Origin: an uncultured Gammaproteobacteria bacterium | GTDB taxonomy: Bacteria; Pseudomonadota; Gammaproteobacteria; Arenicellales; CAJQKF01 | DNA: 64,000 bases | NCBI GenBank assembly: GCA_905478855.1 | Contig: CAJQKF010000034.1 | Coordinates: 2,633-66,632 of the forward strand | Direction: 5' to 3' | In this document: in pieces, positions 1-64,000 of the stretch | Position numbering within the stretch: the stretch's first letter is position 1 | Layout of the letters: the number at the start of each line of letters is the position of its first letter | Translations under genes and position numbers: made by a program | Notes under the pieces: generated by a model | What the model was told of the DNA's origin: nothing | What the model saw: the letters and a program-made list of their open reading frames with translations, nothing else | The model's database searches: none

Positions 1-2
1 TG

Positions 3-167
3 GGTTGGTTTAATCTGACTGGATTATTATCAAAGGCAGAGCAGCGCAATGCTGATGTGCTAAATGGCATTGCTTATGATTTACAGAATAACAGATTGTT
101 TGTAACTGGAAAATTATGGCCTAAGCTCTTTCAGATAAGGCTAAATTCGGAGGCAAAAGAAAACTAG
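3..167 (+). CDS. glutaminyl-peptide cyclotransferase family protein, C-terminal fragment (5' end lies outside the window)
   Basis: Frame 3 is open from the window edge to TAG at 165-167. The translation ...ADVLNGIAYDLQNNRLFVTGKLWPKLFQIRL matches, from memory, the C-terminal motif of bacterial/plant glutamine cyclotransferases (NGIAYD..LFVTGK.WP.LF). Confidence 0.5.
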   Translation, partial: GWFNLTGLLSKAEQRNADVLNGIAYDLQNNRLFVTGKLWPKLFQIRLNSEAKEN

Positions 168-731
168 ATATTGCTTGGAGGTCAGCAAACAAAATTCATT
201 CATATTGATGCTTATAATTACAGTGCAACACCGCGTATATCCCACTACCCTCTAAGCAAGTCTTCAGTAAGCGAAAATTATGGATTTTGTTTTGGTGTGA
301 CGGGATCTATAAATGCCTCGAAGTGGTACATTAAAAGTTGCGATCCTAGCGGACTATAAAGGGCCTACCAGTCCGGCCATATTATGTTATCTTTATCGCT
401 TTAGACTTTCGTGATTTACCTTTGAAACCAATAGTCACTCTATGCATCACAAGGAAACAGCCCCCAGGTTGCTTGTAAATACTCTGTTGGAAAGACGTCC
501 ACCGTTATAGAATTTCTAGAGCGTACAAACCGATTCGTAACAGAATATCAAGCCACTAAAACTGAGCACATGGACGGGTTCAAAAACAATCAAGTTATTA
601 AAACTTGCTGGGCTTTCCGAAGATCTTTGGTTCTGATTAAATGATCACGCGTCATATTGGATATGAACTTAATCCATCAGTTTCTGTAATTACCATTGTT
701 ATCGCAATACCTATTGGCTTTGGAGCGTAAA

Positions 732-1715
732 ATGACAAAAATCGCGATTATTGGCGCAGGCTTATCCGGCCTATCGATTGCGCATTTATTAAAAGATTAT
801 GCGCAGATCACTGTTTTTGAGAAAGCCCGTGGTGTGAGTGGCCGGTTGTCAACGCGACGAGCTGAACCGTATGTTTTTGACCACGGTGCACAATATTTCA
901 CAGCTCGAACACAAGTTTTTCAAGATTTCATCCAACCGTTTATCAAACAAGGCATTATTGAGCGTTGGAATGCCCGTTACGTAAAGTTTGATGATGATGA
1001 AATCGTTGAGCAAAAAAACTGGGTTGATGATGAGCCTCGTTATGTAGGCGTGCCACAAATGAACAAAGTTGCAAAATATCTGGCTGCAGGATTGAATGTT
1101 CATGTCAATACGCGAATTGTGTCTCTGGAACATGAAAAGTCATGGAAACTTATCGATGAAAAGGGTCACCTATATAATGATTTCGACTGGGTGATTTCTG
1201 CAGTACCTTCCCCCCAGGCAGCTGAGCTCCTGCCTTCAGCCTTTGCATACCATGCTAATATCTGTGCTATAGAAATGCGTGCTTGCTTTTCCCTTATGTT
1301 GGGTTTTTCGGAGCGCTTGCCGCTCGACTTTGAGGCTGCGCATGTCACTAATTCTGATTTAAGCTGGATTGCGATCAATAGCCAAAAGCCAGGACGCGTT
1401 GATCAATATACTCTGATGGTACATTCCTCTGGTGACTATGCGGAAGCGCATATCGATGATGATCGGGAAGCGGTTATGCAGCATCTTATTGCTCAAACAA
1501 GCCGCATCATTGGACATGATGTCAGCACGGCTGACTATAAAACCGTTCATGGTTGGCGCTATGCCAATAATGCGAAACGTGAAATCAGTCCCGTATTTTT
1601 AGATCAAAACCTAAAACTAGCCGCATGCGGTGATTGGTGCCTCGGCGGACGTGTCGAAGGCGCATTTACTTCATCTCACAGGCTTTTTTGCGCTATGCGA
1701 GAGCTTGCGTTGTGA
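732..1715 (+). CDS. NAD/FAD-dependent oxidoreductase (renalase-like, COG3380-type)
   Basis: The ORF 696-1715 most likely starts at ATG 732 (MTKIAIIGAGLSGLSIAHLL), which gives a GxGxxG dinucleotide-binding N-terminus followed by RGVSGRLSTRR and HGAQYFTA motifs. Its last ~180 nt are duplicated at 5499-5680. Confidence 0.75.
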   Translation: MTKIAIIGAGLSGLSIAHLLKDYAQITVFEKARGVSGRLSTRRAEPYVFDHGAQYFTARTQVFQDFIQPFIKQGIIERWNARYVKFDDDEIVEQKNWVDDEPRYVGVPQMNKVAKYLAAGLNVHVNTRIVSLEHEKSWKLIDEKGHLYNDFDWVISAVPSPQAAELLPSAFAYHANICAIEMRACFSLMLGFSERLPLDFEAAHVTNSDLSWIAINSQKPGRVDQYTLMVHSSGDYAEAHIDDDREAVMQHLIAQTSRIIGHDVSTADYKTVHGWRYANNAKREISPVFLDQNLKLAACGDWCLGGRVEGAFTSSHRLFCAMRELAL

Positions 1716-1773
1716 GCGTGGAGCTGAAAATGTCGTTGTAATTGGTACACCGAATGGGATTGGAGGTTTTATT
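1538..1773 (+). repeat. left direct repeat (attL-like): 3' end of the oxidoreductase gene plus ~58 nt downstream
   Basis: Aligned by eye with 5499-5733. There are 3 substitutions up to the stop codon (1715). The ~58 nt downstream of the stop is more diverged: two further substitutions, a short diverged block containing a 1-nt indel, then the shared end GGATTGGAGGTTTTATT. Confidence 0.9.
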
Positions 1774-1953
1774 TCCACGCGTTTTTTTACGTTCTCTAAT
1801 CGGACAATTTCTCATCGTTTTTGTTATAAAAATCATTTATGGTGCAAATATGCTGCAATTGTCCCGTGTTTGCTACCCTGTTAGCTTCTGAGCGACACCT
1901 AGTTGTATCTGTTTTCACTGGGAGAGTTCGTAACGCTAGCTACGAGATCCACC

Positions 1954-2541
1954 ATGGCGGCCATTCATAGAATTAAGACCAGTTCTGGCGCAATCAGATA
2001 CCGCGCACAAATACGCCGCAAAGGCTACCCTACGATGTCCAAGAATTTCCCAACCAAAGCCGCTGCGCGGGAATGGGCTAGAGGGGTTGAGCTAGATATC
2101 GCAACCGCTGCGGCTAAATTTAAACCTGATGTTGAGAAACACACTTTCTCAGAATTAATTGGTCGCTATATCGAAGACGCCCAACCAAGTAAAGATCAGA
2201 TCCGGCATATTAGGTGGTGGGACAAACATCTAGGCCATAAGTTGCTCCACGATCTGAAATTATCAGATTTCAAAGAGGCCCGACGGATCTTACAAAAAGA
2301 ACCCAAACAATTGGGGGGTGTCCGAGTGCAGACGCTAAAGCAGCCACGCACTCCCGCTACAGTTAATCGCTATTGCACCGCAGCCAGTGTTGTACTTAAT
2401 TATGGCACGGGAAAGAATGACGGGCCTGATGGCTGGTTAGACCGCAACCCAATGCGATCCCTTGGCAAACTAAAAGAGAGCAAATGTCAGGACGTCAGAT
2501 TGAACTTGCAGCTACACAGGAGAAAAAGAAGCATGGTTTAG
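1954..2541 (+). pseudogene. tyrosine-type site-specific integrase, N-terminal fragment only (arm-binding and core-binding regions; catalytic domain missing)
   Basis: MAAIHRIKTSSGAIRYRAQIRRKGY...ATVNRYCTAASVVLNY...NPMRSLGKLKESK is typical of the N-terminal third of phage/island integrases. The frame ends at 2541, and no R-H-R-Y catalytic domain appears in any frame downstream. Confidence 0.7.
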
Positions 2542-2818
2542 TTACTCGACTTAATAGTAATGTGTCTGGTGGGCTAAGTGGTGATCAATTTTACGTCTAC
2601 GTGGCAAATAGGTTGGTAATGCCAAACTTGAAGAAAGACGATTTGGGGAAATTTACTACGGGTGATAGCCGTTTCGGTGGATGTGAAATTACGGTAGTAT
2701 TATAGCGTTACTTCTTGGGCTTCCCTGTGATTTTATGGTTTTTCTGCAACTACGATTTTTCGAAAGCCAAGAGAGTGCCGTATGTTTTTAGTTTCTTCTC
2801 GAGGCCGCTGTCAGAATT

Positions 2819-5017
2819 ATGGGAAAAAAAGCAAGCATTTTTTTTGCAGTACTCCAAGGAGACAAGGTTCTTTCAAAAAAGCTCGACTCCACCCTGAAAC
2901 AAGTTGATGAATATCACTATGCGTTGTTTGATTCCGGTAATGGACGTTATTATCGGATTAACAATTCCTCAGCACTGATTTGGTCTTGCCTGGTTTTAGG
3001 AGATACTCTTTGTACCCTGTTCAGGAAACTGAACGAGAAACTGGATGCCGGCATTGATTCACAAGTCGTTGAAGATACGCTTGCTGTGCTTCATCATTTC
3101 GAAAGAAGAAAACTCATAAGGTATAGGCCAACTGTAAACTTAGAGGCTGAAGCTGAAAAACACCTCAGGCAGCGGATGCGAGAGGAAAAGAAGAGCGAAA
3201 GAGCTAAGTGGAAAAGTGTCAAAAGCTCACCGAAGCCAGTTGAAGTGATTCCGGAAGGTAAATACAGAGATGAAAAGCCAGGCACAGATAGTCGATATGC
3301 TATTATAAGTCATCGCAGAAGTGGCACCCACTTCCTGTGGGAAGTGATGCGACAAAACCTGGGGGTTGGCTTGGTGCCGGGTCAGTGTCTATGGGATATT
3401 CCCAAGATTCACGACCTGTTTTCTGCAAAACTTCTGCAGCGAATCAAGGATCGAAAAAGCCTATATATAATGCGGGATATAAGAGCCGTTTTGGTTGCGA
3501 ACTATAACTATTGGAAAAATGGCGAAAAAAGATACAACCTATCAGAAGTATTTCAGAAAATACCGTTGTCCAGTTATATACGGGGAGATATACCACTCGA
3601 TGGTGTTCCTGATGAATTAAGAGCTGAAGCGGAACAACTTTTCTCTGATCCAATTGAGTATTGGATCAGACATACAGAATGGTCAAAGCACGTGTTTACC
3701 ATTCGCTACGAAGACCTGAAAAGCAACGAAAAACATACAGTATCAAAGATAGCAAATTACCTTGGTATAAAATTTGATCCGCAAGATTACAAAGAACTTA
3801 TAAAGCTGGTGGGGCATCTTCCGCAGAAAGGAAAAATTAGCGCCTGGAGAGATGTTTTCACTGATGATGATCTAAGATTTATTTGGTCAAAAGTAGGTCA
3901 AAGGATGGAAGAACTCGGATATTCCGAGGATATAACTCACGCATGCCCTGAATCCAAGAGTGTTGAAACTAGGAACCACATTGTGCCAAATAATATTTTG
4001 GGTGGCGATGTAGAGTCTCAAATACGTTTTCGAATGGGTCGTTTTTTTGCTCCTGCAGCCTTGCCCGGCGATGAATGGGTATCTCGAGTTCCTGCTGGTC
4101 ATCATTTTTTGCAGTTTGAACATGGTGAGTTAAGAAGTGTAAGTGGGCCAGAGCAGCGTGGCATTCATCGACTGGGTAAATTCAAGGAGATGCTTGAAAA
4201 ACTTAAAATACCTAAATCACCTTTCTCTTTGGAGTTTTCCTGCGGAGACGCCGCAGCACAGCATGAAGTTAATCCAATTCACGGCCATTTCAGGGTTACC
4301 GGATCCGACGCAACAATTCTTTGGCCTTTGGCGGGGTATACGGATATTAATTCAAAAATCTTCGGAAAAAATGTGGGAAAGCATGATTGTTCTTGGGATG
4401 AAAAAATCGAGATTGCTGTATGGCGAGGGACGTCATCAGGTACGTCTTGGCAAAACAAGACGATTGATCAAATAGAAGAATGTATCAACAGGGCTTTGTC
4501 AGCGACTGATCGATTTGGAGGAAAGGTCTTGGCTAAAGGAAACCGACTTACCTTGGTTTCCCGATATTATGATGCCAAGTTTGTCGACGTCGGATTGTCA
4601 AAAACAGGGCAAACCGATGGTATTGCAAAGGCCTATTTCACCAAGCGGAATTTCTTAAAGTCAAGACTATCCGACTCAGAACTTTTGCGATACAAGTATC
4701 AAATTGTTGTCGACGGTAACACGTTTGCTTCCCAACTGCCTTGGACTCTGCATTGTGCAAGTGTGATTCTTATGGTTCCACCATCTTGGGAGTCAATTAT
4801 TGCTGGAATTAGACCTTGGCAGCATTTTGTTCCTCTGGCGCCGGATTACTCCGATCTGGAGGAGAAGGTAGACTGGTGTCGCGCTCACGATACTGAATGT
4901 CAAGAAATTTCAGCTGCCGCCACTCGATTGATGCGGTGCTACTATGACCCGCAAACAGAGCAGCAGATACAACAGGGATTGCTCGAGCAATACACTCAGA
5001 ATTATTTCAGCATATAG
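2819..5017 (+). CDS. three-domain fusion protein: PqqD/RRE-like domain, sulfotransferase domain, glycosyltransferase family 90 (CAP10/POGLUT-like) domain
   Basis: aa ~32-101: YALFDSGNGRYYRINNSSALIWSCLVLGDTL...VVEDTLAVLHHFERRKLI follows the PqqD pattern. aa ~159-370: SHRRSGTHFLWEVM (5'-PSB loop), LYIMRDIRAVLVANYNYW, IRYEDLKSNEKH..IANYLGI and KGKISAWRDVFTDDD are sulfotransferase motifs. aa ~430-732: WRGTSSG, KYQIVVDGNTFASQLPWTLHCASVILMV and HFVPLAPDYSDLEEKVDWC are GT90/CAP10 motifs. Confidence 0.7.
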   Translation: MGKKASIFFAVLQGDKVLSKKLDSTLKQVDEYHYALFDSGNGRYYRINNSSALIWSCLVLGDTLCTLFRKLNEKLDAGIDSQVVEDTLAVLHHFERRKLIRYRPTVNLEAEAEKHLRQRMREEKKSERAKWKSVKSSPKPVEVIPEGKYRDEKPGTDSRYAIISHRRSGTHFLWEVMRQNLGVGLVPGQCLWDIPKIHDLFSAKLLQRIKDRKSLYIMRDIRAVLVANYNYWKNGEKRYNLSEVFQKIPLSSYIRGDIPLDGVPDELRAEAEQLFSDPIEYWIRHTEWSKHVFTIRYEDLKSNEKHTVSKIANYLGIKFDPQDYKELIKLVGHLPQKGKISAWRDVFTDDDLRFIWSKVGQRMEELGYSEDITHACPESKSVETRNHIVPNNILGGDVESQIRFRMGRFFAPAALPGDEWVSRVPAGHHFLQFEHGELRSVSGPEQRGIHRLGKFKEMLEKLKIPKSPFSLEFSCGDAAAQHEVNPIHGHFRVTGSDATILWPLAGYTDINSKIFGKNVGKHDCSWDEKIEIAVWRGTSSGTSWQNKTIDQIEECINRALSATDRFGGKVLAKGNRLTLVSRYYDAKFVDVGLSKTGQTDGIAKAYFTKRNFLKSRLSDSELLRYKYQIVVDGNTFASQLPWTLHCASVILMVPPSWESIIAGIRPWQHFVPLAPDYSDLEEKVDWCRAHDTECQEISAAATRLMRCYYDPQTEQQIQQGLLEQYTQNYFSI

Positions 5018-5498
5018 ACTTTAGTAACGGCTTTTCAGCTGATTAGGATCATCGAAGCGCAGCGAGCCACTTCTGATTAGCAGAACTCCCGCTATCAGTC
5101 TTTATCGGTGGATATGTTTTGACGGTGTATGATTCATAATATAGCACCTACGCCTAGTACTGACGAATGATCTTTTGAGTACATAGTGAGTTGCAAAACC
5201 CAAGGGTTTTGCAATCCCTACCCTGTTAATTTTCGGATATGGGGCGGGCTTGGTTTCAGAAGCAAACTGTTTTTGTGGTTCTCTCCTTTTGCGGTCGGAT
5301 AGATAGCTTGAACAGTTATAAGTTGTTCTCGAAATTTCTTTTTGAAATTACGCTTTCCTTGGGGGCGTCTGGGTAGCCTGAACTGAATTGCATTTTTAAT
5401 CCTAGCCATGGGATACAAGTGGGTTTTCTTAGATAGCTCATGCGGTAGGTGAGCCAGCAATAAATATCTAACGATAGCGGCGAACGCTTAAGTAATTT

Positions 5499-5733
5499 TA
5501 AAACCGTTCATGGTTGGCGCTATGCCAATAATGCCAAACGTGAAATCAGTCCCGTATTTTTAGATCAAAACCTAAAGCTAGCCGCATTCGGTGATTGGTG
5601 CCTCGGCGGACGTGTCGAAGGCGCATTTACTTCATCTCACAGGCTTTTTTGCGCTATGCGAGAGCTTGCGTTGTGAGCGTGGAGCTGAAAATGTTGTTAT
5701 AATTGGGCTTCGGAGGGGATTGGAGGTTTTATT
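5499..5733 (+). repeat. right direct repeat (attR-like): displaced copy of the oxidoreductase 3' end
   Basis: Near-identical to 1538-1773. It would encode ...NNAKREISPVFLDQNLKLAAFGDWCLGG..., with one Cys-to-Phe difference from the intact copy, but has no upstream coding continuation. Confidence 0.9.
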
Positions 5734-5998
5734 GTCAATTTGATCTGACCTTAATTAAACCAGCGCTTACTGCAAAATATTTCTCGCTCAAATTATCCAC
5801 AGCGAGTTATTAAAATGAATTGCTCTTTCTACACAAGTCGGAGTGTTATGGGTAGTATTCACGAACCATGAGTCCGCTAGACCTTACTCTGAGAGTTACC
5901 TAGAAAGAAAGTCTACGGACTCGGTAACCGAAGGACTCGCGGCAATAATCAACCGCGACAGGTGCAGTTGATTCTCTTCTGAGCGGTTTTTCTTTTGC

Positions 5999-6283
5999 TT
6001 ATAGGGAGAAAACCACATCACCAGCATGGGGATGAATTGCATCGCCATCGACGATACCTGCTTCAATCATTTTACCAAATGCCATTTTCGCGAGGCCATC
6101 GGCTGCTTCTCTGGCGGCTGCATCAGGATATTTGGCAACAACAACGCCTTTACCATTGCCATAAGAAACGATGTCGATGAAATCGGCACCAATGTCTTTA
6201 AGCATTTCGCGCAAGCCCTCTGCCGTTTCAGCCACTTTGTCCATATCGGATGAAGCAAAACGTGTAATTCTGTAGACTGACAT
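5999..6283 (-). CDS. small hypothetical protein (94 aa)
   Basis: Clean ORF, MSVYRITRFASSDMDKVAETAEGLREMLKD.... No family recognised with certainty; it may have a small alpha/beta ferredoxin-like fold. Confidence 0.45.
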   Translation of the reverse strand: MSVYRITRFASSDMDKVAETAEGLREMLKDIGADFIDIVSYGNGKGVVVAKYPDAAAREAADGLAKMAFGKMIEAGIVDGDAIHPHAGDVVFSL

Positions 6284-6460
6284 ATAACCCTCGTGATTTT
6301 ATTTTTGTTATGTGGATCATTCCACACAAGCAGCCGATTATAGGCTGTGGATAATAGATAGTACACGGGCTACTTTTAGAAACCTTGTAATTATATATTT
6401 CATAAATTAGGTGAATGCGTGTCTGCTAAAATCACTTGCTTGGCTTTATAAACTACGAAA

Positions 6461-7498
6461 CTAACGCCAACTAAGAACGACCTTACCACTGCTACCCTTT
6501 AACATTTGCTTGAAACCTGTTTCAAATTCACTCGCTGGTAGACGATGGGTAATCACACCTCTGATGTCAAGTCCATTTTGAATCATTGCAATCATTTTGT
6601 ACCAGGTCTCAAATATTTCCCGACCGTATACGCCTTTAATTGTTATGGCCTTAAAAACAATTCGTGACCAGTCCACACTCGATTTACCCGCAGGTACACC
6701 GAGTAGGGCGACATTTCCGCCCATTACTAGCGTTTCGATCATTTGATCTAAGGCCAGTTGATTCCCGGACATCTCCAGGCCCACGTCAAAGCCTTGCTTT
6801 AAACCCAATTCAGCGGTGACATCATTGAGATCCTCTTTTAATGGATTAACGGCACGCACATCCGCAACTTTTTCAGCGAGCTGTAATCGATCGTCATTTA
6901 CATCGGTAATTACTACATTACGGGCGCCGACATGTTTTGCAACAGCCGCAGCCATAATGCCAATTGGGCCTGCACCAGTAATTAAAACATCTTCGCCGAT
7001 AAGGTTGAAGCTAAGTGCTGTATGCACAGCATTACCTAATGGATCTAAAATTGAGCCGATTTCGTCGTCGATGTCATCAGGTAACGGCACTACATTAAAT
7101 GCAGGGAGTTTTAAGTATTCGGCGAAGGCGCCGGGCTCGTTCACGCCTATACCTCGTGTTCCGGGATCTAGGTGAAATTTCCCAGAGCGCGATTGTCTTG
7201 AATTTTTACCAATTAGATGTCCTTCACCTGAGCAACGTTGGCCGACTGATAAGTCAGTAACAGCCGAGCCTAGTTCAACTATTTCTCCACTGAACTCGTG
7301 CCCGATGATGAGCGGCACCGGTATAGTTTTTTGAGCCCACTCATCCCAGTTCCAGATATGTAGATCCGTTCCACAAATAGCGGTTTTATTAATGCGTATC
7401 AGTACATCTTCTGCACCAATTTCGGGGATCGGTCGTGTCTCTCGCCAGATGCCGGGTTCAGCTTTCGATTTGACTAACGCATGCATAGTTTTGTTCAT
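6461..7498 (-). CDS. tdh: L-threonine 3-dehydrogenase
   Basis: [64 protein letters not shown] is collinear with E. coli Tdh. Its ATGA overlaps the upstream kbl, the canonical kbl-tdh operon arrangement. Confidence 0.95.
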
Positions 7499-8697
7499 GA
7501 TAAAACACCGGTTTGACGTCCTGCCTGTGCGAAGGCATTTAACGCAAAGTCCAGATCATCTCGACTTAATGCTGCGTTCATTTGAGTTCTTATTCTGGCT
7601 TCCCCATCTGGAACAACTGGATAAAAGAAACCTGACACATAAACCCCGCGTTCAAACAAATTCTCTGCCATAGTTTGAGCAAGCTGTGCATCGCCGAGCA
7701 TTACCGGCACAATCGGATGGTTACCGGGTTTTAAATCGAAGCCAAGATCGCTCAATCCATTTCGCCAGTACTGTGTATTACTAAATAATTGTTGCCGAAG
7801 ATGATCACCCTCTTCGATTAGTTTTAGTGCGGTTAGTCCAGCTTTAACCACCATGGGTGGAAGTGAGTTTGAAAATAAATAGGGTCGCGCGCGTTGGCGT
7901 AGCATGTCAATAACTGACTGAGGCCCGGCAACGTATCCACCGATGGCACCGCCCAGGGCTTTGCCTAAAGTTCCAGTAAGAATATCCACATCCACATTGA
8001 AATGTGCTGCAGTACCCTGTCCCTTAGGCCCCATAAAGCCGGTGGCATGGCAATCATCTACCATGACCAGTGCATTATAGGCGTGGGCCAGTCGTGTTAT
8101 CTCGGGTAAGTTAGCTAAGTAGCCGTCCATGGAAAACACACCATCTGTTGCTATCATGACAAAGCGCGCGCCATCGTTTTTCGCTTCCTGTAGTTTTTTC
8201 TCCAGATCTTCCATATTGGAGTTTGCGTATCTATATCGTTTCGCTTTGCATAAGCGAATGCCATCGATAATTGAAGCGTGATTGAGCGAGTCGGACACAA
8301 TGGCATCTTGTGGCCCCAGTAAGGGTTCAAATAGCCCGCCATTTGCGTCAAAACAGGCTGCAAAAAGAATAGAGTCGTCTTTACCGAGAAATGCAGCCAA
8401 GCGTTGTTCGAGCTGTCTGTGAATATCTTGTGTACCGCAAATAAAACGAACTGATGCCATGCCATAGCCGTATTCATCCAAACCTTCTTTTGCGGCGGCT
8501 ATCAGCTTAGGGTGATCGGCTAGTCCTAGATAGTTATTTGCGCACAAATTGATAACGTTTTGTTTAATTTGCTCGTTCTCAGAAACATCAATATGTCCAC
8601 CTTGGGGGGAAACTATCGGGCGCTAAATCTTGTATAAACCTTTATTCTTTATCTCGTTTAAAGAATTCAGAAGGTGTTCCAGAAAAGGCTTAGTCAT
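7495..8697 (-). CDS. kbl: 2-amino-3-ketobutyrate CoA ligase (glycine C-acetyltransferase), interrupted by one in-frame TAG at 8623-8625 (possible pseudogene or sequencing error)
   Basis: [12 protein letters not shown]...[12 protein letters not shown]...FSMDG...GTLGKALGG is collinear with E. coli Kbl. ATG 8697 gives [33 protein letters not shown].. in the same frame. The full length would be 400 aa. Confidence 0.85.
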
Positions 8698-8858
8698 TAG
8701 AATAATCCTGATATTGGGTGTAACGTTTATTGTGTTACTACACTATATTTTTTATTGCCAAATTTGCTTCGTATTTCATTTGATTATTTGAATAATTTAG
8801 AAGATTCTTCCGTATAATTGCTGTATTAAGAAGTATTTATCTTTTTTTGGAGATTTAA

Positions 8859-9323
8859 ATGAGTACAGTTATCCTTGATGCTCTTGATAAGAGAATTATC
8901 AATGAATTACAAAAAGATGCAAAGATCAGCAACGTTGAGCTTGCAAGAAGGGTGGGTTTATCCCAATCACCATGCTGGACACGGGTAAAAAACCTTGAAG
9001 GTAATGGTGTGATTACCGGCTATCGAGCAGTGATTAGTCAAAAGGCACTGGGTAAAACGGAAATCATGATGGTTCAGGTATCTATGGATCGTCACGACGA
9101 CAAAAGTTTCTCTATTGCGGAATCGATGATTAAAGACCTTCCCGAGGTAATAGAAGCCCATTTGTGCGCAGCAGAATTTGATTTTCTAATAAAAATTGCC
9201 ATCAGAGATACTCGAGAATTCGAGCATTTCTTAAAACAAAAAATCTATAAAATTCCCGGTATAAAAAACGTTCGTTCAATTTTGTGTATTCGCGACATTC
9301 TTAAGGAGGATGCAAACCAATAA
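8859..9323 (+). CDS. Lrp/AsnC family transcriptional regulator
   Basis: LDKRIINELQKDAKISNVELARRVGLSQSPCWTRVKNLEGNGVITGY is the HTH_AsnC region, followed by an RAM/ligand domain. 154 aa. Confidence 0.9.
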   Translation: MSTVILDALDKRIINELQKDAKISNVELARRVGLSQSPCWTRVKNLEGNGVITGYRAVISQKALGKTEIMMVQVSMDRHDDKSFSIAESMIKDLPEVIEAHLCAAEFDFLIKIAIRDTREFEHFLKQKIYKIPGIKNVRSILCIRDILKEDANQ

Positions 9324-9422
9324 CGCCTGATTTATATTTCGTATGCAGAATCGAATCTAATACTGCAGACTACGATGTCTTTTTATATAACAACATTGTT
9401 AAAAACCAAATAGTGAGAAAAA

Positions 9423-10568
9423 ATGTATTCCCAGCGATTGGATAACCTTAGACGTAGACTGGCTGAGCAAGGGGTTGATGTAGCAATCATCACCGATGAT
9501 GACAGTGTTTATTATCTCACCGGGTACTATGATTACTTGCACATGGAATTCGGGCGGCCAACTATATTGATTGTACCCAGAGATGGTAAAAGTTTACTTA
9601 TTACCCCAACCATTGATTTGGTCATGGCCGAGTCGAGCGCCAATGTTGATCGTATTGCTGCTTGGAACGATGGTGCAGGCAATGAGTGGCGCGAGGAATT
9701 ACCCGAGGCCTTAAGCGCCGCGGCCTGTATTGCCTTAGAACCTGATCATATGCCGCCCATGGTGCGCGCATATATCGACGCACTCATTCAGTCGAAAATA
9801 CATAAAAGTGTGACGTCCATTCTTGCCGATATGCGAATGGTTAAGTCGACTCAAGAATTACAGCTGGCACGCCACGCCGGTGAGGTAGCCGGTGCCATGA
9901 TGGCGGCTGGACGAAATGCTATTGGTGATGGTGTGCCAGAATATGAAGTAGCCCTCGCCACATCTGCAGCCGGTACGCGCAAAGCTGCTGAGCTATTAGC
10001 GGCACATTACGACGACACGGCCATGTCACCGAATACCCATTTTCTGCAGATCATGGCGTCTGGTGAAGAAATAGTAAAAACCCATCACCGTGCCACTACA
10101 CGTATTATGCGTCGGGGTGAACCGGTTTTTCTATGTTTTTGTGGTATGACCAATTTTCATCGTTTTAAGCTTGGCTTTGATCGAACATTCTGGATTGGTG
10201 AGATCGCTGATAGTCGTCAGGCTGAAATTTATGAGGTTGCCGCTGCCAGTCAGCAGGCGGCGCTTGGCGTACTCAAACCCGGGGTAACAGCGGAATCCGT
10301 ACATTCCGCTTATGCTGAGGTTATTCAGGGTGCAGGCTTTGATTATCCGTTCAGATGCGGCCGCGCAACGGGCTTTAGCTTTCTAGAAAAACCACAACTG
10401 GTAACGGGTGATAAAACAATTTTGCAGCCCGGTATGGTTTTAGCTGTTGATGGCTCGGTGGCAATTGATTCTTTTCGTGCGCAAGTAGGTGATAGTTTTA
10501 TTCTCAACGAACATGGCTATGAGCAAATTACCCATCACTCGAAATCGATCGACAATATAGTTTTATAG
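9423..10568 (+). CDS. M24 family metallohydrolase (Xaa-Pro dipeptidase / creatinase / ectoine-hydrolase-like)
   Basis: The layout is a creatinase-type N-domain plus a pita-bread C-domain (..MRMVKSTQELQLARHAGEVAGAMM.., ..GMVLAVDG..). Substrate cannot be assigned from sequence. Confidence 0.7.
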   Translation: MYSQRLDNLRRRLAEQGVDVAIITDDDSVYYLTGYYDYLHMEFGRPTILIVPRDGKSLLITPTIDLVMAESSANVDRIAAWNDGAGNEWREELPEALSAAACIALEPDHMPPMVRAYIDALIQSKIHKSVTSILADMRMVKSTQELQLARHAGEVAGAMMAAGRNAIGDGVPEYEVALATSAAGTRKAAELLAAHYDDTAMSPNTHFLQIMASGEEIVKTHHRATTRIMRRGEPVFLCFCGMTNFHRFKLGFDRTFWIGEIADSRQAEIYEVAAASQQAALGVLKPGVTAESVHSAYAEVIQGAGFDYPFRCGRATGFSFLEKPQLVTGDKTILQPGMVLAVDGSVAIDSFRAQVGDSFILNEHGYEQITHHSKSIDNIVL

Positions 10569-10627
10569 AAATATTTAATAAATGTATGACTATACAGTAA
10601 ATTGTTGCAAAAATGTACGCAACACTA

Positions 10628-10820
10628 ATGACCAATGTGATCGAAAAACTATCGAACCGAGCGCGCCAGCTACAACCCTGAAAAATTCGTGAAGTGGTTA
10701 AACCGGGTATGAAGCAAGGGGGTAATACCGCTCTATTTTGGAGAAGACTTTTGGCCAACTAGCCCGGATATATCCCAGGCGTTGGTTGATTTACTACAAT
10801 CGAACAATCATACGTATTAA
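10628..10820 (+). pseudogene. remnant of a class I/II PLP aminotransferase N-terminus (frameshifted, internal stop, truncated)
   Basis: Reads MTNVIEKLSNRARQLQP, then after a frame change NPEKFVKWLNRV*SKGVIPLYFGEDFWPTSPDISQALVDLLQSNNHTY*. GVIPLYFGE-DF-PT-P-I is the conserved N-terminal aminotransferase motif. Nothing follows it. Confidence 0.4.
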
Positions 10821-10886
10821 CCAAATATCATTAGCGCTGTTAAAAGGCCATGGGAGCGCATATGCCTTATAATGCATTCGATATTC

Positions 10887-12158
10887 TTAGATATAATCTA
10901 AATAAGTGCGTTGGATAGAAATCTGATCGGCAACGAACTTGGCGTCGTGCCAAACACCCCAGATAAATGATGATCCCCGTCTGGATTGCCAAGGCAAACC
11001 TACAAAGTACACACCGGGTTCGGTTGAAATACCACGTTCGTGTTTGGGTTTACCATCAACATCGAGTGCGTCCACCTTTAGCCAGCGATAATCGACGGTA
11101 AATCCTGTTGCCCATATAATCGAGTTAACACTAGCTTCGTGTAAATCAAGCTTCAATATGGGATTGGTTACACAGCTCGGGTCAGGACCTACCTCACGCG
11201 CTTGGGGCTCTATCGGAAAATTAAGACCATTACGCTCGATATAGGCATCGGCTTCATCTAACACAGATAACGTATTTATGTTGCCCTTGGCTATGTTCTG
11301 GACTAAGTCGTCTGTAAATTGCATTACTCCATTGTTGAATGATTCTGTCCGTCCAAGCAGGGTCATACCTTGATAGGCTAGGCGGCGAAAGTTTACGGTT
11401 TGCCCTCCATGAGCTCCACTTACGGCGATGGTCACATGTTCCAGCCCGGGCTCAAGAGCGACCATTTCCCATTTGCCAAGAACGCCTAACCACCAGACAA
11501 AATCCTTGCCACGGTAACTACGTGGTGGCAGATCATGGGGGCCAACGGACAAATATACTTTTTTCCCAGAACGCAGTAATTCGTCGGCGATCTGTGAACC
11601 GGACGATCCCGATCCAATTACAAGTACACCGCCGTCGGGTAATTGTTTCGGATTGCGATACTCACTTGAATGTATCTGTGTGATCCCCGATTGCTCAGGG
11701 ACGATGGGTGGAATGATGGGTTTTTGAAACGATCCAGTTGCCGCCACAATGTTTTGTGCTTCTATAACGCCGGTAGATGTTTCAATGCGAAAACCGGGGC
11801 GACCGATATTTTTCTGTGCATCGATGACTTCAACCCCAGTTCGTATCGGTGCATTAATCATTTCACAATAGGCAACAAAATAATCGGCAACGCTTTCTTT
11901 AGGAGCAAATGCGTCGTCATCGACATCGGAAAATTTTCTATTCGGAAATCGATCGTGCCAGGCGGGTCCGTTTGCCACTAGGGAATCCCAACGCTCCGAG
12001 CGCCAGCGCTCTGCGATTCGACTCCGTTCCAATACAACATGCTGTATCCCACAATTACTCAGGTGCTCACTTGTGGCAATACCTGCTTGACCACCACCGA
12101 CAACAACGGTGTTTACGTACTCAATATTATCAATAACATTATTACCTGAGTCATTCAT
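10887..12158 (-). CDS. NAD(P)/FAD-dependent oxidoreductase, flavin-containing monooxygenase-like (COG2072-type)
   Basis: Two Rossmann motifs are present, VVVGGGQAGIATSEHL and VLVIGSGSSGSQIADEL, plus an ATGF..motif near the C-terminus. Confidence 0.75.
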   Translation of the reverse strand: MNDSGNNVIDNIEYVNTVVVGGGQAGIATSEHLSNCGIQHVVLERSRIAERWRSERWDSLVANGPAWHDRFPNRKFSDVDDDAFAPKESVADYFVAYCEMINAPIRTGVEVIDAQKNIGRPGFRIETSTGVIEAQNIVAATGSFQKPIIPPIVPEQSGITQIHSSEYRNPKQLPDGGVLVIGSGSSGSQIADELLRSGKKVYLSVGPHDLPPRSYRGKDFVWWLGVLGKWEMVALEPGLEHVTIAVSGAHGGQTVNFRRLAYQGMTLLGRTESFNNGVMQFTDDLVQNIAKGNINTLSVLDEADAYIERNGLNFPIEPQAREVGPDPSCVTNPILKLDLHEASVNSIIWATGFTVDYRWLKVDALDVDGKPKHERGISTEPGVYFVGLPWQSRRGSSFIWGVWHDAKFVADQISIQRTYLDYI

Positions 12159-12451
12159 AAAAATACCTGTTGCACAATGAGTTACGTCCTATCGGGTGTC
12201 CCGTCAAAGCTGTTAATATTCAATAATGCCTACTGTGTGGAATTAACTAAAGTAATCATTTTTAACTTAATGCTTTATTTTTACTAAATCAATAATTTTT
12301 ACACTAAATGTGCAATAAGTGGGAATACGCTCTCTATGTTTTTTCGTTTGGATTAATGTAATGGCAGTATGAAAGGTGAATAACAGTCCGGTTTTTGATA
12401 CTGACTGTAAATCAAAGTATTTGAAAAAATAAATTGATTGCGTTTACGACG

Positions 12452-14008
12452 CTAGATAGCCGAGCTATTCATCATCGACGAACGTGGCAATCGAATGTCG
12501 AATTGCTCTCGTAGCGCAACATCCAATTTACTGTTGATATGCGTTGGATAATGCTGATCAAGTATTTGTTGCGTACGCTCGATAGCGATAGATCGAAATT
12601 CTCGGGTGCCGTCGTTTTCCCATTCAGTAATTGATCGACGATCCGCAATATCAGGATAAACGAAGTCACTTTGCATTCGCTCTAATGTCTCATTGCGACC
12701 AAGAAAGTGACCTTCACCATGGGCTACTTCATCAATTGAGTGAATTGCCAGAGTCTCGTCCGTTACTTCTATAGGCGTTAATGTCTTCATTATACTGCCC
12801 AGCATGTCATTGTCGATTACATAACTTTCCAGCGCGCAACCCATTAAACTTGCCTGCATTCCGCTAGCTTGGGTAACCAAATTTGAACCGGCGTGGGCCG
12901 CTAGTGTTACCGTTAGCGCTTTCTCGTAACCGCTTTGGGCATCAGCGACTTTACTATCCGTTGCACCGGCGATTGTTGAGTTGACCAGTCCGTAATAATT
13001 ACCCATTTGGGCGCTAGCGGCCATTGCTATGGCTCCCTCTGGACTGCCACCGCTCATTGCACCTGTGCGTAAATCGGTGAGCATTGGTCGAGTGCCAAAA
13101 ATAACTTTAGCTTGAGGATTAAGTAGCCAAGCAAAGATCATGCCTGCCAGAGTTTCGGCGATGGTCTGCGCAATTGTTCCTGCCATAGTAACTGGACTGG
13201 ATGCGCCCATTTGTCCAAAGGTATTCGAATGCACAGGTATGCCATAATAAACAGCTTCTGCCGCAATTTCACAGGATTCTGCGTCAAAGCGAAGCGGTGG
13301 TACCGGCATGTTACAATTTAACGATAGAAAAGGGCGTGCTTCAAACGCTTCCCTAGAGCCAGCGATCGTGTAGCACATCTTGGCTATATCTTTTACAAAC
13401 ACGGCGTTGGATGCCGCTGCAAATACATGCTTTTGCGTTCCTGCGAGGCACGCATATGCGGTGTTAATGTCGAGTGTCTTAAGGTCTGGCATATCACGGG
13501 CGACCAGCGACCGACTAAAAAAATGAATATTATCAAGATTGTCAACTAGCCGCGCGGCATCATATAAATCACGCAATGTTGAGTCTCTATAACGACCGGC
13601 CTTTAAATCCAATATCAACGGTGCAGCGCCACCCGATCCGACATAAACAGACGCATTCCCAAGGTGCAGATCGTATTTCGGATCTTGTCCACATAAACTG
13701 AAGTTACGTGCTAATCCCTGTAGGGCATTCTCAATTAGCTCACCGGTGAAATGTAGACGACCTTCAGAGTCTAGTCGTCCCCCGGCCTTGGTTACTTGAG
13801 CAATTACAATTTCTGGTGCTTCAATCATACCTATATCGGTAAGTATGGTTCGTACAGCAGTATCAATCTTTGGTAGGTCGCTGGCGTTTAGAGGCTGATA
13901 TCGTCCACCGGTCAATCCGCGCAGAATAACCTGCGCAGATTGCTTCGATGATGTGTCCTTACTTCTTCGTCGTCGCCGATTCTTAGTTGTTGGTTCCTTT
14001 TTGTGCAT
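12452..14008 (-). CDS. trimethylamine methyltransferase (MttB) superfamily protein, non-pyrrolysine type
   Basis: 518 aa with a basic N-terminus (KNRRRRRSK), then LTGGRYQPL..DL..ID.....IL..IGM and the usual MttB TIM-barrel length. The reading frame is uninterrupted, with no in-frame TAG. Confidence 0.75.
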   Translation of the reverse strand: MHKKEPTTKNRRRRRSKDTSSKQSAQVILRGLTGGRYQPLNASDLPKIDTAVRTILTDIGMIEAPEIVIAQVTKAGGRLDSEGRLHFTGELIENALQGLARNFSLCGQDPKYDLHLGNASVYVGSGGAAPLILDLKAGRYRDSTLRDLYDAARLVDNLDNIHFFSRSLVARDMPDLKTLDINTAYACLAGTQKHVFAAASNAVFVKDIAKMCYTIAGSREAFEARPFLSLNCNMPVPPLRFDAESCEIAAEAVYYGIPVHSNTFGQMGASSPVTMAGTIAQTIAETLAGMIFAWLLNPQAKVIFGTRPMLTDLRTGAMSGGSPEGAIAMAASAQMGNYYGLVNSTIAGATDSKVADAQSGYEKALTVTLAAHAGSNLVTQASGMQASLMGCALESYVIDNDMLGSIMKTLTPIEVTDETLAIHSIDEVAHGEGHFLGRNETLERMQSDFVYPDIADRRSITEWENDGTREFRSIAIERTQQILDQHYPTHINSKLDVALREQFDIRLPRSSMMNSSAI

Positions 14009-14344
14009 TGGGTTTGTCTTTATTTAGAGTTGGCTTTAGTTTATTGAAGGCTATGTTTATGCTTTTTGAACATGTGTTTTTTTGATTTCTGTAATAAAAC
14101 TAGATTGTATAGTAATAGCGCTGTAAATTATAAAAAGTGACAATGTTTGAGATGAATTCAAAATTCTTGTTAACCGCGTGTTCGTGTTTATAGTTCACAA
14201 TTTCCAGAGCTAACTATACTGGACACTTTTTGCATTCAAACCACAGTGTTATTCGAAATAAAATCGGTTGAATGATGTTGAGGAGTGTTGGATGTTTCCC
14301 ATAGATATATTTTAGCTAGACTTTTCTGAGGTATTAATTATCTA

Positions 14345-15445
14345 ATGACTATTTCTGGAAGATCAGAGTCCACACCGCGAAGCCAAGGCTTTCGTATGCC
14401 TGCTGAACACGAGGTTCATGCTGGATGTTGGATGATTTTCCCCGAACGATCAGATGTATGGGGTATTGACCCTTCGCCTGCACAGAGGGTTTTTGCCAAT
14501 GTAGCCATTGCAATTGCTGAATTTGAGTCGGTAAACATGTGTGTGTCTGAGCAACAATTGGGCGTAGCACAGAAAATGTTGCCAGAATTTATACGAATTT
14601 TTGTCATGGATTCTAATGATGCCTGGATGAGGGATTGCGGCCCCAGCTTCATTGTTAATGATCGAGGGGACGTTGCTGGTGTTGATTGGGAGTTTAATGC
14701 GTGGGGTGGGCTGGATGAAGGCTTATACACTCCGTGGGACGACGATAATCGAGTTGCACAGAAAGTATTGGCACATGTTGGGGTTGATCGTTACAAAACA
14801 AGCCTGGTTAATGAGGGCGGGGCGATTCACGTAGACGGACAGGGGACTCTCATAACCACCAGTTCCGTTCTGTTGAACAACAACCGGAATCCAGGTGTTA
14901 CCCGCAATCAAGTAGAGCAGGTGTTTAGCGATTACTTAGGTATTGATAAAACCATTTGGATTGAAGGTGAGGCTGACGATGAGACTGATGGTCATGTCGA
15001 TGGTTTGTGCGCTTATGTTAAACCAGGCGTTGTGTTGATGGCCTGGCATAATAATCCTAAATCTGAAGAGTATGAAATCTATCAGGACGTGTATAGACAG
15101 TTAGCTGCAGAAACAGACGCGAAGGGGCGTAAGCTTGAGATCATAAAATTACCGCTTCCTGATTTACTGCCTATGACCGCAGAAGAAGCGAGTCGAATAA
15201 CGAAAGCCCAGGGAACGTATCCTCGCAATGCGGGGGATTATGTTTGGGGTGGATATATTAATTTCTATATTGCGAATGGTGGTATTGTTTATCCTTGTTT
15301 TGACGTTCCAGACGACGCCGAAGCAAAACGTATTTTGCAGCAAGCTTTTCCCGATCGGAAAGTTGTTGGTGTAGCGGGTTGTCGTGCGATCAGCATGTGT
15401 GGCGGTAATATTCACTGTATCACTCAGCAGCAACCGATGGGTTAG
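14345..15445 (+). CDS. agmatine deiminase family protein (guanidino-group modifying enzyme)
   Basis: GFRMPAEHEVHAGCWMIFPER.DVW, WMRDCGPSF, DGHVDGL and the C-terminal catalytic GGNIHCITQQQP match AguA/PAD-type deiminases. Confidence 0.85.
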   Translation: MTISGRSESTPRSQGFRMPAEHEVHAGCWMIFPERSDVWGIDPSPAQRVFANVAIAIAEFESVNMCVSEQQLGVAQKMLPEFIRIFVMDSNDAWMRDCGPSFIVNDRGDVAGVDWEFNAWGGLDEGLYTPWDDDNRVAQKVLAHVGVDRYKTSLVNEGGAIHVDGQGTLITTSSVLLNNNRNPGVTRNQVEQVFSDYLGIDKTIWIEGEADDETDGHVDGLCAYVKPGVVLMAWHNNPKSEEYEIYQDVYRQLAAETDAKGRKLEIIKLPLPDLLPMTAEEASRITKAQGTYPRNAGDYVWGGYINFYIANGGIVYPCFDVPDDAEAKRILQQAFPDRKVVGVAGCRAISMCGGNIHCITQQQPMG

Positions 15446-15537
15446 GTTACTCGATTTAAAGCCGTGTCGAATTCGCCTTACAATAGCTTATATTACTGCT
15501 ACAAGGTGACTTATGCTATGTTGAGGTTTAGAAAAAC

Positions 15538-16092
15538 TTAGTCAATTTGAGCTTGTATGCTAACTAACCGATCGTAATTTTCATCATCGAATGGCATTAC
15601 TTCGTTATTTTGGGTATCGAATAATGAGCGTTCAACTGTTGTAAGCTTACCCAAATAGACGTGAATAGCGCAGGAATCAACGTCGCTCTGGCAACCGACA
15701 GAGTGAATAGCTGTCGGACCGAACTGTAGAACATTTCCTGGTTCAACTGAAATTTCCGTTTTCTTTTCAATACTGCCTTGTTTGTTATGCACCCACATGC
15801 TGTTTTGCTCTGCACCTTGATATACGGCAATTGTTGCAACCATCTGATGGTCGTGTGCAGGCACGTTTTGGCCGACTTTAAATCGGCAATGCCATATTGA
15901 AACCGTATCGTCCTCAAAAAGAACTACATCATCGTCTTCGTAAACAGGGATGCTTGCCGCTACCCATGATGGATCCGTAACGGTCTCGCTCAAAATAGAC
16001 TTTATTTGAGCTCTAGCATCAGCTTGAGATGCAGCATCTCGTAAGTGTTCTACTAGAATATTAATATCAAATGGGCTCTTGCTAGTTGCCAT
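15538..16092 (-). CDS. cupin / cysteine-dioxygenase-like metalloprotein (COG5553-type)
   Basis: 184 aa with ..VSIWHCRFKVGQNVPAHDHQMVATIAVYQG.E.N.. and ..AIHSV, a double-stranded beta-helix His cluster. Confidence 0.6.
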   Translation of the reverse strand: MATSKSPFDINILVEHLRDAASQADARAQIKSILSETVTDPSWVAASIPVYEDDDVVLFEDDTVSIWHCRFKVGQNVPAHDHQMVATIAVYQGAEQNSMWVHNKQGSIEKKTEISVEPGNVLQFGPTAIHSVGCQSDVDSCAIHVYLGKLTTVERSLFDTQNNEVMPFDDENYDRLVSIQAQID

Positions 16093-16415
16093 AACATCGT
16101 CTCCTCAAGTGTGCACAACGGGTCTTTATTGCCAATCCATTTGCTTACGTAAGACAAAATCAGAACGCCATTCTCTTGCTTTTTTGAACTTGCCCTTTCA
16201 AAACAACATAGTTTTGCATGAATTTAGCTTTCTGTCTGTAGACTATAAGACAAATGGTTTACTTTTTTTCCCAGCTAGTCGTTTCGAAAAATAAATATGA
16301 AATAATGTCATAGGGGTAAAAGGGAGTTTGCAAATTTTATTCATAGGTCGTTGAGTATGATGGTTGCTATCGGTAAGCTTTGGGTTCAACCAACAAATAA
16401 CTATAGGTTTTAATC

Positions 16416-18779
16416 TTGTCCTCTATTCTTGATTCTTTGCGCGTGCCTCCACCCGTAATTTCCCAAGCAGAAGCGTCGCATGTTGCTCTGCACTACTTCG
16501 GAGTGTCGGGTAATATTACCTTTCTCGGTGGGGAAAGGGATAGTAATTTCCTCATTCGCAGCGACAAACAAAGTGTAACTTTAAAGATCGCGAATCCTGC
16601 CGAAGATGACTCTATTTTGGATATGCAATGCCTGGCTCTACAGCACATTGGTAGGTATTCGATTGACACTCCAGTTCCCCGTGTAATTCAGACACTAGAC
16701 GGCTCCAACTGGGCAACATTATCTAGAGAATCAGGAGAGCAATTGCGAGCCCGGGTGTTTACCTATATGGAAGGAACGCCCATCCCTCAGGGAGCTTCTG
16801 ATAGCGGTTTGTTATTTAATCTTGGAAAGTCTGTAGCCGACGTTAACATGGCGCTACGTGGATACATGCATTCTGCTGCTCAACACTCGCTTGCCTGGAA
16901 TACTCAGGCTTTTGAGCAGTTATGTTTGCTAACAGAACATATACGGGATGCTGATGAACGACAGATGGTTGAATTAACGTTGCAGCGATTTCGAAATCAC
17001 GTTAAACCTTATGTGGGTAATTGTCGAAGTCAGGTAATTCATAATGATATTACCTACCATAACACCGTGCTAGACCCACAGGAGATGACAAAAATTTCCG
17101 GTATTTATGACTTTGGTGATATGGTTTATGGCCCGTTGATACAGGACCTTGCCAACCCGGCCTCTGAAGTACCAGCTGGCAGCCGCGATCCATTGTCTGG
17201 TAGCGCTCGAGTGATAGCAGGTTTTCATTCGGTTCTGCCACTAGAAGATTTGGAGTTTAGGTTATTACCGGAGCTAATGGCTGCCCGTTTGGCAAGTTGT
17301 ATGTTATTGGAAAAATGGGCAGACGAAGAAAACTCCTGGACAGACGAGCGAGATCATCTCGATAACTGGTATGAGAAGTGCGCTACCACGTTACGATTAA
17401 TACTTGATACACCGGCTCTAGATATCGAAAACTTATTTCGTAGTAGTTGTGGATTATCGGCTAGATTAAATACATTAACCTCCTGCAAAAAAAATTCTGA
17501 CAAAGCATGGGCTCTCCGCCAAAAGTATTTGGGTAATGCAAATTATGTGGCATATGATAAACCAATCCATATGGCTAAGGGCGAAGGGGTGTGGTTATAC
17601 GGTGTCGATGGAAAACGTTATCTTGATGTCTACAATAATGTTCCCCATGTCGGACATTGCCACCCGCGTATTACCGACGCTATCAATAAGCAAACAGCAA
17701 CTCTGAATACAAATACACGTTATGTTTATGATGTTGCAAATCAGTATGCAGAGAGAATAACGTCAACCTTGCCAGAGGGGCTGGACACCTGTTATTTAGT
17801 GTCGTCGGGAAGCGAAGCTAATGACTTGGCGTGGCGTCTAGCAACCACCTGGACTGGCAATCAAGGTGGTCTAGTACTTGATAATGCCTATCACGGAATA
17901 ACGGAAATAACGTTTGCATTATCTCCTGCTGAGTATCGCTTTCGTAATCGATCTTTCCCCCACATTGCAACATTTTCTGGCCCGGATGACTTTCGCGGAG
18001 AATGGAAGAGAGATGATCCGCAACGCGGTAGAAATTTCGCTCAATATGTTAATGCTGCGATTCATGCATTGGGAGAGCAAGACTACAAACCTGCAGCACT
18101 TTTTTTAGATATGGTTATGAGCTCCAATGGGATTTTTACGCCGCCACAGGATTACTTGGAGACTTTGTTTGATCGTGTAAAAAATGCAGGAGGTTTGTGT
18201 GTCGCGGATGAAGTGCAGTCAGGTTTTGGGAGAACTGGAAAACATATGTGGGGTTTCGAGTTTGGGAACGTTACGCCGGATATTGTTACATTTGGTAAAC
18301 CAATCGCTGGTGGTTATCCAATGGGTTTAGTGGTTACCCGAAAAGAAATAGCACGTCATTTTGAAAAACAGGGAGACTTTTTTAGCACCACGGGAGGCAA
18401 CCCAGTTGCGTGTGCGGCAGCCATGGCGATGCTTGACGTTCTGCAGCATGAGCAGCTGATGGGTCATGCTGAGACTGTAGGAGATCACTTAATCCGAAGC
18501 TTACGAGAACTATCTGCTGAGTTCCCTATCATTGGCGATATACGAGGTAGTGGATTGTTTGTTGGTGTAGAGTTAATTACTAATCGGGAAACTTTAGAAC
18601 CCGCAACTGAGCAGGCAGGGTTTATTTTGAATGAGTTGTCTGAAGATGGAGTTTTAATCGGTAGAGATGGTGTTAACCACAATGTGCTAAAGATTCGTCC
18701 ACCCATGGTCTTTAGTTATGAGCATGTTGAGATCTTTATTGAAAAATTCAGAAAAGTACTCGGGCGTGCATTTATTTAA
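16416..18779 (+). CDS. fusion protein: APH/hydroxylysine-kinase-like phosphotransferase (N-terminal) + class III aminotransferase of the AGXT2L phospho-lyase type (C-terminal)
   Basis: N-terminal half: VIHNDITYHNTVLD (HxDxxxxN) and IYDFGDM. C-terminal half: YNNVPHVGHCHPRI..LNTNTRY, SGSEANDLAWRLA, ADEVQSGFGRTG, TFGKPIAGGYPMG. TTG start at 16416. Confidence 0.8.
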   Translation: MSSILDSLRVPPPVISQAEASHVALHYFGVSGNITFLGGERDSNFLIRSDKQSVTLKIANPAEDDSILDMQCLALQHIGRYSIDTPVPRVIQTLDGSNWATLSRESGEQLRARVFTYMEGTPIPQGASDSGLLFNLGKSVADVNMALRGYMHSAAQHSLAWNTQAFEQLCLLTEHIRDADERQMVELTLQRFRNHVKPYVGNCRSQVIHNDITYHNTVLDPQEMTKISGIYDFGDMVYGPLIQDLANPASEVPAGSRDPLSGSARVIAGFHSVLPLEDLEFRLLPELMAARLASCMLLEKWADEENSWTDERDHLDNWYEKCATTLRLILDTPALDIENLFRSSCGLSARLNTLTSCKKNSDKAWALRQKYLGNANYVAYDKPIHMAKGEGVWLYGVDGKRYLDVYNNVPHVGHCHPRITDAINKQTATLNTNTRYVYDVANQYAERITSTLPEGLDTCYLVSSGSEANDLAWRLATTWTGNQGGLVLDNAYHGITEITFALSPAEYRFRNRSFPHIATFSGPDDFRGEWKRDDPQRGRNFAQYVNAAIHALGEQDYKPAALFLDMVMSSNGIFTPPQDYLETLFDRVKNAGGLCVADEVQSGFGRTGKHMWGFEFGNVTPDIVTFGKPIAGGYPMGLVVTRKEIARHFEKQGDFFSTTGGNPVACAAAMAMLDVLQHEQLMGHAETVGDHLIRSLRELSAEFPIIGDIRGSGLFVGVELITNRETLEPATEQAGFILNELSEDGVLIGRDGVNHNVLKIRPPMVFSYEHVEIFIEKFRKVLGRAFI

Positions 18780-18867
18780 AACTAGATGTGAGAAATAAAC
18801 ACCCCAACTTGGGGGTGTAATGTTTACTCGCTCTTCAATTTTAAACCATACTGGCTTCAAACGTACT

Positions 18868-19248
18868 ATGAATACTAAAATCCAAACACGAAGTGACAGG
18901 TTGAAGAACGAACATTTTAGCTTGGACCAACTCGACCTACTGGCCACAAGAATTAATCGGTCAGTGGAAATGCTGCAAATGATGATAGATGGTGTTGCTG
19001 AGATTGATGATGCCGATGCCCGCCGAATCGAGGGTGTGTTAGAAAAACCGCGGGGTTACTTGGATGGCATGGCTATTTTATCAGTAGACGAAGAAAAAAC
19101 GGTAAACACGGGTGACATACTAAATAGTTTCTCTGATCTGGATTTGAATGAATATCATATTCAGGTTGTCAAAAACTTTATCGCGTTGCCTGAGCGACAC
19201 CAAAAAATAGTTGCTGATGTGATAATTGCTCTAACGGAAACGAGTTGA
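18868..19248 (+). CDS. hypothetical protein (possible small HTH-like protein)
   Basis: The ORF 18820-19248 more plausibly starts at MNTKIQ (18868). No family recognised. Confidence 0.35.
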   Translation: MNTKIQTRSDRLKNEHFSLDQLDLLATRINRSVEMLQMMIDGVAEIDDADARRIEGVLEKPRGYLDGMAILSVDEEKTVNTGDILNSFSDLDLNEYHIQVVKNFIALPERHQKIVADVIIALTETS

Positions 19249-19593
19249 AACACGAATAATAAAATATTTCTGTTGATATGATCAGTTGCAGTGACGCTCA
19301 TATGGGAGTGACTGCTGCGCCGTTGCCTTATATAAAATTTGACATTTTATTTGTAGTTAATTTTTGATGGTGCTTTTTTGCATATTGATTTGCTTCTCAA
19401 TATCTTTTCCATGAAACTTGTAATACTATGTCGCCGGGTAGTACCAACTATTCTGCCTCTTTTTTTACAGGGCATAGCAACCGTCTTTGATAGTTACCAT
19501 TATAGTGTTGAGCTAGCATATTGGATTCTAAGAGTGGCACCATCGAAAAAAGCGTCTTATTCATCCCATTACTAATAGATAAAGTAAATACAC

Positions 19594-21054
19594 GTGGCTT
19601 CAACTATTATTCCAGTAGACTCCTTTGACCTGGTGATCTTTGGAGCAACCGGTGATCTTGCCATGCGCAAGATTTTTGCGTCCCTTTTCCGTAGCCTATT
19701 GGCCGGTCAGATACCACATAATAGTCGTATTATTGGGGCAGCACGCAGTGAACTAAGTCGAGAACAATTCTGCAATACAGTGCGTGAGTCTCTAGCAACC
19801 TTCGATGGTAAGGCTGAAATACGTAAAGGCGCGCTAGAATCCTTCCTTAACTGTTTAGATTATATTCGGATAGATGCCAACGGCGACGATGGTTGGAATG
19901 ATTTATCGCTAATGCTTGCGCAAAACCCGAATCCTGTGCGGGCATTTTATTTGTCTGTCGGCCCTTCGTTATTTGGTGGGATTTCTGAGCGATTGGCGGC
20001 TAGCGGAATTGCACTACCGAAAAGCCGCATCGTCGTAGAAAAGCCGTTAGGTCATGATCTTGCTAGTGCTATTGAGCTTAATAGAAAACTATCTGAAAGT
20101 TTTGCTGAAGATCAAATTTTTCGTATCGATCATTATTTGGGTAAAGAGACTGTACAAAATCTCATGGCATTGCGCTTTTCGAATGCATTATTTGAACCCG
20201 TTTGGAACGCTCAACATATTGATCATATACAAATAACGGTAGCAGAGACCATTGGTGTTGACGGGCGCGGGGGCTATTACGACAAATCGGGAGCCATGCG
20301 TGATATGGTTCAAAATCATCTTGTACAGCTATTGTGTTTAACTGCGATGGAGCCACCATCGCGTTTTGAACCAAATGCGGTTCGCGATGAAAAATTAAAA
20401 GTGCTTCGTGCTCTGGATGCGGTGGATCCGTTGAAAGTAGTACGAGGTCAGTATCGCGCAGCTGGTGATCAGAGTAGCTATCGCGAAGAAGCCGGAAACA
20501 CAAAAAGTACTACCGAAAGCTTTGTTGCTCTAAAAGCGACTATTTCAAATTGGCGTTGGTCTGGAACTCCATTTTATTTGCGCACGGGGAAACGCTTACG
20601 TGCTCGAATGTCTGAAATTGAAATTGGTTTTAAAGCACCGCCCCATTCAATATTTCCAGATGCAGGACCTATTTCCGGAAACGCGTTAGTGATTCGTCTG
20701 CAACCGGATGAAGGTATAACCTTGCATATGACCATAAAAGAGCCGGGGCAAGGTGGTATACGTCTTACCACAGTACCGCTTGATATGAGTTTTGCTGACG
20801 CGTTGGGAGAACGTGCCCATAATATAGCGGATGCCTATGAACGTCTGATAATGGATGTGATTCGTGGTGATCAAACGCTGTTTATGCGCGGTGATGAAGT
20901 CGAAGCCGCTTGGGCTTGGGTTGATCCTATTATCTCAACTTGGCAAGAATCTCGCGAAGTACCGCAACCCTACGATTCTGGTGGCTCCGGCCCTGACATG
21001 TCATTGGCTTTAATGCACAACGATGGCAGACGCTGGCGTGAGATTGAAGAATAA
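19594..21054 (+). CDS. zwf: glucose-6-phosphate 1-dehydrogenase
   Basis: LVIFGATGDLAMRKI, RIDHYLGKETVQNL and GGYYD..GA.RDMVQNHL motifs. GTG start. Confidence 0.95.
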   Translation: MASTIIPVDSFDLVIFGATGDLAMRKIFASLFRSLLAGQIPHNSRIIGAARSELSREQFCNTVRESLATFDGKAEIRKGALESFLNCLDYIRIDANGDDGWNDLSLMLAQNPNPVRAFYLSVGPSLFGGISERLAASGIALPKSRIVVEKPLGHDLASAIELNRKLSESFAEDQIFRIDHYLGKETVQNLMALRFSNALFEPVWNAQHIDHIQITVAETIGVDGRGGYYDKSGAMRDMVQNHLVQLLCLTAMEPPSRFEPNAVRDEKLKVLRALDAVDPLKVVRGQYRAAGDQSSYREEAGNTKSTTESFVALKATISNWRWSGTPFYLRTGKRLRARMSEIEIGFKAPPHSIFPDAGPISGNALVIRLQPDEGITLHMTIKEPGQGGIRLTTVPLDMSFADALGERAHNIADAYERLIMDVIRGDQTLFMRGDEVEAAWAWVDPIISTWQESREVPQPYDSGGSGPDMSLALMHNDGRRWREIEE

Positions 21055-21743
21055 TGAAAACTATCAGAGAGTATTCTGATAGAACTCTTCAAGCGCAGGC
21101 GTTATCGTCTGATGTGGTAACTCAGTTACAGATGGTTTTGAAGACTAAAGAACGCGCTACACTTGCAGTACCCGGTGGAAGTACACCTGTTGCGTTTTTA
21201 CAGGCTCTATCCAAACAAACGCTAGAATGGCATCGTGTTGATGTGTTGCTTACCGACGAAAGATTCGTGCCTGAGAGTTCGCCGCGTTCCAATACGCGAT
21301 TGTTACGTGAGAATTTGCTGATTAATAATGCGTGCACTGCGAATTTACTACCATTTTATTTGCCGGGTGATGAACCTGAAGATATCCTCGATGAGCTTGC
21401 AGACACCGTAGCACCTTATTTGCCGGCGGATGTTTGTGTGCTCGGCATGGGCACTGATATGCATACTGCATCTTTGTTTCCCGGAGCTGATAGGCTCGAC
21501 GAGGCACTTGACCTGAATTCCTCGTTACTATTATTGCCGCTTCGAGCGCCGGGTGCTTTTGAGTCGCGTATAACCCTCACGGCACCGGTATTAAGAGCGT
21601 CGAGGTTTTTGCATCTTTTAATTTGTGGAACGGAAAAATGGCACGCACTAGAAACTGCATTGCAAGAGCATGACTGGCGAGTAGCTCCGGTGAAAGCTGT
21701 GTTGGATTTATCTAACTCCATTTTGATTCACTACGCTAACTGA
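21054..21743 (+). CDS. pgl: 6-phosphogluconolactonase
   Basis: LAVPGGSTP, DVLLTDERFVP and GMGTDMHTASLFPG motifs. TAATG overlap with zwf. Confidence 0.9.
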   Translation: MKTIREYSDRTLQAQALSSDVVTQLQMVLKTKERATLAVPGGSTPVAFLQALSKQTLEWHRVDVLLTDERFVPESSPRSNTRLLRENLLINNACTANLLPFYLPGDEPEDILDELADTVAPYLPADVCVLGMGTDMHTASLFPGADRLDEALDLNSSLLLLPLRAPGAFESRITLTAPVLRASRFLHLLICGTEKWHALETALQEHDWRVAPVKAVLDLSNSILIHYAN

Positions 21744-21755
21744 GTAACGCCCATT

Positions 21756-23558
21756 ATGTCGCTGAATACTAAGATAACCGAAGTCACGGATCGTATTAAT
21801 AGTAGGAGTCAGATTTCTCGTGACGCCTATATGACACGTATGCATGCGGCGCGGGATCAGGGCCCACGGCGTGCTCATCTATCTTGCAGTAATCAGGCAC
21901 ACGCATACGCAGCTATGGGTGATGACAAGACAGCACTAGCGACTAAGCCCACTGGGAATATAGGTATTGTCACCGCATATAACGATATGTTGTCGGCTCA
22001 CCAGCCGTTTGAACACTACCCTGAATTGATCAGACGAGCCGCCCGGGATGTTGGTGGCACAGCTCAAGTTGCGGGTGGTGTGCCTGCAATGTGTGACGGT
22101 GTTACTCAGGGTCAACCAGGCATGGAACTGTCTCTTTTCTCGCGAGATGTGATTGCTATGGCTGCTGGAGTAGCGTTGTCGCATAATGTATTTGACAGCA
22201 CGGTTTACCTAGGTGTGTGCGATAAAATTGTTCCGGGACTGGTTATGGCGGCAGCGACGTTTGGCTATTTACCCGCAGTATTTCTACCAGCCGGTCCGAT
22301 GCTATCGGGTATGCCTAATGATCAAAAAGCAAAGGTTCGACAACAATTCGCATCCGGTGAAGTAGATCGAAATGTCCTTATGAGGGCCGAAATGAACTCC
22401 TATCACGGGCCCGGTACCTGTACCTTTTACGGCACTGCCAATAGCAATCAGATGCTAATGGAGTTTATGGGTTTGCATTTGCCAGGCGCAACATTTGTGA
22501 ATCCCGGCACGCCTCTGCGTGAAGCACTGACAATTGCTGGTGCGCAGCGGGCCCTGAAGATTTCTGCGTTAGGTGATAGCTATATTCCAACCTGTGACAT
22601 TCTTGATTCGCGCAGTTTCGTAAACGGCATTATCGGCTTAATGGCAACCGGTGGATCACCCAATTTATTATTGCATTTAATCGCGATGGCACGCAGTGCG
22701 GGAGTGCTGCTTGATTTGCAGGATTTTTCTGACTTATCGGCTGTTATTCCCCTGATTGCGCGAGTGTATCCAAATGGACTTGCGGACATAAACCAGTTTC
22801 ATGCCGCGGGCGGCCTAGGGTTTATTATCGCTGAGTTGCTTGATGCTGGCCTGTTGCACGCTGACACCCAAACGATAGCGGGAATAGGGCTTGAATATTA
22901 TACTCAGGAGCCTGCTCTGCAAGGTGAGAAGCTAATCTGGGAAGATGGTGCCCGAAAATCGATCAATGAACATATTGTTCGTCCTGTTGCTAATCCGTTC
23001 CAGTCTACGGGGGGAGTGGTGCGTTTATCCGGTAATCTTGGCACCGGGGTAATGAAAGTATCAGCGGTTGCCGAAGAACGTAGAATCATAGAAGCACCAA
23101 TCCGTGTGTTCCAAGAACAGTCAGAAGTTACGAAAGCGTTTCAAGCAAATGAACTACAAGGGGATCTAGTGATTGTGGTTCGGTTTCAAGGACCAAAGGC
23201 GAATGGCATGCCAGAACTGCACGGGCTTGTTCCCCTGCTAGCAGTTATGCAGGATCGAGGTCAGAAAGTTGCGCTGGTGACTGACGGGCGTATGTCTGGG
23301 GCATCGGGCAAGGTGCCAACAGCTATACATGTATCCCCTGAGGCTCAGGACGGCGGTCTTATTGGTCGTTTGCTTGATGGCGATATAGTGCGTGTTGATG
23401 CGATTTCCGGTACCCTTAATGTTGTTGGTGATACTGTTCTCGATCGACCGTTGGCGAAGATTGATCTTTCGAAAAATGCATTCGGTTGTGGACGCGAATT
23501 GTTCGAGATTATGCGTAATGCTGTTGGTCCGGCTGATGCGGGTGCAATAAGTTTATAA
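21756..23558 (+). CDS. edd: phosphogluconate dehydratase
   Basis: 600 aa, IlvD/Edd family: GIVTAYNDMLSAHQPF, CDGVTQG, GVCDKIVPG and VTDGRMSGASGKVP. Confidence 0.95.
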   Translation: MSLNTKITEVTDRINSRSQISRDAYMTRMHAARDQGPRRAHLSCSNQAHAYAAMGDDKTALATKPTGNIGIVTAYNDMLSAHQPFEHYPELIRRAARDVGGTAQVAGGVPAMCDGVTQGQPGMELSLFSRDVIAMAAGVALSHNVFDSTVYLGVCDKIVPGLVMAAATFGYLPAVFLPAGPMLSGMPNDQKAKVRQQFASGEVDRNVLMRAEMNSYHGPGTCTFYGTANSNQMLMEFMGLHLPGATFVNPGTPLREALTIAGAQRALKISALGDSYIPTCDILDSRSFVNGIIGLMATGGSPNLLLHLIAMARSAGVLLDLQDFSDLSAVIPLIARVYPNGLADINQFHAAGGLGFIIAELLDAGLLHADTQTIAGIGLEYYTQEPALQGEKLIWEDGARKSINEHIVRPVANPFQSTGGVVRLSGNLGTGVMKVSAVAEERRIIEAPIRVFQEQSEVTKAFQANELQGDLVIVVRFQGPKANGMPELHGLVPLLAVMQDRGQKVALVTDGRMSGASGKVPTAIHVSPEAQDGGLIGRLLDGDIVRVDAISGTLNVVGDTVLDRPLAKIDLSKNAFGCGRELFEIMRNAVGPADAGAISL

Positions 23559-24212
23559 ATGGGAGCCCTGATGAACGCTGAAGAAGCAACCAGAAAAATA
23601 AGTGAAATTTGTCTTTTGGCGCCTGTTATTCCGGTGCTTGTTGTAAATAATATTGCTCACGCCCGGCCTTTGGCTGAGGCATTGGTCGCCGGTGGCTTAC
23701 CCGTATTAGAAGTCACGTTACGAACGCCTGTTGCACTAGACGTGATTCGGATAGTGAGCCGTGTCCCCGGTGCTATAGTTGGTGCGGGTACTCTGTTAAC
23801 ATCTCAGGATGTTGCAGATGCAAAGCAGGCTGGAGCACAGTTTGGTGTGTCTCCTGGCGTTACGGATGCGTTACTAACAGCCTGTGAAAGTGAGTCCTTA
23901 CCGCTTTTGCCTGGGGCGGCAACTGCAACCGAAGCCATGAGTTTACTTGCTAAGGGATATAACGTATTAAAGTTCTTCCCGGCTGAAGCGAATGGCGGGG
24001 TACCGGTATTAATGTCGTTAGCTGGGCCATTACCGCAGGTCCGGTTTTGTCCTACAGGTGGCATTACTCCAGAAAACGTAGAGCGTTACCTAGAATTGTC
24101 CAACGTTCTTTGTGTTGGTGGATCGTGGGTTGCTCCCCAGGCCCACATGGAGGCCGAGAGATGGGATGATATTCAGGAAATGGCGCGTTGCGCGAGTGAG
24201 CTTGGAGGATAG
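23559..24212 (+). CDS. eda: 2-keto-3-deoxy-6-phosphogluconate (KDPG) aldolase
   Basis: [25 protein letters not shown] and PTGGI motifs, directly after edd. Confidence 0.9.
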
Positions 24213-24214
24213 TG

Positions 24215-25846
24215 ATGGAAGAGATTTGGGATCAATTAGTAGCGTATCGCACACAACACCGTGAAGTTTCGATAAAAGAGCTATTCAAATCAGACTCTGG
24301 TCGTTTCTCGGCTTTTTCATGTTCTCTTGAAGACATGTTATTTGATTACTCAAAGACCAGTATCGATAAAGAGTCTTTAAAGTTATTGTTATGTCTTGCA
24401 GAGGAATCTACTCTTCAGCAACGTCGCGACGCGATGTTTAGCGGCGAAAGAATAAATACCACAGAGCAGCGATCGGTTTTGCATACGGCTTTGCGCAATC
24501 GCTCAAATAATCCTGTTTATGTTGCAGGGCGGGATGTTATGCCGGGCATAAATAGTACTCTGGCGAAGATGGCGTCGTTTGCAGAGGGTATCCGTGCAGG
24601 CGATATTCGTAGCGCATCCGGAAGTACATTTACTGATGTGGTCAATATTGGAATTGGTGGGTCAGATCTTGGACCATCTATGTCGACTTTGGCTCTTGCT
24701 CCGTTTCACGATGGCCCACGAACCTATTTTGTATCTAATGTAGATGGCGCTCATATTACTGATACGTTGAAAGATTTAAATCCTGTACGCACATTGATCG
24801 TAGTTGCCTCAAAAACATTTACCACCATTGAGACGATGACAAATGCGCGCACTGCACTGCGCTGGATGCGGAAAGAACTTGGAGAGTATGCCGGGTCTCA
24901 CTTTGTCGCTTTATCCAGTGCCCATGATAGAACTGACGAATTTGGCATACCAAGCGATAGAGTTTTCGGTTTTGAAGATTGGGTGGGTGGACGTTACTCC
25001 GTATGGGGTCCCATCGGGCTATCGCTAATGCTTGCCATCGGGTCAGAGAAGTTCTCTGAATTTCTGCAGGGAGCTTTTGAGATGGATAACCATTTTAGAA
25101 CGACTCCGTTTGAGCACAACATGCCGGTATTGTTAGGTTTAGTAGGGGTTTGGCATCATAATATTTGTGATTACTCAAGCCGTGCTGTACTTCCTTATGA
25201 TCAAAGGCTTTCAAGATTCTCGGCTTACCTACAGCAGCTTGATATGGAAAGCAACGGCAAACGGGTCGATCTGAATGGAATGGGCTTGCGAAGGTTTTCT
25301 GGTCCGATTGTATGGGGCGAGCCGGGAACTAACGGACAGCACGCTTTTTATCAGCTTATTCACCAAGGCACTGAAGTTGTGCCTTGTGAATTTCTGGTTG
25401 CCGCTAATGGATTTGAAGCTAATCTTTCTGAGCACCACGAGTTGCTCCTGTCTAACTGTTTAGCTCAGTCTGAAGCCTTGATGTGTGGTCGAAGCTTAGA
25501 AGATGTTCGTTTGTTGCTAGCGGAACAGGGAATAGAAGATCCTGATGGTAATCTAGTTGCACATCGGGTATTTCCAGGAAATCGTCCTTCGATTACGCTA
25601 GTTTATCGTAAATTAACTCCCAGCACTCTTGGGCGATTGATTGCACTATATGAGCATCGAGTTTTTGTCGAAGGCTGTCTATGGAATATTAATTCCTTTG
25701 ATCAATGGGGGGTTGAATTAGGTAAGCAACTTGCATCCGAGTTGTTACCACTGATTAAAGCCGGTGATGGAAGTCAATCTAAAGACGGTTCAACCGCCGG
25801 ACTGTTGCGTACTCTCGATCTGTTGCGACGCGATGTTACGGTGTGA
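24215..25846 (+). CDS. pgi: glucose-6-phosphate isomerase
   Basis: [36 protein letters not shown] and [14 protein letters not shown] motifs. The ORF track starts at GTG 24212; ATG 24215 is more likely. Confidence 0.95.
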
Positions 25847-25965
25847 TTTTGATGCTGGTAAACAGTCACCTTATATTTAAGAAATTGAAAATTAGGACGG
25901 TCATCTTAAATTTTTGTGAGATTTTGTTAGTTCGGAAGTGAAGCTCACTCAAAGGATAATAAATC

Positions 25966-26997
25966 ATGGCTAATCCCTATTTTCTAAAGGTGAAGCATCC
26001 CTCTGCCTGGCGTGGCAGCGAACTATCTTCTATCGATGCAGTGAACTTCAAATTGCAGGATAGACATTTACTCGCGCTGGATAGAGCTCTTAAGTCTGTT
26101 CGTGGACGTGGCCTAAACTTAACTAATGTGGAGAAGAAGGATTTTGATCTAACGGATATTTCTTCTGACCTTAAAATGATTGAGAACGAGATTCTGCATG
26201 GACGTGGAATTGTCATTATTCGAGGTTTTCCAATCGAAGAGTATTCTTTAGAAGACATCGAAATTCTTTACTGGGGACTCGGGACCTATTTAGGTACGGG
26301 CGAATCCCAGTCGAAAATGGGTGATCGATTAGGACACGTTGAGGATGTTTCAGGTAAAGATGATAACCAGCGTGCCTATCGCAACAGTGTCGGAATTATG
26401 ATGCATACAGATCTTTCTGATATTGTAGGCATGCTCTCGATTCGAAAAGCAAAGTTTGGGGGTATGAGTACCTATACAAGCGCTCCTGCGATTCATAACA
26501 GAATGTTAGAGACTCAACCTGATTTACTTGGCCCACTGTATCGTGGGTTTCGATACCATTTGTTTGGCGAGCATTCTCCGGGGGAGCAGCCTGTAACTTC
26601 CCATCGAATTCCTGTGTTATCTGAGAAAGATGGATTTGTCAGTGCACGTTATATTCCTGAGTATATACTCAGAGCTGCCGAGTTTTTAAATGAACCTATG
26701 TCTGGCATTGATCTTGAGGCATTTAACTCCTTTAATAAATTGGCGGTTGCCGATGACCTGCGTTGGGATCTGATGATGGAACCAGGAGATTTAAGTTTAA
26801 TAAATAATTATACGGTTTTACATACTCGTGATGCTTTTTTTGACGGTGTTGCCACGAGTGAGAAGCGACTATTATTGCGTTTATGGCTCTCCAGCGATTA
26901 TCGGCGTCCGCTAGTTGAAAACCTGGATTTGTATGCAAAGACCAGAGGTATTACATCACAAGATGTTAAGGATACATATTATAAGAATCAAGAATAG
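25966..26997 (+). CDS. TauD/TfdA family Fe(II)/2-oxoglutarate-dependent dioxygenase
   Basis: GRGIVIIRGFP, a MHTDLSD (HxD facial-triad) motif, NNYTVLHTR, and a family-typical length of 343 aa. Confidence 0.7.
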   Translation: MANPYFLKVKHPSAWRGSELSSIDAVNFKLQDRHLLALDRALKSVRGRGLNLTNVEKKDFDLTDISSDLKMIENEILHGRGIVIIRGFPIEEYSLEDIEILYWGLGTYLGTGESQSKMGDRLGHVEDVSGKDDNQRAYRNSVGIMMHTDLSDIVGMLSIRKAKFGGMSTYTSAPAIHNRMLETQPDLLGPLYRGFRYHLFGEHSPGEQPVTSHRIPVLSEKDGFVSARYIPEYILRAAEFLNEPMSGIDLEAFNSFNKLAVADDLRWDLMMEPGDLSLINNYTVLHTRDAFFDGVATSEKRLLLRLWLSSDYRRPLVENLDLYAKTRGITSQDVKDTYYKNQE

Positions 26998-27261
26998 CTA
27001 TTGAGATGGATTACTGCTAACCCCCAGAGGAATATTATTCTGCGGGTTGTACAAGCCTAATTCACAAGCAACGGCTAGTGTATCTTTGCCGCTTTGAAAC
27101 ACTTGAAATTGCGATCCATTACGTGCACAGATTGGGTCAACGTGCGCTAGGGAAAGATTGCTCGTAAATTTAAAAAATAGACTCACAATAATTGGAAGTC
27201 GTTCATGTGACCCCCATATAACCCAGTAATATCTAATCCACCCGAAAGGAGAAATCTAACA

Positions 27262-28242
27262 ATGTTTAAGAGATTTACGCTAACGATTTCGTTAGCCCTC
27301 GGACTGGCGCTTAATGCTCAGTCAGATCAGCTACTAACCGGTGGAAAATCGGGAGCTTACTATAATGATATCGGTCCAAAAGTTCATGCGGTTCTGAATG
27401 GGGCTTTGTTTCGTTATCCGTTACAAGTCGGAAAGGGCTCTGTTGGAAACTTTAATGCAATTGCAGAAAATCCGTTTATCGTGGCATTAGGTCAGGCTGA
27501 TGTTTTTGCATTAATGAATACGGAAATGCCGGGCAAGGTGATTAGTATTCCAACTGGTGTTCGGGAATGCCTATTTGCTGTTACCAATAATAGTGGTATC
27601 GCCGGTGAACGTGAAGGCGATGGATGGGGAAATATGATGAGTTTGGCATCCCGCATGAGGGTTGCACTGCCAGGTGAGGGTTCTGGTTCTTCAAAAACTT
27701 TTCAGTTCATCCAGTCAATAAATGAAAAACTAGGCCGTGTTAAGAATATCAAGCATTTTGACTCTACTGATGAAGCGATTAACGCAGTGGCCTTTGACCA
27801 GGCGGATATTGCATTTTTCGTGCAGATGCCAGATACCAGAAATGCCTTGTTTAAAAAAATTAAAGAGAAAGATCTTCAATGGATTGGTGTTGGTGATCGA
27901 TCTATGTTAAGGCAGGAAGTCGGTGGAAATAAGGTCTATGCAATTGATACAGTTCCTGTGGAAGAAACCTGGGGTGGTTTTGGAACGCCTGAAACATTGA
28001 CGACTACTTGTACCCAGGTATTCGTTATGACAGGGGATCCCCAGCGTGTGGATGTGGATGATAAGGAAATGTTAAAGGATCAAGTTTCGCTTCTACAGGA
28101 AAGTCAGAAAGCATTTGAACCGGATGCTGACTGGTACGTTAATATGGTTGGAAAGATCAGAACCGTTAGCGTGAGTGCATCCGAATCCTTGCTTCAGGCT
28201 GTGGACGCAGCCGCAGAAGCTGTTAATAATTCGCTCAACTAG
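27262..28242 (+). CDS. periplasmic substrate-binding protein, TAXI-TRAP/PhnD-like
   Basis: Signal peptide MFKRFTLTISLALGLALNA, then TGGKSGAYYNDIG....GKGSVGNFNAI.....ALGQADV, resembling the TAXI-family TGG..G.YY...GS..N...Q.D pattern. No TRAP permease is adjacent. Confidence 0.5.
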   Translation: MFKRFTLTISLALGLALNAQSDQLLTGGKSGAYYNDIGPKVHAVLNGALFRYPLQVGKGSVGNFNAIAENPFIVALGQADVFALMNTEMPGKVISIPTGVRECLFAVTNNSGIAGEREGDGWGNMMSLASRMRVALPGEGSGSSKTFQFIQSINEKLGRVKNIKHFDSTDEAINAVAFDQADIAFFVQMPDTRNALFKKIKEKDLQWIGVGDRSMLRQEVGGNKVYAIDTVPVEETWGGFGTPETLTTTCTQVFVMTGDPQRVDVDDKEMLKDQVSLLQESQKAFEPDADWYVNMVGKIRTVSVSASESLLQAVDAAAEAVNNSLN

Positions 28243-28361
28243 TAGATGTCTCTGCCAGCACCCAAGATAGTTTAGTTTGAGTGCTGGTATTCCCCTATGT
28301 TTAGCATAGGTTATGCCTTCAATTTTATTTTACTCCAGAGAGTACAGTGTCAAGAAAATAT

Positions 28362-28400
28362 GACAGGAGTAAAATCTTTAATACTTTGCTCCTGTCTTTT
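28362..28400. terminator. probable bidirectional intrinsic terminator between convergent genes
   Basis: The 8-bp stem GACAGGAG (28362-28369)/CTCCTGTC (28389-28396) is followed by TTTT on the + strand and by a T-rich tract on the - strand. The loop is long (19 nt), hence the moderate confidence. Confidence 0.4.
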
Positions 28401-28410
28401 AATTAGCCTA

Positions 28411-30471
28411 CTAGTCCAACCCTAACGCTTGTTTCCTTTGATTCGCCCAGGTACGTATTATTTGGTCTATTGCTAGACCGATAAAGGCCACACACAAACC
28501 TAGGATCAAGCCGTTACCAACACCTTGCCTATCGGAAAGAGAGCCAAGAATCAATTGACCCAAGTCGTCCGTGCCAATTAATGCCCCAATGATTACCATT
28601 GAAAGGGCAAACACTACGGTTTGATTTACTCCCAGTGCAAGATGGGGAAAAGACATTGGTAGTTCAATTGAGAAATAGCGTTGAATCCGGTTTACACCCG
28701 ACATCGAACCGGCATCGTGCAATGCTGCCGGTACACTTATCAACCCCTCAACCGTATAGCGGGTGGCGGGCACTGTTGTATAAACCACTATTGCAATAAG
28801 TACTGAAGTATCCGTAACGCCGAATAGCATCATTACTGGTATGAGGTAAATAAATGACGGAAAAGTTTGAAACGTATCACAAACTGTTAAGATAAAGCGT
28901 GTAGTAACTGGGTGCTGTGCACATAGCGTTCCGGCAACAATGCCGATTATGCTGGAAATAACTACGGCTAAACTTACTAAGTATGCGGTTATCAGAGCTC
29001 TATCCCACCATTCGGTTAGTGCTATGAAAAGGAGAAAACCACCAACACTTAACGCAACTCGTGTGCCGCCGACAATAAAACCTACTCCCATTACAAGCGT
29101 GAAGGTAGCGATCACTGGCATGCCGAGATAAGCTGTTTTTACCGGTACCAGAACATCAATAATCAACCACTCGTTAAATCCTTTCAATGAGTAAAAAAAC
29201 GTATCCCAGATCCAATCTACACCGGATTGCCAAAAGTCCTGAGTGGTAATGCCCTTGTTATGAGGAATCAAGTAGAGATAGTTAAAACCATCTTTGAAAA
29301 AGAACGAACCGATGTAAGCCAGAATAATGCCGGCTACAAATACAACCCCAAAAATAAGGGAAAATTTATTACGCTGTACAAAAGAAAGATCGGCAAAATA
29401 ATCGGTTTGCTTGTTTGCCCAGGCAAGTGATAAACGATCCAGCATTATTGCGATTAAAACAATGCAAACTCCCAGTTCCAGTGCCAGACCAATTCGAAGC
29501 CCGTTAAGTGCAATTAGTAAGTTATTGCCCAATCCTTTGGCACCTATTAAAGAAGCAATAACGACCATTGCAAGACACTGCATTATGACCTGATTGACAC
29601 CGATTAAGATGTCGCGACGTGCAGTAGGAATAAGGACCTTTAGTAGTAGTTGTCTGTTGTTACATCCGCTCATTAGACCTGCTTCGGCAACTTCGGGTGG
29701 CAGTTTCTTTAACCCTAATAAGGTTAATCGTACCATTGGTGGGGTAGCGAATATAACCGTTGCAATGGCGCCGGCGTGGTCTCCAATTCCAAAAAATATC
29801 ATGACTGGAATTAGATAGGAGAAATGTGGAACTATTTGTGCCACATTCAACAACGGATTCATTATAGTTTCCACTCTCCTGCTTCTGAATGCCCAAACAC
29901 CTAGAGCAAGACCCAGTAAGACCGATACCGGAGCCGCGATTAATACGAAGGACAGTGTTTCCATTGAAGGTTCCCACTGACCGAATAATGCAATATAGGC
30001 AAATGTGAAAAACACGAATAGAGCTAAACGTGGGCCCTTGAGTGCATAGCCAATAATTGTTGCTCCGCCTGCAACGACTGTCCAGGGTAGCGCTGGCCAC
30101 CTTGCCCAGGGGTTTGCTGTAGCCCATTCCCAACCCGAAAACGTCACTATGGTTTTTACGCCGCCTAGCATGATCTCGCGTATGAATTCGATCATGAAGA
30201 GAATTACACCAGAAAATGCCCGGGTAATTAAATTAACTAAAGGTTTTTGTTCAAATTCCTCAATGTCCGGATCCCAGACATCTATTAACCACCAATCAAA
30301 CAGTAGGTAGTTTACCGAGTCGTTTATTATGATTGGAAGCTGCTTGAGTAGTGGTGGAAACCTCCACAGAATATTGCTGTCGGATGGAGGTACAATCAAA
30401 CACAGTAAATAAAATACGACAAGTAGTAGCAGAAACTGCAAATACTTTCGCTCTTTAATCGTTGTGATCAT
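28411..30471 (-). CDS. glycine betaine/proline-type ABC transporter permease (ProW-like, duplicated two-module permease)
   Basis: 686 aa, highly hydrophobic, with two BPD_transp_1-type EAA regions (..AEAGLMSGCNNRQLLLKVLIP.. and ..HDAGSMSGVNRIQRYFSIELP..). Confidence 0.85.
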   Translation of the reverse strand: MITTIKERKYLQFLLLLVVFYLLCLIVPPSDSNILWRFPPLLKQLPIIINDSVNYLLFDWWLIDVWDPDIEEFEQKPLVNLITRAFSGVILFMIEFIREIMLGGVKTIVTFSGWEWATANPWARWPALPWTVVAGGATIIGYALKGPRLALFVFFTFAYIALFGQWEPSMETLSFVLIAAPVSVLLGLALGVWAFRSRRVETIMNPLLNVAQIVPHFSYLIPVMIFFGIGDHAGAIATVIFATPPMVRLTLLGLKKLPPEVAEAGLMSGCNNRQLLLKVLIPTARRDILIGVNQVIMQCLAMVVIASLIGAKGLGNNLLIALNGLRIGLALELGVCIVLIAIMLDRLSLAWANKQTDYFADLSFVQRNKFSLIFGVVFVAGIILAYIGSFFFKDGFNYLYLIPHNKGITTQDFWQSGVDWIWDTFFYSLKGFNEWLIIDVLVPVKTAYLGMPVIATFTLVMGVGFIVGGTRVALSVGGFLLFIALTEWWDRALITAYLVSLAVVISSIIGIVAGTLCAQHPVTTRFILTVCDTFQTFPSFIYLIPVMMLFGVTDTSVLIAIVVYTTVPATRYTVEGLISVPAALHDAGSMSGVNRIQRYFSIELPMSFPHLALGVNQTVVFALSMVIIGALIGTDDLGQLILGSLSDRQGVGNGLILGLCVAFIGLAIDQIIRTWANQRKQALGLD

Positions 30472-31544
30472 GATGACTGCTCACCTGACTTACCAGTATG
30501 TCCACCGAAAAGTACATTAACGACTTTGGATGCCGTCAATGACCCCACAATTGCCCCCTCCTCATTAATTACGGCAACTGGTTTACTTGAATTCAATATT
30601 GATTCGGCTACGGTTTCAATAATTGCATTTTTTGGAACCTTAAGGTCGGACATGTCTTGGGTCGGGTTAAATGGGTCCATTACCGATTCAATTTTCAGTA
30701 CCTTTTCTCGGGGTACTTCTTCTGTAAATTTTCGCACGTATTCTGTTGCAGGATTGAGAACTATATTTGCCGGTGTATCGAGTTGTTCAATAATACCGTC
30801 CTTCATAATTGCAATTCTATCCGCCAGTCTCAATGCTTCGTCGAAATCGTGGGTTACGAACAAAATTGTTTTACTTAACGCGCCTTGTAAACGCAAAAAT
30901 TCGTCCTGCATCTCTTTTCTGATTAAAGGATCTAATGCAGAGAAGGGCTCGTCTAGAAACCAGATATCTGGCTCAATAGCGAGTGAACGAGCTATGCCAA
31001 CACGTTGTTGTTGTCCGCCTGAAAGTTCTCTTGGGAAGTAATTCTCGCGACCGGTAAGACTTACCAGATCTACCATTTCTTTTGCTCGCTTAATACTTGC
31101 CTCAGTACTAATACCTTTTACCTGAAGTGGAAAAGCAATATTCTCCAAAACAGTTTTGTGGGGTAGAAGAGCGAAACTTTGAAAAACCATACCCATTTTA
31201 CTTCGACGCAACTCGATAAGCTGTTTGTCATTCATCGACAGGATATCTTCCCCATCTATATAAATTTTACCCCCAGTTGCATCCGTTAATCGGGAAATAC
31301 ACCGTAATAGGGTTGATTTACCAGACCCGGATAGGCCCATTATTATGAGCAGTTCTCCAGGGAAAACCTCAAATGATGCGTTATTAACCCCGACGATGCA
31401 TCCGGCTTCCTGGAATTTTGCAGCATCGACTATGCCATTCGAGGCATCCAGCATGTTCTTCGCGTTTGCGCCAAAAATTTTATATACCGAATCACAACGG
31501 ATGACCGGTGTGCTTGAAGACGATGTTTCTGCTTGTGACGTCAT
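30468..31544 (-). CDS. glycine betaine/proline-type ABC transporter ATP-binding protein (ProV-like, with C-terminal CBS region)
   Basis: Walker A GLSGSGKST, signature LSGGQQQRVGIARSL, Walker B IWFLDEPFSALD. ATGA overlap with the permease gene. Confidence 0.9.
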   Translation of the reverse strand: MTSQAETSSSSTPVIRCDSVYKIFGANAKNMLDASNGIVDAAKFQEAGCIVGVNNASFEVFPGELLIIMGLSGSGKSTLLRCISRLTDATGGKIYIDGEDILSMNDKQLIELRRSKMGMVFQSFALLPHKTVLENIAFPLQVKGISTEASIKRAKEMVDLVSLTGRENYFPRELSGGQQQRVGIARSLAIEPDIWFLDEPFSALDPLIRKEMQDEFLRLQGALSKTILFVTHDFDEALRLADRIAIMKDGIIEQLDTPANIVLNPATEYVRKFTEEVPREKVLKIESVMDPFNPTQDMSDLKVPKNAIIETVAESILNSSKPVAVINEEGAIVGSLTASKVVNVLFGGHTGKSGEQSS

Positions 31545-31621
31545 AAGTATGCTATGTGATTGATTGGTTTTATTGCTACTAAGTTACCACAAAATGGTAT
31601 CGTTATAGCGAATTGCTTGTT

Positions 31622-31657
31622 AAAAAAAACCCCCTGGATTCATGCTGCGCCAGGGGG
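31622..31657 (-). terminator. intrinsic terminator/attenuator between the binding-protein gene and the ATPase gene
   Basis: On the minus strand the 8-bp G/C stem CCCCCTGG..CCAGGGGG (31630-31637 / 31650-31657) is followed by T8 (31622-31629), 30 nt after the binding-protein stop. Confidence 0.65.
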
Positions 31658-31687
31658 TCGTTTGCTAAGGAACTAATCCCTTTCGGC

Positions 31688-32644
31688 TTACATGCCTGCC
31701 CAAGATTTCCAAACTGCTTCATTATCAGCCAGCCACTTTTTGCCGGCGTCTTTATGATCCATCTTATCGGTATCAACTAACGCGGCCATTTGACCAATTT
31801 GAGTGGTTGTGAATGATACCTGCGAATATGCTGTATACGCCGCCGGGTGAGTTTTTGGGAACTTGTAGTTCGCCGCCTTTTTTAACCAGCCCTTTGGTGA
31901 TCCGCAACTTCCGTCGCCACCATCAGCTTTACGACAGCCTTCGGTGTAGGGAGGGAATTCAATGAATGTGAAACCATCTGCATCAGTAAAGTTCGGAGTC
32001 CAGTTAAAAACAATAGTACCGCGACCTTCTTTCTTAGCAGACGCTAATTCTGTCCATAGTGCATCAGCACCACCAGCAAATTTAACTACCCACTTATCGG
32101 ATAAACCCAGTGCCTCTATACGTTCTGGCATTAGTTCACCGTGCCAACTTTGTGGTCCTTCTAACCAACGGCCTTTACCGCCAGAATCAGGTGTTGTAAA
32201 GTTTTCGTGGCAATCTTTCAGAGCTTCCCAGTTTGGTAAACCAGGGCATAAATCTTTTTCGATCACCCATGTTGGAACGCCCATTTCTTCAAGTGTTAGC
32301 GCCGCATGAGTTCCGGCATCAATTACACCACCTTTACCCATTGCATTGTAGAATGACTTGCCGAAAGATGATTTCCAAACTTCGTGAGAAATTGTTACAT
32401 CGCCGTTACGAATCGATTCATAGACCGCTTGAGAATCCGCTGGTACATACTCGACGTTGCTGCCCATTGCTTCAAACATTCCCCCAATTACATAGGCCAT
32501 TACAATTTGGCTTGACCAGTTATGTATTGGAATTACTATTGGAGCGGTGCTATCTGCTGCTTTTACCGCGCCCGTTGCTGACAGTAACGAAACACTACTC
32601 GCTATTACCAGTGTACGAATTGACTTGGATTTAAATAACTTCAT
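31688..32644 (-). CDS. glycine betaine-type ABC transporter substrate-binding protein (ProX/OpuAC-like)
   Basis: Signal peptide MKLFKSKSIRTLVIASSVSLLSATGAVKA. OpuAC-like length and W-rich binding region (IHNWSSQ, HEVWKS, VPTWV). First gene of the X-V-W operon. Confidence 0.8.
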   Translation of the reverse strand: MKLFKSKSIRTLVIASSVSLLSATGAVKAADSTAPIVIPIHNWSSQIVMAYVIGGMFEAMGSNVEYVPADSQAVYESIRNGDVTISHEVWKSSFGKSFYNAMGKGGVIDAGTHAALTLEEMGVPTWVIEKDLCPGLPNWEALKDCHENFTTPDSGGKGRWLEGPQSWHGELMPERIEALGLSDKWVVKFAGGADALWTELASAKKEGRGTIVFNWTPNFTDADGFTFIEFPPYTEGCRKADGGDGSCGSPKGWLKKAANYKFPKTHPAAYTAYSQVSFTTTQIGQMAALVDTDKMDHKDAGKKWLADNEAVWKSWAGM

Positions 32645-33077
32645 ATATATCTCCTCAGAATTATGGTGCTAGCACCGATGTTTGATCGTTGCGCATTAAA
32701 ATGCGAGGACTATGTTATAGGACTGGAATAATTTGTAAAGAGCATTTACCGTACCATTATTGCACCAATATTGTTATTTTGGCAGCAGATTACATGGGAA
32801 AACCATCTGTAAATACCTACAAATACTCGTTAAATAGCAGTTACAACTGATCTACGCATCTAATTTCAGCAATCAATTTTGTAAAGCAAATTTTCTAAAA
32901 ATGGGTGACAAGTATACCAATAACGACCCAAAATGAATTACAAAATACCTGTGCTCATTGTTTACCTCCAGCATTAGGTCAAATAAAGCGACTAGGAACT
33001 GTAGAATTATTAAACTTGACTCGTTTCAATCTTTAACCTCGATATAATTAAAATAGTCGATCTATAGAGAAACTACT

Positions 33078-34250
33078 ATGAAAACACAAATTTGCATTAT
33101 TGGTGGCGGGCCATCTGGTTTGTTGTTGGCCCAGCTTTTGAACAACAACGCAATTGATACGGTTGTTATCGAGAGACGAAACAAGGAGCATGTGTTGAGT
33201 CGAATTCGAGCCGGTGTGTTGGAGCAGGGGTTTTCGAAGATGATGCGTGATGCGGGCTGTGGCGAGCGCATGGACAAGGAAGGTGAGGTGCATTCTGGTT
33301 TTCAAATAGCGGATGGGAATCGGCTGAAGCGAATAGATTTGTCTAAGTTAACTGGGGGTCGAACAGTGATGGTGTACGGCCAGACCGAATTAACGCGTGA
33401 TTTGTATGATGCGCGTGAGCGGGCGAATGGGCTAACAATATACAATGTTGAGGACGTGAATTTAAACGATTTAACAACAGACGCTCCTGTTGTTGAGTTC
33501 TCAGTAAACGGGGAGACTGAACAGATTTACTGTGATTTAGTTGTTGGTGCTGATGGCTTTCACGGTGTTAGTCGTAAGTCGATTCCAAAGGGTAAACTGA
33601 CTGAACACGGGCGGACTTATCCGTTTGGCTGGTTAGGTATTCTCTCACGGACCAAGCCCGTCTCATCCGAGTTAGTTTATGCCCGGCACTCCCGTGGTTT
33701 TGCGCTTTGTTCTATGCGTAACAAATTGTTAAGTCGTTATTATATTCAAGTGCCGATTAGCGATTCTGTGGAAGACTGGAGTGATGATCGATTCTGGAAT
33801 GAGTTACGTTCACGGCTACCTGACAGTCTGCTGTCGTCACTTGAGACCGGCTCATCTATTGAAAAATCAATAGCACCACTTCGAAGTTATGTTGCGGAGC
33901 CAATGAGTTACGGGAATCTCTTTCTGGCAGGTGACGCTGCTCATATAGTGCCGCCAACTGGAGCAAAGGGCTTGAATTCCGCTGGAGCCGATATTTATTA
34001 TCTTTACCGTGCGATTCTTGATCGCTATCTTCGTGATGATAAAACTGGGTTAGATAATTACTCGTCCAAAGCTCTTACTCGAGTTTGGAAGACGCAACGA
34101 TTTAGTTGGTGGATGACGTCGCTTTTGCATGTCTTCCCAGAAGCGACCTCATTTGAAAAACGTCTTCAGGAATCGGAACTAAATTATTTATTGTCATCAG
34201 AAAATGCACTTTCATTGCTTGCAGAAAACTATGTTGGGTTACCGTATTAG
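33078..34250 (+). CDS. pobA: 4-hydroxybenzoate 3-monooxygenase
   Basis: MKTQICIIGGGPSGLLLAQLL....V.ER......RIRAGVLEQG is nearly collinear with Pseudomonas PobA. LFLAGDAAHIVPPTGAKGLN is also present. Confidence 0.9.
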   Translation: MKTQICIIGGGPSGLLLAQLLNNNAIDTVVIERRNKEHVLSRIRAGVLEQGFSKMMRDAGCGERMDKEGEVHSGFQIADGNRLKRIDLSKLTGGRTVMVYGQTELTRDLYDARERANGLTIYNVEDVNLNDLTTDAPVVEFSVNGETEQIYCDLVVGADGFHGVSRKSIPKGKLTEHGRTYPFGWLGILSRTKPVSSELVYARHSRGFALCSMRNKLLSRYYIQVPISDSVEDWSDDRFWNELRSRLPDSLLSSLETGSSIEKSIAPLRSYVAEPMSYGNLFLAGDAAHIVPPTGAKGLNSAGADIYYLYRAILDRYLRDDKTGLDNYSSKALTRVWKTQRFSWWMTSLLHVFPEATSFEKRLQESELNYLLSSENALSLLAENYVGLPY

Positions 34251-34393
34251 TGTTTTTTTTCAGTTATACGTTGCCTAACTTTCTTTTAGTAAGGGTGTGT
34301 ACCAGGTTCTGTTTATATAGAAATTACCCTTAAGGGCGCATTGGTAAAATTACAGTGTTCGACTTACTGTTATAAACGTACAGAACGTAGTTG

Positions 34394-34990
34394 TTAATTT
34401 GGGGGAAACCCAAGGGATATTCTAAAACGGTTCTTTATATGTACACCATCACGGGACGGCATCGTACGGGGTGGATTCTCCGTGCTGATCTTAATCACCG
34501 CGAAGTTTAAACTTTCGTTAGAGTGAATATGCTGACGTAAGGATTCGATTTCTTCTAAGGTGGTTAGCTGAACCGAATAATCGAACTCGCAGGCATGAGC
34601 AATTCTATCAAGTTGAATGCCCTTGCCGGCGTGGCTTTGCTGCATGCCGGTTTCTCCGTAATGACCATTATCTAGGACGACTATGGTTAGATTAGTTGGC
34701 CTTTGCACCGCAATTGTGGCTAATGCGCCTATACCCATAAGCATTTCACCGTCGCCAGTAATGACTAAAACCTTACGAGTAGGTTGGCTATTAGCCAAGC
34801 CTAGACCCACAGTAGCGGCACTCCCCATAGCGCCCCACAGGTAAAAATTATTGTTATGATCTCCTGCGGCATACACGTCGTATGTGGATGAACCTAATCC
34901 TGTAACAACGAGCATATCTTGGCGCTCTTTTAACAGTTTTCCCACAACGGAACGACGATTAGGAAATATTTTTTTGTTTAATTGTTCCAT
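34394..34990 (-). CDS. thiamine-diphosphate-dependent decarboxylase, beta subunit (sulfopyruvate/phosphonopyruvate decarboxylase family, ComE-like)
   Basis: GDGEMLMGIGALATI....NLTIVVLDNGHYGETG is the TPP-binding GDG..N motif. Likely start MEQLNKK at 34990, overlapping the alpha-subunit stop. Confidence 0.7.
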   Translation of the reverse strand: MEQLNKKIFPNRRSVVGKLLKERQDMLVVTGLGSSTYDVYAAGDHNNNFYLWGAMGSAATVGLGLANSQPTRKVLVITGDGEMLMGIGALATIAVQRPTNLTIVVLDNGHYGETGMQQSHAGKGIQLDRIAHACEFDYSVQLTTLEEIESLRQHIHSNESLNFAVIKISTENPPRTMPSRDGVHIKNRFRISLGFPPN

Positions 34991-35511
34991 TCCTTTTCCC
35001 CTATTAATTGCTGACCTAGAATAACCGCACAAGCGCTGTCACCATCGAAGGCCATTGTGGCTGCGCCACGAATGAGTTTTTCCACATCCTCTGCTTTGTC
35101 CGCGCGCCAGGTTATAACACCCATATGTTTTAAAATGGCTTCGGTTGCCTGTCCCATAGGGTTCTGCCAAGGATTAAATTCTGCCCAGTCGCCGCGCATA
35201 GTAATAATCATTAGCAACGGAAATCTGCCGCATGATTGGAGCGCCAATGTATTTATGCAATTTCCTATGCCGCTCGATTGAAGTAATAAAGCGCCACGTT
35301 CACCACCTAACCAGGCTCCTGCGAGATACCCAAGTCCTTCCTCTTCTGTTGTTAACATAACGCTGGTTGTTTTTATGTCTTCAATAGCTGCATTTATTGC
35401 AACTGTATGTCCAGCATCGGGGACATATGCAATATGCTTAATATTGCATGCCTTTAGTGTAGGAAAAACAAGACCCTGCCAATTGTTGGTATTTCTATCA
35501 TCGGTATGCAT
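34978..35511 (-). CDS. thiamine-diphosphate-dependent decarboxylase, alpha subunit (ComD-like)
   Basis: 177 aa TPP pyrimidine-binding domain (YVPDAGH...TTEEEGLGYLAGAWLGG.RGALLLQSSG.GN). Split alpha/beta organisation. Confidence 0.7.
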   Translation of the reverse strand: MHTDDRNTNNWQGLVFPTLKACNIKHIAYVPDAGHTVAINAAIEDIKTTSVMLTTEEEGLGYLAGAWLGGERGALLLQSSGIGNCINTLALQSCGRFPLLMIITMRGDWAEFNPWQNPMGQATEAILKHMGVITWRADKAEDVEKLIRGAATMAFDGDSACAVILGQQLIGEKEWNN

Positions 35512-35744
35512 TATTTACCCGCATGTTAATTTGCTCGATGCTTGTAGTACATCATATCTGATACCCACGTGGAATACGTGGCTGGAGAAAGAATAGTAAA
35601 CCTAGCTTTACGGTGATTCTTTCGTTGGGCCTATTTGTAGTTAATGGTTCTCGAAAGAACGTAAAAAATTGATCTAAGTCAATGGGAAATAAAACTAATA
35701 GTGCATAATACAGTGATTGAAACTGTTAAGAGTGAGTATAAGAG

Positions 35745-36560
35745 ATGGCTATAAAAGATCTTCTAATTTACCTGGATAATGACGATTCATGCGATTGTCG
35801 AATTGCAAACGGAATAAATGTTTCACGTCACTATGGTGCCCACATAACAGGGCTTTATGTAATGCCAATGATGCAAGTACATGCCTATCCCTATGCATAT
35901 TTACCAAGTAGCGTTTTTGAAAGCTTTGACGCGAGAGCGAAAGAATCCTGTGAATCTGCTCAGGAGTTATTTAATGCTAAAACGGCGGCTGACGACGTTT
36001 CTGGTGAGGTGAAAGTAGTTAGTCATGGTGCAACTGATCAACTAAACAGATATAGTCGATACTCAGATTTATTAATTGTACCTGCTAATTCTAAGCCCGA
36101 ATCTAAAATAAACCTAAGTTACTTTTTGACGGATGTATTATTTGGCGCCGCCTGTCCTGTGCTTATGATGCCTGAAAAAGACAGTATAATTTCGCTTCCA
36201 TTAGAACGTATTGTTGTTGCATGGGATGGTAGTAGGGAGGCGTCGCGTGCATTGGGTGCGGCTATGATGGCTTTTCCGGATGTGTCAGTGTTTGATATCG
36301 TTACCGTCTCCGGTAATGAAAAAGATGCTGAAGCAATTGTTACGTATCTAGTCCGGCACAATAAAGTGGCAAATGTGCATTTATCTAATAGTGCCTCGAG
36401 TCATGTGGGTGAAGAGATACTAAGACAAACTTCACTATTGGGCGGTCAGTTGTTAGTAATGGGCGCATATGGACACTCGAGATTGCGGGAGCAAATACTT
36501 GGAGGCGTAACGAAGCATGTTTTGGAAAATGCTGAAATACCCATATTTTTCAGCCACTAA
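35745..36560 (+). CDS. universal stress protein (tandem UspA domains)
   Basis: 271 aa with two Usp-like halves. The C-terminal half carries LLVMGAYGHSRLREQILGGVT. Confidence 0.75.
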   Translation: MAIKDLLIYLDNDDSCDCRIANGINVSRHYGAHITGLYVMPMMQVHAYPYAYLPSSVFESFDARAKESCESAQELFNAKTAADDVSGEVKVVSHGATDQLNRYSRYSDLLIVPANSKPESKINLSYFLTDVLFGAACPVLMMPEKDSIISLPLERIVVAWDGSREASRALGAAMMAFPDVSVFDIVTVSGNEKDAEAIVTYLVRHNKVANVHLSNSASSHVGEEILRQTSLLGGQLLVMGAYGHSRLREQILGGVTKHVLENAEIPIFFSH

Positions 36561-36677
36561 TTTGTTATGTCTACGTGTTTAGGTAAGGCATGCCTATTTA
36601 TTGTTATGTGAAAAATTAGCCATGTACGAATGTACATATAAAATTTTTCTGAACTATTATGCTGAATATCGAAACTG

Positions 36678-37613
36678 TCATTCGTTTAGATAACTTTGTG
36701 CCAAATCAACGGCTGTTGCTATAAAATGTTGTTGTCGATGGATAGAACCGGGTTCATTTATACGAGGGATTATCCATCCCACATAGGTAAGTGCCCGTAG
36801 CACTAGAAAAAGCGGAAGTAGGGTTGCATCAAGCTGGCGAATCTTACGATAGCCCTGAATCAGGGCTATCTGTAAATTAGCAAAATCGACTTCTTGGCGA
36901 TTCTTGATTAACGCTGTTGCAACATCAAATAGACGAAAACCAAAGCCACTATCATCAAAATCAATAAACTGTATTTTAGAATTGTCTAGCAGTATATTTT
37001 CATGAATTAAATCGGCGTGAATTAGACCGTAGTCAATATTGCAATCATGCAATATTGATTGGGCCTTTTCTCTCACCTGTAACAGTAGTGTTTGTTGTTG
37101 TTGCGTTAAATAAGTATTTTCCCAAAACTTCCCCCATACTGGATTTTCTCCGATAAGACCGTTTTGATTCCACTTATTACGTTCAAAGTCTTCAGGTAGT
37201 AACCAATTATCGGATGCGAGATGTATTCGGGCCATCGTTTCTCCAATTGAATAGAACGTGCTCTGACGGTCAAGGAGATCTAAAGGCTCACCAGTAACGC
37301 CCAGTTGTCGCCCATAAAGCCACGTTAATAAATCAATGCTATATCCATTGGAATTAACCAGAATAGAACCATCACCAGATGCAACTGGTTTTGGAACTTG
37401 TAACCCTTCGTGATGTAGATGAAGCAACCACTTTAATTCAGATAAGATAGCCTCATTTGATTGATAATTTGGTCGATGTAACCTTAGTGCGTAATAGCTT
37501 CCATTGTTATCAGTTACTTTTAGGACAATATTTTCCCGCTGCGCAATTAATGCAATATCTACAACCATAATGTTCCACGATTTTAAAGCTTGTCGTGCGA
37601 TATCGAGAATCAT
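36678..37613 (-). CDS. phosphotransferase (APH / homoserine-kinase type II / hydroxylysine-kinase-like)
   Basis: LIHADLIHENILLD (HxDxxxxN) and FIDFDDSGFG motifs. ATGA overlap with the upstream aminotransferase gene. Confidence 0.75.
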   Translation of the reverse strand: MILDIARQALKSWNIMVVDIALIAQRENIVLKVTDNNGSYYALRLHRPNYQSNEAILSELKWLLHLHHEGLQVPKPVASGDGSILVNSNGYSIDLLTWLYGRQLGVTGEPLDLLDRQSTFYSIGETMARIHLASDNWLLPEDFERNKWNQNGLIGENPVWGKFWENTYLTQQQQTLLLQVREKAQSILHDCNIDYGLIHADLIHENILLDNSKIQFIDFDDSGFGFRLFDVATALIKNRQEVDFANLQIALIQGYRKIRQLDATLLPLFLVLRALTYVGWIIPRINEPGSIHRQQHFIATAVDLAQSYLNE

Positions 37614-38908
37614 GGGTGGGGTTTTAGGCGTTTTAGAATTTTGTCTAGGCTGTTAAGTAATATATCGGCATGTTCACAAGTAAACTGTAGGTTAGGTCGA
37701 ATCTTTAGAGTGTTGGAATGTATACCGAGAAAATTTAACAAAATACCTTCATTACGTAACTCATTTACTAGGCTTTTCGTATAGGCTGTTGCAGGTTGTT
37801 TGGTGTGTCGATCTAGCACAATTTCTGCACCAAACAGCATGCCGGAACCTCGCACGTCTCCAATACATTCATGCTCTAACGCTAATTCTTTGAGCCCGCT
37901 ACGAGCATAGTTGCCTACATCAAGCGCCTGTTTCATTAGGGCTTCTTCGTCTAGTACTTCAAGCACTGCCTCGGCTGCTGCACAGGAAACTGGGTTGCCG
38001 CCAAAGGTGTTGAAGTAACGGAATGAGTCACGAAATGCGGTCATAATGTCCATACTTGTTACGACACCCCCAACTGGGTGACCATTGCCCATTGGCTTAC
38101 CTAGAGTAACTATGTCCGGCTGTATTCCCGCTCTTTGATGTCCCCACATATGAGAGCCAAGGCGACCAAAACCAGGTTGCACCTCATCCGCTATAATTAA
38201 GCCACCCGCCTTACGAACAACTTTTTCCGTTAGTTCCAGGAACTGATTATGAAGATTGGGGAACCCTTCATTAACGAAATAGGGGCATACAATTAACGCT
38301 GAAAACCCGTGTTCGGTGTTCTCTAGTTCGTCAATGCTACGTTGAACTTCTTCTGCAAAAGCGCGGGCATGGGCGATACCACTTTCGCCGCCGAGAGGTC
38401 GGTAGCTATCTGGCGCTGGTACGTGACGGACATTACTGCAATCGCCTGTTTTAGGTGCATTTGTGCGTGAAAGTTTAGCAACTGCGGTGGTATTCCCATG
38501 GTAGGTATGGTCTGTTGCAATAACACCGCATTTTCCCGTTATGGTTTCACACATTCTAAGGGCGATATCGTTAGCCTCAGACCCGGTGCAGGTCATAATT
38601 GCTGTAGATAAATGATCGTCAAATGTGTTCGTTAGCTTTTCTACATATCGTACGATACCTTCATGCAGATAGCGGGTGTGGGTGTTGAGGGTAGCAGCCT
38701 GCCTCGATATGGCGTCAACAACTTTCGCGTGACAATGACCGACATGAGGAACGTTGTTATAGCAGTCTAGATATTTACGACCGTTAACATCCCAAACCCA
38801 GACCCCATCTCCCTTGATAAGATGTATCGGATCATCGTAAAAAGTAGGGACATTGGGACCCAGTAAACGTGCGCGGTCGGCAATAATTAACTCATCGGAT
38901 CGATTCAT
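37610..38908 (-). CDS. class III aminotransferase of the AGXT2L phospho-lyase type
   Basis: YNNVPHVGHCHAKV..LNTHTRY, TGSEANDIALRM, ADEVQPGFGRLG and TLGKPMGNGHPVG. Paralog of the C-terminal half of 16416-18779. Confidence 0.8.
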   Translation of the reverse strand: MNRSDELIIADRARLLGPNVPTFYDDPIHLIKGDGVWVWDVNGRKYLDCYNNVPHVGHCHAKVVDAISRQAATLNTHTRYLHEGIVRYVEKLTNTFDDHLSTAIMTCTGSEANDIALRMCETITGKCGVIATDHTYHGNTTAVAKLSRTNAPKTGDCSNVRHVPAPDSYRPLGGESGIAHARAFAEEVQRSIDELENTEHGFSALIVCPYFVNEGFPNLHNQFLELTEKVVRKAGGLIIADEVQPGFGRLGSHMWGHQRAGIQPDIVTLGKPMGNGHPVGGVVTSMDIMTAFRDSFRYFNTFGGNPVSCAAAEAVLEVLDEEALMKQALDVGNYARSGLKELALEHECIGDVRGSGMLFGAEIVLDRHTKQPATAYTKSLVNELRNEGILLNFLGIHSNTLKIRPNLQFTCEHADILLNSLDKILKRLKPHP

Positions 38909-38994
38909 ATTCGATGCTTATTTCCTTGAATAAAACTTACCCTTTGGAACAATCTGTGAATGTCGACATTAGCGTATATAAACCGATGATAGGT

Positions 38995-39492
38995 TTAGTC
39001 GGTGGTTCTTGTGCTCTGAAACAACAACGGTTTCACGAGCATGATATTACCGTCTACACCGACGATTTCGCACATCTCCCCTGATTTTATGGACTCAATC
39101 GTGTTTCCTGATGCCAGTCTGCTTTGCCAATTTAGGCCCGAGTATCGAATACTACCTTCATAAGCGGTTATCGTCTGGCTAACCGCTACTCGCTTGCCAA
39201 TCATGTCGCTGCTGGTATCGGATCCACCGCCCGAGTTCTGGAAGCGCTTTAACGGTTTCCATAAAAGCAATGCAGTAATTGCCGTAATAACGCCAAGCGC
39301 AAGAGCCTCCCATTCCCAGCCAGAGATTGCACCGAAACTTACTAGCAGACCGGTTATTAAACTGGCAATGGCGAAAAATAACAACGGTCCACCTAAACCC
39401 ATTACCGTTAGCTCTAATAAAAAACTAGTGGCTGCTATTAAATAGTAGAGAATATCGTGGTTATCGATAAGATGTTGAATGATATCCATCAT
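38995..39492 (-). CDS. NfeD family membrane protein
   Basis: Hydrophobic N-terminal half plus a C-terminal OB-like segment (G..V.V........G.I...G..W.A.......I..G....IV.VDG..L.VKP). Sits immediately downstream of the SPFH gene. Confidence 0.75.
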   Translation of the reverse strand: MMDIIQHLIDNHDILYYLIAATSFLLELTVMGLGGPLLFFAIASLITGLLVSFGAISGWEWEALALGVITAITALLLWKPLKRFQNSGGGSDTSSDMIGKRVAVSQTITAYEGSIRYSGLNWQSRLASGNTIESIKSGEMCEIVGVDGNIMLVKPLLFQSTRTTD

Positions 39493-39499
39493 GCTAGTT

Positions 39500-40483
39500 T
39501 TATTCAGATGGTACGGGTAGTTTTAGGCTGCTTGAGACTGCAATCGCCTGGGCCACAGTGTTTGCAATATTGTCATTGGTTTTGCCATCAGTTAAAACAA
39601 TTGTGCTTTCCGCAGCAATTTGACGATGAGCCGCTATGCCTTGTTCCGCAAGCCTTAGCGTTACAGCTGATTGTCCTTCCTCTGTGTTTGAGGCGTTACC
39701 AATTGTGGTTAATGCCGCTGCTTCGGCTTCAGCAATGAGTCGGATGGCTTCGGCTTTACCTGTTGCTTCGAGTATCTGGGAATCTTTGAGGGCTTCGGCG
39801 GCTAGAACCTGCTCAGCTTTGGCTCCCTCTGCATCAAGAACCCTGGCGGCTTTAAGGCCTTCGGCCTGTGTGATGGCAGCAGTTTTGACGCCTTCTGCGG
39901 TAAGAATAACAGAGCGTTTCTCACGTTCCGCGGTCATTTGTTTTTCCATGTCTTCACGAATCGATTGCGGAGGTGCAATATCCCGTATTTCATATCGTGT
40001 AACCATTACGCCCCAAGGCTGGGTGGCTTCTGTCATGGCTTTTAGAATGGTTGCATTTATAGCATCACGACTTTGAAAGCATTCATCAAGTTCCATGGAG
40101 CCAATAGCGTTACGCATGGTTGTCATCGCTAATTGAGTAACCGCCATTTTATAATCTGTAACGTTATTTGTGGCGGCTCCCGCATCCGTTACTTTCATGA
40201 AAAGTATGCCATCGATTTCAAGCGTTATGTTATCTCTTGTAATAGCTGACTGAGATGAAATCTCAAGAGACTGTTCTTTTAAATTTCGGTCTGCTACAAC
40301 GCTTTGTACATAGGGAATTATAAAATTCAGACCTGCACTGAGGGTTTTGTCGTATTTACCAAAAGTGTAAACAACATAACCTCTGTTTTGTGGTACGAAA
40401 TGAATACCCTTTTTGAGTGTGTAAAGTATTACTAATGTTATCCAAAGCATCGGGCTGGTGAATAAACTTGCAATTGTTTCCAT
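39500..40483 (-). CDS. SPFH/band-7 (stomatin/paraslipin-like) protein
   Basis: VPQN.GYVVYTFGKY..TL.AGLNFIIPYV, TRDN..L..D......V.D and an Ala/Glu-rich coiled C-terminus. ATG 40483 is preferred over the TTG at 40492. Confidence 0.85.
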   Translation of the reverse strand: METIASLFTSPMLWITLVILYTLKKGIHFVPQNRGYVVYTFGKYDKTLSAGLNFIIPYVQSVVADRNLKEQSLEISSQSAITRDNITLEIDGILFMKVTDAGAATNNVTDYKMAVTQLAMTTMRNAIGSMELDECFQSRDAINATILKAMTEATQPWGVMVTRYEIRDIAPPQSIREDMEKQMTAEREKRSVILTAEGVKTAAITQAEGLKAARVLDAEGAKAEQVLAAEALKDSQILEATGKAEAIRLIAEAEAAALTTIGNASNTEEGQSAVTLRLAEQGIAAHRQIAAESTIVLTDGKTNDNIANTVAQAIAVSSSLKLPVPSE

Positions 40484-40928
40484 GTCAATCAATTTTTGTC
40501 TGCCTGTTGAAGATATTGCTATAGTACTCGAACTACCGCTAATTAGGGGTATTCTTTACTCGAAAAAGTCATGTTAAAGAGCCGGTAGTTCATAAAAATA
40601 ATACGCGATAACGGACGATTCTGTTTAAATATTCCGTTGTAAGCGGGTGATTATTGTGTGGGTTTTGGTTATGAACAGGCAGGCTAAAAGGCGTCGAAAA
40701 ATCCAACGAGCCGAACTATGGTCGGCTCCCCAGCGAAAAAATAATAGCTAATTATTCATGCCTGAGTTCCCTCAAAGCGCTAATCTATCATTAGAGATGT
40801 TTTGTCTGTCGATATAGTTCCGTATGTTACAAAGAGAATATTAGCGACTCGGAATCAAACTGAATATGGCAATGCCTACAGGCAAATCCTATGTGTGTAA
40901 AAGGCTGAATTGAAAAATACTACACTAA

Positions 40929-41822
40929 TTAGTACAGTCTGAAGAAGACAGTATTTTTATCAGCTTTGGTTATATCCGCGCATTCGGCCATATTTTTTTC
41001 AACAAGAAAAATTGCGCCCGCTAGAATAGACTGACCGGCAGCTGGCCAGAGTTCGAGTGGAAGTTCTGGATAAAGTTGTTCGATAAGATTCGTTGCAGAT
41101 GCGGGTTCTTCACCCAGCGTTCTCATGAGTTGTTCTTCCCTCATGGCTCTATGTTCGAGAAGGGATAGAATCCATTCTCGGGGGTTAGTAATGGGGCTGC
41201 CATGAGTTGGCCAAAATGTATAGTCATCAAACGCTCTTAACGACTGCAAACTCCGAATGTATTGACCCATGTTTCCATCTGGTGGAAGGACAACGGTTGT
41301 GGACCAACCCATTATATGATCTCCGCAAAATATGCGCCCATGCGTATCATCACGAAAACAAAAATGGTCGGAAGTATGACCAGGCGTGTGCATGGCGATT
41401 AGATGATAATTGTCAATCTCGATATTTGAATTGTCATTTAGTTTTCTATATTTTTGCTTTAATCGAACAGTTGGGCTGTCCCCCAAATTATGCAATGGAA
41501 GCGCTTTGGGGGCATCACCGGCCCAAATGGTCGCATTAAATTGACTTGCACAGGCCGAAGCTAGGCCCGCGTGATCTTCGTGACGGTGTGTGAGTAGAAT
41601 GTTTTGCACTGGATGGTTATTTACACTTTCGCTAAGCGCGTTTAAGTGGGTTCTTAGATCCGGACCAGGGTCGATTATGGATAGTTCTTGTTGCCCAACT
41701 ATATAAGTACCGGTGCCATGAAAAGTGAATGGACCCGGGTTTTGCGCAGTGATGCGGCGAAGACCAGGTGCTACTTTTTCGGCAACACAGTATTTGAAGC
41801 TATGGTTCCGGTTAAATTTCAA
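40929..41822 (-). CDS. MBL-fold metallo-hydrolase
   Basis: LLTHRHEDHAG (HxHxDH) plus downstream HTPGHTSDH. Confidence 0.8.
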   Translation of the reverse strand: MKFNRNHSFKYCVAEKVAPGLRRITAQNPGPFTFHGTGTYIVGQQELSIIDPGPDLRTHLNALSESVNNHPVQNILLTHRHEDHAGLASACASQFNATIWAGDAPKALPLHNLGDSPTVRLKQKYRKLNDNSNIEIDNYHLIAMHTPGHTSDHFCFRDDTHGRIFCGDHIMGWSTTVVLPPDGNMGQYIRSLQSLRAFDDYTFWPTHGSPITNPREWILSLLEHRAMREEQLMRTLGEEPASATNLIEQLYPELPLELWPAAGQSILAGAIFLVEKNMAECADITKADKNTVFFRLY

Positions 41823-42553
41823 GTGGTTTCTTCGTCATTTGCCCGTAAAGCCCAGCTCGGGTTTGTGGTATCAAAATGTTCAAGCGGTTTGAAATTGATT
41901 TTGTAAGACATTTTATTGCAGGACTCTATCCAGTAACCTAGATAAACGAAGGAGAGGTTTTCCTGTTTCGCATAGTCAAGTTGTTTCAATATGGAAAATG
42001 TACCGAGACTTCTTTTGTTTAGCAGGGGATCAAAGAAGCTGTAAATGGCTGAAATACCGTTGTTGATTCGGTCCATAATGGAAACACCAATAAGTGTTTC
42101 ATTTAATCTAAACTCCATGAAATACGACTCAACGTTTGAATCTACCAAAAAACGTATATATTTTTCGGGATCGGGATCATCCATACTATCCCCAGTATGA
42201 CGCAAAGCTTGATATTTTTGGTACAACTCAAAATGCTCTGTGGAGAAGAATGGCTTTGTGATCGAGATGTTTACGTCACTGTTACGCCGTAATGTTCTTT
42301 TTTGACTGCGGGTAGGTGCAAATTGCAATACCGGCAGTCGAACAGACTCGCACGCGCGGCAGCTTTTGCAATATGGACGATAAAATAGTTGTCCGTTTCT
42401 GCGGAAACCATTCATCAGCAATTTACTGTACAGGTCGATATCGACAGTAAAGTTTGGATCAATAATCAAATTTGTTGCAGATGCGTCTGGCAAGTATGGG
42501 CAAACATGCGGGGCGGTTTGAAACAGTGATGGGAATTCTAGATCGCGGCTCAT
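41819..42553 (-). CDS. bpt: arginyl-tRNA-protein transferase family (aspartate/glutamate leucyltransferase, Bpt)
   Basis: CPYLPD......ID.......Y..L...GFRR.G...YRP.C..C.AC...R contains the ATE N-terminal Cys motif. Overlaps aat. Confidence 0.85.
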   Translation of the reverse strand: MSRDLEFPSLFQTAPHVCPYLPDASATNLIIDPNFTVDIDLYSKLLMNGFRRNGQLFYRPYCKSCRACESVRLPVLQFAPTRSQKRTLRRNSDVNISITKPFFSTEHFELYQKYQALRHTGDSMDDPDPEKYIRFLVDSNVESYFMEFRLNETLIGVSIMDRINNGISAIYSFFDPLLNKRSLGTFSILKQLDYAKQENLSFVYLGYWIESCNKMSYKINFKPLEHFDTTNPSWALRANDEETT

Positions 42554-43254
42554 GAGGCATAGTCCAGTAAAGTGTCGCAGTAATTCCAGTTTTCCGGAGA
42601 TTTATAAGGTCGAGTGTCCCGTTCAAGAAATTTAATGAAATTTTCCCTAGGTATAGTGCGGGCTCCCATTGAGTTCAGGTGGCTTGACTCCATTTGGCAA
42701 TCCAGTATCTGTATTCGATTTATTTTCATTAGGCCTATAAGAACAATCAATGCGTATTTTGAGCTGTTAGGCTCCAAACTAAACATACTTTCACCAAAGA
42801 ATACGTGTCCTATTGAAATCCCGTAAAGTCCACCGACCAATTCTCCTTCGAGCCAGACTTCAACACTGTGTGCAAAACCGAGCTTGTGCAATTTTGAATA
42901 AGCGGAAATCATATCCGATGTGATCCAGGTCCCTGTTTGCGGGTCATTTCGTCGGAGTGAACATTCTATTATTGTCTGTTCAAACGCACTGTCAATGGTT
43001 ACATCAAATTGACGGCGACGAATCATTTTGCGCATGTTTTTACTGATATGTAATTCATCCGGAAATAAAATGGCCCGAGGGTCGGGCGACCACCACATTA
43101 TTGGTTGGTTCTCATTGAACCATGGAAATATTCCGTGCGAATAGGCATCTATTAATGTACTGCTCGTCAAATCACCACCGATTGCAATAAGGTCGTCGTC
43201 AGATGCTGAATGTACTGGCGGGAATATTGAAGTCGCAGTGTTATCGATGTTCAT
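42550..43254 (-). CDS. aat: leucyl/phenylalanyl-tRNA-protein transferase
   Basis: GGDL....L..AY..GIFPWF......WWSPDPR and GGLYG...G..FFGESMF motifs. Confidence 0.9.
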   Translation of the reverse strand: MNIDNTATSIFPPVHSASDDDLIAIGGDLTSSTLIDAYSHGIFPWFNENQPIMWWSPDPRAILFPDELHISKNMRKMIRRRQFDVTIDSAFEQTIIECSLRRNDPQTGTWITSDMISAYSKLHKLGFAHSVEVWLEGELVGGLYGISIGHVFFGESMFSLEPNSSKYALIVLIGLMKINRIQILDCQMESSHLNSMGARTIPRENFIKFLERDTRPYKSPENWNYCDTLLDYAS

Positions 43255-43277
43255 CTTATACTATCGTAACAACAGCG

Positions 43278-44471
43278 CTATTTTGCAGAATCTGCATCAT
43301 CAAAAGTGAGCGTGTTTTTACGAAACGGAATTGACTGATCCAAATGGGCAGTAAACCGTTCCTGAGCTGTCCGTTCTTTGCTAAGAAATTGTTGCACAGC
43401 GTCGTTAAATCCTTCATGGGCAAGCCAATGTGCAGAGTAAGTTGGAGTGGGCGTTAACCCACGGCTTAACTTGTGTATTCCCTGCGCCCCGGCCTCAAAA
43501 GTTGTGAGGCCCTGTTTAATGGCAAATTCGATAGGTTGATAATAACAAGCCTCAAAGTGCATGTTAGAAAAAAATCGTGTACTCCCCCAATATCGACCGT
43601 ATAGTGTGCTTGAACTAGCAAAGTACAACGCACTACAGACTAGGTTTTGATCTTGCTTACCTTGTAGTAACATCACTTGAGAACCAAGATAAGCGGGTAA
43701 CTGGAGAAAAAAATCTTCTTTTAGATATGGCATACCACCATGGTCACCAATTGTGCGCAGATACATTTGGTACATTTGTCGCCAATCGTCTTCGCTCGCT
43801 TCATCTCCAATAAGCCATTGGAAGGTCAGGTTTTGTTCCTCTATCCGCCTGCGCTCTTGTCTAATATTTTTGCGTTTTTTTGACGTGAAAGCGTTGAGAA
43901 AATCATTGAAATTCTGGTAACCGTTGTTGTGCCAATGAAATTGATTGTCAACGCGGTTGGCGAAACTAGCCTGAGAAAAAGCCTCTTGTTCTTCTTTATT
44001 GAGGAATAGTGCATGTATGGAGGAAATTTCACGGCTGCTGCATAAGTCTTTAAATTGATCTAGAAAAATAGATCCTACGCGTGGTAGATCTTCATTCAGA
44101 CACAAAATTTTTCGACAACTGGCTGGAGTAAACGGAATGGCACAAAGCAATTTAGGATAGTAGTTAAGTCCATGCTCCTGATAAGCTTGCGCCCACCCCC
44201 AGTCGAATACATATTCGCCATAGGAGTGATGTTTAATATATAGCGGAATAGCGCCTATGAGCTTTTGTGAATCTGCCTCCCGTAATGTTGCATGAAGCGG
44301 CTCCCAGCCAGTATCTTGGCCTACACATCCTGTGTCTTCGAGTAGTTTTAAAAAACGATAGCTTATGAAAGGCGAATCACTGGATGACAGCAGTGAACTC
44401 CACTCTGCTTCATCAATACCGCTTATTTTCGAGTTGAATGTCAACTCCAGTTTTTTAGTATTATTTAGCAT
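43278..44471 (-). CDS. GNAT-fold acyltransferase of the DUF482/COG3146 (FemAB-like) family
   Basis: 397 aa. W..L......PF....FL..LE..G.V....GW.P.H and KKRK.IRQERRR are typical of this family, from memory. Confidence 0.6.
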   Translation of the reverse strand: MLNNTKKLELTFNSKISGIDEAEWSSLLSSSDSPFISYRFLKLLEDTGCVGQDTGWEPLHATLREADSQKLIGAIPLYIKHHSYGEYVFDWGWAQAYQEHGLNYYPKLLCAIPFTPASCRKILCLNEDLPRVGSIFLDQFKDLCSSREISSIHALFLNKEEQEAFSQASFANRVDNQFHWHNNGYQNFNDFLNAFTSKKRKNIRQERRRIEEQNLTFQWLIGDEASEDDWRQMYQMYLRTIGDHGGMPYLKEDFFLQLPAYLGSQVMLLQGKQDQNLVCSALYFASSSTLYGRYWGSTRFFSNMHFEACYYQPIEFAIKQGLTTFEAGAQGIHKLSRGLTPTPTYSAHWLAHEGFNDAVQQFLSKERTAQERFTAHLDQSIPFRKNTLTFDDADSAK

Positions 44472-44501
44472 AATCCGCGAATTGCGGGTGTTCCACGATG
44501 A

Positions 44502-45269
44502 CTAAAGTTGTCGTAAGTAATCGCTTTGGGGAAAGTTATGACGCAAAATTCGAACAGTATCGGCCATTAGATCGGTTATTCCCATCTCTCTATAGGCAAT
44601 TGCCATTAAACCTAAAGCGTCCTCAACGGCAGGTGTTCGATCATATTCTTTAAGTATGTTCTTTGTGCGATTTACGACAGCCACATACGCGCCACGGGAC
44701 AGATAATAACGCGCAACACTAATATCGTGCTTTGCCAGCACGTTAATAAGATGAACCATGCGTTTTCTAGAATCTTCAGTGTAGGGGCTTTGCGGGTATC
44801 TAGTTACGACCTCTTTAAAAGTGCTGTAAGCAATTCTCGCAGGGTTCGGGTCTCTGTTTGATAAATCGTTAGTACCCGAAATCTGCGCCATAATCCCAGA
44901 TTGTTCTCTATAGCTGGCAATGCCTTTAAGGTAATAGGCATAGTCAACTCGAGTATGTGTTGGGTGCAGACGAATAAATCGTTCAGCAGCGGCAACGGCG
45001 AGCTCAGGCTCGTTAAATTTATGATACGCGTAAGCTACTTCTAGTTGCGCTTGTTCTGCGACTATCCCGTAGGGAAACCTTGACTCAAGTTTCTTATATA
45101 AATCAATAGCGGCCTCATAGCGATCTTCATTTAGTTCCTCTCGCGCGAGCTCTAAAATACCGTCAGCCGGTAGAGTTTTTGTTGGATCTTCGACGGGTGG
45201 TGTGCCGCAGGATGCCAGAATAACAGCGATTAATCCGAGGATTAAATATTTTGCGAAAAATATGCCCAT
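44502..45269 (-). CDS. bamD: outer membrane protein assembly factor BamD
   Basis: Lipoprotein signal (LILGLIAVILASCG), TPR-like repeats, and ..RFPYG..AEQAQLEVAYAYHK.. . Divergent from rluD as in E. coli. Confidence 0.9.
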   Translation of the reverse strand: MGIFFAKYLILGLIAVILASCGTPPVEDPTKTLPADGILELAREELNEDRYEAAIDLYKKLESRFPYGIVAEQAQLEVAYAYHKFNEPELAVAAAERFIRLHPTHTRVDYAYYLKGIASYREQSGIMAQISGTNDLSNRDPNPARIAYSTFKEVVTRYPQSPYTEDSRKRMVHLINVLAKHDISVARYYLSRGAYVAVVNRTKNILKEYDRTPAVEDALGLMAIAYREMGITDLMADTVRILRHNFPQSDYLRQL

Positions 45270-45407
45270 TAAAATAAATCTTTTTATAATTCAAGTATGA
45301 TGTGAATAAGGATTTTTAGCTTGCCGAGAAGTCTGCATGAAATTGAATGTCATGTCACGCTGCTTTCTTTGTTTACTGGATCTATATGATTAGCTAGGCC
45401 ACAAAAA

Positions 45408-46358
45408 TTGACTGACTCAGAACAATCTATACGTCTTATTGTACCGGAAGAATGCGCAGGATCACGCCTTGATCAGGCAATTAGTATAATAATGCCTGAA
45501 TATTCACGCTCGCGGATACAAAATTTAATAAAATCTGGGCATATACTTGTCAACGGAAGTCCATCGAGTCAAAAAAACAAGGTACTCGGAGGAGAAAGTA
45601 TATCTGTTGATATCCCAGCAGTTGAAGTACGGGAAGATCAAGCAGAGCCAATTCCACTCACTATTGTGTACGAAGACGAAAATTTACTTGTGGTCGACAA
45701 ACCTGCGGGTCTAGTTGTTCACCCCGGGGCTGGGAATCCTAGAGGAACACTGATGAATGCGCTACTTTATTATGACAAAGCATTGTTCGCTTTGCCTCGT
45801 GCGGGAATTGTGCATCGTTTAGATAAAGATACCAGCGGTTTAATGGTTGTTGCCCGAACGGAATTCGCAAGGCAATATTTAATCGATGCGATCAAATTGC
45901 GAAATGTAAAACGACACTATTTTGCTGTTGTTCAGGGCACTTTGCCTCGTTCAGGAAGTGTTGATGAGCCTGTGGGACGCCATCATCATAATCGTTTAAA
46001 AATGGCTGTTGTAAGTAACGGCAAACCTGCATTAAGCCACTACCGTCTCCTTGAAAAACTAAATGGCTACTCTTTGTGCGAAGTCAGGCTTGAAACAGGT
46101 AGAACACATCAGATTAGGGTTCACATGAGTCATCTGGGTTTTCCCTTGTTGGGCGATCCATTGTATTCGGGACGAGCAAAAATGCCGGCAGGTTTATCAG
46201 AAGAGGCTCGAGCAATGGTTTTGAATTTTCCACGTCAGGCGCTACACGCATTTAAGTTGGAATTTAGTCATCCAATCAGTCATGATACATTATCATTGGA
46301 TAGCAAACTGCCGATTGATATTGAAGCTGTAATTCACTCTCTTAAAATGGTCGCCTAG
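45408..46358 (+). CDS. rluD: 23S rRNA pseudouridine synthase RluD
   Basis: S4 domain (RLDQA........SR..IQ.LIK.G.ILVNG), HRLDKDTSGLMVVA and GRTHQIRVHM motifs. TTG start. Confidence 0.9.
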   Translation: MTDSEQSIRLIVPEECAGSRLDQAISIIMPEYSRSRIQNLIKSGHILVNGSPSSQKNKVLGGESISVDIPAVEVREDQAEPIPLTIVYEDENLLVVDKPAGLVVHPGAGNPRGTLMNALLYYDKALFALPRAGIVHRLDKDTSGLMVVARTEFARQYLIDAIKLRNVKRHYFAVVQGTLPRSGSVDEPVGRHHHNRLKMAVVSNGKPALSHYRLLEKLNGYSLCEVRLETGRTHQIRVHMSHLGFPLLGDPLYSGRAKMPAGLSEEARAMVLNFPRQALHAFKLEFSHPISHDTLSLDSKLPIDIEAVIHSLKMVA

Positions 46359-46527
46359 GGCTTCTAGTATGCAGAAGCTCAAGACTTGTTAATTACAGGT
46401 ACGAGTGAGTATAGTTTTCTTGATGTTAATCGACTTTGGCTAGCGCTATTATTCCCAGTGCGAAAAAGTATAGATTGCTGGTGTTGCGAATAGAAATTAA
46501 ATCGATTGTTACAAAGGGGCTGGTATT

Positions 46528-48099
46528 GTGACTGAAAATGTTTGGAATCTGGTAAGTAATAAACTGATAAGCGGGCCAGATCAGGCGGCGTGGATATGCA
46601 GAGTAGGGGGTGGTAAAGAAAGAGTGCTTTCTTATTCACAAATCTATAAAGCGGTTTTGAATTTAGCCGCGAGCCTTCGCCAGCAAGGTATAACTGCAGG
46701 AGATAAAGTTGGTGTTATGGCCCCTAATGGGCCTGAATGGACCGTCGCGGCATTTGCAATATGGAAGCTTGGCGCCATATTGGTTCCCATTCACTCAGGC
46801 AATAGTGATGAGGAAATTCGTGAGCAAGTAAGTGCTACAGCGCCTAAAATCGTGCTTTCTCATCAACGGGCTTGCACTGATATCGATGAGCCTATTTCGC
46901 TACAGTTCGATGAAATTGTGGACGAAGATGAATCATCGATTCTATCTCCAACGAGCGGATCAGACGAAGCCGCTTTGATATACACGTCGGGTAGCACCGG
47001 TAACCCGAAAATTGTTCGACTTTCGCACAAAAATTTAGTGTCAAATGTGATCGGCGCGTCCAAATTTGCTGATCTTACTCGTGATGATCGTATATTGTCG
47101 CTCCTGCCATTTTCTCACGCAATGGGTTTAACGGGAAATCTGTTGCTCTGTTTTTATGTGAGAGCAACGTTAGTTGCCCCAAAAGCGTTGGCCGCATTGG
47201 AGATAATGCGTGCAATGGAAGAAAATCAGATTTCAGTATTGATTGCAGTTCCGCGTTTGTTTAGAAATATTATGTTAGGTTTGGAAAAAAAGCTCGCAGA
47301 TTCCAGTCCTTTTCTTCGTGGTTATGTCTACCTACTTAAGGTCTTACCATTATTTATCCGCAAGCACGCTAATTTACCGATAAGGAAAAAATTTGGTGGC
47401 AACCTGAATTGTTGGGTCAGTGGTGGATCACGATTGGATCCGGAGATAAAACGTTACTTCTTGGGTTTAGGTATTTCGCTGCGCCAGGGTTATGGACTAA
47501 CCGAGACATCTCCGGCGGTTGCTATTCAAAGTCATTTTGATCCTGTCATGGACAGTGTGGGGAAGGTTATTGAAAATTGTGAAGTGAAAGTGGATTGTCC
47601 CGATGAAGACGGCAGTGGTGAAATCTGGATCAAAGGAGACAATATTATGCTTGGCTACACGAGTGAGAAATACACCAAGGAAGTGATGAATGGAGAATGG
47701 TTTAAAACCGGCGATATAGGGCGGATTGACGCGACGGGCAATATTACCTTAACCGGAAGAAGTAAACGATTAATAGTGACCGACAGTGGTAAAAATGTTT
47801 ATCCCGAGGATTTAGAAATACGACTGGAACGGGACTCAGCGGTTAAAGAAGCGGCTGTGCTGGAGCTAGATATGAAACCTGTTGCTATTTTTTCGATCGA
47901 TATGGCGCTGTTTGAAAATACTCAGGAACAGGAGGCCGAAATGCGTCGAGTATTAAAAGATTTCAATTCCCAGGTATCCTCACATAATAGAATTTCCAGA
48001 TTTGCATTGATCGAAGAGCTCCCGCGCACACCATTAGGCAAAATTGCATTGCACAAGCTGCCGGTATTTTTCTCTGAAAATGAGATTGTAAGAAATTAG
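46528..48099 (+). CDS. AMP-dependent synthetase/ligase (long-chain acyl-CoA synthetase-like)
   Basis: IYTSGSTGNPKIVRLSHKNL (AMP-binding motif), GYGLTETSP, and TGDIGRID..G.I.LTGRSK. GTG start. Confidence 0.85.
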   Translation: MTENVWNLVSNKLISGPDQAAWICRVGGGKERVLSYSQIYKAVLNLAASLRQQGITAGDKVGVMAPNGPEWTVAAFAIWKLGAILVPIHSGNSDEEIREQVSATAPKIVLSHQRACTDIDEPISLQFDEIVDEDESSILSPTSGSDEAALIYTSGSTGNPKIVRLSHKNLVSNVIGASKFADLTRDDRILSLLPFSHAMGLTGNLLLCFYVRATLVAPKALAALEIMRAMEENQISVLIAVPRLFRNIMLGLEKKLADSSPFLRGYVYLLKVLPLFIRKHANLPIRKKFGGNLNCWVSGGSRLDPEIKRYFLGLGISLRQGYGLTETSPAVAIQSHFDPVMDSVGKVIENCEVKVDCPDEDGSGEIWIKGDNIMLGYTSEKYTKEVMNGEWFKTGDIGRIDATGNITLTGRSKRLIVTDSGKNVYPEDLEIRLERDSAVKEAAVLELDMKPVAIFSIDMALFENTQEQEAEMRRVLKDFNSQVSSHNRISRFALIEELPRTPLGKIALHKLPVFFSENEIVRN

Positions 48100-48118
48100 C
48101 TTAGTTTTTATTCCCATA

Positions 48119-48146
48119 TTGAAAATAAGGTATTTGTCCCCAATAT
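48119..48146 (+). promoter_or_regulatory. sigma32 (heat-shock) type promoter of clpB
   Basis: TTGAAA (48119-48124), a 13-nt spacer, then CCCCAATAT (48138-48146). This matches the CTTGAAA-N13-15-CCCCATNT consensus and lies ~80 nt upstream of the clpB ATG. Confidence 0.65.
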
Positions 48147-48225
48147 TGTACTAATCATTGCTGGTTGTGAATTACACACGAATCACAGCGACAGCGAACT
48201 CTACTATTATCGGAGCATTTTTCTT

Positions 48226-50829
48226 ATGCGAACAGACAAATTTACCACCATGTTTCAGAATGCGCTTGGCGAAGCGCAAAGTCTGGCTAATCGGCACGAC
48301 CATCAGTACATAGAGCCCGTTCACGTTTTTCAAGCGCTTTTGGATCAAAAAGATGGTTCTGTGTCACATTTACTAAAGAGTGTTGATGCTAATGACGCTC
48401 AACTGCGTACAGGCCTGTCCGGTCTGCTGGAGAAGTTGCCTAGCGTTACAGGTCATGGTGGTGATATTCACATTAGCAATGATTTATCAAAATTATTAAA
48501 TGTCACAGAAAAACTTGCGCAAAAACGTAATGATAAGTTCATCTCAAGCGAGCTTTTTTTACTTGCCGTATTTGAGGGAAAAAGTCCCTTGGGCGATTTA
48601 CTTCGTGGACTTGGCGTAACATCCACCAATATCGATGCTGCGATTGCTAAAATGCGCTCGGGTTCGAGTGTTGATAATGCGGATGCTGAAGAACAACGAC
48701 AAGCATTAGAGAAATATACAGTAGATCTAACGGAGCGAGCGCGACAGGGTAAGCTTGATCCAGTTATTGGTCGTGATGACGAAATCCGTCGTACTGTTCA
48801 GGTTCTGCAAAGGCGTACAAAGAATAATCCGGTACTGATAGGTGAGCCTGGAGTTGGTAAAACCGCAATAGCAGAAGGTTTGGCGCTTCGAATAATCAAT
48901 AATGAAGTGCCTGAGGGTATTCGTGGTAAAAGGTTACTTTCCCTGGATTTGGGGGCGCTCATAGCGGGTGCAAAATTCCGCGGTGAGTTCGAAGAACGAT
49001 TAAAATCGTTACTTAATGATCTTGCTAAAGAAGAGGGACAGGTCATCTTATTTATCGATGAATTGCATACAATGGTCGGCGCAGGAAAAGCCGAAGGTTC
49101 CATGGATGCGGGTAATATGCTCAAGCCGGCTCTCGCACGAGGTGACTTACATTGTATTGGTGCGACAACGCTCGATGAGTATCGAAAGTACGTAGAAAAA
49201 GATGCGGCGCTTGAACGACGGTTCCAAAAAGTTCTGGTGGATGAGCCGAATGTTGAAGATACCATTGCGATATTACGCGGTCTTAAAGACAAGTATGAGG
49301 TCCATCACGGAATAGATATTACCGACCCGGCTATAGTATCAGCGGCTGTACTCTCGCATCGTTATATCAGTGATCGGCAATTACCTGATAAGGCGATTGA
49401 CTTAATGGACGAGGCTGCTAGCTTGATTAGAATGGAAATTGATTCTAAGCCTGAGTCGATGGACCGATTGGATAGACGTATTATCCAATTAAAAATAGAG
49501 CGAGAAGCAATCAAAAAAGATAATGACAGTGCGAGTAAAAAACGTCATCAAACCCTAGAAGATGAATTAACGGCACTTGAGCGAGAGTATTCTGAATTGG
49601 AGGAGGTATGGAAGGCTGAAAAGGCCGCCTTAAATGGAAGTCAACACGTTCGTGAGGCACTTGATGCTGCGCGAATAGACATGGAAGTTGCTCGAAGGGC
49701 CGGTGATCTAGCGCAAATGTCCGAGCTTCAGTATGGAACAATTCCTGAACTTGAACGCAATTTGTTACTAGCTACTGATGCTGAGGGTAAGGAGCGTACG
49801 CTGTTACGTACCAGTGTTACTGAAGATGAGATTGCTGAAGTTGTATCCCGTTGGACAGGAATTCCGGTTTCCAAAATGTTGGAAGGCGAGAAGGAAAAAC
49901 TGCTCAGGATGGAAGAAGAGTTGCATAGTCGAGTTATTGGACAGCATGAAGCAATTTCGGCGGTTAGTCATGCAATGCGACGATCAAGGGCAGGTTTGTC
50001 TGATCCTGCTAGGCCTGACGGATCTTTTCTATTTCTTGGTCCAACCGGCGTTGGAAAAACCGAATTATGTAAGGCGTTATCGTCCTTTATGTTTGACTCT
50101 GAGTCATCTCTAATTCGTATCGACATGTCCGAATTTATGGAAAAGCATTCTGTTGCAAGATTGATAGGAGCTCCTCCAGGATACGTCGGTTATGAGGAAG
50201 GTGGTTATTTGACAGAAGCCGTGCGTCGTAAGCCCTATGCGGTAATTTTATTGGATGAAATTGAAAAAGCTCATCCGGACGTATTTAATATCCTATTGCA
50301 AGTTTTGGACGACGGTCGATTGACCGATGGGCATGGACGTACGGTGGATTTTCGAAATACGATTATAGTAATGACATCCAATTTAGGCTCAGATCATATT
50401 CAATCGGCCGAGGCAGATACCGATTATGACTCCCTTAAGTCCATGGTAATGGAAGTTGTTTCTCGACATTTTCGCCCTGAGTTCATAAATCGTATAGATG
50501 ATTTGGTTGTTTTCCATCGATTGGATAAGGCGGAGTTGCTTGAAATCGCGGGAATACAGCTTGAGATATTGCGTGAACGATTACAGCAGCGTGATCTGAA
50601 CATCGTAGTAAGTGATAAAGCACTGCAAAATCTCGTGGATTATGGCTTTGATCCTGTGTTTGGTGCGAGACCGTTGCGACGGGTAATTCAAACGAAACTT
50701 GAAAACCTGTTGGCTGAAGAAATACTGCATGGTCGATTTACTGCTGGCGATACTATTTATGTTGATCTGGATGCTAGCGAGCAGATTGTATTCGCTGATG
50801 CAGCTAGTTCGCACAGTGCGGTAGCATAG
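48226..50829 (+). CDS. clpB: ATP-dependent chaperone ClpB
   Basis: 867 aa. Clp N-domain, two AAA modules ([10 protein letters not shown] / [10 protein letters not shown]) and a long coiled-coil middle domain. Confidence 0.97.
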
Positions 50830-51014
50830 CGAAGCTTATGCAGAATAATAGGTTTGGTTGCTGGATACTGTTTATATTATAATCAGACGACTGGTTAGCT
50901 TGGGTTGTTAATGCTAATCAGTTTTCTGCGTAACGTTCGATAAACGTCAAAAGAAGAATATTTGATGTGAGTGCGCTGTCGATATTTCAGTTTAATTGAT
51001 TCTCTTAGAAAACT

Positions 51015-52130
51015 ATGAAAGCAATGATACTTGCTGCGGGCAAAGGAACAAGAGTCCGGCCGCTGACTCAAGTACTGCCGAAACCAATGATTCCTGTGCT
51101 TGGGAAACCGGTAATGGAGTATTTAGTTGAGGAACTGGCACGCCACGGCTTCAATCAGATTATGGTGAACACCAGCCATCTTGCTACCGGAATCGAAAAT
51201 TACTTTAGCGATGGAAGACGCTGGGGCGTTGAGATTGGATATTCTTTTGAAGGTGAAATACGAGAAGGTGAAGTTGTAGCTCAGCCTATCGGGTCGGCCG
51301 GTGGCATTAAGAGAATTCAGAGGTTTGGAGGGTTTTTTGATGATACTTTTCTGGTTGTCTGCGGTGATGCTCTGATTGATGTCGATCTGACAACGGCGGT
51401 AAGAAAACACTGGCAATCTGGCGCTGTGGCAAGTTTAGTCACTGCACGTGTTGAACCCGACCAGGTAAGTAACTACGGTGTTGTTGGTAGTGACGATAAT
51501 GGAAGGATTACAATGTTTCAGGAAAAGCCATCGGCGGCCGAAGCCTGCTCTAACCTGGTTAATACAGGAATATATATTTTTGAGCCTGAGGTTATCGATT
51601 TAATACCCGAGAATGAACCCTACGATATCGGTTCTCAGTTATTTCCCGCGATTCTGAAGGCTGGATTGCTGTTTAACGCAATAGACCTGCCATTTACTTG
51701 GGTCGATATCGGCAGACTAAGTGACTACTGGGAAGCCAATCAAAGATTAATGATGGGTGAATTGAATGATGTTGATATGCCGGGTACAGAAGTTTTACCC
51801 GGGATTTGGTGCGGTCTTAATGTTACAGTTGACTGGGATAATGTTCTTTTGGAAGGCCCGGTATATATTGGTGCGGGGTCTTCTATTCACGCGGGTGCTG
51901 AGATTATTGGTCCAACATGGATTGGTCACGGTTGTGAAATCGAAGGTGGGGCTCGTGTATATAGGAGTATACTGTTCGAATATACTCGGTTGGGTTCTCA
52001 TGCTGACCTGAGCGAAGCCGTAGTGTTTGGGCGTAACTGTGTTGATAAGGACGGTAACACAATGTCAGGCAGTAAGTCTGAACTGGATTGGGTTACCGAT
52101 GCTCGGGATTATCGCGGAGAAAGCCGCTAA
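51015..52130 (+). CDS. sugar-phosphate nucleotidyltransferase with C-terminal left-handed beta-helix domain
   Basis: MKAMILAAGKGTRVRPLT...PKPM.PV is the NTP_transferase G-loop. The C-terminus has hexapeptide-like repeats. Confidence 0.8.
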   Translation: MKAMILAAGKGTRVRPLTQVLPKPMIPVLGKPVMEYLVEELARHGFNQIMVNTSHLATGIENYFSDGRRWGVEIGYSFEGEIREGEVVAQPIGSAGGIKRIQRFGGFFDDTFLVVCGDALIDVDLTTAVRKHWQSGAVASLVTARVEPDQVSNYGVVGSDDNGRITMFQEKPSAAEACSNLVNTGIYIFEPEVIDLIPENEPYDIGSQLFPAILKAGLLFNAIDLPFTWVDIGRLSDYWEANQRLMMGELNDVDMPGTEVLPGIWCGLNVTVDWDNVLLEGPVYIGAGSSIHAGAEIIGPTWIGHGCEIEGGARVYRSILFEYTRLGSHADLSEAVVFGRNCVDKDGNTMSGSKSELDWVTDARDYRGESR

Positions 52131-52474
52131 TCTGTCTGTTCGCCAGGCAGCGCTTATTTACGCACCGGTGTTTTTTAAGTAACACCGAGTATAGTTGCAG
52201 AGCCTTCCTATGCCGCGGTATGTAGTCGTGTTTGTTCGATACCACCATTGCAAAAAATGTGGTGTCTAATCCATTATTGGCATTTCAGTTCCACCAACTT
52301 ACATCAATGCTAAAAGATCAATTCTACGACTATTCATAACGCCCTGCGAATTTATACAAAATCCCAGTACTGTTTGCCTTCTGAGAGTCTTTTCTATAGG
52401 TTGCGTATGACGTAGGGTATCCGCTTTTTTGCCCCTATCACAGCACTCTAATTAAATATTATAAATCTGAAATT

Positions 52475-53500
52475 ATGCATGATCACCTTTCTTATCTTTA
52501 CGGGAAGCCGGAAGCTTCGGCTAACATGCGGGTCGAATGTGAGGACTTTAGGGTCTCAGAGAATTTATCCTTTGAGCCAGTTGGAAGTGGGTATCATTCT
52601 CTCGTGTATATTCGTAAAACCAATCGAAATACTCAAGATATTCTCAGCTGGTTGGCCGAGACATGTGCAGTCAGCGAGCGCGATATTGGTTATTGTGGGC
52701 AAAAAGATAAACGAGCGATAACCGAGCAATGGTTTTCTGTTCCAGGTAATGATGCGGATGAATGCCTAAAGTCTGCTGATTCTATTGAAGGCATTGAAGT
52801 TTTATCTATCGTTCCACACGATAAAAAATTAAGAATTGGCGCGCATCGTTCTAATAGCTTTGAAATAGTATTAAAGGAGTTTGACGGAAACCATGAGGAT
52901 GTTAAACATCGATTGCAGTCTATCCAACAAACAGGATTTCCTAACTACTTTGGACCGCAGCGCTTTGGGCGTGACGGGAAAAATGCGCTATATGGGCGGA
53001 TGCTTTTGCAAAACAAGCGATTTCGCAAAGCAAAGGGTGTGCGACAGAAGTTGCAAGTATCTGCATTGCGTTCACAATTATTTAATACCATTGTATCTTG
53101 CAGCTTAAGTTCGTCTACATATGATGTTCTGCAAGAACACGATGTACTTATGATTGACGGTAGCCATAGCCACTTTGTTGCAGACCAGAGTGACGATTTG
53201 GAGCTGCGCTTGAAAAATATGGCTGTGCATAAAACAGCTCCTCTGTGGGGGCGGCCGGATCGTCATTTGCCAGAACGATTGTATCAGCGCGAACTTGAAA
53301 TACTTGCAGATTTTCAGGAAGACGCGTTATTGCTGGAATCTCGGAGGTTCGATATGACTCGCCGGGCGGTACGTGCGGTTGCCCGTAATCTGCAATGGGA
53401 GTTTGGGGATAGCCAATTGATTTTGAAATTTGAGCTTGACCCCGGAGTCTTCGCAACGTCCTTGTTGCGAGAACTCGTCGACTTTGAAGTAACTTATTAG
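52475..53500 (+). CDS. truD: tRNA pseudouridine(13) synthase TruD
   Basis: L.YLYGKP......R...EDF.V.E.L.FEP.G.G.H....I.K and GYCGQKDKRAITEQWFS are collinear with E. coli TruD. Confidence 0.9.
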   Translation: MHDHLSYLYGKPEASANMRVECEDFRVSENLSFEPVGSGYHSLVYIRKTNRNTQDILSWLAETCAVSERDIGYCGQKDKRAITEQWFSVPGNDADECLKSADSIEGIEVLSIVPHDKKLRIGAHRSNSFEIVLKEFDGNHEDVKHRLQSIQQTGFPNYFGPQRFGRDGKNALYGRMLLQNKRFRKAKGVRQKLQVSALRSQLFNTIVSCSLSSSTYDVLQEHDVLMIDGSHSHFVADQSDDLELRLKNMAVHKTAPLWGRPDRHLPERLYQRELEILADFQEDALLLESRRFDMTRRAVRAVARNLQWEFGDSQLILKFELDPGVFATSLLRELVDFEVTY

Positions 53501-53517
53501 CTTCTATTTGTCTTGAA

Positions 53518-55419
53518 TTAGTCTGCTGGCGTGGCCCCAGATAATAGCTTATTTACTCTTTTTACGAACGATGCAGGCTCGCGTAGAGGTGCTCCCTCGC
53601 TCAGGGTCGCTTGATCAAGCAGCACATGGGCCCAGTCTTCCAGATTGGGCGACGTGCTGGAAATCCCAGCAACAAGAGGATGATCCGGGTTCAATTCCAA
53701 AATCGGTTTTGATTCCGGTGCGCTTTGGCCAGCTGCTTCTAAAATTCGTTGAAGATTACCGCCTAAATCGTGATCATCTGCGATTAAGCAAGCGGGAGAA
53801 TCAGTTAGTCGGCGACTCAATCTGACGTCTTTAACTCGATCACCCAGTTTCTCTTTGATGGCATCGGTTAGCCCTTTCAGGTCTTCGATTTTCTTTTCGT
53901 GCTCTTCCTTGTCGTCGTTATCCGATCCAAAGTCTTCTTCAGGTAGTTCTCCTTTGGCAACGGACTTGAGATCTTTTCCATCAAACTCTGTTAGGTGATT
54001 GACTAACCACTCGTCGATTTGATCTCCAAGTAATAAAACTTCTATATCGTTCTTGCGGAAAAATTCCAAATGGGGAGATTCCTTCGCCGCAGCATGATTG
54101 TCCGCCGTAATATAGTAGATTGCCGTCTGTTTCTCGGGCATTCGTTTGATGTATTCATCAAGTGAAACCACTTGCTTGTCTTCTTTTGTCGTTGTAAAGC
54201 GCAGTAGCGCGGCTATTGCGTTCTTATTATCCTGATCATCGATGACTCCCTCTTTTATTGCGCGCCCAAATTCATCCCAGAATCCTTGATATTTCTCAGC
54301 ATCATTTTTCGCTAGCTTTTTCAATTCGCCAAGTACTTTCTTCACCGATGCGCGTTTGATTTTGTCAATATCGGGGTTCTTTTGAAGATGCTCCCGGGAT
54401 ACATTTAGTGGTAAGTCATTAGCATCAATTACACCGCGTACGAAGCGAAGATACGGAGGCATTAAATTTTCACTGCCATCCATTATAAAGATTCGCTTTA
54501 CGTAGAGGTTTACTCCGTGCCGACGCTCTCGATCCCATAGGTCAAACGGTGCTTTCTGCGGTAGAAAGAGTAATGACGTATATTCTAGATTTCCCTCAAC
54601 ACGGCTGTGAAGGGTAATGAGAGGAGGTTGGGAGTCATAACTCAAAGTCGTGTAGAAGTTATTGTATTCTTCTTCAGTTATTTCGTTCCTTGGTCGTGTC
54701 CAAAGTGCCGAGCCTTTGTTAACTACCTCGAATTCAACGACTGCGGAATCTTCCTCGGTATCCTCACCATCCGATACAGATTCTTTGAGCATTCGGATTG
54801 GTAGCGAGATATGGTCGGAATATTTGGAGATAATGCTGCGAAGTTTCCAACTGCTCGCAAATTCTTTTTCATCATCACGAAGAAATAACGTTATCGATGT
54901 TCCACGGTCATCTTTGTTTACATCTTCAATTGTATAGTCGCCGGTACCTTCTGATACCCATCGTACGCCCTTAGCCTTGTCTTCTCCTGCGCGCCGTGTG
55001 ATTAGCACAACTTTTCGAGCAACCAGAAACGCTGAGTAAAAACCAACGCCGAATTGTCCGATTAATTGACTGTCTTGTTTATCTTCGCCACTTAATGCCT
55101 CGATGAACTCTTTCGTTCCGGATCGAGCGATGGTGCCGATGTTGCTGACAACTTCATCGTGTGTCATGCCGATTCCATTGTCAGAAATTGTGATGCTGTT
55201 TTGTTCTGCGTCAAATAGAATATCGATGGCCAGTTCACCGGCGTCTTCCAGTAATGAACCATTCGTTAAGCTCTCGAAATTTAATTTGTCACACGCGTCT
55301 GATGAATTGGAAATTAATTCTCTGAGGAAAATTTCCTTATTGGAATACAAGGAATGGATCATCAGATGGAGGATTTGGTTCACTTCTGCTTGGAATTCGT
55401 GTTTTACCGCGTCGCTCAT
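53518..55419 (-). CDS. htpG: molecular chaperone HtpG (Hsp90)
   Basis: FQAEVNQILHLMIHSLYSNKEIFLRELISNSSDA and GQFGVGFYSAFLVA. 633 aa. Confidence 0.97.
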   Translation of the reverse strand: MSDAVKHEFQAEVNQILHLMIHSLYSNKEIFLRELISNSSDACDKLNFESLTNGSLLEDAGELAIDILFDAEQNSITISDNGIGMTHDEVVSNIGTIARSGTKEFIEALSGEDKQDSQLIGQFGVGFYSAFLVARKVVLITRRAGEDKAKGVRWVSEGTGDYTIEDVNKDDRGTSITLFLRDDEKEFASSWKLRSIISKYSDHISLPIRMLKESVSDGEDTEEDSAVVEFEVVNKGSALWTRPRNEITEEEYNNFYTTLSYDSQPPLITLHSRVEGNLEYTSLLFLPQKAPFDLWDRERRHGVNLYVKRIFIMDGSENLMPPYLRFVRGVIDANDLPLNVSREHLQKNPDIDKIKRASVKKVLGELKKLAKNDAEKYQGFWDEFGRAIKEGVIDDQDNKNAIAALLRFTTTKEDKQVVSLDEYIKRMPEKQTAIYYITADNHAAAKESPHLEFFRKNDIEVLLLGDQIDEWLVNHLTEFDGKDLKSVAKGELPEEDFGSDNDDKEEHEKKIEDLKGLTDAIKEKLGDRVKDVRLSRRLTDSPACLIADDHDLGGNLQRILEAAGQSAPESKPILELNPDHPLVAGISSTSPNLEDWAHVLLDQATLSEGAPLREPASFVKRVNKLLSGATPAD

Positions 55420-55526
55420 GGGTGGGGGTGCTCCTAATTTGGGTAGATTTCAATTGGTTAATGTGAACAAGGTGATTTGATTTACGTAAGCCACTGCGCT
55501 GCTATGTAAATATCAAATATAAGCAA

Positions 55527-55554
55527 AAAATGGGGATTCTAAGGATTTTTTCAA
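55527..55554 (-). promoter_or_regulatory. sigma32 (heat-shock) type promoter of htpG
   Basis: The minus strand reads CTTGAAA (55554-55548), a 13-nt spacer, then CCCCATTT (55534-55527), ~110 nt upstream of the htpG ATG. Confidence 0.65.
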
Positions 55555-55634
55555 GCGCTAATCAGCTGAAATCTATTTCGCTATGTAAATTTTGGCAGAA
55601 ATACAATAAAATCAAATTACCTTAGTTTATAGCG

Positions 55635-55663
55635 TTGACGATTAAACACTCTGCGAGTATATT
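55635..55663 (+). promoter_or_regulatory. sigma70 promoter of the tRNA operon, with a GC-rich discriminator
   Basis: TTGACG (55635-55640), a 17-nt spacer, then TATATT (55658-55663), followed by CCCCGCCC. An A/T-rich UP-like tract lies upstream. This is the stringent-controlled stable-RNA promoter architecture. Confidence 0.6.
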
Positions 55664-55709
55664 CCCCGCCCTCGGATGCGGTGTGAAGTTTCACCGAATC
55701 GAAAAATGT

Positions 55710-55786
<77 letters not shown>

Positions 55787-55817
55787 GTTTATTGTTAAAT
55801 GGTCGAAGTAAATATTT

Positions 55818-56180
55818 GCGCCCGTAGCTCAATTGGATAGAGCAACGGCCTTCTGGCCAAAAGAGTAGTATTTGGCGTGGAGCCTTTCGAGAGAAACAGA
55901 ATTTCGAGAGTGCAGGACACTGTATCGGTGAAACCTTAACGCGTAGCGGCGATGGCAATACCGAGGAAACCGGGATCTGAATAAGATCCGGTACACGAAG
56001 GGCGGATTTATTCGCGGGTAGTGTATCTAAGGGATCCGTAGAGACTATACGTGTCCCACCTGCGATGGTGAAGATATAGTCCAGACCACAAAGTTTGATG
56101 GGTTTCTATCAAATGCAACGAAAGTTGTAGCGGGTAAGCTAAGCCGTAGGTTACAGGTTCGAGTCCTGTCGGGCGCGCCA
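55818..56180 (+). tRNA. tRNA-Arg (anticodon UCU) gene split by a 286-nt intron. Exon 1 is 55818-55852 and exon 2 is 56139-56180.
   Basis: The joined exons give a perfect 77-nt cloverleaf: acceptor GCGCCCG/CGGGCGC, D arm GCTC-AATTGGATA-GAGC, anticodon stem ACGGC/GCCGT, loop CTTCTAA, T arm ACAGG-TTCGAGT-CCTGT, then G-CCA. It closely resembles E. coli argU. Confidence 0.9.
55853..56138 (+). ncRNA. group I intron (IC3-like), no ORF, in the anticodon loop of tRNA-Arg(UCU)
   Basis: The 5' exon ends in U, and its CUU can pair with GAG at 55863-55865 (P1). The terminal base is G at 56138. R-like box GTAGAGACTATACG is at 56038-56051 and S-like box AAGATATAGTCC at 56071-56082. Proposed pairings: P7 GACTATA/TATAGTC; P3 GGACAC (55915-20)/GTGTCC (56051-56); P4 TCGGTG (55925-30)/TACCGA (55959-64); P8 CACC-TGCGAT-GGTG. 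Confidence 0.85.
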
Positions 56181-56215
56181 GGTATTTTAGATTTTAACGA
56201 TTTGACAGTATTTAT

Positions 56216-56292
56216 GGTGAGCGTAGCTCAGTTGGTAGAGCCCCGGATTGTGATTCCGGTGGTCGTGGGTTCGAGCCCCATCGTTCACCCCA
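56216..56292 (+). tRNA. tRNA-His (anticodon GUG), with encoded G-1
   Basis: GGTGAGCG...anticodon stem CCGGA/TCCGG, loop TTGTGAT, T-loop TTCGAGC, ...CGTTCACCCCA. Close to E. coli hisR. Confidence 0.9.
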
Positions 56293-56307
56293 TTTTAAAT
56301 GTGCAAC

Positions 56308-56383
<76 letters not shown>

Positions 56384-56391
56384 GACACTTG

Positions 56392-56476
<85 letters not shown>

Positions 56477-56539
56477 TTTGTCTGGCTTGCTTCTATTAGT
56501 TCTAATGTATCAAACGACTATCCATATCCAGGACAAATC

Positions 56540-57838
56540 ATGCAGTCTTCACTAGAAACTATCGGTACTATTGGCCGAAAAATGACGATTACAATACCTT
56601 CGGAAAGACTGGAGGATAAAGTTGTCGAGCGTTTGAAATCCGTAACTCATAACGCACGTTTACCCGGTTTTAGGCCAGGTAAAGCACCGCGCAAGCTGAT
56701 CGATGCTAAGTATGGTCCACAGGTCGTAAGCGAAGTGGCCGAGCAATTAATTAATGAGGGATATCGCGAAGCGGTCACCGAAAATAAGATCATTCCTGCC
56801 GGATCACCGCGTATTGAAGCTAAGAAGATCGAACGTGGCAGTGATTTGGAATTTGTTGCTGAATTTGATGTTTTCCCAGAGATTCTAAAAACCAGTTTAG
56901 AAGGGGAAACCATAACTAACCCAGTTTGTTCAATTGGTGACGACAATATTCAAAATACAATTGACTCGCTTCGACAACGCCAGGTTAAGTGGGAAGAAAC
57001 AGAAGATGCGTCTGCTGATGGCGATAAGGTGACGATAGATTTTGTCGGAAAAATTGATGGCGAAGTTTTCGAAGGCGGAGAAGCAACGGACTTCGACCTC
57101 GTTTTAGGCTCCGGTTCTATGCTGCCAGATTTTGAAGCCGCTCTGTTCGGTGTGAAAAAAGATGACGTAAAAACCGTTGATGTCGATTTTCCCGACGACT
57201 ATCCCGGAGAAGTGGTTGCTGGAAAGACTTCATCGTTCAATATCACCGTGAAGAGTATCAACCATCCGATTCTGCCCCCACTCGATGATGAGTTTGTAAA
57301 GTCACTTGGCGTCGCGGCTGGAACACCAGAAGCACTTGATGCTGAAGTTCGGAAGAACCTAGAACGCGAATTGAACGATCGCATTCGTATGAATGTGAAG
57401 ACACAGGTCATGGATAAAATGGCCGAGTTGAACCCAATCGACGTTCCCCAGCAAATGGTTGAAGAGGAGCTGACCCGAATGGTTGAGCAAACTACAGCCC
57501 AATACCAACAGCAGGGCATGAAAGACGTGCCAATTGATAAAGAACAATTACGCCCTCAGGCCACCCGACGTGTTGCGCTAGGTCTTATTATGAGCGAGGT
57601 CATTCAGGGCAATGAAATTAAACTGGATGAAGATAAGCTAAGAGCACGTGTAGACGAAATGTCTACGGGGTATGAGAAACCTGAAGAGTTTGTCCAATGG
57701 CATTATGCTGATCGGTCCCGTCTAGCAAGTATGGAGGCGCTGGTGCTCGAAGATCAAGTAGTGCAATTTTTGGTCGGTTCAGCAACATCCGAAGATAAAG
57801 AAGTTGATTTTAAGGAATTTACTTCCAGTCAGGCTTGA
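56540..57838 (+). CDS. tig: trigger factor
   Basis: MQSSLETIGTIGRKMTITIPSERLEDKV....K.V.....LPGFRPGKAP. ATG 56540 is chosen because the ORF-track start (56447) overlaps tRNA-Leu. Confidence 0.95.
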   Translation: MQSSLETIGTIGRKMTITIPSERLEDKVVERLKSVTHNARLPGFRPGKAPRKLIDAKYGPQVVSEVAEQLINEGYREAVTENKIIPAGSPRIEAKKIERGSDLEFVAEFDVFPEILKTSLEGETITNPVCSIGDDNIQNTIDSLRQRQVKWEETEDASADGDKVTIDFVGKIDGEVFEGGEATDFDLVLGSGSMLPDFEAALFGVKKDDVKTVDVDFPDDYPGEVVAGKTSSFNITVKSINHPILPPLDDEFVKSLGVAAGTPEALDAEVRKNLERELNDRIRMNVKTQVMDKMAELNPIDVPQQMVEEELTRMVEQTTAQYQQQGMKDVPIDKEQLRPQATRRVALGLIMSEVIQGNEIKLDEDKLRARVDEMSTGYEKPEEFVQWHYADRSRLASMEALVLEDQVVQFLVGSATSEDKEVDFKEFTSSQA

Positions 57839-57904
57839 TTTTCGAGCCTGTTGCTAGCAGGTACTACGTAGAAATATGTTTACTAGAGAAAGGTCCAAAA
57901 TAGA

Positions 57905-58558
57905 ATGTTTACCGGAATGAATCGAGTCGAAGAACAAAACATTGGACTGGTGCCAATGGTTGTAGAAACCACTGGGCGTGGTGAGAGAGCCTATGACATC
58001 TACTCCAGAATGCTTAAGGAGCGTGTCATATTTTTGGTCGGACAAGTTGAAGATCAGATGGCAAATTTGATCGTAGCTCAACTGCTTTTTCTTGAATCCG
58101 AAAATCCAGAGAAAGATATTAGTATTTACGTTAATAGTCCTGGTGGAGTGGTAAGTGCCGGTTTGGCAATTTACGATACTATGCAGTTTATTCGTCCAGA
58201 TGTTAGCACCGTTTGCATAGGACAGGCCGCGAGTATGGGTGCGGTTATACTCGCCGGTGGTGCCGCAGGGAAAAGACATGCTTTACCGAATGCCAGAGTT
58301 ATGGTGCATCAGCCCTGGGGCGGATTTCAGGGGCAGGCTACCGATATTGATATCCATGCGCGGGAAATTCTTAAGTTAAAGAGTCGTTTAAACGGTATTC
58401 TTGCTGAACATTCAGGTAAGGATGTTGACCAAATTGAAAATGATACTGAACGAGACAACTTTATGTCGGCTGAAGACGCTAAAAACTATGGTTTGATCGA
58501 TACTGTTATCGAAAGACGACCCAGCGACGACAAAACAACGGCTCCTGAACAGAAGTAG
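57905..58558 (+). CDS. clpP: ATP-dependent Clp protease proteolytic subunit
   Basis: [46 protein letters not shown] and MVHQP motifs. Confidence 0.97.
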
Positions 58559-58715
58559 AAATCTCGATTTTTATTTCGATTTTGGTTTGTTGTTGTGAAA
58601 ACGGTTGGTTAGGCTTGCATTTTTACCGTAAATTCTGCATCTTTAGAACAACGATCCGAAAGGAATTTTTAAATCAGGATTTTTCCTGCGAACATATTTA
58701 AGTACTGAGTTTAAA

Positions 58716-59993
58716 ATGGCAGAAGATACCGGCGAAAGAAAAGGCGATAAGCTGCTCTATTGTTCTTTTTGTGGGAAAAGTCAGCACGAGGTCAGGAAAC
58801 TGATTGCGGGTCCATCCGTGTTCGTATGCGACGAATGTGTGGAACTGTGTAACGAGATAATTCGCGAAGAAGCTGCGGAAGTTGCAGAAGGTCAAACCCG
58901 TGAAACAGGCACACCTACACCACGTGAAATTTGTGAAAAACTTGATGACTATGTGATTGGTCAGGAAGAAGCAAAGAAAATATTGTCAGTAGCCGTTTAT
59001 AACCACTATAAGCGAATTGATAATGAAGACGGTGGGGTAAATGATGTTGATATTTCAAAAAGCAACATATTAATGATTGGCCCTACCGGATCCGGCAAGA
59101 CACTGCTTGCCGAGACACTCGCTAAGCAGTTAAATGTTCCATTTACAATTGCTGATGCGACAACCTTAACCGAAGCTGGTTACGTTGGCGAAGACGTTGA
59201 GAATATTATTCAAAAACTACTTCAAAAATGCGATTACGAAGTTGAGAAAGCCCAGATGGGTATCGTATATATCGATGAGATCGATAAGATTTCTCGAAAA
59301 TCGGATAATCCTTCGATAACACGTGATGTATCCGGTGAAGGTGTTCAACAGGCTTTGTTAAAACTAATCGAAGGCACGGTGGCTTCAGTTCCTCCACAGG
59401 GTGGTCGTAAACATCCTCAGCAGGAATTTCTGCAAGTAGACACTCGAAACGTTTTATTTATATGTGGTGGTGCGTTTGCAGGTCTGGAAAAAGTAATTCA
59501 ATCCAGAACCGAAAAATCAGGAATCGGATTTTCGGCTGACATTCGTTCGAAAAGCTCAGAAGAGCGTGTTGGTGAATTGATCGCCGATCTCGAACCTGAA
59601 GATTTAATTCGCTTTGGCTTGATACCTGAATTTGTTGGCCGATTACCTATCGTTGCGACCTTAACTGAATTGGATGAAGAGGCGCTGATAACGATCTTAT
59701 CTGAGCCCAAAAACGCCCTTGTAAAACAGTATCAAAAGTTATTTGAGATGGAAGGCGTAGTGCTCGAAATTCGATCGGATGCGCTTAGCGCAATTGCCAA
59801 GAAGGCAATGGATCGTCGAACCGGTGCTCGCGGTCTGCGGTCGATATTGGAAAACGCTTTGCTAGATACGATGTATGATTTGCCGTCGATGGAAAATGTT
59901 CAGAAGGTTAGCGTTGATGCAAGTGTTATTAACGATGGTGCGAAGCCTTTATTCGTATTACAAGAAGATCAAAAGAGCGGCACTGATAACTAA
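58716..59993 (+). CDS. clpX: ATP-dependent Clp protease ATP-binding subunit ClpX
   Basis: Zinc-binding [24 protein letters not shown], Walker [12 protein letters not shown], and [10 protein letters not shown]. Confidence 0.97.
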
Positions 59994-60062
59994 TTTAGTA
60001 GTGCGCCAAAAATTAAAAGAACACCTCTGTTTAATATTGACGAGTGAAACCATTAGTCAGTA

Positions 60063-60090
60063 TTGAATAAATGCAGATTAGGCCTCATAG
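60063..60090 (+). promoter_or_regulatory. possible sigma32-type promoter of lon
   Basis: TTGAAT (60063-60068), a 14-nt spacer, then CCTCATAG (60083-60090). It resembles the E. coli lon heat-shock promoter layout, but the -10 is imperfect and overlaps a 7-bp hairpin (CCTCATA/TATGAGG) that could instead be the clpX terminator. Confidence 0.35.
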
Positions 60091-60183
60091 TAAGATTCCT
60101 GTATGAGGCACTGTCTTTAAAGAAAAACCGCAATTTTTTCAAAATTTGGTGATCTCTTAAATCAATTTTGATGGAGCAGTATA

Positions 60184-62592
60184 TTGTCTGTTGTTGAAGA
60201 AACCCGATTCCCTCTCTTGCCGTTGCGTGATGTAGTAGTTTTCCCGCATATGGTGATTCCGTTGTTTGTTGGTAGAAAAAAATCCATCCAAGCCTTAGAA
60301 GTTGCGATGGCTTCTGGAAAAAATATCTTCCTAGCAGCCCAAATGGATGCCGGGGAAGATGAACCAACGTCCGAGAATATTTATCAAGTTGGTACCGTTG
60401 CAAATATACTTCAACTGCTAAAATTACCTGACGGTACTGTTAAGGTGCTGGTCGAAGGGTTAAGACGCGGATCGATTGTTCGATATATGGACGATGAGGA
60501 TTGTTTTAAGGTCGACACGGTGGCGATGAAAGATGACGATGTTGAATCTCGAGAGGCGGAAGTTCTGCAACGAACCGTACTTGCAGAATTTGAACACTAT
60601 GTAAAACTTAATTCGAAAATCCCACCTGAAGTACTAACTTCAATGTCCGGAATAGATGATCTGGGGCGTCTAGCAGATACTATTTCGGCACATTTGAGTT
60701 TACGAAACGACGAGAAACAGAAAATACTAGAACTCGGTAGTGTTCGCCAACGACTGGAGCATATCCTCGGCGTTATGGAGTCTGAGATCGATTTGCTGCA
60801 GGTTGAAAAGCGCATTCGCGGTCGCGTTAAGAAGCAGATGGAGAAGAGTCAGCGCGAATACTATTTGAATGAGCAAATGAAAGCTATTCAAAAAGAATTG
60901 GGCGATATGGATGACGCTCCTAATGAATTAGAAGAGCTTGCTCAAAAAATTGAAGAAGCGGGTATGTCAGTTGAGGCTAAAGAAAAGGCCGACGCTGAAC
61001 TTAAAAAGCTAAAAATGATGTCACCTATGTCGGCAGAAGCAACGGTCGTTCGTAACTACATCGATTGGTTAGTTCAGATTCCATGGAAAAAAAGGTCACG
61101 GGTTTCTAAAGATATCGCTGCTGCGCAAAAGATTCTTGATACTGATCACTATGGCTTGGATAAAGTTAAAGAAAGAATTATTGAATTTCTTGCGGTACAG
61201 CAGCGCATAAAGAAACTCAAGGGTCCAATTCTTTGCTTAGTTGGTCCGCCTGGGGTAGGTAAAACTTCTTTAGGGCAGTCCATCGCTAGAGCTACAAAAC
61301 GAAAGTTTATTCGTATGTCTCTGGGTGGTGTTCGGGACGAGGCTGAAATTCGCGGTCATCGTCGAACCTATATAGGTTCGATGCCGGGTAAGGTTTTGCA
61401 GAATATGTCAAAAGTGAAAACCGTTAATCCTTTGTTTATGCTGGACGAGGTTGACAAAATTTCAACGGACTTTCGGGGTGATCCTTCCTCTGCATTGTTA
61501 GAGGTGTTAGATCCAGAACAAAATAATGCTTTTGGCGATCATTATTTGGAAGTTGACTACGATCTTTCGGAAGTCATGTTTATTGCTACAGCAAATACGT
61601 TAAATATTCCAGGTCCGTTGTTAGATCGAATGGAAGTTATACGAATTTCAGGCTATACCGAAGATGAGAAAATTAATATTGCATCTCGATATCTAGTTAA
61701 AAAACAAATCAAAAATAATGGTTTAAACAATAGCGAAATTTCTATTGGCAAACCTGTGCTATACGATATTGTTCGACACTACACACGTGAGGCGGGCGTT
61801 CGTGGGATGGAACGTGAGATTTCCAAGATATGTAGAAAGGTTGCAACCGAATTGCTCTTAGATCCTGAAAAAAAGAAAATTTCGGTAACCAAAAGAAATT
61901 TAGAGAAGTACCTAGGTATCAAGCAATTTAGATTCGGCATGGCAGATGAGATGAATCGAGTCGGTCAAGTTACGGGATTAGCGTGGACCTCGGTGGGCGG
62001 AGAATTACTGACGATAGAGTCTGTGGCGATTGAAGGAAAGGGTAAGCAGATCTATACCGGTAAACTCGGTGATGTGATGCAAGAGTCTATAAAAACCGCT
62101 GTTAGCGTGATTAGAAGCAGAGCACGTAATTATGGCGTCGATCCACGCTTTTACCAGCAGCAAGATGTGCATATTCACGTTCCTGAGGGAGCCACTCCCA
62201 AAGATGGCCCTAGTGCTGGTGTCGGCATGTGTACTGCATTACTATCGTCTCTGTGCGGTGTTCCGGTGCGAGCTGAGGTTGCGATGACCGGAGAGATTAC
62301 TTTGCGCGGAGAAGTCTTACCGATCGGTGGTTTAAAGGAGAAGTTACTTGCCGCTCATCGCGGAGGAATAAAAACAATTATTTTTCCAATCGATAATGAA
62401 AAAGATCTTGAAGAGATACCCGCAAACATAAAAGAAGGTTTAAACTTAAGGCCTGTTAAATGGATTGATGAGGTATTTGAGATAGCTCTTGAGCATGTTC
62501 CTTCTCCTTTGATTGATACTGAAGAAGAAAAATCTGCTGATACGACAAAAGTTATCGAAAAACCTGCAATAGATGCTGTGGTTGCTCACTAA
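60184..62592 (+). CDS. lon: endopeptidase La (Lon protease)
   Basis: [38 protein letters not shown], and the catalytic region DGPSAGV. 802 aa. TTG start. Confidence 0.97.
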
Positions 62593-62687
62593 AACGCTTC
62601 TGATTCCGATACAATAGACGCGTTACAGAAGATGGTGTTATAACCATTAAATAATAAATTTCATCAACTATTATTGGAGATCACAAC

Positions 62688-62960
62688 TTGAATAAATCAG
62701 AACTAGCAGAAGCTTTGGCCGAAAATGCAAATTTATCGAAAACAGAGGCAAATTTAGCACTAGATAGCCTTGTAAAAATCATAACAAGTGCCTTACAATC
62801 CGGCGACAGCGTAGCTATAGCAGGCTTCGGTAATTTTTCAGTAGGTGATAGGGCTGCTCGTACAGGTCGAAATCCTCAAACGGGCGAAGCAATAAATATT
62901 CCGGCTGCAAAATCACCTAAATTCAAGGCTGGTAAAGCGTTGAAAGATGCCGTAAACTAG
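62688..62960 (+). CDS. hupB: DNA-binding protein HU (beta-like)
   Basis: [12 protein letters not shown]....K.....L......I...L..GD.V...[22 protein letters not shown]...P.FKAGK.LKDAVN. TTG start. Confidence 0.95.
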
Positions 62961-62970
62961 CGCGCCCTCA

Positions 62971-63046
62971 GGGTGCTTAGCTCAGTTGGTAGAGCATCGC
63001 CCTTACAAGGCGAGGGTCGCAGGTTCGAGTCCTGCAGCACCCACCA
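62971..63046 (+). tRNA. tRNA-Val (anticodon UAC)
   Basis: Acceptor GGGTGCT/AGCACCC, anticodon stem TCGCC/GGCGA, loop CTTACAA, T-loop TTCGAGT, CCA. Confidence 0.9.
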
Positions 63047-63079
63047 ATCATCACTAGTGTAATGATTGATCGAATATAC

Positions 63080-63156
63080 GGAGCGGTAGTTCAGTTGGTT
63101 AGAATACCGGCCTGTCACGCCGGTGGTCGCGGGTTCGAGTCCCGTCCGCTCCGCCA
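63080..63156 (+). tRNA. tRNA-Asp (anticodon GUC)
   Basis: Acceptor GGAGCGG/CCGCTCC, anticodon stem CCGGC/GCCGG, loop CTGTCAC, T-loop TTCGAGT, G-CCA. Close to E. coli aspT. Confidence 0.9.
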
Positions 63157-63323
63157 TATTTTCGATCGTTTACGAACAACAAATCGGATCATTACAGTTG
63201 CTAGTCATTATTAATCCATATAGGGAATTTTCTTCCGCTTTTGGGTTTATCGTTCAAGACGTTGACTGTAGGAACCAGATTCCACTATGTCACTTCACCA
63301 TCTGATAGATTAGTTTCCTTGCC

Positions 63324-64000
63324 ATGCTTACTAAGATTAGAGAAAAATCCACAGGAATATTCGCTTGGGTTATTGTAACGATAATTACAGTACCTTTTGC
63401 ATTGTGGGGTATTAACTCCTACTTTGAAGGCGGCGGAGAAGCTCTAGTTGCGTCTGCAGAGGGTGTCGATATCGATTTGAATACCTATCAAGCAGCGCTC
63501 GCAGAACGCCGTAGAGTTACAGCGCAAGTCTTTCAGCAGAATATAGATCCGACAATTTTTGAATCGAAAGAGTTTAAAATGCAGGTGCTCGATGGCTTGA
63601 TAAATAATGCTAGTGAAGCCTCGTTTGCCGAGAGAACAGGGTATCGTATCAGTGAAGAACAACTAGGGGCCACTATTAGAGTTTTACCGTATTTTCAAAA
63701 TAATGGTGTGTTTGATTCGGCTCAATACGCAAACACTATTCGAAATGCGGGAATGAGTGTCGCACGGTTCGAACAACAACAACGTCAGCAAATAGTTAAT
63801 GAGCAAATACGGGCTGCATATATAGATTCAGTTGTAATAAGTAATGCAGAAGTTGACAGGGTAGTGCAGTTGCTTGAACAAACTCGGGCAGCGGACTATG
63901 TGGTTTTGGGCAGTGACGATTCTGTTGTAGATATCTCTGTATCTGAAGATGAAATTCGCTCTGAATACGACTTGAACAACAGTAAGTACTTTGCACCCGA
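63324..64000 (+). CDS. ppiD: periplasmic chaperone / peptidyl-prolyl isomerase PpiD, N-terminal part (continues past the window end)
   Basis: The frame is open from ATG 63324 to the window edge, so it is not in the ORF track. MLTKIREKSTGIFAWVIVTIITVPFALWG (N-terminal membrane anchor) ... FE....QQI...Q. Its position after lon-hupB matches E. coli. Confidence 0.8.
   Translation, partial: MLTKIREKSTGIFAWVIVTIITVPFALWGINSYFEGGGEALVASAEGVDIDLNTYQAALAERRRVTAQVFQQNIDPTIFESKEFKMQVLDGLINNASEASFAERTGYRISEEQLGATIRVLPYFQNNGVFDSAQYANTIRNAGMSVARFEQQQRQQIVNEQIRAAYIDSVVISNAEVDRVVQLLEQTRAADYVVLGSDDSVVDISVSEDEIRSEYDLNNSKYFAP

Follow-up and report, generated by a model that had tools for sequence, protein, structure and literature searches.

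The 64,000-nt stretch of DNA analysed here (the window) carries, in the 3' end of a renalase-like oxidoreductase gene, an island that is probably a degenerate relic of a small integrative element, which would have entered by Campbell-type recombination, restored the end of its target gene and later undergone decay of its integrase. The segment of 3,961 bp between the starts of two direct repeats is a discrete insertion, as comparison with the island-free contig L042 revealed. This mode of insertion is real and already well described, and both the mechanism and the length of the repeats fall within the range of icd and tRNA sites. The features discussed below are listed in Table 1.

Table 1. 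Features of the island and of the adjoining host DNA (positions in the window).
Feature	Position	Strand	Remarks
Renalase-like FAD/NAD(P) oxidoreductase, 327 aa, target gene	732-1715	+	Pfam Amino_oxidase, NAD_binding_8
Left direct repeat, attL identity block	1538-1773	+	Last 59 codons + 58 nt downstream
Integrase-proximal arm of the element (P' arm)	1774-1953	+	Tandem ATGGTGCAA/ATGCTGCAA at 1839-1858
Truncated tyrosine integrase	1954-2541	+	Only the N-terminal ~176 residues homologous; arm-binding + core-binding region
ORF73, unannotated, 73 codons	2484-2705	+	From ORF list; putatively coding
Cargo fusion gene, 732 aa	2819-5017	+	PqqD-like 34-100, sulfotransferase ~210-330, GT90 glycosyltransferase 522-712 (Pfam)
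Non-coding distal arm of the element (P arm)	5018-5498	+	Perfect 11-bp hairpin, ~5190-5214
Right direct repeat, attR identity block	5499-5733	+	Orphan gene end 5500-5676, 58 codons + stop, Cys299Phe
Host right flank	5734-6283	-	94-aa ORF 5999-6283; directly adjoins renalase gene in L042

The direct repeats and the orphan gene end

The left and right repeats, of 236 and 235 bp respectively, were returned by the repeat finder as two segments (1538-1745 against 5499-5706, 208 nt, 98%; 1751-1773 against 5711-5733, 23 nt, 91%) with start-to-start spacings of 3961 and 3960. Pairwise alignment located three substitutions in the coding part (left/right: 1574 G/C, 1616 A/G, 1627 G/T) and two in the 3' UTR (1734 C/T, 1738 G/A), followed at 1746-1755 by 10 nt that have diverged and include a 1-nt indel; 3' of this block 18 bases are identical, after which the similarity between left and right stops. 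The alignment confirmed the original prediction, which had described near-identical repeats with three coding substitutions and a diverged tail containing a 1-nt indel. Judging from the sequence, a 236-bp repeat at 95% identity cannot have arisen by chance.

Translation likewise agreed with the prediction that the left copy completes the oxidoreductase ORF, and that the right copy is an orphan 3' end with a Cys-to-Phe change. The right copy reads in frame from K270 to L327 and the following stop; it encodes Phe instead of Cys299 and has a stop codon shortly before it. The renalase-like gene is intact because the left copy provides codons 270-327. The left copy is invariant across 10 island-bearing sequences; the right copy varies among strains at the equivalents of 1603, 1734, 1738 and 1763. 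The product of the target gene matches PDB renalase (4zcc/3kkj) at E 2e-50 and has 1,997 homologues at E<=1e-60, the nearest beyond its own population being 76% identical. Since Cys299 is kept in 119/120 renalase homologues and in the empty allele L042, Phe299 of the right copy is a later decay. The right copy had been taken for the displaced ancestral gene end; on this comparison it is not an unchanged one, and the Cys299Phe substitution is probably inactivating.

A reading without any mobile element, in which the arrangement would stem from faulty assembly or from local duplication of a segment, is effectively refuted. Metagenome assemblies do break at the repeat (contigs L135 and L138 end inside it), and an artefact had been named as a concern from the outset. 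However, the two-copy arrangement recurs with the same copy-specific differences in independent assemblies (several JGI and ENA samples, several assemblers), and the repeat is therefore no assembly artefact. In addition, the inserted DNA contains an integrase fragment, and the island is missing as one unit from L042.

Occupied and empty alleles in the population

The predicted empty site, in which the gene runs straight into the sequence from 5734 onward, is present in L042, a 4.7-kb metagenome contig whose positions 4028-4731 align to window 5499-6202. All the other sufficiently long contigs carry the island; L042 is the sole island-free contig found, and a JGI-wide pattern scan for the empty site gave no match. 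L042 differs from window 1-1537 at one position, and its right-flank SNPs are common to island-bearing haplotypes, so that it belongs to the same population. Because it has two private SNPs within the repeat, one of which gives the ancestral Tyr316, it is an allele in its own right rather than a false join at a collapsed repeat. The island had been considered probably fixed; this holds for its self-mobility, which is lost with the dead integrase, but not for the population, in which the island is still polymorphic.

The composition of the island is barely foreign. Of the two compositional comparisons that had been proposed, GC content does not set the island apart (43.7% vs 43.8% for the window), while its tetranucleotide distance is within the top 4% of same-size windows.

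A separate observation concerns His316 and T1589, which are derived with respect to the empty allele and common to both repeat copies. Their sharing calls either for gene conversion between left and right or for a copy on the element that originated from the same lineage, and it was counted against the explanation that we consider best.

Position of the crossover

According to the proposed history, the attachment region of the element would have been a look-alike, ~236 bp long, of the last 59 renalase codons and the 58 nt downstream, and would have undergone Campbell-type recombination with the chromosomal renalase gene. The crossover would lie within 1538-1745; by analogy with tRNA-targeting relatives, the 5' edge of the identity block is the most likely place. 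The renalase gene would now end in the copy brought by the element, adjoining int, and the chromosomal gene end would have been displaced 4 kb downstream as an orphan in which decay has begun (Cys299Phe).

A three-way alignment of the two copies and the empty site (SNP table) is informative in this respect. The block at 1746-1755 reads TACACCGAAT, an island-specific sequence, in the left copy, while both the right copy and the empty site read GCTTCGGAG. The distal part (at least 28 nt) of the gene-proximal copy therefore came with the element; and, given the host version of the block in the right copy and in the empty site, the crossover occurred between 1538 and 1745. The prediction that the element carried its own gene end thus stands for the distal part, and the supply of the whole 59-codon end, as opposed to the 3' UTR alone, is favoured but not proven.

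The single difference between L042 and the 1537 bp upstream of the repeat is followed by three differences from the left copy in the next 208 bp, with the step falling exactly at 1538, and position 1574 is G in attL and C in both attR and the empty site. The divergence step and position 1574 favour a crossover at the 5' edge, where an AACC-N6-GGTT dyad is found (1541-1554). Positions 1616 and 1627 set the right copy apart from the left copy and the empty site, which agree there; this pattern fits decay of the orphan and, equally, a crossover 3' of 1627.

It appears unlikely to us that the crossover took place in the 3' UTR immediately before the diverged block (one candidate site would be TAATTGG, 1739-1745). 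Such a position would mean that the left coding part is original chromosome, that the gene was never interrupted, and that the element had a decayed renalase fragment of ~200 bp on its far arm. The alleles at 1616 and 1627 are in line with this, as are those of most strains at 1734 and 1738; moreover, the 7 identical bases between the last marker (1738) and the block have the typical size of an overlap region, and Phe299, in view of the nearly universal Cys in the homologues, cannot have formed part of a working gene. However, positions 1734 and 1738 vary among right copies, and since L031 and L032 have the 'left' alleles alongside host-flank alleles, these positions behave as host DNA. Position 1574 contradicts a crossover so far downstream, and the divergence from the empty allele rises from 1538, not from 1739. 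Furthermore, the integrase family has the 3' part of the target on the int-proximal side, and no reason is known why the non-restoring arm should contain 200 bp of the target.

The integrase fragment and its family

The N-terminal integrase fragment reported immediately inside the left repeat was recognized: the ORF, which starts 181 nt inside attL, matches the N-terminal part of the PHROG_1 'integrase' profile (E 2.5e-16). The alignment ends before the catalytic domain, of which tblastn detected no remnant anywhere in the window (similarity stops at 2478-2505), and the catalytic residues R..K..HxxR..Y are missing from the product, which would not be expected to be active. Relatives of the fragment number 1,824 at E<=1e-3, the full-length ones (~355 aa) aligning over residues 1-176 only, and 250 at E<=1e-10, with 32-55% identity over the same residues. 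The closest full-length integrase, P0124 (358 aa, 55% identical across residues 1-176), adjoins a different, non-tRNA gene end.

In the tRNA-targeting integrase family (P0124, P0126, P0128, P0133 and loci L049-L127), int is preceded on the same strand, at a distance of ~100-200 nt, by a tRNA (Arg-CCG, Ser-CGA, Gly, Lys) in 44 of 60 relatives, and in at least five further relatives (L062, L067, L077, L083, L099) the tRNA is cut by the contig end. This layout, target gene then int, is the classic one of tRNA-targeting islands. No tRNA lies less than 50 kb upstream of the island integrase (the nearest is at 55710), whose neighbour is the renalase gene. The proposed search for intact relatives succeeded as far as full-length integrases are concerned, but no intact relative of the island was found adjoining a renalase gene, and the 26 renalase loci of other species that were compared all lack an integrase downstream.

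The recombinase of the element would have belonged to this family of tyrosine integrases, usually located just downstream of tRNA genes, with a protein gene used in this lineage. It later lost everything beyond residue ~176, with ORF73 and one large cargo gene from there on. The island is no longer able to move by itself, and its loss by homologous recombination between the repeats would still be possible.

RecA-dependent homologous recombination, with the integrase fragment as a passenger, seems to us an improbable route of entry. Either a circular DNA with ~236 bp of renalase homology would have been integrated by a single crossover, or the whole occupied locus would have spread from strain to strain via its flanking homology. 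Several facts are compatible with this route: the 208 bp of near-identity suffice for RecA-dependent recombination, the mosaic haplotypes of the right flank reflect recombination in the population, the present integrase is dead, and lineage-specific alleles are common to both repeat copies. On the other hand, the gene-then-int layout, its spacing and the arm-like tandem repeats match those of site-specific relatives, and a homology block extending from inside a gene past its end is the signature of target-restoring integrase elements (PMC10111431); the spread of an occupied locus, in turn, leaves the first origin of the duplication unexplained. We infer entry mediated by the integrase rather than by RecA, as we do the exact crossover point.

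Arms and cargo of the island

The tandem in the integrase-proximal arm consists of putative arm-type sites, with a possible role in binding, by analogy with the similar tandems upstream of int in L043 (ATGGCACAA twice) and in the tRNA-Arg relatives (TTGCCACA twice). In the distal arm, the hairpin has a fold z-score of -4.5, the 11-mer CTACCCTGTTA at 5218-5228 recurs at 1873-1883 (shared k-mers), and an 80-aa ORF has no Pfam match. A search of Rfam with positions 1400-6400 matched no family, one sub-threshold match (18.6 bits, E 0.26) falling inside the cargo gene. No phage structural, replication or regulatory genes were detected, PHROGs matching the integrase alone, and a viral-contig scan gave one weak match.

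ORF73 begins where the integrase homology stops, and its start lies within the 3' end of the integrase ORF; it is conserved (98.6-100%) across other contigs and has no match in Pfam, PHROG or NCBIfam. The cargo protein resembles POGLUT2 (1.3e-11), POGLUT1 (4e-6) and SULT2 (~1e-3) in PDB. Its PqqD match exceeds the Pfam cutoff (E 1.6e-5, 25.6 bits vs 23.4), and a match to the NCBIfam lasso-PqqD family falls under its cutoff. Only four relatives were found beyond its own cluster. Relatives of the enzyme are located in lipid or sugar clusters and have no accompanying ORF73-like ORF. The likely substrate of the fusion is a surface glycan, lipid or peptide, and this cargo may be more interesting than the island itself. 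It is conceivable, if highly improbable, that the fusion, with its PqqD-like domain for peptide recognition, its sulfotransferase of eukaryotic type and its POGLUT-like GT90, forms with ORF73 just upstream a two-gene cassette for a sulfated, glycosylated peptide, a hitherto undescribed RiPP-like chemistry brought by a retargeted tRNA-type integrase. Less exotically, decay of the orphan end would make precise excision costly, locking the island in apart from the loss of the integrase.

Our current understanding of such insertions is unchanged by this island. It offers a clean example, at the level of a population in which the occupied and the empty allele both occur, of a protein gene used without being destroyed by an element that then decays in place, and of one lineage with a protein-gene target within a tRNA-associated integrase family; the probably inactivating change in the displaced gene end would penalize later excision. 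In practical terms, an attB has been mapped in a renalase-like gene, and a rare tri-domain enzyme (PqqD-like/sulfotransferase/GT90) has emerged as cargo that varies between strains of an abundant uncultured marine bacterium.

Comparison with known systems

The original prediction considered a protein-gene target and so long an att duplication unusual, which was an overstatement. For icd and for tRNA genes, an attP that carries a replacement gene end, and identity blocks as long as ~250 bp, are described (PMC10111431, PMC13626634); at protein-gene termini the block may reach into the terminator, and it can measure up to ~250 bp when the site is well inside the gene (PMC10111431). A renalase-like gene was not found among the protein-gene targets named in the literature consulted on such islands.

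The closest parallel is offered by the e14 and phage 21 prophages in E. coli icd, where a tyrosine-integrase element has likewise entered a housekeeping enzyme gene in its 3' part, the functional gene reaches into the element, and a C-terminal pseudogene fragment, a few substitutions apart from it, is left at the far end (PMC13626634, PMC10111431); the attP of e14 (icd/icdC) carries the replacement gene end (PMC13626634). Unlike these prophages, the island has a renalase-like oxidoreductase of an uncultured marine bacterium as its target, is only ~4 kb long, and has no phage genes and a truncated integrase. Moreover, the icd/icdC chimera reportedly functions (PMC13626634), whereas the orphan end of the island has the probably inactivating Cys299Phe.

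The TIGER/Islander islands (for example fis, hpt, icd PICIs, prophages) share with the island a block covering a protein-gene terminus (PMC10111431). They are, however, intact satellites or prophages from Enterobacteriaceae whose integrases work, in contrast to the island, a decayed remnant that has one enzyme as its only cargo. Finally, tRNA-targeting islands have the same order of target gene, int, cargo and repeat, and a copy carried by the element restores the target; those of the same integrase family have a tRNA-Arg, -Ser, -Gly or -Lys gene ~100-200 nt before int, on the same strand. The island differs from them in its protein-gene target and in its block of 236 bp, compared with direct repeats of 15-221 bp (mode 20-25 bp) in Klebsiella islands and, typically, 10-60 bp in ICEs.

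Direct repeat and target gene

The island is bounded by a direct repeat, which a repeat finder resolved into a 208-nt segment (98% identity) and a 23-nt segment (91%) at a spacing of 3961/3960 nt. Pairwise alignment of the two copies showed three substitutions in the coding part (at 1574, 1616 and 1627), two in the 3' UTR (1734 and 1738), and a 10-nt block (1746-1755) that is nearly all different and includes a 1-nt indel (TACACCGAAT in the left copy, GCTTCGGAG in the right). The 18 bases 3' of this block are identical in both copies, after which similarity is abruptly lost. The left copy completes the ORF of a bacterial renalase homologue, and the right copy holds, in frame, residues 270-327 and the stop codon of the same protein, with Phe at the position of Cys299 and a stop codon as its upstream neighbour. 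The repeat and the gene ends are thus, by alignment, ORF and translation, as the original prediction had described them in all details.

Features of the island and its target gene (window coordinates)
Feature	Position	Evidence
Bacterial renalase homologue (target gene)	732-1715	Pfam Amino_oxidase/NAD_binding_8; PDB renalase 4zcc, E 2e-50; JGI name 'renalase'
Left repeat copy (attL)	1538-1773	Repeat finder
Tyrosine integrase, N-terminal half only	1954-2541	PHROG_1 'integrase', E 2.5e-16; 1,824 relatives at E<=1e-3, exhaustive search
ORF73 (73 codons)	2484-2705	No matches in Pfam, PHROG or NCBIfam
Cargo protein (732 aa)	2819-5017	Pfam: PqqD-like, sulfotransferase, GT90
Non-coding segment	5018-5498	No ORF with a match; Rfam on 1400-6400: one sub-threshold match, inside the cargo gene
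Right repeat copy (attR)	5499-5733	Repeat finder

Directly 3' of the renalase stop codon, the sequence GCGTGGA is complementary to the first bases specific to the island, TCCACGC, which are followed by seven T (window 1717-1789). The restored gene therefore seems to have a long terminator-like hairpin whose far half comes from the element; the fold z-score is only -1.96. Renalase homologues with 57-74% identity were also found in metagenome-assembled genomes labelled Nitrospinaceae, Kordiimonadaceae, Endozoicomonas, Legionellaceae, Flavobacteriales, Rickettsiales and Burkholderiales (loci L001-L026, GTDB genomes), none of which shares synteny with the window; this scatter points to an unusually conserved gene, to horizontal transfer or to binning errors.

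Distribution of the island and the empty allele

Twenty-three marine metagenome contigs, of JGI and ENA origin and from MEGAHIT-style as well as scaffold-style assemblies, encode the exact renalase protein. All nine of these for which DNA was available, and one listed without DNA, have the integrase fragment, ORF73, the cargo gene and the right flank in common with the window; the island is also present in one further JGI contig and in all the long contigs reached via a flanking 94-aa ORF. Among the contigs retrieved with the 94-aa ORF and with tdh variants, all those reaching past the repeat carry the island, and the shorter ones end before the repeat or break inside it.

An empty site, which the original prediction had proposed to look for, was found in this population. 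It was reached, in an ENA sample, by way of protein P0123, which carries H316Y and is the only other sequence in the renalase 90% cluster. The contig encoding P0123 (L042; ENA ERZ23497033, 4,731 bp) has the 94-aa ORF 323 nt after the renalase, and its DNA aligns to window 1-1773 and then to 5499-6202, so that in the three-way alignment a single repeat copy is joined straight to the right flank. The searches via the 94-aa ORF and the tdh variants gave no empty site beyond L042, and an exact gapped pattern gave 0 matches in the JGI metagenomes. The genomes of other GTDB species were uninformative in this respect, the closest renalase being 74% identical, with no synteny and with neither integrase nor cargo nearby.

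A mis-join across a collapsed repeat is an unlikely origin for L042. Within the repeat, C at 1589 and T at 1677 are peculiar to it, being absent from the left and right copies of ten island-bearing sequences; T1677 gives Tyr316, the state of 109 of 120 homologues, and the combination C1574, A1616 and G1627 is found in neither repeat copy. In addition, its flanking SNPs (248T; 5839T, 5933A, 5946A, 5963C and 5978G) are alleles segregating among the island-bearing contigs, indicating that L042 comes from the same recombining population. Excision or deletion from the present occupied allele was likewise rejected, because no single exchange between the copies yields C1574 together with Cys299 and the ancestral Tyr316. 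The 4-kb segment is therefore a discrete insertion, polymorphic in the population yet predominant.

Position of the crossover

The empty allele allowed the two repeat copies to be polarized by three-way alignment and a SNP table. The left copy carries TACACCGAAT at 1746-1755, and GCTTCGGAG is common to the right copy and the empty site; since attL holds the island block, the exchange took place between 1538 and 1745. A core inside the 18-bp identity GGGATTGGAGGTTTTATT (1756-1773) was rejected, because attL would then hold the host block to its left.

The markers inside 1538-1745 conflict on the exchange point. At position 1574 every left copy has G, whereas every right copy, like the empty allele, has C; moreover, the empty and occupied alleles differ once over the 1,537 bp that precede the repeat and three times over the initial 208 bp of the left copy, the increase setting in exactly at 1538. 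Both observations are evidence for a crossover at the 5' edge of the repeat. At positions 1616 and 1627, by contrast, the left copy agrees with the empty allele and all right copies differ, an ambiguous pattern that fits either decay of the orphan end without selection or a crossover 3' of 1627. The Phe299 of the orphan must have arisen in a non-functional copy whichever crossover model applies, considering that Cys299 is kept in 119 of 120 renalase homologues. Positions 1734, 1738 and 1763 vary among the right copies and co-vary with host-flank haplotypes (loci L031 and L032), so that this part of the right copy is host DNA. On balance, a crossover at the 5' edge appears the more probable placement, and one just 5' of block 1746-1755 is rather unlikely. 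The derived His316 is present in both repeat copies but not in the empty allele; it follows that either gene conversion has taken place between the two copies or the copy carried by the element stems from this lineage. An AACC-N6-GGTT dyad, read directly from the sequence and weak as evidence, is present at the 5' edge (1541-1554).

Integrase and attachment arms

The integrase ORF has no Pfam match. Full-length relatives, which have about 355 aa and include the usual catalytic domain, can be aligned to no more than residues 1-176 of the ORF; tblastn similarity to integrase relatives stops at 2478-2505, and no catalytic remnant was found within the 64-kb window with 38 relatives as queries. The PHROG_1 match and these alignments bear out the predicted N-terminal fragment devoid of a catalytic domain. 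As for an intact relative, the closest full-length one (P0124, 358 aa, on a 1.3-kb contig) is only 55% identical, and has upstream of it the end of a different gene and a terminator, without a tRNA. None of 26 renalase loci of other species has an integrase nearby.

A locus search of metagenome contigs with a two-sequence alignment (the window fragment and P0124) returned 80 loci, namely the island itself and 79 relatives with 31-57% identity. In 44 of the first 60 relatives a same-strand tRNA gene (Arg-CCG, Ser-CGA, Gly or Lys) ends about 100-200 nt before the integrase start, and in at least five of the other 16 the 3' half of a tRNA is cut by the contig end. The classic island order of a tRNA followed by int is therefore typical of the family; the window shares it, with a protein gene replacing the tRNA. 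In relatives, the stretch between target and int contains short repeats in tandem (two copies of TTGCCACA in the tRNA-Arg group, two of ATGGCACAA in relative L043), and the window has ATGGTGCAA/ATGCTGCAA in tandem at 1839-1858; these are putative arm-type sites.

Nothing significant came from scans of the island for Rfam families, tRNAs or terminators. The non-coding segment contains a perfect 11-bp hairpin (~5190-5214, z -4.5) without a T-run, directly followed by the 11-mer CTACCCTGTTA (hairpin and 11-mer, 5190-5228), which occurs a second time at 1873-1883, in the integrase-proximal arm. Hairpin and 11-mer may have served as binding sites for proteins on the arms of the former attP.

A 581-bp contig (L044; ENA HAWL17-1 scaffold_308079) is 100% identical to window 1846-2145 and switches after integrase codon 64 to unrelated sequence, giving a 76-aa ORF (P0125). 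It is either a second island variant with a different truncation or a chimeric assembly.

Cargo

The tri-domain cargo protein combines a PqqD-like N-terminus (E 1.6e-5), a sulfotransferase (E 3.6e-10) and a GT90 glycosyltransferase (E 6.6e-18), its nearest solved relatives being eukaryotic POGLUT2/POGLUT1 and cytosolic SULT2. It is rare: only four relatives outside its own cluster were found among 5.8 billion clusters, two of them PqqD+GT90 proteins (60% and 51% identity, C-terminal half) and two PqqD+sulfotransferase+GT25 proteins (35% identity). The closest of the four is encoded in an aryl-polyene-like lipid gene cluster that also comprises ketosynthases, ACPs, acyltransferases, LolA-like and MMPL proteins, and another adjoins a sugar epimerase/dehydratase. 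The likeliest role of the cargo would be the modification of a surface lipid or glycan. Neither of these two relatives has an ORF73-like gene beside it, and there is little support for the ORF73 peptide as the cargo substrate.

Composition and host population

The comparison of GC and k-mer content suggested in the original prediction was weak as evidence of foreign origin: the GC content of the island (43.7%) is close to that of the window (43.8%), and its distance in tetranucleotide usage from the remainder of the window is larger than that of 96% of same-size windows. GC3 is 48.5% in the integrase fragment vs 37-43% in host genes. The foreign signal is faint.

The host lineage is abundant, and many coastal marine metagenomes contain the contig. 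No close relatives were found in the databases searched; the 90% clusters of ClpX and ClpP (57905-59993) contain this population only, and the nearest renalase outside it is 76% identical. Just to the right of the island, strains differ far more in window 5839-6710 than in the left flank or in the island, with about 20 SNPs in <900 bp in contigs L027, L136 and L138 vs 0-2 in window 1-1537. The mosaic haplotypes of this region suggest that recombination is frequent next to the insertion.

Two genes appear split in single contigs, namely a creatinase/M24 peptidase gene in L030 (11983-13128, corresponding to window 9423-10568; ORFs of 145 and 223 aa) and a glutamine-cyclotransferase-like gene upstream of the renalase in L042 (215 and 91 aa); these are strain-specific pseudogenes or assembly errors. 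The kbl-like aminotransferase beside tdh (window 7495-8547) has 350 aa from a TTG start and 400 aa in the contigs of other strains, and its true start probably lies upstream of 8547.

Comparison with known elements

The feature is real, and the proposed mechanism, in which an element carrying its own copy of the target gene's 3' end would have regenerated the gene on insertion, is supported and is a textbook one. In E. coli K-12, the prophage e14 has icd extending into the prophage on one side and the C-terminal pseudogene icdC on the other (PMC13626634). The target and the repeat length had been regarded as unusual, a view that is overstated: protein-gene targets are well known, and the 236 bp found here, compared with direct repeats of 15-221 bp in Klebsiella tRNA islands (bioRxiv 10.1101/2020.11.02.365908), a typical 10-60 bp in ICEs (PMC5812530) and blocks of up to ~250 bp on record for elements that replace a gene end, as at icd (PMC10111431), is long yet inside the documented range. 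What is particular to this island is its renalase-homologue target, its integrase from a tRNA-associated family, its extreme reduction and the decayed orphan end.

Follow-up and report, generated by a model that had tools for sequence, protein, structure and literature searches.

RiPP recognition element (RRE) domains offer the principal class-independent route to the discovery of peptide natural products. The examples known so far lie beside enzymes such as cyclodehydratases, lasso proteases, and radical-SAM proteins. Lasso-peptide B1 proteins and PqqD act as free-standing chaperones, passing the leader to a protease, a cyclase, or a radical-SAM enzyme. About 40% of the RREs that have been predicted lie away from known RiPP genes (PMC12710340), and fusions of an RRE to a glycosyltransferase (PF00535/GT2) have been flagged by RRE-Finder and predicted to be leader guided, while still uncharacterised (PMC7470986, PMC12710340). 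RaxST, of the RaxST/RaxX pair, and the lanthipeptide enzyme SslST are PAPS-dependent RiPP sulfotransferases (PMC11143521, bioRxiv 10.1101/442517). The Xanthomonas pisi apiosyltransferase XpApiT, the one bacterial GT90 enzyme that is partly characterised, is encoded on an acquired, IS-flanked cassette (PMC6193724).

The window studied here, by which we mean the whole 64,000-nucleotide stretch of DNA that was analyzed, carries at 2819..5017 on the plus strand a gene with an ATG start for a 732-amino-acid protein. An RRE/PqqD domain, a sulfotransferase, and a GT90 glycosyltransferase follow one another, in that order, within this single polypeptide.

RESULTS

Domain architecture of the protein

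The Pfam families PqqD, Sulfotransfer_1, and Glyco_transf_90 all exceeded their gathering scores in the 732-aa protein (3/3). A sequence-only reading of the window had already proposed this ORF with these three domains and had quoted motifs for them; the Pfam thresholds and fold matches confirmed the domains, every motif was found at the place given for it, and the profile and Foldseek searches recommended as a check supported each assignment.

The RRE/PqqD domain (2861..3133, plus strand; aa 15-105), assigned by Pfam, an AF2 model, and Foldseek, is built of beta-strands and then three helices. Its match to PqqD (PF05402) spans aa 34-100 and profile positions 2-67 of 67, and its 25.6 bits exceed the gathering score of 23.4. 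The AF2 domain model, with a pLDDT of about 85-90, shows the winged-helix RRE fold, the three strands of the sheet lying at 24-28, 34-38, and 43-47 and the helices at 49-57, 64-74, and 81-96. The best Foldseek match was TbiB1 with its leader peptide (5v1v; E 1.7e-4, TM 0.71, rmsd 2.8 A), and TfuB1, TigE, LynD, PqqD, and CteB were matched as well. Of the structural matches, the first eight and the majority of the first 20 were RREs or RRE-containing RiPP enzymes, the best being lasso-peptide RREs solved with bound leader peptides; the non-RiPP carbamoyltransferase GdmN was among the weaker fold matches. The conserved helix-1 motif N-x-S/T-A-A-x-I-W is present, and the profile of the PqqD-GT90 family (alignment A2) matched PqqD itself (3g2b, E 2e-7). 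Scores with the NCBIfam models lasso_PqqD (22.4 bits, cut-off 70) and PqqD_rel_X (15.5 bits, cut-off 35) were both far under threshold. This domain may bind the leader or recognition segment of a peptide.

The linker that follows (3134..3283, plus strand; aa 106-155) forms a long helix at 106-134 and then a disordered stretch, with pLDDT below 50 over 135-153 in the AF2 model. It had been described as rich in Lys and Glu, and rightly so: K, E, and R account for 46% of its residues, compared to 21% in the entire protein. The linker is missing from all six PqqD-sulfotransferase (PqqD-ST) relatives in alignment A1 and is an insertion peculiar to the window protein.

The central, PAPS-type sulfotransferase domain (3284..3928, plus strand; aa 156-370) was identified by Pfam and Foldseek. 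Sulfotransfer_1 (PF00685) matched aa 210-329 with 40.1 bits against a cut-off of 22, and the fold resembles the cytosolic sulfotransferases SULT2A1, SULT7A1, and SULT1C1 (E 3e-6 to 1e-5). A 3'-PB region is present, and the motifs are SHRRSGTHFLW at aa 164-174, YIMRDIRAVLVANYNYW at 216-232, RYEDL at 296-300, and WRDVFT at 343-348. The 5'-PSB loop SHRRSGTH and the putative catalytic His198 (in PKIH) are invariant across the PqqD-ST clade (A1). The C-terminal motif reads QKGxxSAW in the window protein versus a clade consensus of RKGxxGDW, and the protein departs at three positions that are invariant in the six PqqD-ST relatives (D223A, R336Q, and G341S). Mapped onto SULT residues, these positions lie in putative PAPS 3'-phosphate-binding motifs, and the substitutions could weaken sulfotransferase activity. 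A degenerate domain was considered and set aside, since the 7 of 64 clade-invariant columns that deviate in the PqqD-ST alignment represent the same rate as in the relatives P0008 and P0013.

The C-terminal GT90 domain, POGLUT/CAP10-like (4004..5014, plus strand; aa 396-732), was supported by Pfam, by sequence matches in the PDB, and by Foldseek. Glyco_transf_90 (PF05686) matched aa 522-712 with 65.2 bits against a cut-off of 24. The domain sequence matched POGLUT2 (1.3e-11) and POGLUT1 (4e-6) in the PDB, and the family profile matched POGLUT2 (1.3e-20), POGLUT1 (6e-10), and Rumi (3e-7). The fold matched 9w47 (E 7e-9), with just 14-18% identity to the structural matches. The module opens with the family motif E-x-Q-I-R-F-R-M-G-R-F, the same start point after PqqD as in two-domain relatives (A2), and contains WRGTSSG at aa 535-541, KYQIVVDGNTF... 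at 626-653, and DYSDLEEKVDWC at 676-687. WRG(T/S)xxG, the D/E in GSDATILWP, and KYxIxxDGN...SQLPW are conserved throughout alignment A2; an acidic residue of the domain may correspond to the POGLUT1 catalytic Asp. The N-terminal lobe, aa 373-517, was modeled by AF2 with pLDDT below 50. Clade-invariant columns of the PqqD-GT90 alignment deviate at 5 of 68 positions, two of them within the missing PqqD region, and at neither domain (7/64; 5/68) is the rate above that of other family members.

The order of the three domains had seemed unfamiliar from the sequence, and it proved unique, being represented by one protein cluster only in searches of 5.8 billion proteins and of 1.84 billion representative proteins. 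Independent JGI, ENA, and Logan assemblies contain the identical 732-aa protein on 16 contigs, each time in the same context, and the fusion is therefore no assembly artefact. The 2.2-kb ORF is unbroken in all 16, which span several sampling sites and years, and the architecture is restricted to one clonal marine bacterial population. Because all copies are clonal, there is no selection signal; the nine metagenome copies compared have 0-3 differences each and are uninformative on selection.

A decayed integrative island

The tri-domain gene is the cargo of a 4-kb decayed integrative island. Direct repeats of 236 nt, 98% identical and spaced 3961 nt apart, bound it (repeat search, families D1 and D2: 98% and 91%; neither repeat has a strand). 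The left, attL-like repeat (1538..1773) consists of the 3' end of the gene at 696..1715 plus 58 nt downstream and supplies the functional 3' end of this FAD amine-oxidase-like gene; the right, attR-like repeat (5499..5733) is a displaced copy of the oxidase 3' end. Both hallmarks of an integrative island, target-duplicating direct repeats and an integrase, were found, although the integrase lacks its catalytic domain. The truncated tyrosine-integrase gene (1903..2541, plus strand) encodes the N-terminal arm and core-binding part only; read from an internal ATG at 1954, it matched PHROG 1 "integrase" at profile positions 116-262 of 611 (E 2.5e-16), and Pfam gave no match to the catalytic domain. 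Since that domain is absent, the island is presumably immobile now.

Two small ORFs lie between the repeats. A 73-aa ORF (2484..2705, plus strand) is directly upstream of the tri-domain gene and is annotated as a gene in metagenome copies; it had no Pfam, PHROG, PADLOC, or NCBIfam match and did not resemble the small ORFs of related loci; it is possibly a substrate or precursor candidate, or else a mere non-coding remnant. The second, of 80 aa (5218-5460, minus strand), is unsupported. The claim of a single island cargo gene thus stands as to the island, with its repeats and integrase fragment, and as to the one cargo gene, and needs amending for the two unsupported small ORFs. The promoter and terminator scan of the island was uninformative and found no consensus promoter upstream of the tri-domain gene, promoter-like sites being fewer than in shuffles.

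The genes flanking the island are housekeeping genes (amidase, glutaminyl cyclase-like, amine oxidase, tdh, kbl, AsnC, peptidase M24, FMO). Neither the island nor its flanks contain a class-defining RiPP enzyme, protease, or transporter, nor genes for sugar-nucleotide synthesis, an initiating transferase, a flippase, a polymerase, or an ABC exporter. There was no second PqqD-family ORF within the 64 kb, in agreement with the earlier statement that no other RiPP machinery is nearby. PHROGs gave no match for the tri-domain enzyme or the small ORFs. A phage origin was not supported, viral contigs having no GT90 relative and sulfotransferases just 24-27% identical, nor was a defense-system reading, for which PADLOC models gave no match.

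A family of PqqD-fused transferases

The nearest relatives belong to a rare family, known from metagenomes only, whose catalytic domains are each preceded by a PqqD domain. The architectures are PqqD-ST (P0007, P0008, P0012, and P0013), PqqD-GT90 (P0002, P0003, P0006, P0010, P0158, and P0159, of which P0002 is the closest GT90 relative, at 60% identity), PqqD-ST-GT25 (P0004 and P0005), and PqqD-GT11-X-PqqD-GT90 (P0011), the last with two PqqD domains in one polypeptide. The sequence-only reading had allowed that the N-terminal similarity might be coincidental. This no longer holds, because the nearest relatives of both halves carry PqqD, one per catalytic domain, and their genes are often adjacent in one locus. 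PqqD-ST, PqqD-GT90, GT4-PqqD-X, and X-PqqD-GT90 genes are side by side in L006, a PqqD-GT1-like gene adjoins a PqqD-ST-GT25 gene in L004, a DUF707-PqqD gene adjoins a PqqD-ST-GT25 gene in L003, and L007 is a further locus with several such enzymes side by side. The enzyme types fused to or near family members include GT25, GT11, GT4, Sulfotransfer_2, Methyltransf_21, and NAD epimerase. Single-protein patterns found no close homologues in 185,579 species genomes, and the PqqD-ST alignment retrieved from the same genomes PqqD-less, mostly distant sulfotransferases only.

Inspection of homolog neighborhoods, another check that had been suggested, showed the PqqD-fused transferases clustering together, and none of the PqqD-bearing related loci inspected contained Wzx, Wzy, ABC-transporter, or initiating phosphoglycosyltransferase genes or otherwise had the gene content of a canonical surface-polysaccharide/LPS locus. 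Some contexts were of other kinds. P0002 (L001/L002) is within an aryl-polyene-like lipid cluster that has KS, CLF, two ACPs, acyltransferases, LolA_3, MMPL, and a FAD halogenase-like gene; it is placed where two convergent operons meet and may be an insertion there. A P0011-like gene in L028 is near a type I PKS (KS-AT-KR-DH-ER), which is on the opposite strand with a transposase fragment between, and the same gene in L025/L026 is amid housekeeping genes and transposase remnants.

The closest sulfotransferase homologues without PqqD (P0153, P0017, P0154, and L008) are stand-alone proteins of ~215-230 aa, 34-41% identical to the window domain and sharing its SHRRSGTH-type 5'-PSB loop. They are embedded in classical glycan/LPS loci with sugar-nucleotide and glycosyltransferase operons, and the genes that mark a canonical surface-polysaccharide locus do occur around them. 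L046/47 has two sulfotransferases, methyltransferases, UDP-GlcNAc 2-epimerase, GT2, GT17, GT4, epimerases, and APS kinase; L050 adjoins a GT9 heptosyltransferase gene; and the L008 context is similar to the other glycan loci. No family PqqD ORF was detected in any of the 27 sulfotransferase-homologue loci scanned (0/27), which would suggest that PqqD was gained as the enzymes switched substrate class. Given this glycan setting of the closest PqqD-less homologues, a sugar is more likely than tyrosine to be the sulfate acceptor. The proposed analogy with tyrosine sulfation by RaxST/RaxX lost its appeal for the same reason and was down-weighted.

Search for a peptide partner

No precursor peptide gene was identifiable in the island or the window beyond the unsupported 73-aa ORF. 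An all-versus-all BLASTP comparison of ORFs of at least 25 aa from 11 loci found no small ORF conserved across the related loci beyond chance. L006 alone among them has plausible precursor-like small ORFs, one of 73 aa and a Ser/Thr-rich one of 82 aa. Both are preceded by a Shine-Dalgarno sequence of their own, a hairpin follows them, and they are directly upstream of the enzyme genes, which is the classic layout for precursors. Small ORFs of L006 and the window had no NCBIfam or Pfam match. It had been argued beforehand that homologs always embedded in LPS/capsule loci with no peptide partner would speak against peptide tailoring; the relatives turned out to lie outside canonical LPS/capsule loci, and most have no obvious peptide partner.

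DISCUSSION

The reading that we prefer, at a probability of roughly 45%, is that the window enzyme carries out RRE-guided O-glycosylation of a peptide or protein and then sulfation of the sugar. The PqqD-type RRE would bind a recognition segment in a small protein or peptide of ribosomal origin, keeping the substrate beside the two tethered catalytic domains. The GT90 domain would move a sugar from a UDP-sugar onto a peptide hydroxyl, as POGLUT1/2 do on serine, and the PAPS-dependent domain would next sulfate the newly installed sugar, not tyrosine, to give a sulfo-glycosylated peptide or protein. The substrate may be encoded elsewhere in the genome or be the 73-aa ORF immediately upstream. 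The protein is the product of gene fusion; a two-domain PqqD-ST gene and a PqqD-GT90 gene were joined, the second PqqD being lost, and the gene came on a small integrative element whose integrase catalytic domain was later lost.

That each enzyme of the family has a docking domain follows the RiPP pattern, in which the tailoring enzymes all recognize the same leader. A RiPP-type reading is further favored by the absence of Wzx, Wzy, ABC-transporter, and initiating phosphoglycosyltransferase genes from the related loci inspected, and a peptide or protein acceptor by the fact that the characterized animal GT90 enzymes (POGLUT1/2) are protein O-glycosyltransferases. Several observations run against it. 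The accompanying enzyme types, from GT25 to NAD epimerase, are typical of LPS and polysaccharide assembly, RRE-like folds occur in non-RiPP enzymes such as GdmN, and the island has no precursor or RiPP gene, nor is any small ORF conserved between related loci. D223A, R336Q, and G341S, the poorly modeled N-terminal half of the GT90 domain, and the clonality of the copies also count against the preferred explanation.

Those glycan-type partners would be expected if the protein were instead a horizontally acquired decorating enzyme, a serotype-converting cargo that adds a sugar branch and a sulfate to LPS core, O-antigen, or capsule at the cytoplasmic face, its PqqD-like domain docking a glycan-assembly protein and not a ribosomal peptide. 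We consider this, the main rival reading, possible but doubtful. The closest PqqD-less sulfotransferases are in classical glycan loci (L046/47, L050, and L008), the bacterial GT90 of X. pisi, encoded on its IS-flanked cassette, makes a cell-associated apioside (PMC6193724), surface-antigen modification typically travels on an integrase island with one cargo gene, and a peptide partner was found neither in the window nor conserved across the related loci. However, this account leaves unexplained why every catalytic domain of the family has its own PqqD, two in one polypeptide, when the glycan-locus homologues have none, and the related loci lack flippase, polymerase, and initiating-transferase genes. 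A PqqD/RRE domain is not known to take part in the assembly of polysaccharides.

The position of P0002 in an aryl-polyene-like cluster and that of the P0011-like gene of L028 near a type I PKS raise the idea that an aryl-polyene-type or PKS-derived lipid is decorated, with the PqqD-like domain docking a carrier or other pathway protein. This is very improbable: the PKS of L028 is divided from its neighbor by strand and a transposase fragment, L025/L026 have the same gene in a housekeeping setting with transposase remnants, P0002 may be an insertion at its operon junction, and the window island has no lipid genes. Improbable as well is an evolutionary dead end, a recent chimera on a decaying island that is poorly expressed or partly active (for example, with an inactive sulfotransferase) and has no dedicated host substrate. 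The truncated integrase, the confinement to a single clonal population, the three substitutions within PAPS-binding motifs, and the lack of a consensus promoter would all fit, but the ORF is intact in 16 of 16 contigs across sites and years, deviation at clade-invariant columns is no greater than in other members, and the GT90 motifs have been kept, as have the 5'-PSB loop and the putative catalytic His.

Extending the preferred reading to the whole family gives a more tentative proposal, one that we think unlikely. Together with its relatives from metagenomes, the window protein would represent a new RiPP-like class. Glycan-type transferases (GT90, GT25, GT11, GT4, and sugar sulfotransferase), each having gained its own RRE, would jointly assemble an oligosaccharide, sulfated and possibly methylated, directly on a ribosomal peptide that bears a leader. 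The window enzyme would be a portable form of this pathway in one polypeptide, adding a single sulfated sugar. RREs on sulfotransferases and several glycosyltransferase families would, if this is true, mean new chemistry, the leader-guided assembly of sulfated glycans on peptides, and a literature search found no such RiPP chemistry; the window enzyme would offer a compact three-in-one tool for engineering sulfo-glycopeptides. If PqqD instead serves glycan assembly, this would be the first non-peptide role for the domain in polysaccharide biology and a warning for RRE-based genome mining.

Compared to known systems, the N-terminal domain has the same fold, Pfam family (PF05402), and helix-1 motif as the lasso-peptide B1 proteins and PqqD (TbiB1 5v1v, TfuB1 6jx3, PqqD 3g2b/5sxy), but it shares one covalent chain with a sulfotransferase and a glycosyltransferase, and there are no lasso or PQQ genes nearby. 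The RRE-Finder fusions share the concept of an RRE fused to a glycosyltransferase, whereas they use GT2 (GT-A fold) and the window protein uses GT90 (GT-B) and a sulfotransferase; an RRE-sulfotransferase fusion is not mentioned in the main texts of those reports (PMC7470986, PMC12710340), and PF05686 and PF00685 are absent from the supplement examined. RaxST and SslST sulfate an amino-acid side chain and have no fused RRE, SslST being leader independent, while the nearest relatives of the window sulfotransferase are glycan-locus enzymes. Those bacterial glycan sulfotransferases (P0153, P0017, P0154, and L008) are uncharacterised and, unlike the window protein, lack PqqD. XpApiT is likewise a horizontally acquired bacterial GT90, but it has no PqqD or sulfotransferase domain and is co-encoded with its own UDP-sugar synthase. 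The closest solved structures and sequences to the GT90 domain, at 14-18% identity, are POGLUT1/Rumi and POGLUT2/3, which attach their sugar to a serine within a folded peptide module. The POGLUTs are ER-lumenal, eukaryotic proteins that recognize EGF repeats directly without an RRE, whereas the window enzyme is bacterial and carries one.

The tri-domain gene and its island

The open reading frame at 2819-5017 (+) is intact, starts with ATG, and encodes a 732-aa protein in which all three Pfam domains exceed their curated cut-offs: PqqD at aa 34-100 (25.6 bits; cut-off, 23.4), Sulfotransfer_1 at aa 210-329 (40.1 bits; cut-off, 22), and Glyco_transf_90 (GT90) at aa 522-712 (65.2 bits; cut-off, 24). 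The sequence-only reading had seen a PqqD domain, a sulfotransferase (ST), and a GT90 in one reading frame; that observation holds, and each motif it named is present in its place. The NCBIfam models for lasso-type PqqD chaperones and HPr-rel-A PqqD proteins gave only sub-threshold matches.

The gene lies between two direct repeats (1538-1773 and 5499-5733; 98% identical; spacing, 3961 nt), each of which carries the final ~180 nt of an FAD amine-oxidase-like gene (696..1715) and sequence from beyond it. The insertion site is the 3' end of that gene, which is restored by the island's own 236-nt copy; the original gene end, displaced, is still present at 5499-5733 (98% identical). No tRNA gene adjoins the island. 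Between the repeats are an integrase fragment, a 73-aa ORF (2484-2705), the tri-domain gene, and some 480 nt in which no gene is supported. The ORF at 1903-2541, adjoining the left repeat, matched PHROG 1 (integrase; E 2.5e-16, scanned from an internal ATG at 1954) over profile positions 116-262 of 611 only, indicating that the integrase catalytic domain has been lost. The 73-aa ORF (+) had no match in any library tried. It overlaps the end of the integrase fragment, ends 114 nt 5' of the enzyme gene, and carries several Ser/Thr residues as well as a Tyr-rich patch (DQFYVYV); it may be either a substrate or no more than a remnant. A near-perfect inverted repeat, TTGCAAAACCC-AAG-GGTTTTGCAA, at 5191-5216, about 175 nt past the tri-domain stop codon, may be a terminator or what is left of a recombination site. 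Housekeeping genes flank the island. Elsewhere, at 55710-63156, large ORFs that resemble tig-clpP-clpX-lon from size and order only are preceded by a tRNA cluster (Pro, His, Lys, Leu) and followed by tRNA-Val and tRNA-Asp.

Independent marine metagenome assemblies contain the identical protein on 16 contigs, in the same context every time, so the fusion is real; the copies differ by 0-3 nucleotides. Full-length coverage came only from the protein's own cluster, whether 5.8 billion proteins were searched by word index or 1.84 billion representatives were scanned exhaustively with phmmer. The tri-domain fusion is limited to one clonal population.

Ancestry and predicted fold

Modules of the next-best matches were assigned with Pfam and a family-specific PqqD HMM. 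These relatives are PqqD-GT90 proteins (P0002, 60% identity; P0006; P0003; P0010), PqqD-ST proteins (P0007, P0008, P0012, and P0013; 37-44% identity), PqqD-ST-GT25 proteins (P0004 and P0005), and P0011 (1115 aa), in which PqqD occurs twice, in the order PqqD-GT11-X-PqqD-GT90. Searches of 185,579 species-representative genomes and of viral contigs turned up no relative that carries PqqD. In alignments, the GT90 module of the window protein starts at a conserved E-x-Q-I-R-F-R-M-G-R-F, the same point at which GT90 succeeds PqqD in two-domain relatives, which indicates a [PqqD-ST]+[GT90] fusion in which the second PqqD was lost and a linker of its own, rich in Lys and Glu, was added. Lys, Glu, and Arg make up 46% of this linker (aa 106-155) versus 21% of the entire protein. 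The segment (3134-3283) is an insertion private to the window protein among PqqD-ST relatives, predicted to form a long helix exposed to solvent (aa 106-134) and then a disordered stretch; a spacer or an interaction surface are candidate roles.

The full-length AlphaFold2 model, built from 19 family sequences, had a mean pLDDT of 70.7, with about 88-90 for the N-terminal domain and mostly 80-95 for the ST domain. The C-terminal lobe of GT90 was modeled reasonably; neither its N-terminal lobe (aa 373-517) nor the placement of the domains relative to one another is reliable (pTM 0.38). Foldseek against the PDB matched the full model to POGLUT2 (9w47, E 7e-9), POGLUT1 (5l0t), and many PAP-bound cytosolic sulfotransferases (E about 3e-6). 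Run against PDB entries, the PqqD-GT90 family profile matched POGLUT2, POGLUT1, and Rumi, plus PqqD (3g2b, E 2e-7). When aa 1-111 were modeled separately (pLDDT 85), the best Foldseek match was TbiB1 with its leader peptide (5v1v; E 1.7e-4, TM 0.71, rmsd 2.8 Å, 86 columns), and further top matches were TfuB1 with leader peptide, TigE, LynD, PqqD, ThcOx, TruD, and CteB. The predicted fold of the N-terminal domain is that of a RiPP recognition element (RRE). Among the weaker matches was the non-RiPP carbamoyltransferase GdmN, so this fold is not restricted to RiPP enzymes.

Genomic context of relatives

The richest locus with PqqD-bearing relatives, L006 (12.7 kb), opens with two small ORFs, each with a separate Shine-Dalgarno sequence and the pair followed by a hairpin at about 2441-2466. 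One (1906-2127, 73 aa) has a twin-arginine-like SDRRNVLKK (RRNVLK) and a cleavage-like AHA-Q site; the other (2171-2419, 82 aa) is Ser/Thr-rich. Downstream are GT4, PqqD-ST, PqqD-GT90, a GT1-like 570-aa protein, GT4-PqqD-X (679 aa), and X-PqqD-GT90 (757 aa), four of them PqqD-fused transferases. Smaller groupings occur in L004 (NAD epimerase, PqqD-GT1-like, PqqD-ST-GT25), L003 (DUF707-like-PqqD, PqqD-ST-GT25), and L007 (PqqD-GT90, a PqqD fragment, Methyltransf_21, Sulfotransfer_2). In L025, L026, and L028, a giant P0011-like gene sits beside transposase fragments and housekeeping genes; such PqqD-GT genes, like the window gene, appear to travel as orphan cassettes. The flanking fragments (L025, 4592-4843; L026, 3009-3896; L028, 5843-6427) are IS256-like (by eye), DUF772, and DUF4372. 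Directly 5' of the PqqD-GT11-X-PqqD-GT90 gene of L028, on the same strand, is an Asp/Asn beta-hydroxylase-family gene (6497-7243; PF05118, E 1.5e-46). In animals this family and POGLUT share EGF-type substrates; in bacteria it includes the lipid A hydroxylase LpxO. No small ORF conserved between related loci was found, and L001-L004, L006, L007, L025, L026, and L028 contain no classical RiPP enzymes.

The closest STs without PqqD (34-41% identity, about 215-230 aa) reside in standard glycan operons: with NAD epimerase, GT2, UDP-GlcNAc 2-epimerase, GT32-like, and methyltransferase genes in L008; with a second ST, methyltransferases, epimerases, GT2, GT17, GT4, and APS kinase in L046/47; and adjoining a GT9 heptosyltransferase in L050. 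This setting points to sugar sulfotransferases as the probable ancestors of the ST domain. The family-specific HMM found a PqqD ORF in 0 of 27 ST-homologue loci, suggesting that gain of PqqD marks a change of context.

Proposed function

One docking domain per catalytic domain, together with clustered PqqD-fused transferases, looks like leader-guided RiPP tailoring. The most economical mechanism would have the RRE bind a putative peptide or protein, the GT90 domain glycosylate a hydroxyl on it, and the ST domain sulfate the added sugar. It draws on the one-docking-domain rule, the clustering, the GT90 precedent for protein O-glycosylation, and the origin of the ST among glycan enzymes. Because the substrate is only putative, the enzyme repertoire is glycan-like, and RRE-like folds occur outside RiPP pathways, we hold it tentatively, at a probability of about 0.45. 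The sequence-only reading had suggested a possible peptide- or protein-tailoring enzyme that adds both sulfate and sugar, and had named RaxST/RaxX as known bacterial tyrosine sulfation. That interpretation is supported in part; RaxST-type tyrosine sulfation is not favored, given the sugar-sulfotransferase ancestry seen in the glycan-operon homologues.

The glycan-like repertoire would also suit a portable surface-glycan decorating enzyme, which we regard as somewhat unlikely: we know of nothing in polysaccharide assembly that predicts one PqqD per catalytic domain together with such clustering, and the loci of the PqqD-bearing relatives listed above show no flippase, polymerase, ABC-exporter, or initiating-transferase genes. 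Tailoring of a lipid or polyketide is highly improbable. P0002, the closest GT90 relative, does lie at the junction of two convergent operons in an aryl-polyene-like lipid cluster (L001/L002, 1-13000; KS, CLF, two ACPs, LolA_3, MMPL, acyltransferases, FAD halogenase-like), and the type I PKS near the P0011-like gene of L028 is on the opposite strand. That the protein is a partly inactive chimera seems improbable, its total deviation rate at invariant sites being not unusual for the family; D223A, R336Q, and G341S, at sites that do not vary among its six PqqD-ST relatives, presumably within the PAPS 3'-phosphate motifs, are a caveat on the predicted ST activity.

Comparison with known systems

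RRE-fused tailoring enzymes are already known as a kind; the ST and GT90 partner domains are unprecedented and have no experimental precedent. Known RiPP sulfotransferases comprise RaxST and SslST (leader-independent), which act on amino-acid side chains, and putative methanobactin STs, and the work cited here mentions no RRE on any of them (PMC11143521); ST genes beside lasso clusters are still putative (PMC8498205). The sole partly characterized bacterial GT90 is the X. pisi apiosyltransferase, whose acceptor is unknown (PMC6193724). RRE-glycosyltransferase fusions (GT2, PF00535) are uncharacterized candidates in RRE-Finder, 2020 and 2025, and the texts of both papers make no mention of an RRE-sulfotransferase or RRE-GT90 fusion (PMC7470986, PMC12710340). 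Those fusions pair an RRE with GT2, whereas the window protein pairs it with both an ST and a GT90.

Follow-up and report, generated by a model that had tools for sequence, protein, structure and literature searches.

A tRNA-Arg(UCU) gene of an uncultured gammaproteobacterium, split after U34 by a group I intron

A tRNA gene in two halves

The DNA that concerns us here is a 64-kb stretch from an uncultured gammaproteobacterium (we call the whole of it the window), and within it five tRNA genes, Pro-Arg-His-Lys-Leu, stand in a row upstream of tig (Table 1). That arrangement had been read off the letters in the original prediction for this DNA, and we find it just so. (The exact Tig protein, as an aside, was found on marine metagenome contigs only.) The second gene of the row, tRNA-Arg(UCU), is split in two. 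Joined, its exons give a 77-nt tRNA, cloverleaf regular and CCA encoded, which ARAGORN calls tRNA-Arg(tct) and which is 87% identical to Escherichia coli tRNA-Arg across 77/77 nt, in keeping with the E. coli-like tRNA-Arg(UCU) that had been proposed. The mature sequence is the same as that at two Arenicellales-type loci, L037 and L090. Presented with the raw locus, ARAGORN in intron mode (a check that the original prediction had put forward) reports tRNA-Arg(tct) with a 286-nt intron.

Where exactly does the gene break? The dinucleotide CT occurs at both boundaries, which on reading the sequence leaves three formally possible junctions. Only one of them, 55852/56139, yields a U at the end of the 5' exon, U(−1), together with a G at the end of the intron; the other two would end the intron in C or U. 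The insertion point is between U34 and C35, and exon joining leaves an anticodon loop that reads CUUCUAA. The same junction had been singled out beforehand by the same two rules, and the final G at 56138 is there, as is every other sequence element then listed, each at its coordinates. The claim that the insert carries no open reading frame also stands: there is no plus-strand ORF of at least 30 amino acids inside 55853–56138, and the ORFs that do occur there are solely short or tRNA-overlapping ones on the minus strand.

Standard tools pass the gene by, as had been foreseen. Run with its defaults, ARAGORN lists the Pro, His, Lys and Leu tRNAs at 55710–56476 and nothing at 55818–56180. Rfam, searched at gathering thresholds over the whole 64-kb window, returns six ordinary tRNAs, with no Intron_gpI and no split tRNA-Arg.

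Table 1. The split tRNA-Arg(UCU) gene, the elements of its intron and the neighboring genes, in window coordinates. R1 and R2 are the family covariance models described in the text.
Feature	Position	Strand	Basis and remarks
Putative sigma-70-like promoter, TTGACG-17-TATATT, upstream of the tRNA cluster	55635–55663	+	Consensus scan, 10/12 matches; function presumed from the consensus match only
tRNA-Pro(UGG), upstream neighbor in the cluster	55710–55786	+	ARAGORN; Rfam tRNA 66.5 bits
5' exon of tRNA-Arg(UCU): acceptor stem, D arm, 5' anticodon stem, C32 U33 U34	55818–55852	+	ARAGORN call on spliced product; U55852 is U(−1) at the 5' splice site
P1: C55850:G55882, U55851:A55881, U55852.G55880 wobble at the splice site, C55853:G55879; internal guide GGAG 55879–55882	55850–55882	+	68/68 family rows; R2 alignment
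Group I intron, 286 nt, ORF-less	55853–56138	+	ARAGORN intron mode; Rfam Intron_gpI 21.4 bits; family models R1 and R2
Lineage-specific hairpin in the P1 loop, GCCAAA 55856–55861 / UUUGGC 55871–55876, 9-nt loop	55856–55876	+	Minimum-free-energy fold of 55847–55884
P2 stem-loop, 55884–55892 / 55902–55910, 9 bp	55884–55910	+	Compensatory changes in 8/9 pairs; 98.4% of cells paired
P3 5' strand GGACAC, pairs with 56051–56056	55915–55920	+	Changes on both sides in 5/6 pairs; 99% paired
P4 55925–55930/55959–55964; J4/5 AAA 55931–55933; P5 55934–55935/55954–55955; P5a 55940–55942/55949–55951	55925–55964	+	P4 89%, P5 96% paired; P5a 3/3 compensatory; within R1
P6 55965–55967/56035–56037; P6a 55970–55971/56032–56033	55965–56037	+	P6/P6a 96% paired
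Lineage-specific P6 extension, about 60 nt, two predicted hairpins	55972–56031	+	Insertion relative to R1; fold prediction
P7 5' strand G(A)GACUA, bulged A56042, pairs with 56077–56082	56041–56047	+	Rfam and family consensus match; pseudoknot with P3; presumed guanosine-binding helix
P3 3' strand GUGUCC	56051–56056	+	Pair counting in the 68-sequence alignment
P8 hairpin CACC-UGCGAU-GGUG, 56057–56060/56067–56070	56057–56070	+	Compensatory changes in 3/4 pairs; 100% paired
J8/7 AAGAUA and P7 3' strand UAGUCC	56071–56082	+	Rfam, R1; within the search pattern
P9 56085–56089/56130–56135, one A56088 × G56132 mismatch	56085–56135	+	93.5% paired; 3 compensatory pairs
P9a 56094–56099/56108–56113, closed by G56093.U56114	within 56085–56135	+	Fold prediction
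P9b 56115–56119/56124–56128, GAAA tetraloop 56120–56123	within 56085–56135	+	Compensatory changes in 5/5 pairs
Terminal (omega) G, last intron nucleotide	56138	+	Read from sequence; all family introns end in G by requirement of the search pattern
3' exon: C35 U36 A37 A38, 3' anticodon stem, variable loop, T arm, acceptor stem, encoded CCA	56139–56180	+	ARAGORN call on spliced product
tRNAs His(GUG), Lys(CUU) and Leu(UAG), downstream in the cluster	56217–56476	+	ARAGORN, Rfam
tig, after the tRNA cluster	56540–57838	+	

The fold of the insert

A group I intron is what the original prediction had taken the insert to be, and an Rfam search for Intron_gpI was among the tests that it recommended. 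The answer came in two parts. A permissive search of 55780–56220 (441 nt) matches Intron_gpI (RF00028) over its full length (model positions 1–253, 21.4 bits, E=0.0026 in this local search), and no other family rises above noise in the region; the score, however, falls short of the 50 bits at which Rfam sets its gathering threshold. We put the shortfall down to a model that responds poorly to tRNA-Arg(UCU) introns and do not count it as evidence against membership. None of 15 family members tested reaches the gathering score either, and their split tRNA-Arg genes likewise go uncalled. Williams (2020, bioRxiv 10.1101/2020.01.27.920355) describes the Intron_gpI seed as having no bacterial sequences and used 18–20 bits.

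The family itself makes a better yardstick. From 33 relatives, the window sequence excluded, two covariance models were built: R1 spans the core, from P3 to the 3' strand of P7, and R2 the end of the exon with P1 and P2. R1 aligns all 131 of its positions to 55909–56084 with 127.5 bits (E=6e-32) and has no other hit in the 64 kb, and R2 scores 39 bits (E=3.3e-8) at 55847–55913, its sole significant hit in the window; both E-values are rough, coming from a shortened calibration, and the margins are very large.

Covariation tells us about the fold directly. Our alignment A1 holds 68 introns of at most 325 nt, onto which an explicit P1–P9 model, with P7 as a pseudoknot, was projected from the window row. 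Counted over 68 sequences and 61 pairs, 92.4% of the cells are paired, against 33–43% when the 3' partners are slid by one to three columns. Changes on both sides are seen in 39 of the 61 pairs, the covariation score is 0.462 versus 0.10 at most in the controls, and not one of 500 shuffles attains the observed value on any measure. Compensatory changes are concentrated in P2, P3, P5a, P8, P9 and P9b, none of which was set by the pattern used to find the relatives. That pattern did include P7, J8/7, the last G of the intron and the CUAA at the start of the 3' exon, and the invariance of these is not independent evidence.

The group I fold has been conserved in evolution, and its core is present in the window: P3–P4–P6, P7–P8, the P3/P7 pseudoknot, J4/5 and J8/7, as judged by the R1 match and by covariation in P3, P4, P5a, P6 and P8. 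Many of these helices had been picked out in advance. P3, P4, P8 and the GNRA hairpin of the P9 region are all backed by covariation in relatives, and the J4/5 assignment holds; P7, which had been assembled from GACTATA and TATAGTC segments, is there as GACUA.../...UAGUC and agrees with Rfam and the family consensus, though it is fixed by the search pattern. The internal loop CCUUAA...GAUGG within 55925–55964 has what we take to be a likeness to a tetraloop receptor.

P1 is the one helix that had to be redrawn. It had been supposed that CUU of the exon pairs with GAG at 55863–55865. The GAG exists, but it is part of the 9-nt loop that caps a hairpin inserted into the P1 loop, whereas GGAG at 55879–55882 is invariant in the family, and we reject the former as the partner. 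The C:G, U:A and U.G pairs of P1 occur in 68/68 family sequences, with the first intron base usually paired to GGAG too, and in 68/68 aligned members GGAG is followed by CC, the motif GGAGCC standing invariant directly before P2. R2 aligns the window's P1 with a 25-nt insertion in its loop. Unrelated hairpins occupy the same place in several other gammaproteobacterial members.

A widespread family

Relatives were gathered from GTDB, with a single genome for each species, by looking for the P7/J8-7 core with G and then CUAA 32–62 nt behind it; this gave at least 120 loci. Their 5' exons were mapped by anticodon-stem pairing, and each spliced product was re-tested. Among these loci, at least 104 species genomes have tRNA-Arg(UCU) split at the same position. 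The gammaproteobacterial hosts among the matches listed are Arenicellales, Woeseiaceae, Chromatiales, Ca. Thiodiazotropha, Methylococcales and Lentisalinibacter; the other hosts among them include Acidobacteriota, Bacillaceae (Bacillus cereus and B. gaemokensis included), Exiguobacterium, Bacteroidota and Omnitrophota. The original prediction knew of no such intron in a gamma-type tRNA operon, a view that gives way before the at least 40 of the at least 104 genomes in which the split gene has Pro-Arg-His(-Lys)(-Leu) neighbors, as in the window.

Among the matches listed, the nearest relatives of our intron come from Arenicellales, with 79–81% identity over 204 core columns. (One locus that shows many indels relative to the window, L003, was left out of the evidence.) By identity over core columns, the introns group largely by host taxon, which is as expected of a maintained, functional element.

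The family has viral members too. Among the matches listed, the same split gene is found on 38 viral contigs. Bacterial introns of relatives that measure 597–704 nt carry a PD-(D/E)XK ORF (PF11645, E=6e-38), and phage-borne copies an HNH_3 ORF; the loop that corresponds to the window's P6 extension is the one that houses a homing-endonuclease ORF in relatives. There is no homing-endonuclease ORF inside the window's own intron. The PD-(D/E)XK ORF has no PDB sequence match at E ≤0.01, and with the Pfam match to PF11645 only we claim no homology to I-Ssp6803I. Isolated phage genomes gave exon-only matches, and one core match came from a 484-kb uncultured phage. Our literature searches turned up no specific report of group I introns in phage tRNA-Arg.

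Precedents and comparisons

It had been thought at the outset that no group I intron had been described in tRNA-Arg(UCU). Earlier work had got there first. Williams (2020, bioRxiv 10.1101/2020.01.27.920355) raised the number of settings known for group I introns in bacterial tRNAs from 4 to 21, and the alignment includes a seed, Rba190.Arg.3Ug, of class 'Arg.3Ug', that starts CUU/C...GGAG. Flood (2016, PMC4853749, citing MacGregor 2013) reports putative group I introns that interrupt tRNA-Arg-TCT in Beggiatoaceae. The window intron is a new member of an already known, widespread class.

How close are these cousins? What defines Arg.3Ug is what we see in the window: a tRNA-Arg split after nucleotide 3 of the anticodon loop, U(−1), a terminal G and a spliced product that scores as tRNA-Arg. 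The seed shares with the window its isotype, the insertion point CUU/C..., U(−1), the terminal G and the GGAG guide, but its P6 (GCC...GGU) is like that of Azoarcus and its GGAG runs on into UGCA. Most of the hits listed, like the window, have instead GGAGCC and a P6 of the form GGAAACC...GGGAUCC, a distinction drawn by reading the sequences; L043 is the only member resembling the Arg.3Ug seed among the matches listed. On these motifs, the window and most hits look like a sister subtype of the Arg.3Ug seed.

The Beggiatoaceae introns (Maribeggiatoa 'BOGUAY' and Ca. Thiomargarita nelsonii Bud S10) come, like ours, from Gammaproteobacteria, interrupt the same tRNA and were missed by annotation pipelines. 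The reports give neither structure nor subgroup for them.

Two further introns invite comparison. The tRNA-Leu(UAA) intron of cyanobacteria and plastids is inserted at U34/35, after an exon that ends in CUU; it has the same P1 layout, is small and has a similar core, although it sits in another tRNA and differs in the details of P2, P6 and P9. Self-splicing of the tRNA-Leu intron has been shown experimentally. The Azoarcus tRNA-Ile(CAU) intron shares the core motifs GUAGAGACUA...ACG and AAG..AUAGUCCAG, the AAA of J4/5 and, in the P9 region, a GAAA tetraloop, but its insertion point is loop position 5 and its length is less, at about 205 nt. Compared with Azoarcus, the window intron has an extra hairpin in the P1 loop, the P6 extension and the P9a hairpin. 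By comparison of motifs, the window core matches the seeds given by Williams for the four classical tRNA introns, which, according to that preprint (2020, bioRxiv 10.1101/2020.01.27.920355), GISSD marks as IC3. At the level of these motifs, the window intron resembles the bacterial tRNA type classed as IC3.

Intactness and splicing

We are highly confident that the insert at 55853–56138, which separates U34 from C35 in tRNA-Arg(UCU), is a group I intron, intact and free of ORFs; its splicing activity is something we infer from what is known of group I introns. By analogy with the Azoarcus tRNA-Ile and cyanobacterial tRNA-Leu introns, the chemistry would run as follows. The Pro-Arg-His-Lys-Leu cluster would be transcribed as a single precursor, probably from the promoter at 55635–55663 (co-transcription being presumed here), and the intron would fold into P1–P9. 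An external guanosine bound in P7 would attack after U55852. The terminal G56138 would then move into the site that had held the guanosine, and U34, its 3'-OH now free, would attack after G56138. Ligation of the exons would close the anticodon loop as CUUCUAA, and ordinary end-processing and base modification would finish a tRNA able to decode AGA and AGG.

Might the intron be dead? It could be a relic that once was a group I intron and no longer splices, leaving tRNA-Arg a pseudogene and AGA/AGG to be read by a tRNA encoded outside the window. Splicing is, after all, known by inference, the part of the genome in view is 64 kb, P9 has its one mismatch, and P10 is weak, with apparently 1 bp between the flank of the guide and the 3' exon (as read from the sequence). 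We consider this quite improbable. The window deviates from the family at 5 of 94 columns conserved to at least 90%, and four of the five make up two compensated pairs, G:C to A:U in P2 (55892/55902) and C:G to G.U at 56093/56114. All the invariant core positions are kept, and one of the 61 modeled pairs is unpaired in the window, against a family median of four. Neither exon has a flaw, and both match exactly those of relatives whose flanks are only about 70% identical. The intron does not differ by a letter among four independent marine metagenome assemblies in which the same Tig protein is encoded. And no uninterrupted copy turned up: ARAGORN finds no second tRNA-Arg(UCU) in the 64-kb window, and a scan of a metagenome collection with the 59-nt tRNA core returned one unrelated locus only, with no intron-less allele in matching context.

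Another possibility, which we rate a little lower still, keeps the group I fold but has splicing depend on a host protein cofactor or on special conditions, perhaps so that it regulates, as a gate, the decoding of AGA/AGG. In vivo, many group I introns depend on protein chaperones, and our intron has a P1-loop hairpin and a P6 extension of about 60 nt that lack a counterpart in minimal family members, as well as the weak P10. Set against this, the characterized small bacterial tRNA introns (Azoarcus, Anabaena) self-splice efficiently, and we see no sign of a cofactor in the sequence and no ORF in or adjoining the intron.

That the insert is something else (a fragment of a MITE or IS, a group II intron, or a protein-spliced tRNA intron of the archaeal type) and mimics group I by chance has in its favor the below-threshold generic Rfam score, and we regard it as having next to no chance given the R1 and R2 scores, the covariation in P2, P3, P5a, P8 and P9, the position at 34/35 rather than the canonical 37/38 and the silence of every other Rfam family. 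Chance resemblance is effectively refuted by the covariation and the model scores. The protein-spliced introns of archaeal and eukaryal tRNAs lie at 37/38 or in a bulge-helix-bulge, are short and have no ribozyme core; an insertion at 34/35, 286 nt long and with a group I core, is not one of them.

What the split gene may mean for its host

The reading we prefer, then, is an intact intron that splices, and this raises the matter of how much its host depends on it. The genes flanking the cluster are about 64–76% identical to the corresponding flanks of the genomes retrieved, a level that sets the host apart as a lineage of its own among marine Gammaproteobacteria. Across the window's 33 long ORFs, AGA is used at 7.8 and AGG at 3.5 per 1000 codons, together about 20% of the arginine codons, so tRNA-Arg(UCU) is needed. 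With that demand, and no spare copy seen in the window or the metagenome collection, it is plausible that self-splicing is essential for the host.

A grander interpretation can be put forward, although we would bet against it. In it, this is possibly the only tRNA that decodes AGA/AGG, the translation of rare codons would have to pass through ribozyme splicing, a step possibly sensitive to guanosine or magnesium, and the family to which the intron belongs would be much larger and more mobile than documented, spread over many phyla and phage tRNA arrays with two unrelated types of homing endonuclease, below the thresholds of Rfam and the reach of default tRNA finders.

What we know of group I introns themselves is unchanged by this locus; its value lies mainly in annotation. 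Without intron-aware tools, the genome would seem devoid of tRNA-Arg(UCU) although AGA and AGG make up about one-fifth of its arginine codons. The whole family slips through routine annotation in the same way (at least 104 species genomes, 38 viral contigs among the matches listed, 15/15 members below the Intron_gpI threshold), and missing it can distort estimates of tRNA complement and codon capacity for metagenome-assembled genomes. Intron mode calls for some care as well: on the relatives, ARAGORN run in this way often chose ghost 5' exons or wrong isotypes.

Presumed endonuclease genes in the long introns

The window's intron has relatives more than twice its length. Among the 104 genomic tRNA-Arg(UCU) introns listed, 27 are 597–704 nt long, and in most of these the loop of P6 holds an ORF of 136–155 amino acids. 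The introns of L067, which has the ORF, and L078, which lacks it, are nearly identical otherwise. Both P6-loop ORFs that we tested matched Pfam PF11645, PDDEXK_5 (E=6e-38 and 5.5e-36), and it is on this match that we take the ORFs of the bacterial introns to be, presumably, homing endonucleases. A search of PDB sequences with an intron ORF of this type gave no match at E of 0.01 or better.

Features located in the window and at other loci
Feature	Locus	Position
ORF-bearing intron	L067, Lentisalinibacter salinarum	region 2304-3501
Long introns (597–704 nt), most with the ORF	L113 (Exiguobacterium mexicanum) with some 25 further loci in genomes
Example of a viral-contig copy	L155	3891-4501
NrdD-like anaerobic ribonucleotide reductase gene, in two pieces	L155	5613-8474
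GIY-YIG-type homing endonuclease ORF	L155	6898-7536
Uninterrupted tRNA-Arg(UCU)	L182 (Ga0163109_10002880)	3583-3657
tRNA cluster	L003	937-1705
Promoter-like match TTCACC-17-TATAGT	window	56072-56044 (-)

Copies on viral contigs

The family also turned up on viral contigs. IMG/VR gave 56 matching contigs (L126–L181), 38 of them with a tRNA-Arg(UCU) gene split by the family intron, which is 593–726 nt long in 29 of the 38. The ORF in these introns was of another endonuclease type than the bacterial one in all three examined (L155, L165 and L136), and both viral ORFs scanned matched HNH_3 (PF13392, E about 1e-11). One of the contigs, L155, encodes a dUTPase, a dNMP kinase, a DNA ligase and an array of 16 tRNAs, a gene content that marks it clearly as phage DNA. 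In the isolated phage genomes searched, the family intron was essentially absent, and our literature search found no report of phage or viral-contig copies in tRNA-Arg(UCU). On L155 the phage's NrdD-like gene is also split, by a GIY-YIG ORF, a further mobile-element insertion on the same contig.

Detection of the family and related loci

None of 15 verified members (L007, L011, L012, L017, L037, L039, L055, L060, L063, L066, L067, L078, L083, L090 and L113) reached the gathering score of Rfam Intron_gpI, so standard Rfam-based annotation is blind to the whole family. On the minus strand of the window's own intron core, in P7/P8, lies a promoter-like sequence matching the consensus at 9/12 positions, probably by chance, the J8/7-P7 sequence being AU-rich.

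The metagenome collection held a sole uninterrupted tRNA-Arg(UCU) with the identical 59-nt core, on L182. Its acceptor stem differs from the window's, CCA is not encoded, its neighbourhood has a single tRNA-Lys(UUU) 3 kb off, and beyond the tRNA the locus shows no similarity to the window. The gene may belong to a phage or a mobile element.

Four assemblies with an identical Tig protein match the window's tRNA cluster at 99.7–100% identity. For another, L003, its Tig likewise identical, the 781-nt alignment to that cluster shows mismatches at 19 positions and opens 14 gaps; these differences could be assembly errors or the mark of a divergent strain.
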